DNA of 63,284 bases, counting the filler, from Reticulomyxa filosa (taxonomy: Eukaryota; Protista; Foraminifera), in assembly GCA_000512085.1 (NCBI GenBank). It is 19 parts of 19 records of this genome, joined end to end, with 100 filler letters (N's around TTAATTAATTAA, not from the genome) between each part and the next. Parts side by side here need not be neighbours in the genome. Positions count along the whole stretch, not along the records: positions 5,869 to 13,207 come from ASPP01003340.1; 18 more parts are not named here. One strand, written 5' to 3'. Positions within the stretch are counted from its first letter, which is position 1, and each line of letters begins with the position of its first letter. The notes under the pieces were generated by a model that ran no database searches, was not told where the DNA came from, and saw only the letters and a list, made by a program, of their open reading frames with translations. A program made the position numbers and the translations under genes. This document shows, in pieces, positions 1 through 63,284 of this stretch.

Positions 1-1685
1 ATTGAATATTTGTAATTGATTATTATGTTTGAAATCCCAAAAACGAATGATATTGTCATATGATGAAGAACAAATGACATTTTGACGATGATTATGATAA
101 TGATATGATGAAAATTTCACACAATTCACATCATCAGAATGTCCATTGAATGATTGAATTTGTTTGTTGTTATCAACATCCCATACACGAACTGTTTTAT
201 CACGTGATCCAGAACAAATTAATTGACAATCATCAAATGTTGAATAATCAATACTAAACACAGTGTTTGTATGTCCAGTAAATGTATTGATTAATTTGGA
301 TGATGATCGAAATGTGTCAAATATAAAGAATGTAGTTGCCTATGTTAACAGTGATGATAAAAATAATAAATATATTTGTTGATTTTTACTTAAATGAAAT
401 GAAAGATAAAAATAAAAAACTTAACATAATTAGCAATTAGTTTATTGAAGTCATTTATCCATCCAAATGTAATGTGTAATATTCGAATCCAATGTTGAAT
501 AATGATTTGGATTTCGTTTTCCTCTGTCTAATTCAATCACAAATCACATACAATAAATATAATAAAAACTTGAACGCAATCAATTTTTATATATTTGGAA
601 TAAAACTTACCACTGTATGTAATTGAATGTACTCGGATTGTAATAGTTGATTTAGATAATTCTAGTGTATATAATTTATGACTTGTTTGTGGTGAAATGG
701 AAAAAAGAAATAGATCATACTAATTGTTGTTTTAGTATTAGATTTTCATTATTTATTTTTGCAATTTCTTCATTTTGTTTTTTTTCATTGAATTGTTTTA
801 CTGATTTCAATTGTTTAAGTTCATCCTATATTTGTTATTACAATTAATTATATGTTTGTGTTTTCAATGCAAGCAATATTGCAAAATACACAAATATATA
901 TTTTTTAAAACACAGAAAATCATTACGTTGAGTTTTGCAATTTGTTTGAATTGTTTATCATTAAGTTGTTGAATTTCTTTGCTTTTTTCGTTATCACTTT
1001 CTTTCAGCGTTTCAATTTCTGCATCACTTTTTAAGAAGTCCATTTTTCTTAATTTTTCCTTTTTGTTTTATTTTAAAATGTTTTACCTTTATTCATTTAT
1101 TTGGTTGTAATTATTTTTTTAAAAAAAAAACAAACTCAAAAATAATGACAAAACTGTTTGTAATGTTTCATCTTTCAATTGCGATTGTAACTCTTTGACA
1201 AATGAAATAATTTGTCGAATTGATATCAATCGACATGAATTGTCTAAATGATCTTTCATTTCACTTATTTTTCCTTTGTAATTGCATTCATTTTCGTGAT
1301 CTTCTTTTGGTTGGCTCTTTTTCAAATCGTATTGTCGAGGACATGTTACCAATAAATCTGAAACTTGTTTTGTCAAAGATTTATTCTTCACAAATTCGCA
1401 ATGGTCGTGTTGTTCAATTGGACATTTGCCATTGCTTTGATTCAAGTACATTTGCAAACATTCTTCTCCGACCAAATACACTTGTTCTGCATTTTCATGT
1501 CCAGCGCATTGCAATTCCACTGCGTTGTTTGCAATTTGGTTGCAGATGCAGCAGATTAAATGGTTCAAGTTCTGTTGATTGTTTGTTAACAAAAGCCAAG
1601 CTTTATTATAGCAACCAGAGCTGGAAAATGTCTCTTTTTCATTTTCCACTTTTTTTTCCTCTCTTTCCATGTTCAAGGATAACAT
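1..1685 (-). CDS. RING-like / TRAF-type zinc finger / coiled-coil / WD40 protein (TRAF7-like architecture), multi-exon, 3' partial
   Basis: Exon 1 (ORF 1119-1685) has CCICNQIANNAVELQCAGH...GEECL...KCP and then CPRQ...CNYKGKISEMKDHLDNSC. Short K/E/Q-rich exons follow. The minus strand of ~1-340 reads TFTGHTNTVFSIDYS...ICSGSRDKTVRVWDVDNNKQIQSFNGHSDDVNCVKFS...SSYDNIIRFWD (WD40). Confidence 0.85.
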
Positions 1686-3307
1686 TAGCTAATCTCTTCT
1701 TTATTATGATTAAGAGTTTTTTTTTTCCAAAAAAAGTTGTATTTAAAAAGGGACAACACGAAACTCTGTTTTTATAAAGTGTCAATATTATTGGACCGTT
1801 TTATCTATTTTCAATTTTTAAGAAAGTAAATGAAAACTCAGTATAAATTTAATCCATTGCATTCTTTTTTGGAAATACCTTGTGATAATTAAATGTTTGT
1901 TTGTAAATCTCATTTGTTTATGAATACAAGTGTAATTTGTAAATGTTTTTTTAAATTCCTTGTTATTTCTATTTTCTTAAAAGAGTATTTTGCAAATAGA
2001 TTAATTTGTTGAATAGCTAGTTCAATTTTGTTGCTTGTTCTTTCAGGTGGTCCTTTGTTTGTTTTTCGAATCTGGAGGTACAGATGTTCTTCAAAGAGAA
2101 GACTTAAAAATAAATAATTCAATTTTTCTTTTTGAATTATTTTTAACAAAATTGCAAAAATAAGCAATTATTATCAACAGAGTAATTCAGTTGTGAAATC
2201 TTCAATAGACACAAAAAGAATAAATAATTGAATTGAACAAGTTTTACTACTCAGACGTCAATTAGAATATCTGTTTTGACTATTGACTTCAATATTCTTA
2301 GAAGGAAGAAGTACACCAAGCAGGATAGAAGATAATTGAATCTCCAGGATAAAAAAGTGCTTGATGCTTTTATGTTTAGGAATAGTCCAATGTAAATGTT
2401 TTCCAACTCCATCACAAATGCAAACAGGTGAAAAAGGACAAGAAATAATTGTAATTGATTTTTGTGAACTTGCATTATTTTTAAATAGAAAAGAAAACTA
2501 CATCTCTCCATTTTTGTAAAAAGAGTTTTTTTTTGACAGAACTTCAACTCTAAAAAGTGTTGTTAGAAATTTCGAGTGCCTGCTACCAGTAAAACAAAAA
2601 AAATAAAGTAAGCAAAGAAAGACAGTGCAAAAGATGAAGAACTTTGTCTACAATTATTTTTAAAAACAATAACAACTCTTGTCCAATTCGATCACGCGAA
2701 ATTAAAAGATTAAATAATCATTTATCAATTTGGTTGTAATCATATCTGTTTCAACCATAATTTCAATAATCGTCACGTTTCAACAATGAAATTACATTTT
2801 GATTTTGTAACTCAATTATTACAATCCATGAGACAAGAAATTGAATGGAAAGATAAATCGAATGAAACAAATAGAAAGAGATTTTCAACAAAAATGAAAA
2901 GAAGAATAATAATTAAATCATTGGAAGAAAGAAATTTCAAATTGACTCAAGATATCAACAATTACTTCAAAAATTAAATCTTTAACAGAAACAAAAAAAT
3001 AACCTTGTGAATGGTATTTTGTGCAAAGTGAAGACCCCATCATTTTTCAACAAAGAAAACTGTCTAGCATTAATTTAAAAATGAAAATATAAAAAATTTG
3101 CGGGTTAACTCATAGAAATAATTTTTTTGACTAAAAGTTATATTTTAAAAATTTTTAATAATAAAATGGAATTATTATGTTCAAGTTGTTTTTATTGGTG
3201 CATTCAAATGTCTTTTTTATGTTAAAAAAAAGATTCTGTTTGTAAAAAAAAAAAATTAAATAATCTCTAACGCTGCCAAAAGCAAAGACTAAATATTAAA
3301 AAAAATA

Positions 3308-3407
3308 NNNNNNNNNNNNNNNNNNNNNNNNNNNNNNNNNNNNNNNNNNNNTTAATTAATTAANNNNNNNNNNNNNNNNNNNNNNNNNNNNNNNNNNNNN
3401 NNNNNNN
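3308..3407. other. Artificial contig-joining spacer (N44-TTAATTAATTAA-N44); first of 18
   Basis: The identical 100-nt spacer, with stops in all six frames, also occurs at 5769-5868, 13208-13307, 15416-15515, 22390-22489, 28145-28244, 30336-30435, 34196-34295, 37149-37248, 48705-48804, 50258-50357, 51364-51463, 52760-52859, 53937-54036, 57528-57627, 58646-58745, 59931-60030 and 61736-61835. Confidence 0.98.
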
Positions 3408-3422
3408 TTTGCAAAAACAATC

Positions 3423-4081
3423 ATGGATAAATTCCAATTCAATTATCATAATGAAATTGATATTATTTTGAATAAAATCATGAAAAATAATTTTATTCAA
3501 AATGTAAAACAACAAAGAGTTGACTTTTACGAAAATAAAAATAAACAAGAAATAGTAAATTGTATTGAATATTTTCCAGAAGATCCACCTATACAAATTT
3601 TATATTCAATAATAACTTTCTTTCAAAGTTAATTATGTACATTTACTTATTTTTCATTTTAAAAAAAATTACTATCAAATAAAAATTTTATATAGGTAAT
3701 CCAACAAAGAAAAAAATAAAATCAAAATATTCCAAAAAAATTGAAAAAAATTCATTAAAAAGTGAAGAATCGGATTATGATCGATATAACAGTGATGACA
3801 GTATTATTTCTGATAATGACAACAAAATGAAAGATGATATAATTGAACCAATATTTTTGACTGAATTTCATTGCAGCAATCCAAATTGTATACATAGATA
3901 CCAAAATTGTAATAACAATTCTATTGACTTATGTCCAGCAAGTAATAATGAAAAGAAAGAAATCTCTCCATCAGTCACAGAAGGATCATTTTCGAATATA
4001 AATAAAAAAAGACGTTTGAATGATGGATTGCACAAAAGACTGATAAAAAACAAAATCAACAATTATACATTTCAGATCTAG
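3423..4081 (+). CDS. Hypothetical protein fragment (probably two exons)
   Basis: Adjacent short ORFs 3423-3632 and 3827-4081 are separated by an AT-rich intron-like gap; no recognisable domain. Confidence 0.25.
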
Positions 4082-4619
4082 ACAAATACTGTCATTCAAA
4101 TAAAAACAGTAATATTGTATTTTTTTAAATACCAAATGAAAAAATTATTTTATGTAAAATATGTCAATGTGTATTGTTAACAGAACGAAAATTGCAACTA
4201 ATAACGTGCTAAATTGAAATTATTATATTATTGCTGATTATCCACATGCATTGTTTATTCAATGTTAATTAGGATTATGATGAAAAAAGTTACACATCCA
4301 ATCTAGTTGTGATGTGTAATCTTTTGTTATTGCTTTGAAACTTTTTTCTTTTAAATAAATTAAAAACACTCGAAGAGTGGTAAATCTCAAACATGAAACA
4401 ATCTTATTGAAAAAAATCAATTTAAAATATTTCTCTACAATGAAACTCAGAATCATGATTCTTTTCAATTTAATAAATTGAAACAATTTAACATACAATT
4501 CATAATGTATTTACATTTGAGCAGGAGTTTTTGCCAGATGACATCACTTGTGGTCAATCGATTCACATTACTCAAATCAGGTTTTTGTAATATACAGATT
4601 CCTTTATAAATATTGCAGA

Positions 4620-5023
4620 TACTCTCATTGTCAATTACTTGCTTCCAGCCGTGTAATGAGCTCGTGCAAACGTGGTTGCATCTTCTTTTTCTGATAACAA
4701 AAAATTGATATCAAACAGTGATCCAGATTTCACCTCATTAATTACATTTGGTTCTAAGTCCACCTGCAACAGTTGTTTTTTATGTACAAAAATATATACA
4801 TATGTAAATTAGATTGAAAAACGCAAGCTTTAACTGCAAGGTTTCTTGGGACGAATTGACCACTACTTGTCTCTTCAAAAGAAATTTTAAACGAACTGTC
4901 TTTTGTTGCTCTCTGTTGTTTGCCTACATTATTGATGTTGTGCTCTACACAGCACTGCTCCCACACTGCATTTCCAAGTTGAATGCCTGCTTGACCAACT
5001 TCTATTGTTATAATTTCACGCAT
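4620..5023 (-). pseudogene. Divergent alpha-tubulin, N-terminal remnant
   Basis: MREIITIEVGQAGIQLGNAVWEQCCVEH...FEETSSGQFVPRNLA, then after a GT-AG intron VDLEPNVINEVKSG...KEDATTFARAHYTAG, ending prematurely. The GQAGIQ, VDLEP and KEDA..FAR.HYT motifs are alpha-type; deletions and truncation indicate decay. Confidence 0.85.
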
Positions 5024-5356
5024 TATTCTTGAAGTTCTCTGAAAGTACTCATAAATGTCTGATAAAGTGTATTGTCCTTTTGAAGGAACAATCAAAGAAT
5101 TAAATGATCATTTAAATAATTATTACTCTTCTAATTCGAAGGTCTTTGCATTGTAAATATTTTACAAAATATAACGTAAATTGGTCAACCCGAAATTTCG
5201 TTTTATAAACAAAAGTTCAATCATTTTTTTCATCAAAGATCATCTCAAGAGGAAATTAAAACAAGTTACAAGAATGAATTTAAACTTATCAATGAAAGTT
5301 GAGTCCAACTTATCTTTAATTTTATTCTTTATTTTATTTGTCGTTGTTACGTGTAA

Positions 5357-5768
5357 TTGAAACAATCAAAAGAAGAAGAGATCCAAATAATTATTCATCA
5401 TTGGATTCGAACATTCAACATTAAATTAGGATTGATAAAAGACTTTGATACATTTGTCCTAAATTATGTTAGTTCATTCTTTTTTAATTTGTGTCAATCA
5501 AAACATTTCAATATTTATTATAGGCATCTACTGTCTTCATGTTTGACACATTTCGTTCCAAATTAATCAATACATTCACTGGACATACCGATTGGTTGCA
5601 TAGTATTGATTATTCAACATTTGATTGTGATCAACTCGTTTGTTCTGGATCAAATGATAAAACAGTTCGTGTATGGGATGTTGATAACAACAAACAAATT
5701 CAATCATTCAATGGACATTCAAGCTATGTGTATTGTGTGAAATTTTCACCATATCATTATCATAACCA
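5357..5768 (+). CDS. WD40-repeat protein, partial (runs into contig end)
   Basis: EEEIQIIIHHWIRTFNIKLG exon, then FDTFRSKLINTFTGHTDWLHSIDYS...CSGSNDKTVRVWDVDNNKQIQSFNGH; close paralog of the WD40 part at 1-340. Confidence 0.85.
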
Positions 5769-6124
5769 NNNNNNNNNNNNNNNNNNNNNNNNNNNNNNNN
5801 NNNNNNNNNNNNTTAATTAATTAANNNNNNNNNNNNNNNNNNNNNNNNNNNNNNNNNNNNNNNNNNNNAAAAAGAAAAGAAAAAGATGAAAAATTTCAAC
5901 ATAAAATTTTGTATTTACCTTATTGATAGGTCAAAGTTACAAACTTAAATTGCTATATTATATAAAATATATTTTTTTTAATAGGTGGAAATGCCAAAAC
6001 ATGCAAGACCAAGGCCAAGACTAATATTAATTATATTTTTTTTATTTTTTATTTTATTATTTTATTTTATTATTTTATTTTATCATTTTATATTATGTAT
6101 ACAGCATAACACCTTTATAAAAAT

Positions 6125-6490
6125 TGCTGCCCGTGGACTCGTATTAACGAGTTGGCAAAAGACCGGCTAATAGGATAGCCTTGATCATAGACTAGTAACA
6201 TTGTCGTAAGTCTAGATACGAGATCTGGATGTTATCCAACCTTTGCCAGTTATAGTACCGCGCGGGCTAGTAACGACAATACTAGACCCTGTCAAAAGGG
6301 TAAAACCGACCAGTAGTGGCAAAGTGTTCTTATTAAATGCAAAAGTATCTAGTATGTGTACTCACAGCCTTTACCACTTAAAGGAAATATCACAGGACTT
6401 TTTGTCGTTTAAAGGATTGACACACATGCGGTCTGCTATTTTAATTATAACTCACAGCACTGATTGGCCCCAAAAGGGCGAAACCGCATA
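6125..6490 (+). ncRNA. Candidate structured RNA / ribozyme-containing element
   Basis: 151/360 G+C (about 42%) over 6121-6480 between very AT-rich flanks, many perfect short helices, no convincing ORF, and a hammerhead-shaped motif at the 3' end. Confidence 0.5.
6426..6489 (+). ncRNA. Type III hammerhead-ribozyme-like motif with variant core (CUGAUUG instead of CUGANGA)
   Basis: Stem III ATGCGGT 6426-6432 / ACCGCAT 6483-6489; GUC triplet 6431-6433; stem I TGCT 6434-6437 / AGCA 6456-6459; CTGATTG 6460-6466; stem II GCCC 6467-6470 / GGGC 6476-6479; GAAA 6480-6483. Confidence 0.6.
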
Positions 6491-6539
6491 TATTAAATAA
6501 AATTTTTATTATTTATTAAATTAAAATTTGTGTCATTGC

Positions 6540-6650
6540 TTCTCGAAAATTTTCAAAAATGAATAAAATATTCAAATTTTTTAAACAATTAGTAAAGATT
6601 TAATAAAAAACCAAAATGATATTAAAAACTACACGATTTGTAGATATTAT
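6540..6650 (-). repeat. Partial copy of the foldback element at 11340-11792
   Basis: The reverse complement aligns by eye to ~11428-11525 (TTTATTAAATCTTTACTAATT.TTTAAAAAATTT...GAAAATTTTC). Confidence 0.65.
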
Positions 6651-6669
6651 ATTATCTGCATTATATAAG

Positions 6670-6890
6670 TGTTTGTTTATGGGATATTCGAACTGATAAA
6701 CAGATTCAAGAATTAATGAACATATATTTGCTGTGTCATGTGTTGATTATTCGCCGTTTGCAATAAAGCGTAACCAAATTGGTCCAAACATAATATATTC
6801 TGGACCAGAAGATAACACAATTCGTTTTTGGGATACTCGACCAAATAAGACAGAATTATATATGATCAATGGGGCCAAAGAAGAAAAGGA
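6670..6890 (+). pseudogene. WD40 gene C-terminal remnant
   Basis: VCLWDIR...YSPF...SGPEDNTIRFWDTRPNKTELYMING, with frameshifts; matches the end of the 10096-11169 ORF. Confidence 0.75.
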
Positions 6891-7157
6891 ATAATTTTTT
6901 CTAATTTGTTTTAGATTAAAATTTTGTAAATACATGTGTTTAACCAAACACATTTGTTATTATTCGATGATCAAATGAATAAGTTTGATTATAAGGGTAA
7001 AATTCTGGCCAAAAAAAGTCTTCACTCTATTAATACTTATATTTATCCAATCTTTTGAAATTAACTTTTGTATGTGCATCAATACCAAAAAAAAAAAAGG
7101 AAAAAAAATCCTTTTTATAATAACAAAAAAAAACTTCAATCATTTCTACTTTTTGCA

Positions 7158-9203
7158 ATGTCGTCATTTAAAGCATATGTGAGCGATGGGACAAACGTAC
7201 ATACAATCATATTGCTAGAATTGACAATGAAGCATTTAAGACAACAAGTCCTCCAAGTTACTCGAACAATACATGCAGACGATGTATTAGTAAGAATCAT
7301 TGATAAAGATGGTAGACATGTTGAAACTGACAGAAGTGTGGTCTGTGCATTTGACAGTGAGAATGTGCATTTCATTGTCCAATTTCGAACAAGTTAATAC
7401 TAATCTCTATTAAAAATTTTAAAAAACATACAATAACAAAATAAAAAAAAAGGAGAGCTTGCAAGAAAAGAAAGAAGAAATAAAAGGATTACAATTATCA
7501 AATAAAGTAAGAAATCCATTAGTATTATTGACAGGAGCAATGAAATATCAGCAATCACAATATTTAGAAAATGTCAAACAAGATTTCCAGTTATTACAAA
7601 CACTGTTTCAATCTAAATTTAATTATCGAGTATTCAGTACTTACAATTCGCAAATTGTGAAGACCGAGTTTCTTACTTTAAATGATTTAAATGATTTCAT
7701 TTCAAAACAATGTTTAAATCTAACCAGTGTTTCGAATGATTATGATGGACTAATCTTTGTGTGGTGTGGATATGGAGGATTTGGAGTAAATGGAGATACA
7801 TTAATTACAAGTGATAACCAAAGCAAAATTTTCAAAGAAATTCAAAATAATTTTATAATGAAAACAGAATATTTTGCTGGAAAACCAAAAATTTTCATGA
7901 AAATATCCAATTCAATTGAAAATAATCGAAACAGTAAGATTAATGAAAAGAAGATACGATATAATCATGATACAGATACATTCACGATTATTGCAGATAC
8001 ATCAGAAAAATCAGTTATTAATTTCACAAAAATATTTTGTTATGAGATTGAAAATAATATGAATCAAAGTTTAGAACTTATTATCAAAAATGTAATTGGT
8101 CAAATATCAGGAAAAGAAATTGTACAATCTGTTTCAACTTCTCATTCGGATATTTATTTAATTCCAAGATCAACTAATAATAAAAATACTCCAGAAACTT
8201 TAGATTTTAGAAAACATTGGAACAGAAATTGGAGAAAAGCAAATGTAGAAGCAGCAAAAATAGTTGAAGAGATGATACAAAAAAATGAACAAGGATTGGT
8301 TGTTGTTGCTTTCGATACTCCTGAATGGAAAAAAACAAATGACAATTTTTTTATATTTCTTCATTCTCTTTTTATACATTGATAAACAAAGATAATGTGG
8401 TGAAAAAAGAATTTAAAAGATATTGGGTATATGCCATAAAAAGCAAGTTAATAATATTAAATGATATACGCATTGATGGTAATGTATATGTAGTTAATTG
8501 CGAACTTCAATGCAAACAAAATGCTAATATCACAACTCAACTATTTATCACAGAAAATGCTATTGTTGATCAATCTTTTTCACCTATTCAATGGAACACT
8601 AGAATACACTATGATATTCCTGCAAAACTTCAAGAGCTCGAAAATAAAGATGAAGAATGTTTAGAAAGATTACTTTATGATGATTCCGTTTTTTATTTAA
8701 AACAATATCTGCAAATTTGTATTGATACATTTGGACTTAATCATCCTTATGTTGTCATTGCTTATCGAATGCTTGGATTGACATATGATGATAAAGGACA
8801 ATATGACATTGCAATTGAGTTTTATGAAAAGGCATTAAAAATTATGGTAGATATTTTTGGTATCAATTATGTTTTAGTTGCTCAATTATATCACAACTTA
8901 GGAACATCTTATGACAATAAACGACAATATGGAAAGGCAATTAAACATTATGAAACTGCTTTAAAAATAAGGAAAGAAATATTTAGAAAAGGAGATGAAA
9001 GCATTGGAGATATCTGTTGGGATTTAGGATGTATATTCGAAATAATACAAAACAAGAAAACAGCATACAAGTATTATGAAGAGGCATGGAAAGTATACAA
9101 TAAAGTATATGGAGAATGGGATGAAGCAACATTACGATCAAAAGAGCAAATGCAATATTTGAATGAATCAGAAAATGATCGACTTTTTATTTCTACGTTT
9201 TAA
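7158..9203 (+). CDS. PB1/ubiquitin-like N-terminus + degenerate caspase-like (peptidase C14 fold) domain + TPR repeats; contains a frameshift
   Basis: NPLVLLTGAMKY...LENVKQDFQLLQTLF...YDGLIFVWCGYG...TLITSD...FAGKPKIF follows the caspase p20 pattern. The C-terminus has TPRs (AYRMLGLTYDDKGQYDIAIEFYEKALKI; YHNLGTSYDNKRQYGKAIKHYETALKIR). ORFs 7459-8382 and 8379-9203 overlap with no GT-AG intron between them, and the intron near 7393-7452 does not join in frame as written. Confidence 0.75.
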
Positions 9204-9820
9204 AATTGTCTAAACAAATTAAAAAATTTTCACAATGTTGTTCTACAAGTAATTTACATTCTTCCAAATACATTTTCCATATGGCCATTTTTATTATTAC
9301 TGCGTAATTTGTTTATCTTCTGAATATGATCGATTTTAGGGTTAGTATCCATTGTACATTTGCTAATAATAGATTCATTATGCCTATTTGAAACATAAGC
9401 TTTTATTTTTTATTCAACAATCCTTTTATGAGTTTGTACAGATGAAAATAATTTTAACATATTCGAAAGAGAAATTTAAGGTATATTTTTCCTCTGGTTC
9501 ATGTGTAAATAATAAGAGTAATAAATACAAAGTATATTTTTGCAGTGAAGCAAAACATAGCAATTGAATAGTAGTGTTTGATTATTTGTGATGTCACAGT
9601 TTGTTTTGTTTCACATTTTGTTGATGTTTGTAAAAGTTGTTGAAAACCTTTCACATTGAACTGACTTTTGAACAATTGATTTCTTCTCATTGAAAGGAAG
9701 TTCAACTTGTATTACCAAATTCTTTTGACAACCCCCTCATTGATTTTGAGAAAAAAGATCAAACAGTTTTTCATCTTATATCATCGTCTAAGAAGATCTC
9801 TCAGAGAAAAAACAAAAGAA

Positions 9821-11169
9821 ATGTCAATGCAACTATCATTGGTAAGCTTTTTTCAATCTTCCTGGGATTGATTGTCTTTATATTTTTGATTTTATTTGCA
9901 ATTGAGTCAGTTAGAAGAAGGAGAGATCCAAACAATTATCCGATATTGGATTAGAATATTGCATATTCAATTTGGATGGATCCAGGACTTTGACAGACTT
10001 ATTGCTGAATATGTTAAGTTTATTTGTTTTATTCAATGTAAATATTTATTTGTCTTATTCATATTTATAATTTAATACAGACAACTAACTTCTTCATGTT
10101 TGAGATATTTTATTCATCATCTAAATTACTCAAAACTTTCACTGGACATAAAAGTTGGGTAAATAGTATTGACTATTCAACACTCGATGGTAATCAATTC
10201 ATTTGTTCTGGATCAGGTGATAATACAATTCGCATATGGGATGTAGATACCGGCCAACAAATTCGATCACTCAATGGTCATTCATGTTCAGTGCTTTGTG
10301 CGAAATTTTCGCCATATCATTATTACAACAATCGTCGTAGTGTCATTTGTTCTTCGTCACATGACAGTACTATTTGTTTTTGGGATATCAAAGAAAATCA
10401 ACAATTACCAGTATTCAATGAACACAATGATAGTGTTTGTGACATTGTGTTTTCATCGTTTAATTATGGTCGATATATGTGCTCTGGATCTGAAGACAAT
10501 ACTATTCGTTTATGGGATGTTGAAACATCCAAATCATTACATGTTTTCAATGGACATGAAAGTGGTGTTTTGTGTGTGGATATTTCACCATTGCAAAGCA
10601 ATAACAATGGCAAGAATGATAATTGTGTTGGTATGATTGGCGGTAATGGATATACTATTTGCTCTGGATCATTGGATTATACCATCCGAATATGGGACAT
10701 TGAAACAACCAAACAGTCTATTGTGTTTGAAGGACATGAAGATTATGTGATGAGTGTAAGATATGGATCAAATGAATTAAGAAATATTGGCAGTGCAAAT
10801 ACAATACTATCTGGATCTGTTGATAAAAGTGTTTGTTTGTGGGATATTCGATCTGGTCAACAAATTCAAGTATTCAATAAACATACAGTTTGTGTGAATG
10901 CTGTTGAATATTCACCATTTATTGTAAATAATATTGAGATTGGAGATAATTCAAATGTGATATGTTCTGGATCAGAAGATAATACAATTCGATTTTGGGA
11001 TATTCGATTAAATAAGATTGAATTATATGTGATCAATGGAAGTAATGAATGTGATGGAATAAGATGTCTTAAATTTCTACAATTAAAAAAGAATAGAAAA
11101 AGTAATAATGATAGTTTTATTTGTTTGTGTTATGGCTCAAACAAGGGTCTGATTCAAATTTGTGGATAG
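9821..11169 (+). CDS. WD40-repeat (G-beta-like) protein, multi-exon; start uncertain
   Basis: The main exon 10081-11169 has about six GH...WD repeats (GHKSWVNSIDYS...SGSGDNTIRIWD etc.). The upstream exon EEGEIQTIIRYWIRILHIQFGWIQDFD matches the paralogs at 5357 and ~430-545. Confidence 0.92.
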
Positions 11170-11339
11170 TGCCATTTTCGCAGTAAAAAATTTGTTCAAG
11201 TTGTTTGATTCTTTTTGATTAAATTGAACGAAACAAGCTTCTTTCATTAAACTTTCGGTTTGCAATTGTCCAGAAGTTATTGCCACATCAAAAAAAATTA
11301 TATAGAAAAATAAAGTTTACGCAAAAATTAATACAATAG

Positions 11340-11792
11340 AATGCAAAGTAAAGTTGACACATAAAACAGCACATTATATATAATTGATTTTCTTCATGAA
11401 AAGACAACATCAGACTTAATTTTTAAAAAATATCTACGATAGTATATTTTTTAAATATTATTTTCGTTTTTTATTAAATCTTTACTAATTATTTAAAAAA
11501 TTTTATTTTCGAAAATTTTCTAGAAAAAGTTGACGATTGTGACTGTGTCGTGACAATGAAATTTGCAAACTTTTTTAAGCATTTTCAGAAAGTGCTAAAT
11601 GCGTAATCATTTAAAAAAAATATAAATAATTAAAAAACTTGAATATCGAACTATACTTAGCTAAAAAAAAATGATATTAAAAATTACAATATTAGTATAT
11701 ATTTTTTAAAAAAGTCAAAATGCTATTTTTTCGTTAAGAAAATCAATTATCTATATAATGTGCAGTTTTATATATCAACTTTACTTTGCATT
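11340..11792. mobile_element. Foldback / MITE-like element with ~125-nt imperfect terminal inverted repeats
   Basis: The left arm AATGCAAAGTAAAGTTGACACATAAAACAGCACATTATATATAATTGATTTTCTT... is the near reverse complement of the right arm ...AAGAAAATCAATTATCTATATAATGTGCAGTTTTATATATCAACTTTACTTTGCATT. No ORF. No target-site duplication identified. Confidence 0.65.
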
Positions 11793-14059
11793 ATACTTAT
11801 ATAATTTCGTCATTATTTTCTAAATTTTTAGTACAAATTTGTTTAATTGTTCATTTTTTTTTAATATGTCGATATATTGTTGCAACGTTTGAGTTAATTT
11901 ATTATAATTAATTTCCAACAATCGTATTTGTTCAAGTTAGTAACTATTATCATTCTGTAACTTAATAATTTCTATTTTGTTCTTCATTTGTACGTCCTTT
12001 TAGTCCGATACAATCTAAATTTTCGTTTTGGTCAATTTCATCTTGATTATATAATGAAAATTGTTATTTGTGCTTTTTTAAAGACAATCACTTTAAGATA
12101 TATTATCACTTTGGATTATTGTTTTTCTTGTCGATCTGATTGTCATTCTCGAGCTCACTATTATTAGTATTGTTAATGCCGAATATATCTTTATTTCTTT
12201 AAGATATCGTTTATATCATTTTTTTTCTTTATTCAATCAAACTAAAGTTAATCGCCATTTTGTTTGTAGCCTTTTGTTTAGTGACATTATATTATTATTG
12301 TTATCATATACTTAAAATTTAATACTTATTCTAATTTTACATTTTACTTAATATCTTTCATTGATCTTTTTTTCATCATTATTGTGTTTACATTTGTATC
12401 TTGTACAATTTTGCATTGTAAATGTACAACTTGCGAATTTCCAATTTGTAATTTTTTACTTACACAATCAATACTAATTTCATTTTCGATCTTTTTTGGA
12501 ATAATAATTCCATTTATAATGTTTCAGCTATAGTCACTAGTATGTATTTTTTTAAATGTATTAATATGCAAAAACTATAATTATTTAATTTTGTAAATAT
12601 TCTTTTAAATTTTCTAAGATCTCACTAATTATAATATTTAGCTTAAATATAAATTTTTATGTAATTATTACATCTACAAATTTTCTTCAATTGTTATATG
12701 GCAAAATTTTGTATACGTATTTGAATAAAACAACGTGCATGTACACATTGTATACAATATCATAAAGCATTCAAGATGCCAAAGCAACAGATGATAAATC
12801 ACAACTTCCACATGACCAAACGCAAAGTCAGTATCGAGGGCTAAGTACCATTGGTCATATTTTAACGAAAAAATAATACTATTATTAAATATTGATTTTA
12901 GAGCATATATTCAAATATTGTAATCATCACGGCTTCGTTCTGACGTAGGAGTATCTCTACAAAATACTCAATTTTAAAATGTAAATAAGAATATTTGAAA
13001 CAATTAAAATATTTATCTAGAGGGAGTTATATTTGTTAATCTGATGTCATTTTGATGCCACGATCTGAAATAACATCACACTCCTGAGTGCACGTTCTTG
13101 AAGGATTATGTAATAAAAATGGCGTCTTTTTGTAGCCACATGTATTGGAGACACGACAATTTTGTGATTTATTTCACAATTGATAAACAATAAAGAAAAA
13201 AAAAAAANNNNNNNNNNNNNNNNNNNNNNNNNNNNNNNNNNNNNNNNNNNNTTAATTAATTAANNNNNNNNNNNNNNNNNNNNNNNNNNNNNNNNNNNNN
13301 NNNNNNNCTTAGACATTGCCAATTAAATATGCAATAACTAGCATTAAAAAAATTATAATAAGAATGTTTTCACCAAAAACCATTTGGAATATAGAATTAA
13401 CTTGTAATATACGTGATATATTCAATTTTTAACAAATTTTTCTTCTTTTTATCTCAAATGTCTTTTTCTTTTACATCATTTCTTTAATCTTAAAAGAATG
13501 ACTACTTCAATACAACAAGCATTAGTAGGTCTCAATTTAATCTTGAGAAACTACTTGCCTTTAGGTTATTATTATCTGTAATTGTGATTAATAAAATCAA
13601 TTTAATACATATGCCAATATTGCTTGAAAAAAAAACTAAAATTTGAAAAATATTGAATTTTTGGAATTTAAAATCTTTATGTTGCTTGTGGAAGTAAATG
13701 AAAAATTCAAAGTAATTAGATTCAAGATTTGAGTTTATCGCTATCACGAAATCAACTTTTATACGCAAAGCAGCTTAAAAGCTTTGCGTTTGAGTTTTTC
13801 AAAAAGAAGTTTCATTTGTATTAGTGTTTATATTCTTTGTAATTGATATGCATTTCTGCTTTCTCAAAAGTATTAAATATCAAATTCAATTTTAGTACAA
13901 ATATCTTATTAAAAGGGTACAAAAATATTAGGAAAGACCTTTTTTTCTTAAATGGCTAAAATTCCAAAAAATATGTCAAACAACAATCCAAAGAATAAAC
14001 TTAATAAATTATAAAATGAAAATCAAAACAAAACTTCATTCATCATATCCCCAAACACG

Positions 14060-14360
14060 AATTAAATCTTTCATTGAGCCATAATATAGATGAACACCAC
14101 TGTCATCTTTTAATTTTTTTTCATTGTCATTTAATTCTTTTTCAATAATATGAATTTAAGACAGAATATTCCATCTTCTTTGCCATCTCCATTGATCACA
14201 CAGTTTTTTCTTATTTGATCGATATCTCAAAAACAAATAGTATTATCTTCTGATCCAGAACATATCACATCGAATTACCACTGGCAACTTCATCAGTATT
14301 CTTTATTACAAATGGTGAATATTCAACATCATAAATATAATTTTTATATCTATTGAATTT
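14060..14360 (-). pseudogene. WD40 gene C-terminal remnant
   Basis: The minus strand reads VEYSPFVIKNTDEVASG...VICSGSEDNTICF*DIDQIR..., with stops and frameshifts. Confidence 0.7.
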
Positions 14361-15515
14361 GTTGACCAGTAAATTTGAAAAGCAGACAACAAAGTAAGGA
14401 CAGTTCTTTCGATCAATAAATGCACTTTGAAAAGAACTGGACTAAAAAATTTTACTCAAACCAATAGTGAATCATTGCAGATGGAACATCAACAAAGTAA
14501 GAATATTAGTGATTTTTATCAACCAAAGCATATATTAACTTAATAACTACAATGAAGTTATTTTTTAATATGCTAAGTTATTTAACAATCTAATATTTAA
14601 CTTAATCAAAGCGTTTAAAGGAACGAACATTCTATATGAGCATTCTGACTACATAGTGAAACAGTGAACTTTGACCATAGCAACAGAGTTTGACATTTCA
14701 TAAACATGTTTATTACATGGAATGGAGTTCGAAGCATAATGATAAAATTAGGACAGATTAATAGTTTGGGTGTATTTGTTGTCATATTTTAACTGACAAC
14801 AATTCAAATTTGACAAAACATATTCAATTCTTTTATTTAATAATATTTCGAAGAGAAGAATTAAAAAGAAAGTTCAAAAATGGCTCAAAATAACGTGTGG
14901 AAAGTCTCAATTCTCAAAGAGGGCAAGACTTAGTAAATGGAAAGAAGATTAAAAATCCAAAAAAAAAATTTGAGAAATGGAAGACCTAAATACGATTGAA
15001 GTAAATATTCTTGTCAACGTGGATCAAGTTATGCTTCAATGAGTTTTTTCTTCAAAAAAGACTTTAAAGATCGCGTATTTTTTTAATTATAAGGGATACA
15101 AGCTTTATTTTTGGACATTTTAAATGCGAGGCTAGTTTTTTAAAACAATAAACTAGAAATATCTTATGAAGATTATCCATTTTTTATGTGAAGAAGAATC
15201 AACCTTTGAAATGTTCTTTTTAATTGATATTTATTGTCTTATCATAATAATTTTTGATTATGTGTATTTTTTAATATTTGTTAACTTTAGTTTATGTTGC
15301 TATTTTTCATAATTAAGCCCTAACAACAAATTTTAGATTGATGAATTGAAATGGAAATCAATATGTTCATCCCCAAAGACAAATTGGGCCTTCGCTTGAA
15401 CCATAACATAAATTANNNNNNNNNNNNNNNNNNNNNNNNNNNNNNNNNNNNNNNNNNNNTTAATTAATTAANNNNNNNNNNNNNNNNNNNNNNNNNNNNN
15501 NNNNNNNNNNNNNNN

Positions 15516-15552
<37 letters not shown>

Positions 15553-15556
15553 TTTT

Positions 15557-16735
15557 TTATAATATGTTGTCACAAAAGTAATAATTAAAAACTTTTAACT
15601 TAACTTTCAATTTTTTGGAGTCAAGGTCTTCTTCAATTTCTTCCAACTCTCTTTTTATCTCTTCAATCTCTTTTTTTTCGTTTTCTTCCAACATCCATTC
15701 TTTCTCGGCTTCTGTCTCTTCTTTCATCCATTCACTTACTTTTGCTTTAAAATGAGTTGCCACGGTCTTTGTTCCACTGCACCCACCAATGATATGGATG
15801 TACTTGCTGTCTTCACTCAATATTACAACACAATCAGTCAATGAAATAGGCAAAGTATGCTCAAATTTCGCCCATTTATTTTCTGTTGTCAAATACTTGT
15901 GCACTTCTTTTGAATCACAAATTTCATAACCATCTCCACCAAAAAACAAAACGAAATCTTTGATATAAATATACCCATATGAATACAATGGTTTAATATT
16001 TGTACAAACACGTAATTTATGAAATTGAAAAGTATTGCTTTCTTCATTGTATTGTATCAATAGGCCCGTATTTTTACAAAATAACAACAGCTCATATATT
16101 CTTTTATTTGTCTTTATTGTCGATAATTCGTTGTCTGTCTTTGACAAAAAACAATGATATTTTGTCCAATTGTCAGGTTCAGATGGTACAATATCTTGCT
16201 TAAGGAATTGAAGTGTATTCAAATCGAACACGTCAATATTATTCGGAAAAGATGTAATAAACAACAAATGGTTATTGCTACCGCTAATCACTGCACGTGC
16301 CCCACGATATTCATCCTGTTCTCTACCAATATAAATGGGCTTGTTTGCTTTGTTTGTAAAAGGAATCCATTCATTGCAACGATTTGTTTTTGCAATATTC
16401 ATTAAACCTTCTTTACCGTTGTCATCCCAAACACTCACATAATTCATCACCAATGTATGTTTTTCCATATATTTGCCTTCTCCACCAAAAGATAATAAAG
16501 TTATTGCATTGGAATTATTGTTATGCACATATTTCATCACACAATGTCCATTTAATTCAACACCATCTGGATAAGAGCAAATGTACTTGTATTCGTTCTT
16601 CAGTATGTGATAGGAATAGCAGTCTTTTTCATATGCTCCTCCACAAATGAGAATTTCATGTTTGTGTACCACACATTGAGTAAGACGGAGCGGTATTGGT
16701 AAAGAGGCTAAAGTTTCGAAAGACCTAACATCCAT
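15557..16735 (-). CDS. Kelch-repeat beta-propeller protein, 3' partial
   Basis: LPIPLRLTQCVVHKHEILICGG, ITLLSFGG, FVLFFGGDG...WAKFEHTLPISL, YIHIIGG (kelch GG..W pattern), followed by a coiled coil; probable intron donor near 15605. Confidence 0.85.
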   Translation of the reverse strand: MDVRSFETLASLPIPLRLTQCVVHKHEILICGGAYEKDCYSYHILKNEYKYICSYPDGVELNGHCVMKYVHNNNSNAITLLSFGGEGKYMEKHTLVMNYVSVWDDNGKEGLMNIAKTNRCNEWIPFTNKANKPIYIGREQDEYRGARAVISGSNNHLLFITSFPNNIDVFDLNTLQFLKQDIVPSEPDNWTKYHCFLSKTDNELSTIKTNKRIYELLLFCKNTGLLIQYNEESNTFQFHKLRVCTNIKPLYSYGYIYIKDFVLFFGGDGYEICDSKEVHKYLTTENKWAKFEHTLPISLTDCVVILSEDSKYIHIIGGCSGTKTVATHFKAKVSEWMKEETEAEKEWMLEENEKKEIEEIKRELEEIEEDLDSKKLKVKLKVFNYYFCDNIL

Positions 16736-18208
16736 GTTTGTGCTTCTTTCTTGTTGATAGGATCTATATTTTTACTGGTTCAAAAGTGCAGTAAAAATTT
16801 AGCTACTATATATTATTTGAAAAAAATGAATTGTTATAAAATGCTGGGCATAAACCCCTATCACATGAAAACTCATAAGTTTAAAGGCTACAAAGCGCAA
16901 AACTGCAACAAAAAAATTTGCAAATTGCAAACAATGATTACTTTTCTTTGCAACATCAGTACAATTAAATTATGTCTATTATCACTTTTTTAAATAACCA
17001 ATTTATTTGTCTTTTCTTTCCTTTGCATGCCACTCTTTAAATATCTTTGCAAAAAGGAAAATGAGTCATTACTATGTAATTTTCGAAACTTACTAACGTT
17101 TTCCTTGTTACTGCATAGTTGAAATAATTATTGTCAGCATCCACAAATAAGTATTTAACTCAACCGAACATGATACAATAAGTTGGTAAAAATACAATTT
17201 TAAAATAATCTATTGTATTGACACTGATCGATTTTATTTGTTAAAATGAATATTATAACTACATATTCCGATCAAATATGTTTTAAATACTTATCAGTCA
17301 CCAATTCATCATGGTTACATAACTGATTTAAAGATTTTAAATAAAATATTTGTGAATTGTTTTCAATTATCTATAACTGTGTTTGTGAAGCATTTTTTTC
17401 ATTATTACAGAAATATCGTAAATATTATGAATAAAATTAACACAAACAACTACCAATCATTTCTAACAGTAGATAAAAGCAAATCGAACTAATTGTGAAT
17501 TATTTTTATTTAGTGCATTTCATAGAAAGTTAATTTGAGTTTCTTATTCGCATAGTTGACTTTGTATTATGTTAATCCAATATTGTAGAAATCAGTCGTA
17601 CAAAATTCTAAATATTTTTTCCTCGAATAAGATAGTAGTCTTAGTTTCAAAATTATTCTCTAATATACTTATGGAACGTGTGCAAAATAATAAGAAAATT
17701 TTTTTCTTTAAATTTTTTTTCATTTTCAAGAGTAAACTTTATCTTTTAAAGCAAATGAGTACTCTTTTAAGTTGGATTTCCAAAAGTGGAAACTATATAC
17801 CTAGATAACAATGTGCGCATTCTAGCAAAAAGAAGCTTATGAATTCGTCGTTGTTGATTTAGTATAAATCAATCAAAAGTTCGACATGAGAGAACTACCA
17901 AACAACCCATCCAAAACATTAACTTTCGTCCTGGTATGGTCCCAAACAAAAAGAGTTAAAAAAAAAAAGAAAGGAAAAAAACTTTTTTTATTATTCTTTT
18001 CCACAGTTGTTCAACAAACACAAATGACACAACAGGGGAAAAAAACAATCTTTTTCCCTGCCCTCGCTACCCCTCCCTTCCTTTTCCCAAAAAAAAAAGT
18101 AATTTTTTTTTCCTTCAATTGTTTTGGGCCACACAAAGTTGAGTCAATTTTTTTTATTCTTATTCTTATTAATTTTTTTGTAAAGTTTTTGATTTAAAAA
18201 AAATTTTT

Positions 18209-20961
18209 TTACTTTCTTTTTCTAACATCATTGTGATCTGTTGACTCAAATCGAAAGGCATTTTTATGCATTCTTTTTTCCTTTCTACTTTCTTTTTGAA
18301 TCCTTGCCGATTTCTTGGACGTTTTTTGTTTTTTCTCTTTTTCCGTCTTTTTTTTTTTTTTTGAAAATGTGTTCCAACATATATGTACGTATATGGTATA
18401 TATGTATATGCAACTGAACATTAAAAAAAAGGTATAAGGAAAAAACAAAACTTTGTTGAGTGTTAGAGCAAATAATTCTTGTGCGTCTATCTGCAATCGT
18501 GTTTGTACTTTTTTGTTTTCTTTCAAGTGGACTTGCATTCCACCTTTCAAAATATCTTTGACACGATAATAGGGTATACATTCGGACCACCCTTGCAACT
18601 CGATCTCATTTCCTTGCAACTTGATCGCTACATCGGGTTTCCAGTGTTCACTCACGGACCGCACAAAGTCTCGAAACTCTTGTCTTTGTTTTTTCATTTC
18701 GCTACTTTTGCGTTTTTTATCAGACTCATCTCGCAACTTCACAAACTCTCCACAATGCTGTCCCATTCAATTGGCTGCAAAGCAAATATTCAATTCAAGT
18801 TAAGAGAAGAGATAACATATACATATATATATATATAATATATATGCATATATGCATACACACCTCGAGTTCATATTCTTCGGCCAAATCTTGGTCAGGT
18901 AACGCTTCTTGATAAGAAGTGATGAGCAAGGTCAAGGCCTCCCCAGCGGCACAACGTAGCCCAACATCGTGCGCAAGGAGTAGAGGAGTCAACTCCGGTT
19001 CATACGAGTCAAGTAAGGAAGCAATGCCTCCCAGAGGCAGGCCGCTTATTAACCAAATCCAGTTTCGCAATGCGCTTGCTTTTGTCTTGGGATTGGTGTT
19101 TAGTTTACGTAATTGAGATTCTAAAAACCAGTCTTTTTCCTCTTCTTCTTCTTCTTCTTCTTCTTCTTCATCCTCTTCTTCTTCTTCGTTCTCTTCTTCT
19201 TCTTCTTCATCCTCTTCTTCTTCTTCGTTTTCTTCTTCTTCTTCATCTTCTTCTTGTGCGTCATGCGGAGCTGTTGTTACTTCTTCAGACTTTTGTTTTT
19301 GTGTCTTTGTCTTTTGCTATTTCCATTGGACATGAGTTTCATATACATATGTGTGTATATAATTTTATCGGCTCAGAAATAAGATGAGCACTTTTTTTTT
19401 TTTTTTTTTTTTTTTTTGTTGAGAAGAAATGGATGTGAGTTGGAGAAGGAGGACCAAACATTGTTGCCATTCGTTTCAGAATGGTTATCATCATCATCAG
19501 CATTTCCTTTCTTTTGCTTTTGTGTGGAGGGTAAGTGGATCATTGAAGCAGCTGCTTTTGCTTCGTCAGTCAATGGAGTTTTCCACAGCTTTTCGAGGAA
19601 CTGCAGAGTGATTTGAATGTGAGCTGTGTTGTCGGAAAGCCATACAACAAATGTAAACGCGTTCATTGCCTACCAATTGTTGTATTTCGTTGTCGATTGT
19701 TATTTCATTTGTTTCTCAGCAATTGTATACATAAACATAAACATATACATATATATACGTGATATGTGTTTATGTATATGCTTTACTACAACAAATAACA
19801 ACAACAGAAATGAAAATAAAAGTCGAAGAGATCAGTACCCAGTTATTGACACTGGTATTTGTCGCTTCGAAAATCAATTTGATCAAAATCGCGCGGAGAT
19901 CTTGAAAGAACATGCTCAAGTCTGTTTGTGCTGTGGCCGCGACCAATGCGACTGTTTGTAGTGCCAGACATTGTTCTGTCGCGTCGCCGCGTTTCAATGA
20001 ATAGTTCAGCAATTCCGAGAATTTGTGCAACCTTTTTTTTTTTCAGAGATTGTTTTTTTTTTGACATTCAACTTTAAAAAAAAAAAAAGGGGTTACTAAA
20101 AAACTTTTTTTTTTTTTTTTTTGTTGGGAATGAAGACTCAATTGTTTGTCTTCAAAAAAAAAACAAAAACAAAAAAAAAACAAGGGATCGTTAAATAACT
20201 TGTCATGATTCATAACAAAGTAATCATCAAATAGCCGATGGCAAAACATATATGTCATCTTCTCCAATGCTTCGATTCTCTCTGCTGAGCTAAAGGTACA
20301 AAAAAAAAAAAAAAACAATGAACAAGCAACCTCAAAAAAAAAAAAAAAAAAATCCCCCCTTTTTTTTATGTCTCTCTGGCAAAGGAAAAACTCAACTCTT
20401 TACTTGCGAACATTTCCAAGGCGGTGTCCATGTTGTGGATGGCATTGCCTTGTTCCATCGCCTCGTCCAAAGCCTCGTTTTGGGCGGCGAGATACTGACA
20501 GTAGCGTTCTCCGAGAGCGAGGCGGTCTCAACGGCATTAGTACTCGAGGTCATGTTGATCGTGTTGGTGATGGCAACCTCGTCGCCAATGCCAATGGACA
20601 TATCCAAACTTTTTCGTCGTCCGGTTGGTACTTTCGACGTGTCCTCGGAAAATTGCAAGCTTTTATCGAAACTCTCCAGTATGTCCTCCGTTGATGTCTT
20701 CGCTTGATGTGGTCGCGATGACTTTCCACTGCTCTTCCATTGCTCTGGCTCTTCGTCGCTCTCGCTCTCTGTTCTCTCTTTTTTATGACTTTGCGACTCG
20801 TATTTGTTTCGCTTATGCTTCTTACTCGTCGCCTCGTCCAATGGATGCTTCGGTGCTGGGAGCTCCAGGTCATCATCATGCTCATGCTTTCGTGCTGGCG
20901 TTTTTTTATGTTGTTGTGCAAATTTTTGTTTCAAAAATTTTCGACCTTTATCTCGCGGCAT
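18209..20961 (-). CDS. IFRD: Interferon-related developmental regulator (IFRD1/IFRD2-family) protein, multi-exon, with two apparent 1-nt frameshifts
   Basis: SLKRGDATEQCLALQTVAL, LRNWIWLIS...LLLAHDVGLRCAAGEALTLL, DESDKKRKSSEMKKQRQEFRDFVRSV and YYRVKDILKGGMQVHLKEN match the IFRD and IFRD_C motifs in order; GT-AG introns such as 18347-18451. Confidence 0.85.
19138..19255. repeat. Imperfect (CTT)n tract encoding poly-Glu in the IFRD gene
   Basis: CTT repeats with a higher-order CTTCATCCTCTT / CGTT periodicity. Confidence 0.9.
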
Positions 20962-21762
20962 TTTTTTAATATTATTTGCTTTACTTTTATACTACGAACT
21001 TTTTCTCTTACACTTTTCACTCTACTTTCCCCGTCCACTCTCCTTCAGTGTCTTCTTTGGCTGACGCTTTCATAACCTTCTTTTCCCTGGGAAAAACTAA
21101 TCAAAAAAAACAAAACAAGACCCAGTTAAAAACAAGCTTTTATCATTTCCACACAAAAAATATAGACAAATGTAAACATGCTTCATTACATTTCTAACAA
21201 ATGCAGCTTACATTATGATAAAATCAAATTCAAAGCAGTCTGTCGATGTTTACTGATTTGTTCCAGAAGACAGCGAAAATTAAAGACTGACTTGGCTTCG
21301 TCTGATGAAAGATATTATTTTAGTTTCTCCGACATGTTTACGATATATTAATTAGGTGTTGGAATTGACGAGCAAGACCGTTACAAAAAAGTTTAAGAAA
21401 AACTAATGAAAAATTAGTCACAGTAGTGGAGTCAGTTGATCTATTGAGAATCAAGTCGAACAGCTTTCGACAATATATTTTGTTGAAGCTTTGAGATTTT
21501 TTCTAGCAAAAAAAAAATGTCACCAAGAAATATTAGATCAAGTTTTAATTGTGCTGTATAAAAATTACGTGACTTAATTAATCAAAAAAAAGGTACAAAT
21601 TTTCTTGAGTTATTTAAAAAAAATTTTACATAAGTAGTTCAAATTTACAACTGCCAGATATAAATAGTGAATATATTTGTATATTTTTCCAAAATTCCTC
21701 CGAGTAGTCGGTACAAAGGGGTTACAGGAGGAAAAAAAGTTGTTCACACTCGTGCAAACACT

Positions 21763-22389
21763 ATGAACCTGAGCGTAGTGCGTGGGGACTTATATAGTTT
21801 AATAAAGAAATCGTCATCCGAGCAACTGCTCAATGCCCTTTATAGTAGTACCTCACCAATCCGGGATCACTTTCAGCAGTTCTTGGCTTTGTCTTACATA
21901 GACTGGTCGTTAGAGCAGCAACATGGGATTGACAGTGAGAGTTTCAAAAGGCAATGGATACACGCCTTAAGACTCCATGCCCAAGGAAATGGTTTGTTGT
22001 TTTTTCTTTTTCTTTTCTCTTGCCCTTCCTTTCAAAAAAAGGGGGAGAGATATACATATACATATACATATATGGAGAAACAAAACAATAAATCAAAAAA
22101 AAAAAAAATAATATATATATATGTATATGATTTAACACAAACACAAGGCAACAACAGCAGGGGAACATCTGAAAATAAAGACCGCAGCAATGCGGACAGA
22201 ACATCACTATCACCAATCCAAACACAAGACCAAGGAGGACAAACGCCAACGCCAACGCAAACACCAACACCAACATCAACGCAAACATTACACCAAACCC
22301 AACCCCAAACATGCAGCCGTTGAACGCAAATGCAATGGCAATGAACGGCAGTCCGACAAAGGCCAGCTCGAGTTCGAGTTCTAGCTCGA
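21763..22389 (+). CDS. Hypothetical protein, 3' partial, divergently oriented from IFRD
   Basis: MNLSVVRGDLYSLIKKSSSEQLLNALY...WIHALRLHAQGN, a probable intron at ~21992-22148, then a low-complexity exon that runs into the contig end. Confidence 0.55.
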
Positions 22390-22553
22390 NNNNNNNNNNN
22401 NNNNNNNNNNNNNNNNNNNNNNNNNNNNNNNNNTTAATTAATTAANNNNNNNNNNNNNNNNNNNNNNNNNNNNNNNNNNNNNNNNNNNNACAATATACCA
22501 TTTATATTGCATTGCTTTGTACTTGCAAAAAAAAAAAAAAAAAAAAAAAAAAG

Positions 22554-23774
22554 AGATTTAAAGCCAGATAATATTCTAATCGCCAATGATGGCCACATCA
22601 AATTATCCGATTTCGGCTTGGCCAAATCGTTTCGGACGAAAAATGATGATGTCATATCGCAGTACCAACAAAAGGCGGAAACTCTAGACAAAGCCAATGG
22701 CGACGAAAAAGAAGCCGCGGATACACCTGAAAATACTCAGGCCACCCGTGCTAAATACAAAGAAAGGGACAGACAGCTCATGTTTTCCACCGTTGGAACA
22801 CCCGACTACATTGCTCCAGAGGTTTTCTCCAGACGAGGGTTTGTTTTTGTCTACTGGCTTGTTCAATGTTTGAGGTTCTCTCCCAATCAATTGCTAATTT
22901 GAAATGAAACTTATATGATGTTACAAATATATTCACATAATAAAGATACGACAAAAAAGTGGATTGGTGGTCATTGGGAGTGATAATGTATGAATGCTGT
23001 GTTGGCTTTCCACCTTTTTATGCGGAAGACCCATTGGCAACATGTCGCAAAATTGTTCATTTCCGACGCTATTTTCGAATTCCCGCAGATGCACCTTTGT
23101 CAGAAGAGTGCAAAGAATTGATCCACAATCTGATTTGCTCGCCACGCAGACGATATGGATTTGATGAACTAAAAAAACACGCCTTTTTCAAAGACTGCCC
23201 ATGGGACGACTTGATTAGTGTCAAACCGCCCTTTGTGCCAAAATTAAAACACGAAACCGATGCCTCTCATTTTGAAAAAGTGGAATCACAACAAGCTGTA
23301 GATCAGCACAAACAAGAATACAAGGCATCAAAAACGACAGGTGAAGGGAGAGATATGTTTCTGTGTCAACATAAATGAGGCTTATGTTAATTTAATTTTA
23401 AAAAAAAAAAAAAAATTAATGGGTAAAAACAAAAATTTTGTTTTGTTTATAAAATAGATAAAAATCATTTTTGGGGCTATACTTTCAAGCGTGGTTTAGA
23501 CATGAACAGTGAAGAAATACAACGAATGATAAAAGAACTGGAAGAACAAGGTTAGTTGATTGACCGTAATTATTGTGTTTTCTTTCTTCAACTGCATATC
23601 AACACAGACAGGGAAATTTGTTTGTCTTGTATAGAAAAAGGAAGAACACAGGACAAGAGCCACAACAGCGTTGATACTGATGGTAATACGACTCCAGAAA
23701 CAGTTACCAGCCCAGAAACAGTCACAACCCCACAAAGTACAAGCACACCGACTGCAAGTACCCCAAAAAATTAA
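22554..23774 (+). CDS. NDR/STK38-family AGC Ser/Thr kinase, 5' partial
   Basis: RDLKPDNILIANDGHIKLSDFGLA, a long insert between subdomains VII and VIII, FSTVGTPDYIAPEV, VDWWSLGVIMYECCVGFPPFYAEDPLATCRKIVH, and the hydrophobic motif HFWGYTFKR. Exons 22554-22838, 22946-23340, 23458-23550, 23635-23774. Confidence 0.93.
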
Positions 23775-24051
23775 TTTTTCTTTGTCCTTACGTATACCCA
23801 TCCATCTTTTTTTTTTTTCTCGTATGAACAATTAAAGTGTAAGTGTATTGAAAGAAAAAGTACAACTTTTTCCCTTTGCGAGTGACAACTTCTTTTTTCA
23901 TTGATGAAGTTGTTGGAAACAAGTTTGATTCAAAAAAATTATGTATCACGCGCAACGCGTGAAAACGGAATCAGTAACAAAAAAAAGTATTTCACAACTC
24001 AAGTTTATTTTAAATGAAAATTACCCAGACCAAACAGGGCTTTTTTGTTCA

Positions 24052-26805
24052 TTATTCAAGAAAACGGTTATCTTCATCAGATGATACACTTATTTTACGG
24101 AAAACAGTATTCGGGATTTCTTCAGGTGGAGCTGATGGTTGAGGTTGAGCAGCATCACCTTCTGCATCCAAGCCTTCTTTTCCAATAGGCATAATTTGGC
24201 TATCTTCTTTTTCTTTCTTCTCTTTTTCTTTTTGATTTTTTTCTTTTTCCTTCTTTCTTTGTCTTATTTGTTCGTTCCATTCCTTCCGACGTGCTTTTTC
24301 AGTCATGTCCAACTGGTTTGTGAAGTCGGATGTCAGCGAGTTGCTCTGGTATCCATAGCTTGATATAACATTGATCAGCTTTCCATAAGTAAAAGCGTTA
24401 AACTGTGGTAATTTGGCATCTTGTAACAATAGGTCTCTGCAAGTTGCGTTAACATCGCCCGAGTCCACCACGAATTCCATGACCAAAAAGCATACTTCTA
24501 ATGGGGCTTGGCGAAACAGTTCTGATTCTTCAGTCAGTGCTCTGTTTGTTATTTCCAACGAGTTATTATTATTATTATTATTATTATTTTGATGTCATAT
24601 AAGCTTTAAAGTAAGAAAGAGCAAAGGCTAACTTCATTGCCAAAGTGAAAAATGGTGGTTCTCGAATGGCGGAAGAAAGTTTTTTGATGGAAGTAATTGC
24701 GTCTTCAAATCGCTCGCAATCCAATAAGTTGGCGACCCAGTCTCTTCGATCGTTTAAGAATTGGGGATCTAATCGTTCAAAGCAAACATGTCTTTCAAAT
24801 TCGATGAGTAAATAGGCCAAAGGCTGAGGTGACGCCAAATCACTCGAGTTATTTTTTTCGTCGGTCAATCTTTCAATTTTTCGTTTTCCAATGCTTTGAT
24901 ACCAATTGCCCAAGGCTCCTTTTTTCGAGGTATCTTCATAGAGTTGCATTAATGCATTCAACGCAGGAGTAAGTTGTGACGCGCGGATACGTTTGATACG
25001 GTCTCGAATCGCCGCTGCACGAGCGACCAATGCAGCAAGGAATCCAACCGACAATATGATCAAGCCACCATACAAAATCAACGCACCAATTCTGTGTGTG
25101 TGTGTGTATATGTTTTTTTTTTTTTTTTGAAGTCGATTGTTCATTTATACGTCACAATGACACGGTAGGAAAAAAAAAAAAAAGATTCAACTTTTGTGTT
25201 CTCCAAACATCTTTGTTATTGGAATAGGCCCATAATATGATAGTGACAAATACCAACAGCGCATACAATGTGAATCGAAACGCGACGATGTGAGGAATCG
25301 AGCTGCACTGATACACTCGGTTTTCGTCCGGTTTCGACATCGAGGTGGCCCAACGCGCAAACAATGGATACAGCACATGCCACAACAACATTAAAATGCA
25401 AAACGCCACGCACAACGACAGCGCATTGCTGGCATGATGCACTGCATACAGCATGGCAATGACAACAAACAAGGCTTGCAACAGCTGCAACACAATATAA
25501 AAAGCCAAGGGATAGCGAATGTCCAAGTTGTCTGCACGGGAATGTCGCACTTCTGCGTTATTATACACCATTATAATCGTCGATGTAAACCAAAAGAAGA
25601 TGATGAAGAAAAACGACAAAAATGAATACGGGTACGTATCCGATTGTTTATTGAAGCATTCCGCGGATGATGATAATGATGATGATGATCCCACGTTTCC
25701 ATAACGCAATACGTATCCTGTGTATGTTCCATCTGCTTGTGGTACGTATACACATTGGAACCTTTTTCATTATTATATTTATTTTATTTTATTTTATTTT
25801 ATTTTTTTAAAATTTAAATAAAGTGGTTTTTTTATATTGCGTAATACGTATAACCATACATTTGTATCCACTGCACAATCAAGTATAAATAAAAAGACGT
25901 GAGTGTAAAACCACGCAAATTTAATCCACATGATGGATTGAGTGAAGATCCCTTTTTTGGAGACCCAGTTGAAAAGCTCTTCACACACCAAAGGCAGACT
26001 GATCACAATGACCCAAAAGAAGGCCACAATTATAAATATGATCGATATTGCATTGTACCCTCCAGTGTTGATGCCCATGTTTGCCAGCAATATATACTGT
26101 AATATAAATAAATAAACAAATATAATGTATTATATTATATTACATAAAATTTCCAAAACTTTCAAAAAAAAAAAAAAAAAAGATATTTACACCCGGCTCA
26201 AATCCATTAAGGTGTGGAAGGAGGAATCAGTCGGAGTATGAAAAGAAGAGGAAAAGGAAAAATTGGATTGCATGTAAAAGATGGAAAACACCAAGGCCAT
26301 CATTACGCCGACTTCAAATATGACGCCGAGGACAGCCAGCACATTGGGCCACGTGATTCTGATGTCATAGGCAATGTACTCATCCGTCGGGAACGTCCAC
26401 AGAATGGTGGGTGCATCGGAGACGGTGCCGGGGGCACCTTCTTCTTGTTTTTTGAGTGAGTCGACAACTAATAAGTTGGCACACTCTTCACAATAGGGCT
26501 TCTTATATGGCTCACAGGCAATCGGATTGGTATTCGTGCAATAATAGCAATTCGTGGTCGCAATGTATTTCTCGCAGAACGCACAGCTGCGTGCAAATCG
26601 ACTGTTATCTCTTGGCAGGGGTCCATATTGCAAACGTAGTTGACATTGCGGACATTGACGAGGCAACTGTATTGTCAATGGCGCATGATCGGAGCGATTT
26701 AATCTCTTGAATGGTGAGTCTCCAGAGTCTGGTTTTCGGCTTACACATCCAAATAAGGCAAAAAAGGAAGCTAATTATGTCAAAGTGTATTTACACAATA
26801 CACAA

Positions 26806-26859
<54 letters not shown>

Positions 26860-28021
26860 ACGTATTTATTAGAAACAACTTCTTACCAAAGCAAATTCCC
26901 AACACAGCAAAGCATGCCCCATACAAAGTTGCTTGCGTTGTTTCGGTACGATTGTAAGTGGACCACGTCCCATCCTTTGGGGTTCGGCCACCCAGTAGCA
27001 ATATCAAAAGCGCAATCAAACCACCGAACCTTTGGGTCCAATGGTCAACAAAGAACAATTCCCCCTCCCTTTTCCTTGCCGTTCCAATTGCGAACACAAA
27101 ACCACATATTGTACAAAAAAAAAAAACAAAAACAAAAATACTATTTACAACTCACCAAATGCAAATGGCCAAAAGTTGCCTGCCTCTTCGTGGTAGTCCT
27201 GGACACAGCGTCGCGAACAATTCCAACAAACCCGCTGTATTCACACATCATTTGCATACACATTTATGTGTCATCTCATTTTTTTTATTGATACGTATAC
27301 ACATATATGTATTTGTTTGTTTGTTTGTTTATATTTTTCAAGGTGAGCCCCCCCTCCCCCCCTTCCGACCAGCAGGAAGCAAAACGCCAAAAATGAGACT
27401 AGCGATAGCAAACTTGTACGTCTTCCATGCAAAGATCAAAAGGAAGATTTGATAGAAATCGGGTCCAATTTGCGCAGCTTGTCGAACGGCAATATCCACG
27501 GCCAGTTTCAAGGTCATTCGTGTGCGTCCGAGACGTCGACCGCCGTCTGCGATTTCGCTGATAAATTCGAATAAGCGCACCAATGTAACGGTGATGAGGA
27601 GCGTCCAAAGCAGCAGACGAATGGCCAGCCACAAGTCCTGTGCAAAGCCTCGAATTTGCTGTTGCAAAATGGTGGCAAATCCAAATCGAAGTGATGGAGG
27701 TCGTATCTTCACCACTACTGTTTCTTTGGCGTTCTCATCATCGCCATTATCGGCATCAGCATTTTTATATTCCTTCTCCTCTTTGTTATCGTCCGATGAT
27801 GATGATGATGATGGTTGTTTATCTCTCTTCTGCTCTACTACGTGATCTTTTAACCGCATTCGAATTAAACGACTAGTGTCGCGACACAAAGGCAGCAAGC
27901 GATATAACGTGATAGTTAAAAGTATAACCAATATGACCGCTCCAATGTCCATCAATCCTTTCATACAAGATTGACGAATTTGTTTATACGTCAGATCCAG
28001 TGGTTTCGAGACCAACGGGTC
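24052..28021 (-). CDS. Large multi-pass membrane protein with an internal Cys-rich zinc-finger-like segment; ~8 exons, 5' partial
   Basis: Colinear minus-strand ORFs (27338-28042, 26780-27097, 26187-26678, 25794-26090, 25152-25709, 24584-25144, 24052-24558) with many hydrophobic helices, separated by short AT-rich introns; CPQC...CAFC...CYYC...C...YCEEC cluster. Confidence 0.75.
26810..26856. repeat. (TA)n microsatellite in intron
   Basis: Direct inspection. Confidence 0.9.
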
Positions 28022-28098
28022 CTTTTTTTTTTTTTTTTTCATCCCCCCTTTGGCAATTTATGATTTGATTTGCAACATGCGCACATGCACACAATAAC

Positions 28099-28099
<1 letters not shown>

Positions 28100-28144
<45 letters not shown>
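28100..28144. repeat. (TA)n microsatellite at contig end
   Basis: Direct inspection. Confidence 0.9.
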
Positions 28145-28244
28145 NNNNNNNNNNNNNNNNNNNNNNNNNNNNNNNNNNNNNNNNNNNNTTAATTAATTAA
28201 NNNNNNNNNNNNNNNNNNNNNNNNNNNNNNNNNNNNNNNNNNNN

Positions 28245-29495
28245 GGAATAGGACTTAACTGCGCATACATAAATCAGCCGTATCGAATCGACGAGTCGAA
28301 AGTATTCTCCGACCCGTTTGTGGTGGAGACGCGCTACACAGCCACGCACGTGTTTGCGAGCGTGGTGTTTGGGATGTTGTCGCTGTATTTCATTAGCGTG
28401 AGTACGTATCACGCGACTTTGTTGATAATCGATTTGTGGTGTTTGTGTCTGCGCAAAGAAAATGTGCGTCTGAAAAGGTATCTATCGAAAAGACAAAGCA
28501 AGAGCACGACTAATGTTATGGCCATGGAGAACAATGGCAACAATAATGAAGAGCAGTCAAATGAAGCCGAAAACGAAAATGAAAATAAAAATGAAAATAA
28601 AAATGAAAATAAAAATGAAAATAAAAATGAAACTAAAAATGAAAATGAAAACGAAAAGAACACAACAGCAACAGCAACAGCAACAGAAACAGAAGCAGAA
28701 GCAGAAACATCACTTTCTTCTCCTTCTGCTCGTCGCAGACACAGGCGTTCTTATGCGAGACGCGCTGGCAGGGCATATACTCATTTTCGCTCATGGTGGC
28801 GTTCGATATTTTACAAGGAAAGCCGTTGGACTATTGGCGCGATGATACTGATGGAGGTAATAGAAGTAGCCACACAGACGTGGGCGCTACTGATCTACGG
28901 GGGTGTGCAACAGGCGTCTTTCGAATTTGCGCTGGCACAGAGTGGCACACTAACAAAAACCTTTGCTGTCATCCTCGGCTTAAATGGACTATTCACAGGG
29001 TCGCTGTGGCTACTGTACGTCACTTTCCCGCATGTCATTCACGGCTCACTTTTCGAAGGACTGCATTTTGTTATCGATATCATCTTTGATACCTGTTATA
29101 CGTACTTTCCTATGTTTGCAGTCATTTCGCAAGACAGCAGCAGCGGCGGCAGTCTGTTTAATAAGGAGTCGTTGGCATCATTGAATCAAGAAAACTCGCT
29201 GCTGTTTGTGGTGGTGTTTTTGGCGATGATTTTGATGTGTCGCAAAGTGTGGGCCATTTTGTCGGAATTCGATATTGTCACCATCTACAAAGAACATGGT
29301 CACCACAAGAGAACACCTGAGGAAATTGCAGAGATAGAACACAAACATTTAACCGAAATACCGTGGATCGCCCGACAAAAGATCGGTTGTAAACAGTGGC
29401 TTTCCAGCTTGTGGTCGCAGCAGGATATTATTCACAGTCCGTCGATCAGTAATCATCATAAAGACAATCAAGAAAAAAATGAGGGTGATAATGAC

Positions 29496-29531
<36 letters not shown>

Positions 29532-30260
29532 ACTGCTACTGCTTCTTTGGATGGCATTACAACAATAAAACACAGACAATGGCAAACTGACCAAATTCGA
29601 CGCAGATGCGTCGTTGGCTTCTTTGGATTCTTATTCCTATTTCACGGCTTGTTCATCATGTCTTGGACTGTCTCGTATGTCAATACTGCTCTGCACATGT
29701 GTGCCGATCCATCTGCTTCTCAAATGCAACAACATCCCGAACTCATGTTCTACTCACAGTGCAGCCAACCTGTCATCGTGCTGTTCCGCGACTTGCAACA
29801 GGACAGTCCCTGCGAGTGTCGCAAACTCAGTCTCTTCGTTTACAAGTCGCTCTACACCGCACACAATCGCACGCTCCAGATGAGCGATGTCTCGCGTGTC
29901 TTACGGAGCTGGAAAATGTTGGAGGCTTTCAAAGTCGAATTTGATACTGCATGGGACAACGAGTTTTGTATTCTTTTTTATATATACATATATACATACA
30001 TATATATTTCTGATACGTCTTTGAGTTGGAGTGTTATATTTTATGTATATACATAACATATATATGTACATATATATATATATATATATGTACACGTATA
30101 TTTTGCATTCAGGGCATACGAGTCGAAATTTTGGTATTTAAATTTAACTGCGGAAGACTTTGTTGCCAAGAAAATGAGATTATTTTACGTAAGTGATAGA
30201 CCAAACATTCGATATGTTGACAGTGCCATTGGCTCATTGACGGAGTTGGAAGTTTTGTCC
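28245..30260 (+). CDS. Multi-pass membrane protein with low-complexity loops and a probable LRR-like C-terminal region; partial at both ends
   Basis: A 578-aa ORF with about six hydrophobic helices, (ENKN)n, (TA)n and poly-N tracts and CSQPV...PCECRKL. After an intron at ~29963-30112 the next exon reads ...IRYVDSAIGSLTELEVL (LRR-like). Confidence 0.7.
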
Positions 30261-30682
30261 CAGAAGTTCAAACTTACTTTCAACCCCCTTTTTTTTTTTT
30301 TTTTTTTTTTGTAATCAATATTAAATAATTTAAAANNNNNNNNNNNNNNNNNNNNNNNNNNNNNNNNNNNNNNNNNNNNTTAATTAATTAANNNNNNNNN
30401 NNNNNNNNNNNNNNNNNNNNNNNNNNNNNNNNNNNCAACTAGAAAAATTGTTCGGAATTTACAAAGCATTTTTTCAAAAAGAAACCAATCAGCACGTTTG
30501 CAAAATTACATTTTTGGAAAAAGTAATGAATTTAAATGAAAGAAAACAAGATGATTGTTTGGTTTGAAAAAAAGTTAAAAAATTACACCACTTGACTTAA
30601 AAACTCTGATTGCTAAAGAAAATACAACATTGAAAAATCAAAATAAAATCATTTATTTTATAGACACACTAGATCATGGAAA

Positions 30683-31957
30683 TTAGCAAAATTTGTATAT
30701 CATCTCAGTTGTATTTAAGCAACTGTCAAAACACTCAGCGATACTATATAACAAGCGATCGGCGCAATCGAGCTTGCTTCCTTGCATAATCTTGCTGCAC
30801 GTAGTGAACGGCTCCATTCGTACCAAGTAGTACAACATAATGCCGATGCAACTATAGTGTGATTCACACATCCAGTTATTGAAATTTGTGAGATCGTCCG
30901 GGTTCGCTGTTCCTAACAGCGCATTGTAGCGTTCGATGAATGTTTCCAAGCGCTTTGGATTGAGTGCACTAATGGGTTTGGTTAGATCACGATATACATT
31001 GGGATTATTTAAACCAATGGTATAATCTTTCAATGCACATAGCATGACTGGATATTGTGTCAGATCATTGAACGTCCTCCCGGCAAGCATATTTAAATTC
31101 ATTAGGTATTCAAAGTTGCTTATTTCACGACGACGCCATTTCCGATACATTTGAGAATTCTCGATCATTTGCAAAGGCATACCAATGCCGGGTTGTTACC
31201 ACCTCCACTGGTAATAGTGGCATTGGCCACCATCACCCCAAGGCCAGTACGTGACAAATACGGGGGCTTGCAATTGAGAATGGCCTCCATGACACGATTT
31301 CGAATCGATCCCTCAAACAATTGGAACAGTCACGACGTGTCATCTTTGAAATACAGTTCCAAAGCGCACTTTTATAACCGGTATCGTCAGTCATACATTT
31401 GCGTTAACTTCTTCAATTGCCAGTCGCGATATGCAGACATAACGCGATAACGATTGCCCCCTCCTCCAGATGGGTATAACTGACACACGCTGTCACAGTT
31501 ACACACACGTCACGCTTGGATTTCGTCGCTTTGCCACTGCTTTTGGATTTGTCTCCTCCATTTCGACTTAGATTACTTTCATCACCATCTGGTTCCTGCT
31601 CTCGTTCTCGTTCTTGTTCTTCATCTCCTTTTGCATTGTCCCTTTTGCAGTGCGCTTGACTTGCACTTTCGACGGGTCCAACCGAAAACGAAAGCTCACA
31701 ACACACAATTATCGATTCACTGTCCAAAAACGCGGATGAAATGGTCGGGGATTGTTCTCAGGCTGTAGTTATCGCAATCGTATTACACTTGCCAATCACT
31801 TTTTCTGTTGGGTGCACTTCATGATGGAGGAATTGAAAACGCGTCGAATACAGATCAAATACCCCTGGGATCACTGTCATTGATGCTATTAGCTCTGCTT
31901 TTTCACGCAATAGCAGTTCATCTGCCAGATCTTGTTTGAGTCCAATTTCTTCTACCC
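30683..31957 (-). pseudogene. PH-BEACH domain (neurobeachin/LRBA-like) gene fragment, degenerate
   Basis: KWRRREISNFEYLMNLNMLAGRTFNDLTQYPV...YRDLTKPI...SHYS...YYLVRMEPFT...DCADRL. The upstream PH part (RYRL*KCALELYF) has stops and a frameshift, conserved residues are altered (FPW to MLC, YGSHYS to CESHYS), and the BEACH domain is truncated. Confidence 0.88.
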
Positions 31958-32159
31958 CTTTTTATATGTATATACATATACAAATATAATTTTTAATTTC
32001 AAACTTTTTTTTTATAAACAATAACAAAAAAAAAACAACTATAAAACCAAGCTTGATTGCAACAACTTTGGTGAAGGTGTTTGTCGTCAAGACGATGATG
32101 GCAACAAATGTGAGGCATGATCAGTGTGATTCAGCAAAATGACAGACGAAGGCTTTGAT

Positions 32160-33739
32160 AGTATAACTTTTCGCTGATGATGCCATCGGTCGCATTGGGG
32201 GATATTTCATCCAAGATCAAGTCGAATCCATGTTACTTCGTCAAATTCGACAGTACCAATAAACTCGACGATACCTGTTTGTCCATCAAACACTTGCACA
32301 CGATCTCGCATGGCGGGCATTTGTCTCAAGTTTAAATAGTTTTGAAATTCGTCTTCTTCTTTTTCTTCTTTCCCTCTGTTTTCGCTGATCTCATTCAAGA
32401 CACGTTCAATGTCTTTGCGCAAACAGAAATATGCATGTCCTGGCTTGCATTTGAAATACTCTTTCTCTTGGACAGCCCCATTAGGCCACCAATGGTCCAG
32501 TTCCAATCCAATGATCTCACCATCACTGAAATCAATCAGTCCAATGAACATGATTCTCCCTTTTCCATAGTATTTGGTTTTCACTATTTTGCCTTGTGCC
32601 AACTCACCGTTATACGAATTGGGCAGCGTCAAGTCTTTGCTCATGGCAATGAAGCTCCCCAAGTTAGCAACGATTTGCGACTTGTCAATGAATGTACCTT
32701 TGTTGGGATGGACTGCGAAATACTCCTTTCCTTTGAATATGCCAGACGTCGCCAGGGTATTGAATTGGTCCAGTTCCAACCTGATGTACTCCTTGGTTGC
32801 ATCTCCCCCATGCCGTCCAACGGACCCACATATCGAACGACTCCGGTTCGTCCGCCTTGCAAGCGAACGCGATCCAAGTAGTTTACAGTCACCAGCTCTT
32901 CATTGCTGCCGTTCGGGTTGTCCACATGAACACTTATCAATGTATATGGATATACTTTGAAAATGGCCTTGGTCGTCACGAATATACCGTGTCCTTCCCT
33001 CGCGGTGAATTTGCCTCTGCCATTGTGGCCTCCGATCGTGACATCATCCAGTCTCGATTCCAACGTTTTCATTTCCATCGGTTTCGACCGTGCCAAGATA
33101 GCGTGCGGTTCCTATCTGACATCCAAACAATTCCACTCGATCATTGATTCGCAATCTGGCAATCATTCGTTTCAACAGCTCGTTTTTTTCTGCGGTTGAT
33201 AGCTTTCTTGGTTTGTGGATCACGATGTCATCGTCTTCATCGATTGTCTTCATTTGGTCGTTGTCGTTGTCCATGCGTCCATCACTTTCAATCACTGTTC
33301 CTTGTCAACGCCAGTTTCCTTCATTCGACGCGAGGTCATCATTGGGATGGTCCACTGGATGTTCCATTTCCAAGTCTTCCGGAATGGTCTCCAGCTCTTC
33401 CTCTTCCTCGATTTCCAATTCGCTGCGCGGCTTCGCTATCAATTTCACATCGTTGGCACGATCAAAGTAGTCATGGTCGCGTATGCAATCAAAATATCTT
33501 TTGTTGTTATTTTTATTCTATCTTCCACCCCCTTCCTCTTTCTCTTGCCTCATCAATATTACCAACATTCCCTCCCCTTCTCCCATTTCGACAAGAAAAA
33601 AGACAATACAAGTTCGCTTTGGCCTACTTTTCGCCTCCAAAGCGTCCATCGCTGCCATGTTCGATGGTATCATCAAGTTCCAATCCGACCATTGTGGCAT
33701 TTACCATTGGCGCCTTGCCGATATACTTCACAACGCCTG
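32160..33739 (-). pseudogene. Multi-CAP-Gly domain protein (about five repeats), frameshifted
   Basis: Repeated G.V.YIG...GLELD...G...F...GHG.F motifs (GVVKYIG..VGLELDD; GTARYLG..VGIE/LDD..GHGIFV; GVVRYVG..LELDQ; GRIMFIG..IGLELDH..GHAYF; GIVEFIG) are split over three frames with at least one in-frame TAG. Confidence 0.85.
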
Positions 33740-35202
33740 TTTAGTTTTGTTAATTGTTAATTGTTATTTGATATTTGTTTTTCTTCAAGTTATTGCAATG
33801 CTCCTTCTTTTAATTTGCATGTGTGCGCGTTTGTCCAATAGACACGGCCAAGCAAAAAAAACCATTGTCAAACCTCTAAAATGGATGCAGTAGGGGGGAC
33901 TTGAAACTTAAAAATTATTATATTATTCTTTTTCATTATACATTTTCATATTTCAAAAAAAAATGTCCATTTTTTTTTTCGTAGAATTTCGTAGAATCAT
34001 AATGCATGAATTTAAAACCATTGTTGAACTCAGAAAAAAATAAAGATCAGCCCCTTTATAATACAATGAAGAAACTTCAAAGTGTATAGTCACAAGTTTG
34101 AGGAGGAGCAATACATTTAAGAGTACCCAAAGTCAGAAAGGTTAGATGAGCCAAGCGTTGCAGAAAGTTTTCTTACCAGCACTTGTCGAACGCAGNNNNN
34201 NNNNNNNNNNNNNNNNNNNNNNNNNNNNNNNNNNNNNNNTTAATTAATTAANNNNNNNNNNNNNNNNNNNNNNNNNNNNNNNNNNNNNNNNNNNNACTCA
34301 ATATCAATTCCAAATATAAAAAAGAGCCAAAATTAAAATTATGTTAAAAAAAAACATGAAAGCGTGATCAAAAAGGATGTAGTTAATTTTTTTATCTTTA
34401 ATCTTTTTTGTTGACAATTGATTTTCAAAAACAGTTGTTATTTTCTATCAAAACGTCCTCATGTCTATATGTTTATTGCTTGGGAAAAAGAACAAAAGCA
34501 TTCACCCCAATTTTTTAAATGTGAGTTAGTTCCTTTCTTTTGTCATTATTCACTTGAAATACGTTAAGACGCTTTGTGTTGTACTTGTAAATCGCTTGGT
34601 AAATCCTATTCACTAAAAAATTGAATTTATTAAAAATCAATTGAATTCCAAAGAACCAAATGAATGAAACATGAATAACAAAACCGACAGTATTTATTAA
34701 TTTGCTACACGACCAATTATCTTCGAAAGGATTACAGTCTGTCAATCACAATGCAACATTAATAACAAATCAAATTGGGATTATGGGACAAGTACAAAGA
34801 CAACAAAGTTCATACATATACTTCATAACATTACAAAAACTTCTTTAACATTTCATTGTTTGGAATTCTATTGTTTTTGCTATTGCTCAACTTATTTTTT
34901 TTATCAACAAACTGTTGTCTATCCAAAACATTAATCCCCTCTAATTCGTCATATATTTTGAAACATTATTTTACTATCAATTTAGTTTTGTAAGTCAACA
35001 AGCTGCTGTTACGTTTTTCAAAAAAGATTCAATGCATTACAAATAGTAATAATTTTCTTACCAAAAAAAAATTGGTTCAAAAAGTTTTTGTGTAAAGTAC
35101 CAACGGGGGAAGGTAAAAATGTTTTTTGAGATTGAACATAGAACTTTTGTTTACTGTTTTAAGTTAGTGTCATTTTTTATTTATTTTTTTTGTCTTTAAA
35201 AA

Positions 35203-35680
35203 ATGATAGAAGTTCTCACAATTGAAGTAGGCCAAGCCTGTATACAATTAGGCAACGCCTTTTAGGAACAATACTGTGCAGATCACAGAATTGATAACGG
35301 TTGCAAAAGAAAGGGAATTCAGGAAAAGATAATTCTTTCAAAGTCTTCTTTGAAGAAGCAGGTAGTGGCAAAGTTGTTCATTATGACATTGCAGTTAAGT
35401 ACTCCATTTTGAGATTCGTTTTTCCGTATAAGTATAGCAAACGAGAAAAATATGTTTACTTGGAACAACATGTAATCGATTATTTGAAAATTGCTCTTTT
35501 GCGGCCATATACCACACTGAGTTGTTAGTCCATTGTAAAGAGGACACAACAAACAAGTTTGCCAGTGGTCACTATACAATAGGAAAATAAATCATTGATA
35601 AAGTGAATGACTGATTGAGAAAACTCGTGGACAACTATGACAACGTTATATGATTTGTAATTGGACATAGTGTAGACGAT
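35203..35680 (+). pseudogene. Divergent alpha-tubulin, N-terminal remnant
   Basis: MIEVLTIEVGQACIQLGNAF*EQYCADH (TAG at 35263 replaces the conserved Trp21), FKVFFEEAGSGK, and later SGHYTIGK*IIDKVND*LRKLVDN. Confidence 0.85.
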
Positions 35681-36416
35681 GCGCTGTCTCAGGGTTGTAA
35701 TGAAAATTTAAAGAATCATCTGAATGTGTTTACTTATTTTATTTTTGAAGTAAACGAAATGTTTAGAATTGATGAAATTTACAAATGTATTCCAATGTCA
35801 AATCAAAAATTTGATTGTTTTTTTGGAAGATTGCAGCTTTTTACATTTTCAAAAGCGTCTAGAGTTTGATCAATACTTAACTCAGTTTTGTACAAGTCGT
35901 TCGCATCATTCCAAAAGTCAGTATTATAGTGCATTGTCCAGAGTTTGTTTGGTTAAGGCATTGATATTATTGTCAAAATCTTCTTTCAAAAGGGAGACAT
36001 TTAAATCGCTGTGACTGACTGGAAAAAAAATCATTCACTTTTTAGTTGATAATTCTTTTACTATTTTTCTAATCTTTGTAAGATTTTTACTCTTGCGCAT
36101 ATAGGCAAAAAAATTGATATTCAATCTCCAAGTTCGATATTTGGCTCTTGTGCTTCCGCGTGTGCTGTGCCAATCTTCTCTTGATATCATTTGTTGATCG
36201 ATCGTAATGTTGATTGAATTCCTGGTTCATTTATCAACAACGAGAAAAAGATAAAAAAGAAAAAAACATATTTATATTAACGTCACACAATAAATCAAAA
36301 AAAAAATTTGGACATCAATCAATTCAGGACAAATGACCTGTGCGAAAATAGCTGCCTTTTCCCACGTATCAAATGCATCCTTCCAAAGTTTTAATCGATG
36401 TGTTTATGTGATTTGT

Positions 36417-37148
36417 TTAATGTAACTTATCAATTCTCCTTCGCTTTTGTCCTGTCACAGAAGTATGCAATAGTTTTTCTTTGCAATAAGACCTCTTGAC
36501 TTCGCCACATTCATCTTTAATTTTTTCATGATCAGGATGAGGACAAAAATGACTGCATCTCCCAAATTGTTTTTGAGATGAAGAATTACAAGAATTTTCA
36601 AATTTCAGATACTTCTCCCAATAATATTTGTGAGTGACTTTATCCAAATCATTTCTTCCTTCGCATTCACCAGGATTTGCATGTCTTCGTACATAGTAAG
36701 TTTCATTGTTGATTGTCTCCATGTTTTTTGCATTCGATCAAATGGAAATGGCCTCCTCCCATTTTCTCACAAAAAAAATGACAAAGTTCAGCTTCTGCAG
36801 TGTCTCCAGTGGTACACACACGAACTGTCTTCGCTACTTCTTTTTCAGTTGATGTGGTGGAGTCTTTGACGGTTTTCTTTGTTTGTACTTTGAAATCGAC
36901 TCCAACAGTCTTTGGCTTAAAAATCTTTGTTTCATTTACCACAGCTTATACTCGACTTTGCAATTTCCATTTTGTTGACATTCATGCAAACATGGATGTC
37001 TTTCTGAACTACAACAATGGAATGGAATCATCCCACTGTCAATTTTTTTTTCGTCTTTCATATCCATATCATGGAAATGACCTCCATTGCAGTCACATGT
37101 TGCTTCTACATTGCAAACAAAATTTTTGACTTTTATTCAAAACAAAAA
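36417..37148 (-). pseudogene. Cys/His-rich fragment resembling the zinc-binding region of large GTPase/vWA-type proteins; frameshifted
   Basis: ELCHFFCEKMGGGHFHLIEC / DKVTHKYYWEKYLKFENSC...FGRCSHFCPHPDH...SYCKEKLLH across ORFs 36703-36942 and 36417-36722. The family assignment is from memory of the motif pattern. Confidence 0.5.
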
Positions 37149-39638
37149 NNNNNNNNNNNNNNNNNNNNNNNNNNNNNNNNNNNNNNNNNNNNTTAATTAA
37201 TTAANNNNNNNNNNNNNNNNNNNNNNNNNNNNNNNNNNNNNNNNNNNNCACTTGTTTTTTTAACAGAGTTGACAAAAAGATTAAAGATACAAAAATATAA
37301 AAAATGGAACTAACCCTTTTTAGCATCTTTCCAGTTGAAAATCAAAATCTAAAAGGAACGAATTTTTGAGATTTGAGAAACTTTTAAAGCAAGGACTTTG
37401 AAAGCACAAAAGCAATCAAAAGAATTTAATTAATTTACAATCTCCTTAGACAACTTTTAATGATGATATTTATTGTTGCTCATCAAACTAATTACAAATC
37501 TTTTCCTTCATCTTTCCAATTGTAAGAATATCACATTTATATAGCAAAAACTCCTTTTCTTATGAACACATTGCTCATTTACTCAACACTTCAGATATGA
37601 GCAAATTGTGCTATCATTGAATGAATATACACAATTATTATCTTTTTCTTAAAGCTGTCGTAATTGAATTGACGTCGAAGTTGGCTACTAATAAATACCA
37701 AAAACTTCGCGTGTACCACAATGTCCTTTTTACTGTTCGTCTACGAGTGTAAGCAGACACAAAAGTTTTGCAGTTTGTCGTCAAAGACAACATTAAATTG
37801 GACTGTTGTTCAACTTACAACAAATTATTTCAATTAATTTGAAGACATTTCTAGCATGCAATATAAATATTTATCTGAAACCAAAGAGAAAGTTATATTT
37901 GTTGTTCCACATATCAAAAGTTAATGATTTCCGAATTTTTGCAACAAAAAAAATGTTTCAAAATTTACTTTACAAAAATGTTTTTTTCATTGAAAAATTA
38001 TTATCTATATTTTGTGGAACAACTTCAAGAAATGATTTCAGATTTTCATTAATTTGACTAAAAAAAATCAAAAATAAGTTTTTTTTTTAAAAAAAGTGTC
38101 GTACATGTAAAATGAAAAGTGTATAAATGATAAATATTTTTCTACATACAATCAAAAGTGATAATATATAAAAAAATAAAAAATATAAATCGAGTGCCCT
38201 TGACCTGGGCAACAATTGGTGATATTTTCACCAAATAAATTTAATTTTTAATTTTAATTATACATTCGAATTATGTCAAATTTATCACACTTTTTATAAT
38301 ATTATTTTTTTAGATAACATAAACACTGCAACTGATAAGACTTAAACTACATTTTTCAATTCTCAATTTCATAAAAAAATTTCAAAGTTTGGATTCGTAA
38401 CACAAATACGAATAGAATGTTTACAGATGAAAAATTTGCATTTTCAAAACAAGTTTTGTTTTTCCAAAAGTGGTTTTGTGAAGTAAAATTGCAACAAAAT
38501 TATTTTTATTTCTTTCATCGTATGTAAATAACCATTTCACTTACATTAATATCTCCAGAACAGATCGGATAAAAAAAGTCAATTAAACAATGTGGGGTTA
38601 AAAGGGGACTTAATGTAATTTTTTTTATTTTAGCTGATGTAATGTTCTTCTTTTGAAAACAGGCCAAAAGATTTCATTATTTAATTCTTATGCTTTTTTG
38701 ATTATTCAAAATTGTATTTTATTCTTTGGTGGATATAACAGTACAGAAAAGCAATTTACAGTTTGTTTTTTATATGAGTTTCCAAAATTTCGCATGAACG
38801 CATATAAATCGAATGTTTTTGATCAATATAGGAAAAATTTATTATAAAATCAATTTCATTTTTAAAACTACAAGATTTGTAGATATTTTTAAAAATCAGT
38901 GCTAAATGTTTATTTTTCATGGAGAAAATCAATTCTCTTCATAGAAGTGCCACTTAGTTATTTCAGTTTTTTTTATATCGCTGTACATTCACAAGAAAAA
39001 CACACTAATCTCTTCTTCTACTAAACAACGCACAAAGTATTGTGCATGGACTACGCTTCTAATTTGATTTCAATTAAAAAACATCACCTTTTTCATTATG
39101 TTCCATCGTTATTGCTATTGGTGTATTGTAGTGATACATGAGTCATAACTGACTCCAGAGTTGTAATAACTCAACTCATAAAACATTCATTCTCTTTATT
39201 CTCAATTTTCTTATACTTTTAGTTTAGCTGAGCTATCTTTCTTGCATCTCTCTACAGTATGACCACATTCATTCCTTTAGCAAAGTGTATATCAGCAAAA
39301 AATGATTTATCACATTGAAAATAGATACCATCATGAGGCTATATGACCACCATAGTATGGAACTTTTTTTTTTTGAACTAAATTGTGTCCATAAAAAGAA
39401 ATATCTTTTTAGTTTGTAAAAAGAAAAGAAGTTTATCACATTTTTTAAATCGACATGAAGAAGAAATTTTTTTTTTGGTAATTTGTTAAACAATAGTGCA
39501 TAAAACAAAAATCAAAAAGATTTTTATCCACTCTAGTAACAAGTGTTTTCTTGGGGGGACAAACAAGCTTGGATGAAGAAATTTTTAATAGTAAAGCTAT
39601 TTTTTCCTCCTCTCGTGTCGCTTTCCAATTGAATTCAA

Positions 39639-40995
39639 ATGAAAGATATGTTGCCAAAGATTGTGGGTGGGCTATTGCTTGCATTTCAGTGCGTACTATT
39701 GTTTCATTTTGTCTACTTGTTTTTCTTTCATGTAAAAAATTCTTCTCGACCAATTGATTCCAGAGTTATCTGTTTGACCGGTAATCTTTTAGTGAAATGT
39801 CTTTTTGTTAGCATATCTTCATTCATTGAAAAGTTGATATAGATCATTAAAAAAAACAACAGCGACGACACAGTTGTTATATTGGATGTGCGCGATTAGT
39901 GCTTTTGCATTGAATGTGATAGTATCAGAGAGTAACAATAATTTTCAAGACAACTATTCCATAATTTTCCAAAGGGAAAGGCTTTCCTTGGTTGTCATTA
40001 CGCTGTTCACTTTCGGATTGGGTAGTTCCTTCATGTCAGTAGAGAAACAATAACAAAACAAAAGAGTGTATGAAGGGAGGGGAAAGGAACATGCTTAAAG
40101 TAGCCTATGTAGTCATTTAAATGAAAAGAATATGGCATACTATTACAAAAAAAAAAAAAAGGTATTTATTATTTTTGCGGCGAATGTTTCTTTAGCATTT
40201 AAAGGAACGGTGTTTAATTACGAGAAATCGACATATCAAGCAACAGCAATGATAATAGTAATAAAAGGACTGATAACGATAGTGATGTGCATTTGGTTAG
40301 TGATTCGTGCATCCGTGAAAAGCAGTAACATAAGACATGGATCCACAAAAAAAGGGATAGTGGCGTTACTGCTTTGGAGCTTGGTTGGACTTTTTGTATC
40401 TATATTTTTGACGATATTGTTTGTTCGGAAATTATATGAATTGGTGAAAACAGAATTAGAAACCATGACATCACCAACAACAATGAACAATATTGAGTAC
40501 AATAATAATCTGTCACCAACATCGGCAGCAATGTCTCGCTCTTTTTCTTTCTCTTTGGACCAACCACAACCACCAAAAAACAATTCCATTAAATTTCATA
40601 CAAGACAGCAAATTTTAATTAAAACTATTACAAAATATTGTTTGTTAAACGGCATCGCTGCTTGTGTCACTTGGATGTGGTCTTTCATTTTCGTTTTGAA
40701 ACTCGGATATCGTATTGGACATATCAACGCACTTTTGAACTTGCTCACTCTCTTCTGTGTTATTATCAGTACTTGTCTATATTTGCAATTCTCCTGTACA
40801 CAATCGACTTATATTCGAATATGCCATTGCTGCCATATTTGCTGTTTTCGAGGTGTCAAAAGATGGATGAAGGCAAAACTACACAATCAACACCCTCCAA
40901 CTATAAATCCTCACTCCATAGTTTATATCACTTCTCCTCCGATCGACTTGCGGTCAAACCCTTTGGAGATTCAGAATGAAAATACAAACCAGTAA
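39639..40995 (+). CDS. GPCR-like multi-pass (probably 7TM) membrane protein
   Basis: Exon 1 MKDMLPKIVGGLLLAFQCVLLFHFVYLFFFH, a middle exon at ~39862-40021, and a last exon within ORF 40132-40995. It has several helices, a long loop after FVRKLYEL, and LYLQFSCTQSTYIRICHCCHICC (TM7/helix 8 with Cys cluster). Confidence 0.65.
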
Positions 40996-41545
40996 CTGTT
41001 ATTTGTTTATGTATTTGTTTTAGTAGTAAATAAATTTTAATTGGGCACGAGTCCAAAAATTTTTTTTCTTTGGGGTTTGAAAATTGTTAACAAGCTATAT
41101 GGTTGTGAAATCAATGCAATCTTGTTAGGTGTGGACTGTCGTCAATGATTTTTCTCGCTTTTTTTTTTGAGTTCATGGGTACAACTTTGCAATGTAATGC
41201 TTTTACTTTCGGTAATTTTTTCTACTTTAGGCTGTAAAAAATATGTCACAGTTTTTTAAAGTGATTTTATTGCCACTATATTTTAAATTTATTAATTGTG
41301 CTAAAACATATTCCGTTCTTATTTTTCTTTCAACGCTTCCAAACATGTTTTTGTATTGTTCCCATTTTTTTTCTCTTCAAATGAAAAGTTATATTGAAAA
41401 TTATAATAAAAAAAAGAATGATTAGTGGTTCAAATTTGTGAGAAAATTGTATAATATACTTTTGATCGCTTTTCAAGCGTTTGTAGATAAAAAGGAATTA
41501 CTTCATGTTAAATTTTTTTTTTTGCTCAATTGAATTAAAAAACTA

Positions 41546-44321
41546 TCACCGCCTGGTAGGGGTTGTGTCTATGCTCTGCTTAGAAGGATTGACGACGTGT
41601 TTGTATTTGACTCGGTTAAATCGTAGGAGTAAGAAGGCAAGAAGATGGAAACCAAGGAGCAACAATATAACATTACGTATGGGCTCTCCTACGCTATATC
41701 CTTCGAAAGATAATCTTTGTAACACCTAATAACAAGACAATCAATCGATCTCTTTAAAAAGGAGAAAAGGGGATATAAAATATGTAATGTATGATGTATA
41801 GATTGACTTGATCCCCAGTAGCTAGACAAGCTTGTCCTGCCCCTTGGTCACAATGGAAATGTTCACCATGGAATTCATTGACAGCAAAAGCCATGAAAGC
41901 CCATCGAATGTAGCTGAGATTTTCTAGCCAACGCAGCCATATTGGGATATTGTTGACATTGATATAAAAACCAGCAAACATTACTTGCAAAATCATTAAT
42001 GGACTCGCCATGACGTTGGCAGCGTCGACGGAAGGAGCGAATGCAGCGATGAACAATCCCAATGAAATTGCAGAGAGCGAAGTCAAAATGGTGACTGCCA
42101 TGAAAATGAAAAACGCAACTGCTGTTGGATGTAGATTCACGGACCAATACATCACACAAGAAAATATCAATGGATAAAGTACATCCGCAGGTAGTGATGT
42201 CATTACTTTGGTACTATAATAAGCCAAAATATGATAACTTTTTGCCTTTTTTTTTTTGTAATTATTCAATGATTATCATTATTAGTTTACAATGTTTCAA
42301 ATGTTTTAAAAATATAAACAAAACCTGTCTTTCTCGAATAATGATCGCTTTTTCCACAGTAAATGCATTGACAGTACTAATTAAAGCTTGGAATGATTGA
42401 TTAACGACGACAAAGAATAAAATACCAGTCCGGTCTTGAATAGACTTTTGTCCGTAACCCGTATTGCTGTATACTGCGGATAATATCAAGCTAAACAGTA
42501 ATGAAAAAAATAAGCGAATGGTCAGTGCGAATTTGTTTCGAAATACCTGTCGAAAACCACGTTTCATTAACACTTGAAATTGGATTGGGAAACTTGATCG
42601 AACAGTGCCACTTTCTTTTTCAAGCTCTTTCAATGATTCGGTCACGCTCGTTTCATGTGTTATCTTTTTGTCCATTTTTTAAAAATTTTTTAATGGAAAA
42701 CTTGTAATAAAAAAAAAAACATACAGTTTCTTTTTCCACTTTTTGCCATTCCTCTTTCAATTTTTGGATTCGCTCTTCTGACCCTTGTTCATTTCGAAAA
42801 TCACGAGAAACAATATCCAAAAAATAATCTGCCGGATTGCTTGTTATATTTGTTTATGTATTTGTTTGTAATCTATTTGAACAATTGAGAAAAAGAAGAA
42901 AGAAAAGGAGAGGTAGGACGATAAAAAACGATCAGACTAAAAAAAAAAAGATTCATCATACAAGTAAGAAGGGCAAACGAGTCCCAGTTTGCTAAAGTAA
43001 TTGACCGGTTCTTGTCCTGCCTTACCATTATAAACGACCAATCCGTCAGCCATCAATATTAGCCTGTCAAACTATTAATGTATTTGTTTATTTCTTTATT
43101 TATTTGTCGTCTCTCACTTTGTTTTGTTTCGTTTGTGAGATAAGCGTAACTAGTGAATAGATGCTAGAGCGTGGCTGATGTATGCTTGTGATTACAGTAC
43201 AGCCACTTGCACACAATGCCTTCAGCGCTTCGACCACATTGAGGGCTTGAAAACTGTCCAATCCTGATCTATTTTGTTTGTTTATTTGTATGGTGTACAT
43301 TTAAGGGTAGAGATGTGTTCGAAATTAGAATGGTCAGAACAACTTTGGGGAGGGACTTAAAAAATATGTATTACTGTTATTTACTTACGTTGGTTCATCC
43401 AAAAAAAGTAACGACGGATCTTGAATCAATTCAACTCCAATGTTTGCGCGCTTTCGCTCTCCTCCACTGACACCCTTAAACTTTTCATCTCCAATCAGCG
43501 TATTTTCTGCTCTGCTCAGATTCAACTCTGTGATTATTCCACTCACGCGCCTTTGTTTATCCGACGTTTTAATGTCCGATGGCAATCGGAAGTCAGCTGC
43601 TGCTTCCAACGTTTCTCGGACAGTCTTTACACAATTTTCATGCAGTCCAATCATATTTTTTTTTATTAGAAACGTAAGAAAAAAAGAATGTTCTTTTTTT
43701 CTTTACACCTTCTTACATTGTATTTTATTCGTGGAATATATAGCTTCGGAAAAATAGAAAAAGGACAGACCTGCATACTGAAAAGGACATCATCTTGCTG
43801 AACAAAAGCAGCCAAACGAGCAAATTTTGATCCTAATGTGGTATAATCAACGCCATTGATCTTAATGCTACCTTCCAAACGAGACCCCTTCATGTCCATA
43901 ATTCGACCAGCCAAACAGTTGATCAAAGTAGTTTTGCCTAAAGTATCAACACATTTGTTCAACTAGTTGGGATCAGACATCAATTAATTGAGCAGATAAT
44001 TTTTTTTTACTTACCACTCCCACTCGGTCCCATGATCGCCACTAGCTCTCCTGGTGTAGCCACCCCCGTAACATTACATAATATTTGCTTTTCAATTTTT
44101 GGTTTGCAGCACACTTTGGAGGATTTCGGATCTTTTATTGTTATCCAGTAATTGATGTTGTTCCATTCAACAGTAACCGGTAACCGTTTCCGACTCAACT
44201 CCAACAGTGATTTGCGGTCAGCATGGATAGTGCTAGGTCTTAATGCTGTCAGCTCTTGGCTTGCATCAGCAACTGGATGAGCTCCTGTTGTTAAAGGCTG
44301 TGTTTCGTCTACGACTGACAT
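41546..44321 (-). CDS. ABCG (White-family) half-size ABC transporter, multi-exon
   Basis: Walker A GELVAIMGPSGSGKTT, AAFVQQDD, signature GVSGGERKRANIGVELI, Walker B LLFLDEPTSGLDS, SIHQPRS, then an ABC2 membrane domain (IQDRTGILFF, IIIRER, NIPIWLRWLENLSYIRWAF); NBD-first topology. Confidence 0.96.
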
Positions 44322-45221
44322 CGAAAATTCTTTCAAAATATTTAAATAAAATTATTTTTCGAAAGTTCTGGCAATTTCAAAACACTTTAATATAAGTTTT
44401 CGGTTAAAATTTAGTTGTTTTTTTTTTTTTAAATTTGAAACCTTGGCCCAGATGAAAGATCAGTTTTCAATATAGCCAAAATCTTCAAATTTTCCGAGTA
44501 CTAATGAACTACGACAAAAAACAAAAGTATAACACTATATTTTCAAACAAAAAATATGTTGGCAATATTTTCAAGAATGTCACTTTACTTACAACAATTA
44601 TCAGACTTTATGACCAATCGCATGGAATGTCAAAAAAATTAATATAGTCCATTTATTTCATTGTAAAAAAATAGATTGATGAAATATGCGATTACTATTA
44701 GTTTAAATGAATTGTAAGAATACAATTCATTTTTTAAAAAATGCGTTTTGTTAAGATATGTAAGTATTTATTAATTGTTTGCCATTGTAAAGTAATAAAA
44801 TTTCAGTAAAACAAAATTAAATAAAAATAATCAACAAAAGACAAAGAATACAACAAAAACAAGAAAGAGAAAGTTGTTATGTTGTCCAAGGTTCCTTGAG
44901 TTACAACAGGGACATACTCTATGTCACATGTTTGATTTATTTCAAAAAAATATAAATTCGCTGATTTTTTAAAAAAACTTTTTTGACATTCTCTGAGGTA
45001 AAAAAATATTTAAAAATTTGATTTGCACAAATCAAATTATTTTCATGGAAACTCACCTCAGTACAGTCATATTGCAATTCAGTTTTATTTTTCCTTTTTC
45101 ATTTTTAATTTGCAAAAATGTACAACTCCATGAGGGCAAGCAAAAAGCCAAGACAAGAAAAAAATCCAGAGAGCCACATTAACAAAGATACCAAACAAAA
45201 TATAGACACATTTATAGGAAT

Positions 45222-48200
45222 TTACTTTTCTTCCTGCCATTGAGGTGAAAATCTGTCAATTGGATGTTGAAGTGTTTTGAAGTGTGATTCCAAGACAGCA
45301 GTAATCAAGTCAATATTTTTTTCCATTTCTTGCCATCCAGCGAGCAACCCTCTGACAAAGGGTTTGTAACCTTCCATTACAGGATCCGCGACTTCTTTGG
45401 TCTTCCAAAATGGTCCTTTTGCTTTTGGAGCAGGATTTAAATCTGCTGGATACAATCTTTGCAGCTTATCTAAATAAATGGTAGGATCTAATAATCGATA
45501 GCGATGTCTTAGTCCAGTCAAAAACAATATCGTGGTTCCAGCCCACAACCAGCCATCTCCAAAGTAAGCCTTTTTTTTTTTTTTTTTTTTTAAGAAAACA
45601 ATGCCTTTGCAAGTATAATATGATAAAGCTATAAAGGACACATAGATGTATATGAGAGCGAATATATGAGAAAAAAAAGATGTGTATTTGTTAGACGAAG
45701 TAAACTCGGTCAGGGACATAGCCTTGCTGTTTTTGTTTTTCCTCTTCTTCGGGTGAGAAGTCGGGACACAAAAAGATCCACGTGGCGACACTCCAAAAGC
45801 GTGCAAAGTCTTTGGGATTTTCATGATCCAAAATGCCATTGTTTGGCTCCGGTCCCTTCCATTCTTCCAATAACTTGGTTTCTTCCAACAATTTGTGCAA
45901 GTAGTCGAGCGTTGCACCGAACAGCCATCCGCCGTTTTCACGCAGATAAGCGTGTCGAAACATGGCATTGCGAATGCACGACTCAAACAGCTGTTGTTCC
46001 TTGACCATAGAAGCACCACGCTTGTCGGCCTTCATGGCAGTCAAAGTTTGCTTCAAAACAGTAACGAGAGGCGATTCTTTGGGTTTGGAAGCCACAGCTG
46101 CGGCGCCTGTGAATTTGGTCGAGTCTTGCGATTTTATGTCATCGGATAAGGCCGCGGGCTCTTCACCAGAGAAAAAGGCACGAATCTGATGTTCGTAATA
46201 CGACTCATTGGTCAACACTTCGTCGAGCATTTGGACCAAGCACAGGGCATTGCCGGCTTCACGCATCAGATTGAACACGCCCTCACGCAAAGCCGGATAC
46301 TCTTTGATGTTTTTCAGACGCAAGTCATAGAAGCCGTAGACACCCAAGACTCCGTAATGAGCGGGCTGTAGTTTCATTGGATCCAACGCCTTCAAAATTT
46401 CGGTAACGTACGGACTGACGTCTCGAATGATGACATGGGCGACAGTTTTGACCACTTCGTCCACCAGCAAAGGCATGGACTCGATTCCCATCAAGGAAAC
46501 AATAGCGTGCAAGTGCTCAATGCCAAAGAAGCCACGTGTGACTTTGAACAATTCGTGATAAATCTTGGTGAAACGAGAGCCCCACAAAAACGCATTTTCC
46601 ACACGCTTCATAGCTTTTGCGCGTTCCAAACTAACGAATCGTCGCGTGGTGTTATTGAACACCGATGTGCGCAACAGTCCACTGAACAATTGATTATACG
46701 TTGCCAAGAACAATCTTCCACGATACGATCCGATTGTGGTGTCCTCGTTAATTTCATTGAACATGTCATCAAACGGGTCGATGCCAGGCAATTCCTCACG
46801 AAGGAAATCGACAGTCAGTCGCAACGTGGACACCAAATGCTCGATTTCGATGACGCCGGAAATGCTGTTTGTCACTTCGTAACGAGAAATGATCGCATCA
46901 ATGTTTTCTCGAACGTAGCTATTCAGTTGTTCGGTCAGCAAAGCTTGGGTGTCAACAGTGCGTCCCAACACATGCAAGCACTTTTGTTGGAAGACGGGCG
47001 TGTATCGTGCGTAGTTGAGCTTCATGACGTTTTTGCCGAGCTGAACGCGCAGCTCTTCCATCCTTCGTTGAAACGGCTTGTCTAACAACACGCTGGCAGC
47101 CTTGTTCTTGTAATAATCAAAGATCTTTTGATACAATGTAAAGATCAGCTGATCAAACACCAAGTTGACCTCGGCCTCGATTTCGTCGAACAAATGCTGC
47201 TGATGGAACACGGTCAAGGCCATCTCGGCACTGTCGTTGTAAATACTCAACGGGAAAAATACATTGGGTGCAAGCGAAGGGGTGTTCATCGCAAAATCGA
47301 CCAACATCCATGGCAAAGACATGGCAATAGGGAATTGAATGCAGTCAGTTAAATTCAAATAAAACTCACGGAACCACAAATCGGACAAGTTGGTGGCATT
47401 GTGAACCGTGTCCATAAAGTTTTGGAAATACGTGACATATCCCAGCAATTGGAATGTGGATTCGAAGGCATTTTTTTCTTCTTTCTTTAGGTCTTTGTCG
47501 GCAAAGAATCCGCCACCCATGCCTTTGCTTTCTTCGCTGTACACGTGAAACAGCAGTCGTCGCAGCATCAACACCTGAGTGCGTGTCGGAAACACGCTCC
47601 TCGCGGGCCATTTGTGAGGTTCCATCTTTTTGATTTCCTTCTCTTTGTTCTTTTTGAAGTCCTCCCTTATTTTGGTAATGTCATAGCAGTCGGCGATGAC
47701 CAAACGTATTTTCAGCAGCGTGTCGTTCAGGTCCCCTTTTTTTTTCTTATGTGAGCGATATAGAGGAAGCAATAGCGTGTTGTGAGAAAACTCCTGCAAA
47801 TGTTCGTGGACATAGCGAGCCAACACAGGTTTGATAAAGGACTCATTTTCCAAGAGCAGATTGGACAGTCCCTTGATAAGACCAATGGTCTCGACCATGG
47901 CGTACTTTAATTCATTTTCGTAGTTGTAGCGTGTGATCTGTTCGTAGACCTCAGCCTTGCCGCCTTTGCCGCCAAAGGTGGCGTATTTAGCGGCGTCGAT
48001 GGGGTTGTTGGCCTTGAACATGACCTGTTCTTGGACACGAGACGTCCAATCGCCAATGAATTTGAAGCCTTGCAGTAGCACATTGGATGCATGTTGCAGC
48101 AGCGGCACGGGGATTTGTTCATCGCTCTTCACACTGCGCAGGTCGTGCAGCAGCGTGACCAACTCGGCCGAGTATGCCGTGTATTCCTCTTGAATGCGCA

Positions 48201-48688
48201 CGCGCCAGTTGACCAGATTGTAATACAATGGATTCTTCTTACTGTTCCAATCGCTCTCCATCGACGAAGTGTAGTGCTCGCACAATGGCAACAACAGCTC
48301 GATGCGCGTGGTACAGTCCAAGTAGATCGGAATGTACGGCGCCTTTCGCAGTAGGTTGCGAATCTCTTTGATGGGGATATACTTGCCCCCTTTGAATACG
48401 TTGCACTCGCCGTCGTCCACCAGATACATCGACGCCAATAAACTGCGATGCAGTCCGTGCTTTTGCGCTGGCGTCACGTACGTGTGCTCGTTCAGGTCGC
48501 TCAGTGCCTGCGTCATCAGCGCGCCGAACAACTCCTCTTTGTGAGGCACCTGTCGAATGTCCTCCTTCATATGGTACAGGATGATGTGATAGGGTCGCGA
48601 CGGATCGTTCAAAAAGTTGTGGATCTCGGTTATTGCCGTCATCAGATCCGTTGCGTTGGGCAGGATGTTGCGCACAAATGAAAACGCC
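45222..48688 (-). CDS. CYFIP: Cytoplasmic FMR1-interacting protein / Sra-1 / PIR121 (SCAR-WAVE complex), 5' partial
   Basis: YEQITRYNY..ELKYAMVETIGLIKGL, TNLSDLWFREFYL...IQFPIAMSLPWML, PLSIYNDSA...QQHLFDEIEAEVNLVFDQ, WKGPEPNNGILD...FARFWS, FGDG. The intron at 45570-45705 joins VPDR to AYFGDG in frame. Confidence 0.97.
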
Positions 48689-49799
48689 CTTTTTTTTTTT
48701 TTTTNNNNNNNNNNNNNNNNNNNNNNNNNNNNNNNNNNNNNNNNNNNNTTAATTAATTAANNNNNNNNNNNNNNNNNNNNNNNNNNNNNNNNNNNNNNNN
48801 NNNNTTGATATGTTGATTAAAGTGTTTTTGTTTGACCGTCTCACTTGTGTTCGCTGTGACGTTAAGCGCAAGTGAGAGGAATACATTTAATACATGCAGC
48901 GCCACCAACACCAACGACGATTTCATGCTGCCGTTTGAACAACTGAAGGCTTTCACTCAAGATTTTCTCCTCCGTTTGTCCCCTCCACTTCTACTAGGCA
49001 CACCGAAACGGAAGGACATTCAATGAGCAATAAAGCCATTTTAAGAAAAATTTTTTGGCAAACGAGTGTATTTGTAAAACTTTAAACGAATTGCAAACGA
49101 TTTATGCAAATGCCAAGTTGATTGGAAAATGAATTTGTTTTGTACATTCACTACAGCCCAAGACAAAAACAGTTGGCTCTTTTCTAATTTAAAAATTCTT
49201 TTCACTTAAGAAGATAAACATGTATAAATTAAAAAAAAAGCACGACCTCCAATCAAAGAAAAAAAAATGTAAATGGAAAAAGTAGAGATAGTGAATATTT
49301 CAACAATTTCCAAAAAAATAAAACTAGAACAAAATATTTAAAGCAGGCAGGCCTGCAAAAATGCTCACTAACCATTCCACCATCTTTCATATCCATCAAA
49401 TTTATATCTGTGTATGCGTTTGTGCATTGTGTATATTGCAATCGTTTTACATTTTCTTTTTTTTTTTGATTGGGTGAGGAAAAGATCATCTGAAAAAACT
49501 TGATTGGTTGCATTTTGACTTGTAGACAAGTAAACAAGATGAGGAACCCCTCCAAAAAAAAAGATACCTGTACAACTCCAGTCTCCTATAAATGCATTCA
49601 TCGTTGTCTCATGCGTTCCAGCACAACTGTCATTTAAAGTTGTTCTTTGTGAGAGCACACATAGATCTAATCGGGCTGAGACAAGCCTTGCAAGAGAAAG
49701 AATGTTCTTTGACAGGCTCGTGATGATGATCCACTTTTCCAAATATCATTATCCAAGCGACCAACTCCAATGACGGTCATGACTTTGCTGATGTAAGGG

Positions 49800-50140
49800 T
49801 CCATGCTTGGGGATTGAAATCCCCATTTCTCACCGATCTTTCAGCAATACATTCCAAATTGCGATTGGTCATTGCAATGATGAGTTCGACTAAGTGTGAG
49901 TTCCCCCTTGGAAAGGTATTTGAACTGGCCACGTCCATCGGGCATGATCAAGATGTTGTCGGGATGAGTGTCACTTTTGAACCCTCTATTTTTGAAGATT
50001 TGATATCCATGCACTAACAACAGTATTTTCAGAAAAAGCGCCAGATTGGGCATCATGGGTGCGTCATACGAGAGATAAAGCACTGACACCGACAGCCTGT
50101 CAGGCCAAGTCAGCAGGATAAATAGCAGAGTAGGCATGCA
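49800..50140 (-). pseudogene. ABC1/UbiB (ADCK) atypical kinase remnant
   Basis: HGYQIFKNRGFKSDTHPDNILIMPDGRGQFKYLS resembles the family motif QIF..GFFH.DPHPGNIL...DG....D.G, with substitutions and loss of the DFG-like segment. Confidence 0.55.
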
Positions 50141-50962
50141 AGTGAGTAAAACGTTAGTACGTTGTACAAATCTCTCAGCTTCTTTAATGTGTAAGAAAAA
50201 ATTATCACGCAGGGGAGAGTAGGGAGAAAAAGTTCGTAAAGCAACAAACGTGTGTATNNNNNNNNNNNNNNNNNNNNNNNNNNNNNNNNNNNNNNNNNNN
50301 NTTAATTAATTAANNNNNNNNNNNNNNNNNNNNNNNNNNNNNNNNNNNNNNNNNNNNGGTGTCTTGATGGAGTTTCGCCACAACTTCTCCACCACTTTGC
50401 AAGACTTCCACGTTTTTTTTTCTTGGCAGATCCAACGACCCATTCAACCAGCGCACATACGAACTATTTTCTATTGTTTCCATGCGTTGACGAACTGAGA
50501 GCCATTTCCATGACGACTGAGTTTTGATTGTTTTTTGTCGCCAGTAGATCGCAATTCGACGTCGTTTTTGATCTTTGCAATACCAACAATTGTTCGCTGA
50601 TACTTGTATACGAGAATAATTTTTTCAAATGTTTCAGTTGCCACTCTCGTTCTGGATCTTTCATTAATGCGTGCTATGTGAATTTCACGCCAGCGAGTGG
50701 CGACTTTGAGCTTTCCATTTGTTGTGATTTGCTCGATAGTAATATAATAATTGAGCATTTTATCACAATTTCCACTTTTTTTCTTATTTTGAATTTTTGT
50801 ATTTTTTTTTTTTACTTTTAATCTTTTTTTTTCTTCATTTTTTACGTTGTCATTTTATTTTTTTTTTAAACATTTTTTCATTTTTCAATTTTCCCATTCT
50901 TTTTTCAAATTTTGTCATCTTTTTAATTTTTTTTCTTTTTCTCAAATAAAATTTTTTTACAT

Positions 50963-51080
50963 TATTTTTTTCCCCTAAACTATTTTTCCCCCCCAACCCC
51001 CCCCGCATCTATTTTTCCCCCACAAACTATTTTTTTCCCCTCCCAACTATTTTCCACAAACCTATTTTTTCCCCAACCCT
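50963..51080. repeat. Degenerate tandem repeat (~20-nt unit AACTATTTTTCCCC), G-rich on the minus strand
   Basis: About six units with C4-C7 runs, followed by (AAAAAAAT)n. Confidence 0.75.
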
Positions 51081-52859
51081 TTTTCATACAATCTCTAAAA
51101 AAATAAAAAAAATAAAAAAATAAAAAAAATAAAAACTTTCCAAATTGTTTGATCTTGACTCCTATCAGTATATCAACAAAGTGAAGAATTTTATTTTTTT
51201 TTAAAGAAAAAAAAAAACAAACTTTATTTCGGAGCTAAAAGCTCCAATTCCAATCTATCTACAATTTTTTTTTCTTTTTGCACGGGGATGGGGAGTGAAA
51301 ACAAACATTATTTTTATTGATGGGGGGGCATGCCTATTCACATACAAACGTATACTTTTTATTNNNNNNNNNNNNNNNNNNNNNNNNNNNNNNNNNNNNN
51401 NNNNNNNTTAATTAATTAANNNNNNNNNNNNNNNNNNNNNNNNNNNNNNNNNNNNNNNNNNNNTTGAAAGTCACTGAGTTCAAGTCGACAGCGGCTCATT
51501 CGTTTTTTGGGTTTTTTGAGCATAACAAAATTTGAAAATATAATCTATTATTTGATACTTCGTACGATTTATCGCATCAAAATATTAAATTATTTGTTTA
51601 ATGGCTTTGTTTTTTTCCAACAAACTTGTAGTCTTTAGTTATTTTGCTAAAAGAATAAAGTTTAATTGCAACATCTAATAAACGTGATACAATATCTCTA
51701 ATTAAACTGATACAACAATGTGTATATTTTTTTATATCATTTAATGATTGTATAAAATGATTAGTATTATATTTATAGTTTCCAATAGTTTCCAAATAAC
51801 ATTAAATATATTTCTTATTTCAAGTAATTCCCTTTCTAAATGTTCTAATGTGTATTTAATCTTTTTATTAATTGATTTATAATATGCTTAGTCTGTTTTA
51901 TCTTTTAATAACTTATTTTATAAGTATATCTTTGAATTGATTTCTCTTTATTCGTCGCTATCATTTTCGTGTCTTTCTTGTTTCTGTGTATGTTCGTGAC
52001 AGTGTCCATGTGCGTATTTGCGTTCTTGTATGTTTGTATTTGTGCTGTATTCATAATATTTATGTTCATTGTGTTCATTGTATTCGTCGTGATACACATA
52101 TTAAAAAAAAACAACGTAACGTATTGATTGACATAAAATTCGATCAATTCTGCAAAACATTGACATAATGACGTTCAGAGGGACTTTGTGCGAGTGATCT
52201 TGGATTCTTCATATCCGAAGATGTTTCATTTGTTTTCGAGTCAGAGGAATAACTTTGTATGGTGCCCTTTCGTTGCTTTTGCATCCTTTCAGCGAATTTC
52301 CAATACTTGTTTTTACGGCGGCAATATATCGAACAAAAATTTCAATTTACTTTTGAGCAATTGATACACAATATTAAATGCACAAAGTAATGTTTCAATA
52401 ACCTGTTCATTCTATCTGTTTCTTCATTTTTTTCATCACAAAAATCGATGGCTCCAAATGTGTCTTCCCATTTCACATGTGCACCCACTGCCTATTGTTT
52501 TGTTAATGTTTCCACTTGTGCGTCCGTCTTCTCCTCATTCACTTCATTTGTTTTAATTGTTTGTGCTTCTGCTTTAACATCGCTTGCTACATTTTTGTCT
52601 TCTTGGAGTTGCTCCAATTCCATCAATTGGAATAATGACACTTTATCTTTATCATTTTCTTCCTCCAGACGCTCTTCATTCTCCGTTTCGGCTGCGAAGA
52701 ATTTTCGGATGAACTGTGTTGATTTGCTATTTTTGGATACTGGATTTGCAGCCTTTGTCNNNNNNNNNNNNNNNNNNNNNNNNNNNNNNNNNNNNNNNNN
52801 NNNTTAATTAATTAANNNNNNNNNNNNNNNNNNNNNNNNNNNNNNNNNNNNNNNNNNNN

Positions 52860-53420
52860 GATATATTAATAATTGCATTCTTATCTTTTAATCCATTAAT
52901 CAAACACTTGAAGATAGCATCGAATTGTGTTTCATTCAATTGTTATAAGTAAGGATAATAAATATTTGTAAAAATATTCCTTTTTATTTTGAATTCTATC
53001 CATCAAATGATTAAAAGTATCACTGCAATTATTCCAAGCAAATATGCTCATTTTTGACTTGCTAACTCATCTTTATTTTCATCATTTAACATATCCATTA
53101 AAGAATGAAAACTGTCATTATATTGTTTTTTATTTCGTTTCATAAGAAATTCTGCACATCTGTCACGGACATATTTGTCTTCATTTTTATCGGATAATTC
53201 GTTAATCCAGAATTTAAAAACATTATCTAATTGCTCTTCTTTCAATTCCATTATGAATTGAGAAATATTTATTATCTATTGATCAAATACTGGAAGACAT
53301 TATCCAATTGATCTATCACAAATTTGAATTTTTCCATCGTCAAACACATTTATTAAAAATTAATTTCAAAAATTTATTCAATTGTCTCTCATTTAAGTTC
53401 AATACCATTTCTGCAAGTGA
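52860..53420 (-). pseudogene. HEAT-like helical-repeat protein remnant
   Basis: Repeated units LKEEQLDNVFKFWINELSDKNEDKYVRDRCAE and LNETQFDAIFKCLINGLKDK, interrupted by stops and frameshifts. Confidence 0.6.
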
Positions 53421-53689
53421 GTAACTGAATAAGTGATTTCTGACAAGTTTGAATTTTTAATGTAAGAAATACACTATCTGTCTGCTTTACGAATATTAAG
53501 ACAATGCACATGTAATATCTTTTGATGAATGCGAATAAGTTGGTGTGGCGAAGAATGTAATAATTTCCAAAAATATAATAAACCAGATCCTGATGAATTT
53601 TTCTTATTTTCAATATTATTATACAATAATCCAGCAATAAATGGAATCGTCACAGCATATTTTGAAGTAATTTTGATTTATATAAACAA

Positions 53690-53936
53690 TTCACCAAATA
53701 GAAGTGATTGTATATGGAAAAGACCGAGATAACCATTAGATGAAAATTCCGTAACAAGAATAGCAAAATTTGGTGGTGGAAGCATTTTAGTCTGGTCATG
53801 TTTTGGAGCATTATGAACAGGTTACGGTTGCAGGTGGAAGGTGGAGTGTATTCTGATATATATAAGAAATTTTATCTAACGAAATGCTATATAGCGTCAA
53901 TTGCTGCTTAGAAAATAAAGATGATTGGATTTTCCA
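53690..53936 (+). mobile_element. Tc1-like DDE transposase fragment (degenerate, cut by contig end)
   Basis: CIWKRPR*PLDENSVTRIAKFGGGSILVWSCFGAL*TG...Y..ILSNEMLYS...DDWIFQ matches the Tc1 pattern VKHGGGSIMVWGCF...Y.EIL...FIFQQDN. Confidence 0.85.
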
Positions 53937-56900
53937 NNNNNNNNNNNNNNNNNNNNNNNNNNNNNNNNNNNNNNNNNNNNTTAATTAATTAANNNNNNNN
54001 NNNNNNNNNNNNNNNNNNNNNNNNNNNNNNNNNNNNAAAAAAAAAAAAAAAAGCAATGCGACAATATTGAAAAGTACATTTGTGGGGTCCCTTCATGAAC
54101 GACTTTTTGATCGAAGATGTGCTAATGTATTGGTAAGCTGTTGATGAACGAGACGCTGTCCAACAGCAAATTGTAAAGATATTTCGGGAATTGAAAATGC
54201 AATGGGAAAAGGATGAAGGGAAGCATTATGGTAAAAATGTTGTCACCACGGATGAAAGGGAGAACAGATATTTAGAAAAATTTTTGGGATGGTCTCGCTT
54301 TTTTCCAAAGAAAAAGGAAAATATTGCCGTAAAAAGGTTCGGCCATATTATTAATTTTTTTTTATATATAAAAAAAAAAAGGCAAAAATAATGAACACTA
54401 TTGTTGTGCTATCATGATTCGCCATAATAAACATAACAGTGCATTTATCACGATGTATACGGCGCGGAACAACAGCCATTCGTACTCGGCAAATCGGATT
54501 TTCAAAGTATTGGTGAAAGTGAACTGAAACTTGCATTTGGAGATCCCAAATTTCATGAATATTTTTAAAAAAATAGTGACGAAAAACATATACAGCGCAT
54601 ATAAGCCCTACAAACACCTGAACTACAAAATACAAAAATAATGTCAAGAACTTAAATCTTCTAATGTTTTTCCTTCATTGCTTTAATTGCTTTATCAACC
54701 TTTTCAATTGTCTGAAACACTGTTGCTTTTATTTCAGACTAACTTGAATAGCTGTCATCCAATGAAGCCTTTGAAAAAATAAAAAAAGTTGAACATTGAG
54801 GAAGACATATATTCTCTTTTATTAATTGTGAAAAACGCTTGCAATCTAAGTTTTTTTCTTTCTCACCATTGTCTTTATCATCTTCTTATTTCTTTCTGTT
54901 ACGTATTCTACTCCTGCTCGAGGTCTTTTTTTGCCAGGAATAGTGCCAAAATCAATTCCTATTTCGCATAGTCCTACGCGCTTTCTTTTAGATTTAAAAT
55001 TTAAGTTCAGAAATTTTTTACGATGATATAATTTGATGAATGATTTCAGGTGAGCTGGAGAAATTGAAATTATTTAAAAAATCAAAAGAAATTACAATTC
55101 ACACAACAAACAATTTTTCAATCAAAAAATGCGAGACAAGCGTTAAATACTTGCGATCAAACATGCCACAAATTTGGCGTTGTTTGCAGTTCTCTTCGCC
55201 CTTGCTTCTGGCACCGCAGCCACAAAAGCCACTTTCCAAGTTCTTGATAGATGGTATGTATTCTTTGGGACCTATGTTATATACGTGTGTATTGACCATA
55301 CATGTTTCAATAACATTACAAAAAAAACATTATAACTTGGAATATAGGGTGCGCACATAATCACGACAGTAACTATTTTCAATCCATCATGAGCCATATT
55401 ACACGATATGGACCTCCATTTTTTTTTTCCAAATTATAAACCATTCAACGTAATATCATGATCTCACTAAAATTGATATTGCTCAATGGAACAAATAAAT
55501 TATTGGAAAAATGAGGCGCGTGTGTTATAGTGCGGCTTTCATGACTAGATGAGATATTGTGTTTCCATTAGCAACAATTCGATCATGACGTTACCAATTT
55601 TACTTTCATGCACTGCAATCGATATTGCTATGGTTGCTGTCATAATTGCCATTATCGTTGGGAACTCACTGCAGCATTAATGACAATATAAACAGCAAAA
55701 ACGTGTCCATCCGTATTACAAACCTTCATTGATACACCTTCAAGTATCTATTAAAAAATTTCAAGCGATACATATCACATACATATAAATAAATAATCAA
55801 CGTACGTATAAAGATGTTGTATTGCCATTAGTTATTGAATATGTACATATAAAAAACTTTTTCAAGCAATGGACCCAAACACGATTATAACGACAGGTAA
55901 CAGGAACTTGGAACAGGCGCACATAAATGACCAGCCGAATACCGTATGGAAAAGGATAGGGGGCCCGACTGCTGATATAAAATGTCACTCATGTATCGCC
56001 ACCAACACATTGCAAATATCCAAGCTTTTGTTTTCATTGGTCAAATAACGGAGCAACTTTTGAATCGTCGATCCATTTATCGATTGGCACGACCTTGTTG
56101 CTTTTTGTAATAAATGGTGCAACAACATTAGCTATCTTCCGCGCACACCAACAGCAGCAACACCCAAATATCGGCGCACGAAACGCCAGTCCAATGTATT
56201 GAATTAATTGATAAATGAGTAGAATAGAACACGGACTGCGTTTTGTAGTCATCATCATCATTATCATTGTTGTTGACACTGCGCTTGACATTATCACACC
56301 CATCCAGTAGCTTCCATTGAGGGGGGCACACTATGTGAAATTGGTCCATGTTAAGAGCGCGTAAAGTCGCTACCTGTAGGTGTGAAGAGCCATAACCAAA
56401 GAAACATCGGACAAACGATCTTTTTTTTTTCTTTTTAAAACAAATTCAACGATGGTATGGCCTTGTAATAATCTTTTTCTCCTTCTTTATCATCATCCTT
56501 TTCACCTTCCTCTTCTTGTTCGCGGATGACCTTGACTTGAGTATAGCAAAACTAATCAATCAAATTGGAGCCACAACAACATCGGGAGAATAGTTCCATG
56601 TGAGAGTGGCTTAATTGATCGCAATATGTGATCGTTTCGCATCCTCTTTTTCTTTGTCTTCTATTTTTTTCCATTTCTTCGATTAACCCAGTCGCTGCTG
56701 CTGTGATGATACGGTGATGTCGAGATCGTTTTTATTTTACACGATATTTTCAAGTCTTTCTTTCTGGATCTTGGTGCTCCTCGACTACGAAAGCAAGCTC
56801 ACCAAAAAGAAAAATTGTCCGCGAATGAACTGAGGACAACTTTTTTAAAATACTTCAATGCCATCTTATGATGGATATTTTCAAAATACGACGCTCATCC

Positions 56901-57496
56901 ACTCTTGTCACCCTTATGATGAAGATGACATATTGTCATTGAATAATGATCTTTCTTAGAAATTTCTGCATCCATCAACATGCATCCATTCAATAATATT
57001 TGGATTTGCGATTCAATGACGGAGGGACGATGACATTCGTATTTTCATTATTGGACGTATTCGTTCTTGATGTTCTTGATGTTCTTGAGTACGCCAAAGA
57101 TTACTACGCGATTCAAAATTTAAAGCGTACGTACGTCTACTCGAATCCAACTCAAATTGGTGACATGCACGTTATTGTTCTCCAAATGCTGGGATAATGC
57201 AATGAATACCCAAGTATTACGTCGCGTTCAACACGTTATCCACAGTTCATAGTCGATCCCGGATACTGTCGAACCAACGACGACTATCTTTGCCGAATAA
57301 CGCAAGGTACGCGATTCTTACAGTGACGGAGTCAGAAAATGCAACCAATTCTTTCTTTTTCTCTTTTCACCGACCGTCAATGCTCAGTATCATCCGCAAG
57401 CCCACCATTTATCAAATCAACAGCACACGCAAGATTCGAAATCCAAAGTTGCGAATGTGCGCACGCACACGACCAGTTTGGATTGTTTTTTGTTTT

Positions 57497-57527
<31 letters not shown>

Positions 57528-60500
57528 NNNNNNNNNNNNNNNNNNNNNNNNNNNNNNNNNNNNNNNNNNNNTTAATTAATTAANNNNNNNNNNNNNNNNN
57601 NNNNNNNNNNNNNNNNNNNNNNNNNNNTTTTTTTTTTTTTTTTCACACTATTGATTTAAGTAAAATGTTTGAAAGACAAGAAGTGGAGTGTGAGACTTTG
57701 ATTTGATTTAAATGACAATAGCAAGTGCTTGACCAGTTTTTTTTTTTTTTTTTATAAAATTTTGGATAATAGATATTCTTTGCTATGAACGAATGCAATA
57801 TCCAAAAAAAATAAATCTAAAGTGAATGAGTGATGAAATTTTATATGAAGAAGAGAATAGTGTCGAAGATGTAGGAGGAAGTCATTCTTAATATTATTAT
57901 TTCAAAATTAAAAATCAAATTATAAATATAAATTCAAATACAGCAAATCAAACAAGAAAATACAAAAAATGAGATTACATGCAATGAGCAACGCAGTTGG
58001 GAATCTTGAGGATGCGAAATTTAGTTCCAACTATGTCAACCAAACAAAAGGTGTGTGTGTGTATGTGTGTGTGGTGATTGAATTCAAACATAATGATATT
58101 ACAAAACATGAAGTGACTGAACTGGAATTATCGAAGCCGCTGCGCTTATGACGGCCGTTTTTCCATGACAGTAGTGTTGATTGTAGAGGATTGGGAGCAA
58201 TTACACCATCCAGGTGATTGCTTGCATATATCCTCTATCATTTCATTAGTGCAGGCCACTTAAAAATGGGATGCTATGCATCCCTAAGCGCGTGAATATC
58301 TACTGGCACACGCCACATGGCTGTCCATAGATAAATCGAGTCTGTTGGAGTCGTCGTCGTCATCATTATGTTTGTCCACATATGTGGACTCTTTTGCTTG
58401 CAGGACTGGTGGCGTCACGACCCCTGAATTGATGCAAACATTGCATCATATAATCGGCCTGCCATGCGTGCGGAATAAACACAAAAGAAAATCAAAGGAG
58501 CCAACTGAAAAGTATAACAGGAAACCAGGAATCAGGAATAATTGCGCAATTACAATAACAATTGGATATCACACCAACAAATAGCACCAAATATCCAAAT
58601 CAATCAAAAAAAAAAAAAACACAGTGGGAAAAAAAAAAGCTGACCNNNNNNNNNNNNNNNNNNNNNNNNNNNNNNNNNNNNNNNNNNNNTTAATTAATTA
58701 ANNNNNNNNNNNNNNNNNNNNNNNNNNNNNNNNNNNNNNNNNNNNTAACAAGTAATGTAAAAATGTTGCAGAAAACAAATGAAGAAGGATAAAACGATTA
58801 AAAAAATTAAAAGAAGTATTACTGGAAAGTGTAGTCAAAGTCGAATCTAACAACAATTGGTCGGACGCTGGATCAATCGACTGTATTGAAACGCAATCAA
58901 TTAATAGGCATTTTGACAAAGCAACTGACCATCATATTAATGCAGTAGCTTACGGGGAGGGTGAGTCCAAACTGATTAACAAACACAACAAGATAACGTG
59001 CACAATAGATTAAAGAAAAAAGACGACAATCTCGTCATTTTTGAAAAAATCAATTCAAAGCTCGAGCAAATAGAAAAAATTAGTTCAAAGCTCGAGCAAA
59101 GAGTGGCAATATTATAAAATAACTATCAGTAAAAATGTTGTTTATTTTGTTTAAAAAAATTTTGATTGAGTGTTTAATTTATTTATCTACAAGTTCATTT
59201 GAAAGTTTGTTTTTTAAAAAATTTTCGTTTTCATTAATGAACAAGTGGAAATCCACTTGGCCTAGTTACAACCTTTTTTTCATTTCTCCAATGTAGAGAT
59301 TAAATAAGAAAAATAACACAACAAACACCAAAAGCACGAGTGAAGTGTTGCAAGAAAATACTTTTTTGAAAGAAAAGATTCACTAAACCTTTGTTCATCA
59401 AGTAGAGCATAGTCATATACCAACATTTTCAAAAAAAAAGATTTGAATAACAATATAATATCGCTTTTGTTTTCTTTTGAAGTCAGCTCAAAAAAGCTAT
59501 TCTTTTGTATTACACTGTTTCCTACTGTGAGAGGTGATTTGTTGTAAAAAGATTGTGCTAAGTGTAATACGAAAGATTGATTTTCCAATTTACTCTCTTT
59601 TTTCCGATCAATTAAAACCTTTTTTTTTTGCATAATTTATCATAAATCGACAATTTAGAATTTTTATAATCAATTCAAATCTTATTCGTTAAAGAAGAAT
59701 ATGAATGGAATGCAATATATTGATTAATATCAAATAATAAACAAAGCTTTTACAAATATGATAAAATAAATTATTCATAATATATCTTATTACAATGATA
59801 TACAAATGAACTGCATGTTGAAATGTAAAAAAAAAGATAAAAAAATTTCAATCCAAATTGTTACTAGCATGAATGTTATGTCAAAGGTACATAGCAAAAT
59901 TTTAAATTATAAATAAGAGTATACATTCCANNNNNNNNNNNNNNNNNNNNNNNNNNNNNNNNNNNNNNNNNNNNTTAATTAATTAANNNNNNNNNNNNNN
60001 NNNNNNNNNNNNNNNNNNNNNNNNNNNNNNTTTTTTGACTATTGAAAAGTTTGATAAAAGAAAAGAAAAATAGTATTGAGTTTGTTTTTTAAGTTGAATG
60101 CAATTATTAAAGGTTTGTTCTTTTTTTGTCATCTTACTTAATGGCTGTAAAAAAAAAATTCAGAAAAAGTAAAATGTTGTATTCACATTTTTGAAGATTT
60201 CAAAAGCATAATAGAATAGAAACAAAATAATTTACGAAATTTTGAGTATTACGTTTTTTCACGACATAAACCAATATAACAAAAGAACAAAAAAACATAT
60301 TCTTCAACAAAATTTATTCGGTTTGAATAAAAAAAGGAAAAAAGATTTCATTTGTTTTTTCCTCCAATTGTGCTGATTGTATTCCTTGGAATAGTTTTGG
60401 CAAATTACTAATTAGTTTTATTTAATATTTATTTGCCTGTTGTTTTTTGCATGTATGGCCTTTTTCTCATTGGAATCAAGGTCAAATCTATTTGTTTCAA

Positions 60501-60769
60501 GTACATATATGATGATGTCCTTTAAAATTTGAATTATTATTTGTCGTTGCCATTCTTGATCCTTCAAGAGTTTGTCAAATTGGATGAAAGTAAAAGAGTC
60601 TGAAAAGCAGAGCTAATCTATCAGAAGTTATCATTTTTTGTTGATATGCTTTCTCTTTTTTTGTTAAGTTTTATGAACTGAAATTCCTTAATGAAAAACA
60701 AAAGATTTTTGTAGTTACAAACAATGCGTCAGAAAACCAAATTCAATATTCATAAGACATCATTCTTTT

Positions 60770-61060
60770 ATCCATCGTGCATGAGAATACTATTGTTTCA
60801 GGCTCTTGTGCTAACACAATTCAATTATAGAGTGTAGAAATTAGAATGTGAGACAGAGAGGAGGTATTTAGATTCAATAATATATATGAAGTTTACTTCA
60901 GATAGTAAATGTGTTCAGCTAACAAAACAATACGGTAATGAAATGCAAATTTTGGAAAGAGATTCAAAAATTCGAATGATCTCAAATTTCATATTGAGAG
61001 CATAGTTTTTACCAAATGATCGAATGATGTTATCATTTGCTACTGATAACAAGATGACCT
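60770..61060 (+). pseudogene. Highly degenerate WD40 remnant
   Basis: ENTIVSGSCANTIQL*SVE, VKFTSD-like and FLPNDRMMLSFATDNK segments with stops. Confidence 0.45.
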
Positions 61061-63284
61061 TAAAGAGATAGCTGATCTCATCGTCAATTTTTTTGTCGTA
61101 AAAATGCCTACAAATATAGCAAAGTAAATTTTAAGTCGGAATGAAAATAGTAAAGGAAAGGCTCTTTTGAATTTGGCTATTTATTTTTTTTACACATGTT
61201 TTTTGTTGGCATTGAAGTGTCGGTCATTTTGACAGGTATTTCAGATACTCTCCTTTTTTGTGTTGTAAAATAATTTTGATTAATCAGGAAAATATAATTT
61301 TTATTTAATTGTATAAACAATGTAATTTTTATGACTTGAATCAAAGGTTGAAAGTATTGTTCTTTTGGATTCACCAAATTTACTTTGACGTTTAAAAAAA
61401 TTCTTTTTAGTTCAACAGTTTACGGAACTTTCGCACATACACCTGTTGCAAATGTATAATCGTTCATACAACAAACAACTGGTGATTAAAAGTAGTGTGG
61501 AAGTAAGAAGTTATAATTAAATTGCCAAACCTATCAAAATGTAATTAAGGGAGCATCCTTTTAAATAAACGTTTTTCTGTAAATTTCTTGCAATTTTTCC
61601 ATCTTTGTCATTCTTTTTTTTGAATTTTATGTTCTATCTTAGAATGAGTTTATAAAAACAAGAGCTCAAGGATACACATTCACTACACACTATCTTAAAA
61701 ACGGCAGCTCAAAGGAAAAATTCTGCAAAAAAAAGNNNNNNNNNNNNNNNNNNNNNNNNNNNNNNNNNNNNNNNNNNNNTTAATTAATTAANNNNNNNNN
61801 NNNNNNNNNNNNNNNNNNNNNNNNNNNNNNNNNNNGAAATAAAAATGAAAAAAAAAATTAAAAAAAAGACCAAAAAAAAAATTAAAAAGATGAAAAAAAA
61901 AAAAATTAAAAAAGTGACAATTTGAAAAGAAAAAAAAAGATGAAAAGATAAAAAGAAAAAGATTAAAAAAGATTAAAAAAGATTAAAAAAAGGATAAAAA
62001 ATTGAAAAAGGGTAGGGAAATTGAAAAGAAAAAAATGGGACATTATCCCAAAAATCATGGAAGAAATGCGCATTAGCGCATGGTTCAAAGAATAAGAGGG
62101 TGGGGCAGAAGAAGGTGAAGAACGCCCAAGAAAGAGATAAAGTTGGCTGCGTTCGGGCGAATAACGGATTGTTTGGAGATAGCGCGATTGGGACAATTCG
62201 TTTAATGAAAAATCGATTTTCCAATATCAAATCGACCTGGTATTGCGTTGGATGAGTGGCAGACCCTTCAAACAAGATAGTGTGAATGGAAAGGAGTAGC
62301 CGACCACGATGATTTGATTGACCCAAGAAAAAAATGCTAGTGACAGTGTCGAATTGACTGTTGTCGTAAATGTGTTAGTAAATAAATCGACGTGGCGGAC
62401 TTTGTCATGGCGAAGAAATGATGGGAACCAAGCTCGATTATTGATGAAACGATTGCATGATGGTAGAAATGTTTCTAAGTTCACAAAAAAAAAAAGCTAT
62501 ATTTACTTTGTTACATAATTGTGTGCATTTCAATACAGTGTGCGAAAAACCTTGGCGTTAACGTTTCATGGCAATACAACAGCGAAAGACGTAGATGAGA
62601 AACTTGTTTGGTGAAAGGAGAGATCGCTGGATTGGACAAATGAAACTCTTGTGGCACATTGCAATAAAATAATATTTTGAAGCCAACATATGTCGTCGTC
62701 ACTTCATACAAAATGGCTTCATTTCTCAAGTATTGATCCGGAAATATCAAATGCGGCTTCCAATTGAAACAAATCAAAACTCGACAATCGTATAATTTTT
62801 GTCAACGGAGTGTCGACAGATGATATTAAATGCATTTGATCAAATTTTTCGCTTTCGTCTCGTATTGTAAAGATGATGCGTCCAGATAACGTGTGAAAGG
62901 TGGCATTGTCGTTGGTCCTGCCATCGTGAGCATTCGCGAATCATTCATCCAATTTAATGCCAACAGCTTCGCTCTAGGCAAAAGGAAGATAGCCAGATAA
63001 AAAGGAACTGTAAAGGCAAAGATGATGATTAATCAATACATATACTTTCAGGTTTGTTTTTGTTTTGTGATATGTGTTTGATGTCAAAAGATATTCATCA
63101 ATTGATAGTAACTTGATCCCAAAAAGAACAGGTACATTCGCCAAACGAATATACGTTTTCAAGGTTCAATCTGTCCATGAAAGGATAGCAACAGACGACA
63201 GCAACGGCAAAATGGAAGAAAAAAATCCAGTATTGAATAGCGAGCGCAGGAAAAAAAAAGCTAATCTGACCTTTTTTTTTTTTT

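Follow-up and report, generated by a model that had tools for sequence, protein, structure and literature searches.

A sub-threshold hammerhead-like motif with a non-canonical core at the edge of a GC-rich island in the foraminifer Reticulomyxa filosa

Introduction

Does a short sequence in the genome of the foraminifer Reticulomyxa filosa, which has the shape of a type III hammerhead ribozyme and two unusual bases in its catalytic core, descend from a self-cleaving RNA, might it still cleave, or does it only look like one? The motif lies on ASPP01003340.1 (assembly GCA_000512085.1), a contig of 7,339 bp that makes up positions 5869-13207 of the window, by which we mean the whole stretch of 63,284 nt that was analysed and along which all positions below are counted. 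The R. filosa assembly is made up of 50,809 scaffolds that total 101.9 Mb, of which repeats account for 30.5% (PMC13746701). Annotation of the contig is limited to two genes, a spliced TPR gene (7309-9203) and a WD40 gene, and has nothing at the motif. Type III hammerhead families are known in plants, and type I satellites have been reported from protists (PMC6155905); in the literature that we searched there is no report of hammerheads in Rhizaria or foraminifera. The original prediction offered two readings of the motif, an inactivated copy of a ribozyme-bearing repeat family or a natural core variant, and we asked how far each of them, and a resemblance of some other origin, agrees with the evidence.

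Results

A three-way junction with two non-canonical core bases

The elements of the motif are collected in Table 1. The order and spacing originally described for its three stems, the GUC triplet, CUGA and GAAA are exact, base for base. Stems I and II are capped by loops and stem III is open, in the order III-H17-I-core-II-GAAA-III, which is the type III topology. All 15 stem pairs are Watson-Crick, with no G-U pair among them, and stem III accounts for seven, including U16.1-A15.1. Canonical bases occupy 13 of the 15 core positions (C3, U4, G5, A6 and U7 included), and the semi-conserved G16.2, U1.1-A2.1, G10.1-C11.1 and C15.2 are all present. Set against the conserved catalytic core (C3 U4 G5 A6 N7 G8 A9, G12 A13 A14, A15.1-U16.1 and H17), the motif departs at positions 8 and 9 only, where the UG in place of GA that had been pointed out is confirmed as U6465 (for G8) and G6466 (for A9). 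By inspection, no other register of the motif restores a canonical core.

Table 1. Features of the motif and of the island that contains it (positions in the window)
Feature	Position	Strand	Basis or remark
Hammerhead type III-shaped motif, whole	6426-6489	+	Sequence, fold, RF00008 model positions 1-54 of 54
Stem III, 5' arm, AUGCGGU	6426-6432	+	Sequence, covariance model alignment
GUC triplet	6431-6433	+	Sequence; predicted scissile bond after C6433
Stem I, UGCU/AGCA, 4 bp	6434-6437 / 6456-6459	+	Sequence
Loop I, 18 nt, AU-rich, AUUUUAAUUAUAACUCAC	6438-6455	+	Sequence
Core strand, CUGAUUG	6460-6466	+	Sequence, covariance model alignment, comparison with metagenomic hammerheads
Stem II, GCCC/GGGC, 4 bp, G10.1-C11.1	6467-6470 / 6476-6479	+	Sequence, covariance model alignment
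Loop II, CAAAA	6471-6475	+	Sequence
GAAA (G12, A13, A14, A15.1)	6480-6483	+	Sequence, covariance model alignment
Stem III, 3' arm, ACCGCAU	6483-6489	+	Sequence, covariance model alignment
GC-rich island, 41% GC, GC-richest part of contig; motif is its 3' end	6127-6489		Composition
Open frame, 94 codons stop to stop, spans motif	6216-6500	+	Without credible protein relatives

The minimum-free-energy fold of the 64-nt motif is the three-way junction itself (-16.5 kcal/mol, z = -1.58), and the junction is kept when the motif is folded within 401 nt of context. The paired and core parts have a GC content of about 57%, as against 17% in loop I. The UUUU of loop I could pair with the AAAA of loop II, although the lengths of stem I and loop I are atypical beside real relatives.

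The core is not expected to cleave

Hammerhead cleavage uses G12 as general base and is proposed to use the 2'-OH of G8 as general acid, and C3 is the base with which G8 pairs (PMC6155905); in the R. filosa motif C3 faces U8. When every single and double mutant of a type III hammerhead was mapped, none at the catalytic guanosines had high activity, and the sole compensating second mutation was a C3/G8 swap (PMC9901934). Because the catalytic G tolerates no change except that swap, self-cleavage after C6433 would not be expected, judging from the published mutagenesis.

Rare natural variants of the hammerhead core do exist, and some of them cleave (PMC3088659). Those described by Perreault et al. 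are a U3/A8 covariation, A6C, an insertion after A6, U13a, U15.1-A16.1 and U10.1-U11.1, and neither G8U nor A9G is among them (PMC3088659). The reading of the motif as a natural core variant is accordingly disfavoured, both by this list and by the intolerance of the catalytic G in the mutant map (PMC9901934).

Similarity to the hammerhead family is sub-threshold and borderline against chance

An Rfam hammerhead search had been named as a check on the motif, and in short stretches the model Hammerhead_3 (RF00008) does align with it end to end and in the register first proposed, yet below threshold: its 26.9 bits fall 21.6 short of the gathering score of 48.5. The E-values are 2.3e-4 with 86 nt searched and 1.2e-3 with 441 nt searched, counted, like all Rfam E-values here, across all 4227 families. 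The match appears only in these short-stretch searches, where filters are laxer, and a routine Rfam scan of the whole 7.3-kb contig at E <= 10 left the hammerhead unreported. The alignment has a 13-nt insertion in loop I and a 3-nt deletion in loop II, with non-pair marks in stem I and at the C3/G8 pair of the core. On core and on score alike, then, the motif falls outside the hammerhead class.

Arithmetic from the E-values gives a chance rate of about 6.4e-10 per nt for Hammerhead_3 alone. For the contig, the chance expectation is about 5e-6 for this one family and about 0.02 over all Rfam families; with search size it grows to about 0.07 over the 101.9 Mb of the assembly, about 0.2 over 320 Mb and about 2 in a scan of 3.3 Gb, and it rises several-fold if every hammerhead topology is counted. 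Two descriptor searches of simulated sequence bracket that rate. The loose one, which allows up to two mismatches over nine core positions and requires stems of at least 4, 4 and 7 bp, matches about 1.3 times per Mb per strand, so that motifs of merely hammerhead shape are common. The strict one allows up to two mismatches over 20 consensus positions; 180 Mb of random sequence contained a single match with 4 bp or more in stem III and none with at least 7 bp, which extrapolates to about 0.06 per assembly and agrees with Infernal. The R. filosa motif is thus far above the casual look-alike and only a few bits over the best noise for a genome of such size. Its resemblance to a hammerhead goes beyond chance within the contig; at the scale of the genome or of the whole scan the case is borderline, and not clearly beyond chance. 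The noise level of the loose descriptor can be seen on the contig itself, where a second match (window 9963-10045, plus strand) has two core mismatches and a stem III of 4 bp.

Comparison with metagenomic hammerheads

We scanned metagenomes with a pattern consisting of the 3' half of the motif with positions 7-9 left free (CACTGANNNGCCCC-loop-GGGCGAAACC). The 27 matches, on 23 metagenomic contigs, read TGA at positions 7-9 in 25 cases and CGA in the other two, and none has a core other than NGA. Type III hammerheads from this set (L006-L010, L013, L016, L020, L021), probably phage or bacterial, have the form GGUCUGC-stem I-GCACUGAUGAGCCCC-loop-GGGCGAAACC, and lie on contigs of 39-69% GC, often several per contig.

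The R. filosa motif is identical to these hammerheads at GGUCUGC, GCACUGAU, GCCCC, GGGCGAAACC and the stem III pairs, and departs from them at positions 8 and 9 (UGA or CGA at 7-9 in the metagenomic set), in loop II, and in distal stem I, which is AU-rich and unpaired. Where the metagenomic hammerheads have a covarying stem I of 6-7 bp and loops of 4-6 nt, the motif has 4 bp and an 18-nt loop. Most of the identity is imposed by the search pattern, and the part that is not imposed, stem I and loop I, is the part that diverges. Being perfect where the descriptor demands it and atypical where it is unconstrained is the usual pattern of a best-of-noise match. A covariance model built from nine of the metagenomic hammerheads (R1) gives the motif 45.4 bits, as against 9.8 for the next best match in 61 kb, a score that is not independent evidence because the pattern that retrieved the training sequences was taken from the motif. 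Beyond the motif, the metagenomic contigs have no similarity to the R. filosa island.

Compared with RF00008 (clan CL00010), the motif shares the topology, GUC, the CUGA U-turn, GAAA, A15.1-U16.1, G10.1-C11.1, U1.1-A2.1 and C15.2-G16.2; it is unlike the family in U8, G9, its score below gathering, and the 4-bp stem I with its 18-nt loop.

Some of the metagenomic contigs are of interest in their own right. L019 carries three near-identical canonical type III hammerheads (507-535, 1118-1146 and 1787-1815), and L009, L017 and L021 have several each; the spacing, measurable in L019 and L009, is about 600-770 nt. A GC hairpin precedes each of these hammerheads and a Shine-Dalgarno-like sequence follows, with an ATG next in most copies, and they probably sit between phage genes.

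The GC-rich island

The motif ends exactly at the boundary of a sharply bounded, GC-rich island of about 365 bp. GC content is 41% at 6100-6490 and drops to 17% before it (5869-6099) and 15% after it (6491-6660), and on the same contig the TPR gene has 27% and the WD40 gene 32%. Elsewhere in R. filosa (54 kb of other contigs), most islands that reach 38% GC or more turn out to be exons of ordinary genes, which have 40-56% GC. One such unannotated GC island, on ASPP01009421.1 (L005:6545-6724, plus strand), holds a divergent U1 snRNA gene, which scores 47.8 bits against RF00003, below the gathering threshold of 69.5 (E = 5.9e-9), and has a TATA-like CTATATA about 30 nt upstream. A sub-threshold and unannotated U1 snRNA implies that R. 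filosa non-coding RNA genes can be divergent and missing from the annotation. Taken together, the exon-like islands and the one U1 island mean that composition marks an island as functional or recently inserted, and does not say which.

Seven distinct perfect hairpins of 5-6 bp lie at 6137-6384 (P about 0.004 against shuffles); between 0 and 12 such hairpins were counted in real R. filosa coding controls. The island context folds with z-scores of about -2.0 (plus strand) and -2.2 (minus strand). Apart from Hammerhead_3 and two noise matches, Rfam reports nothing for the island at E <= 10, and a tRNA scan found none. Conserved boxes of RNase P/MRP, SRP and U3 RNAs were compared by eye and were unconvincing. 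An internal duplication, with a second degenerate hammerhead about 170 nt upstream, was considered and rejected (alignment score 27, against 25 +/- 4 for shuffles), as was an origin from phage, plasmid or vector, for which blastn gave no match except a 31-nt chance one.

The open frame that spans the motif is probably not coding. Its 85-aa island product has no Pfam domain, a word search with it returned nothing at E <= 1, the exact island products are not recorded as called genes, and a locus search of metagenomes found no relative of the island. A HMMER search of 1.84 billion representatives gave a sole match, P0121 (E = 2e-7), which we rejected as a homologue since its score is inflated by repeats: it is the sum of five weak matches of 33 residues, of about 22-24 bits each, none significant singly. 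P0121 itself, from a 40-kb contig (ENA ERZ26695794), is a 984-aa "protein" of tandem repeats of about 61 aa and is probably a translated satellite. Codon-usage log-likelihoods did not discriminate between frames, even on the known WD40 gene. In sum, the island is exon-like in composition and rich in hairpins, and no relatives of it were found.

Search for other copies and for a mobile element

Neither the motif nor the island was found a second time within ASPP01003340.1, nor did blastn or an unfiltered hammerhead covariance model find either of them in eight other R. filosa contigs (115 kb); an absence from 115 kb rules out only a very abundant family, with upwards of about 2,600 copies in the assembly. 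The metagenomes likewise gave no copy of motif or island. The notion of an inactivated copy from a ribozyme-bearing repeat family finds no support in the contig, the 115 kb or the metagenomes, although a low-copy family would be compatible with these searches.

Isolated hammerheads of plants usually belong to solo LTRs, blocks 300-400 bp long (PMC4918200), and a non-coding block of about 300-400 bp with a type III hammerhead is what the island, at about 365 bp, resembles. It is unlike plant retrozymes in its foraminiferal host, and in that no second LTR, PBS, PPT or multi-copy family was found. LTR-type retrozymes carry the hammerhead in direct repeats of about 300-400 bp, one on either side of a non-coding stretch of 300-600 bp; here no direct repeat of the island occurs in the 6.7 kb downstream, and upstream the contig extends for only about 260 nt. 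A TG (6125-6126) and a CA (6487-6488) are present, and by inspection the 4-mers that flank them differ (AAAT and TATA), a comparison weakened by the AT-rich flanks. No PBS-like sequence was seen 3' of the motif, again by inspection.

Discussion

What the motif is can be put as a choice between chance and ancestry, with function a further possibility. The explanation we lean towards, with about as much doubt as confidence, is that it is a non-cleaving hammerhead look-alike, placed at the 3' border of a GC-rich island that carries no annotation. A three-way junction would here match most of the type III consensus by coincidence, and with U8 and G9 it would have neither G8, the source of the general-acid 2'-OH and the partner of C3, nor A9, and would not cleave after C6433; we infer that the resemblance arose without hammerhead ancestry. 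We favour chance because the score is sub-threshold, because of the look-elsewhere arithmetic and because the match has the best-of-noise pattern, and further because no copy was found and the literature searched reports no hammerhead in Rhizaria. Chance resemblance, which neither reading in the original prediction considered, is at least as likely as those two. Several observations weigh against a look-alike: an expectation of about 0.02 in the contig and only about 0.07 per assembly is small, all but two of the 15 core positions are canonical and every one of the 15 stem pairs is intact, the 3' half is that of bona fide hammerheads save at positions 8, 9 and loop II, and the motif's end coincides with the island boundary. 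GC-rich stems with an AT-rich loop I are also what one might expect from selection for RNA structure in an AT-biased genome. We regard it as possible, if somewhat doubtful, that the motif descends from a genuine type III hammerhead, in decayed and inactive form, and that the island of about 365 bp is the remnant of a mobile or foreign element, for example a retrozyme-type block like a solo LTR or a laterally acquired fragment, in which the two-base change at G8 and A9 ended catalysis. The full-length RF00008 alignment at about 0.07 chance matches per assembly, the near-identity to metagenomic hammerheads except at positions 8 and 9, in loop II and in the distal part of stem I, the intact stems, the sharp GC boundaries, which fit a recent insertion, and an island size near that of plant solo-LTR blocks of 300-400 bp (PMC4918200) all point this way, as does the R1 score of 45.4 bits against 9.8 for the next best, though that model is biased by its candidate-derived pattern. 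Against it, no second copy turned up in the contig, in the 115 kb from elsewhere in R. filosa or in the metagenomes; nor does inspection show a direct-repeat partner, a matching 4-bp target-site duplication around TG...CA, or a PBS-like sequence. Type III families are known from plants and not from protists (PMC6155905), stem I and loop I differ from what genuine type III hammerheads have, and neutral drift in a 27% GC genome should have damaged the stems, in which no damage is seen.

It is also conceivable, although we think it improbable, that the island represents a structured RNA gene that has escaped recognition, or else a conserved exon, whether non-coding or coding, and that the junction is a structural domain with a role other than cleavage. 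Its GC content of 41%, against 27-32% in the neighbouring protein genes, its seven perfect hairpins (P about 0.004), the GC-rich stems and AT-rich loop of the motif, and the precedent of a divergent U1 snRNA in another unannotated R. filosa GC island would suit such a role. Yet Hammerhead_3 and two noise matches are all that Rfam returns at E <= 10, the folding z-scores are modest (-2.0 and -2.2), coding controls reach 0-12 hairpins, and the search for homologues in which covariation could be seen found none. Least credible to us, and very improbable, is an active natural hammerhead that tolerates U8/G9, possibly through the UUUU-AAAA contact between loops I and II and perhaps only under some conditions. 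That natural core variants exist, some of them cleaving (PMC3088659), and that the stems, and the core at its remaining 13 positions, are undamaged speaks for it; the documented variants, however, include neither G8U nor A9G (PMC3088659), exhaustive double mutagenesis rescues the catalytic G only by the C3/G8 swap, whereas here C3 is opposite U8 (PMC9901934), and shifted registers give no canonical core. The interpretation first put forward is thus partly supported: the hammerhead likeness is now measured, and both readings built on it stay unproven.

The consequences differ with the explanation. If intact relatives exist in the R. filosa genome, theirs would be the first hammerhead-bearing element reported in Rhizaria and a type III example outside plants, with a bearing on the spread of ribozyme-carrying retroelements; that the motif is a dead copy from such an undescribed foraminiferal lineage, with intact relatives elsewhere in the genome, seems to us tenable and rather less than probable. 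A U8/G9 core that cleaves would contradict the exhaustive mutagenesis of the catalytic G8, and we would be greatly surprised by an undescribed foraminiferal lineage in which this core is tolerated and cleaves. For the present the motif serves chiefly as a cautionary case, in which 13 of 15 core positions and perfect stems go together with a score 21.6 bits below threshold and a chance occurrence of about once per few gigabases. Default Rfam filters, for their part, can hide a full-length sub-threshold match that a short-range scan reveals.

Other features of the contig

The TPR gene, annotated as a spliced 549-aa product, has two long ORFs (7459-8382 and 8379-9203) in different frames with a 4-nt overlap. 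The WD40 ORF (10096-11169) has more than 1,700 relatives; among the best 120, the 119 whose source is named are all R. filosa proteins, at 61-70% identity, the first being the query itself. Just downstream of the GC island, a frame-shifted WD40 fragment (6663-6714 and 6785-6872, extending to about 6950) has 85-87% DNA identity to 10823-11039, the 3' part of the intact WD40 gene, and probably represents either a pseudogene or a partial duplication of local origin. Downstream of the WD40 gene, two inverted repeats of about 85 nt (11325-11410 and 11720-11807), 83-84% complementary, enclose about 310 nt of AT-rich DNA, and the pair (11325-11807) has the form of a foldback or MITE-like element. An AT-rich stretch of 55 nt beside the island (6574-6628) recurs inverted at 11449-11503, 4.8 kb away and just past the WD40 gene, with 93% identity, and the overlapping 6608-6648 recurs in direct orientation at 11663-11703 (83%), which suggests a small dispersed repeat or a local rearrangement.
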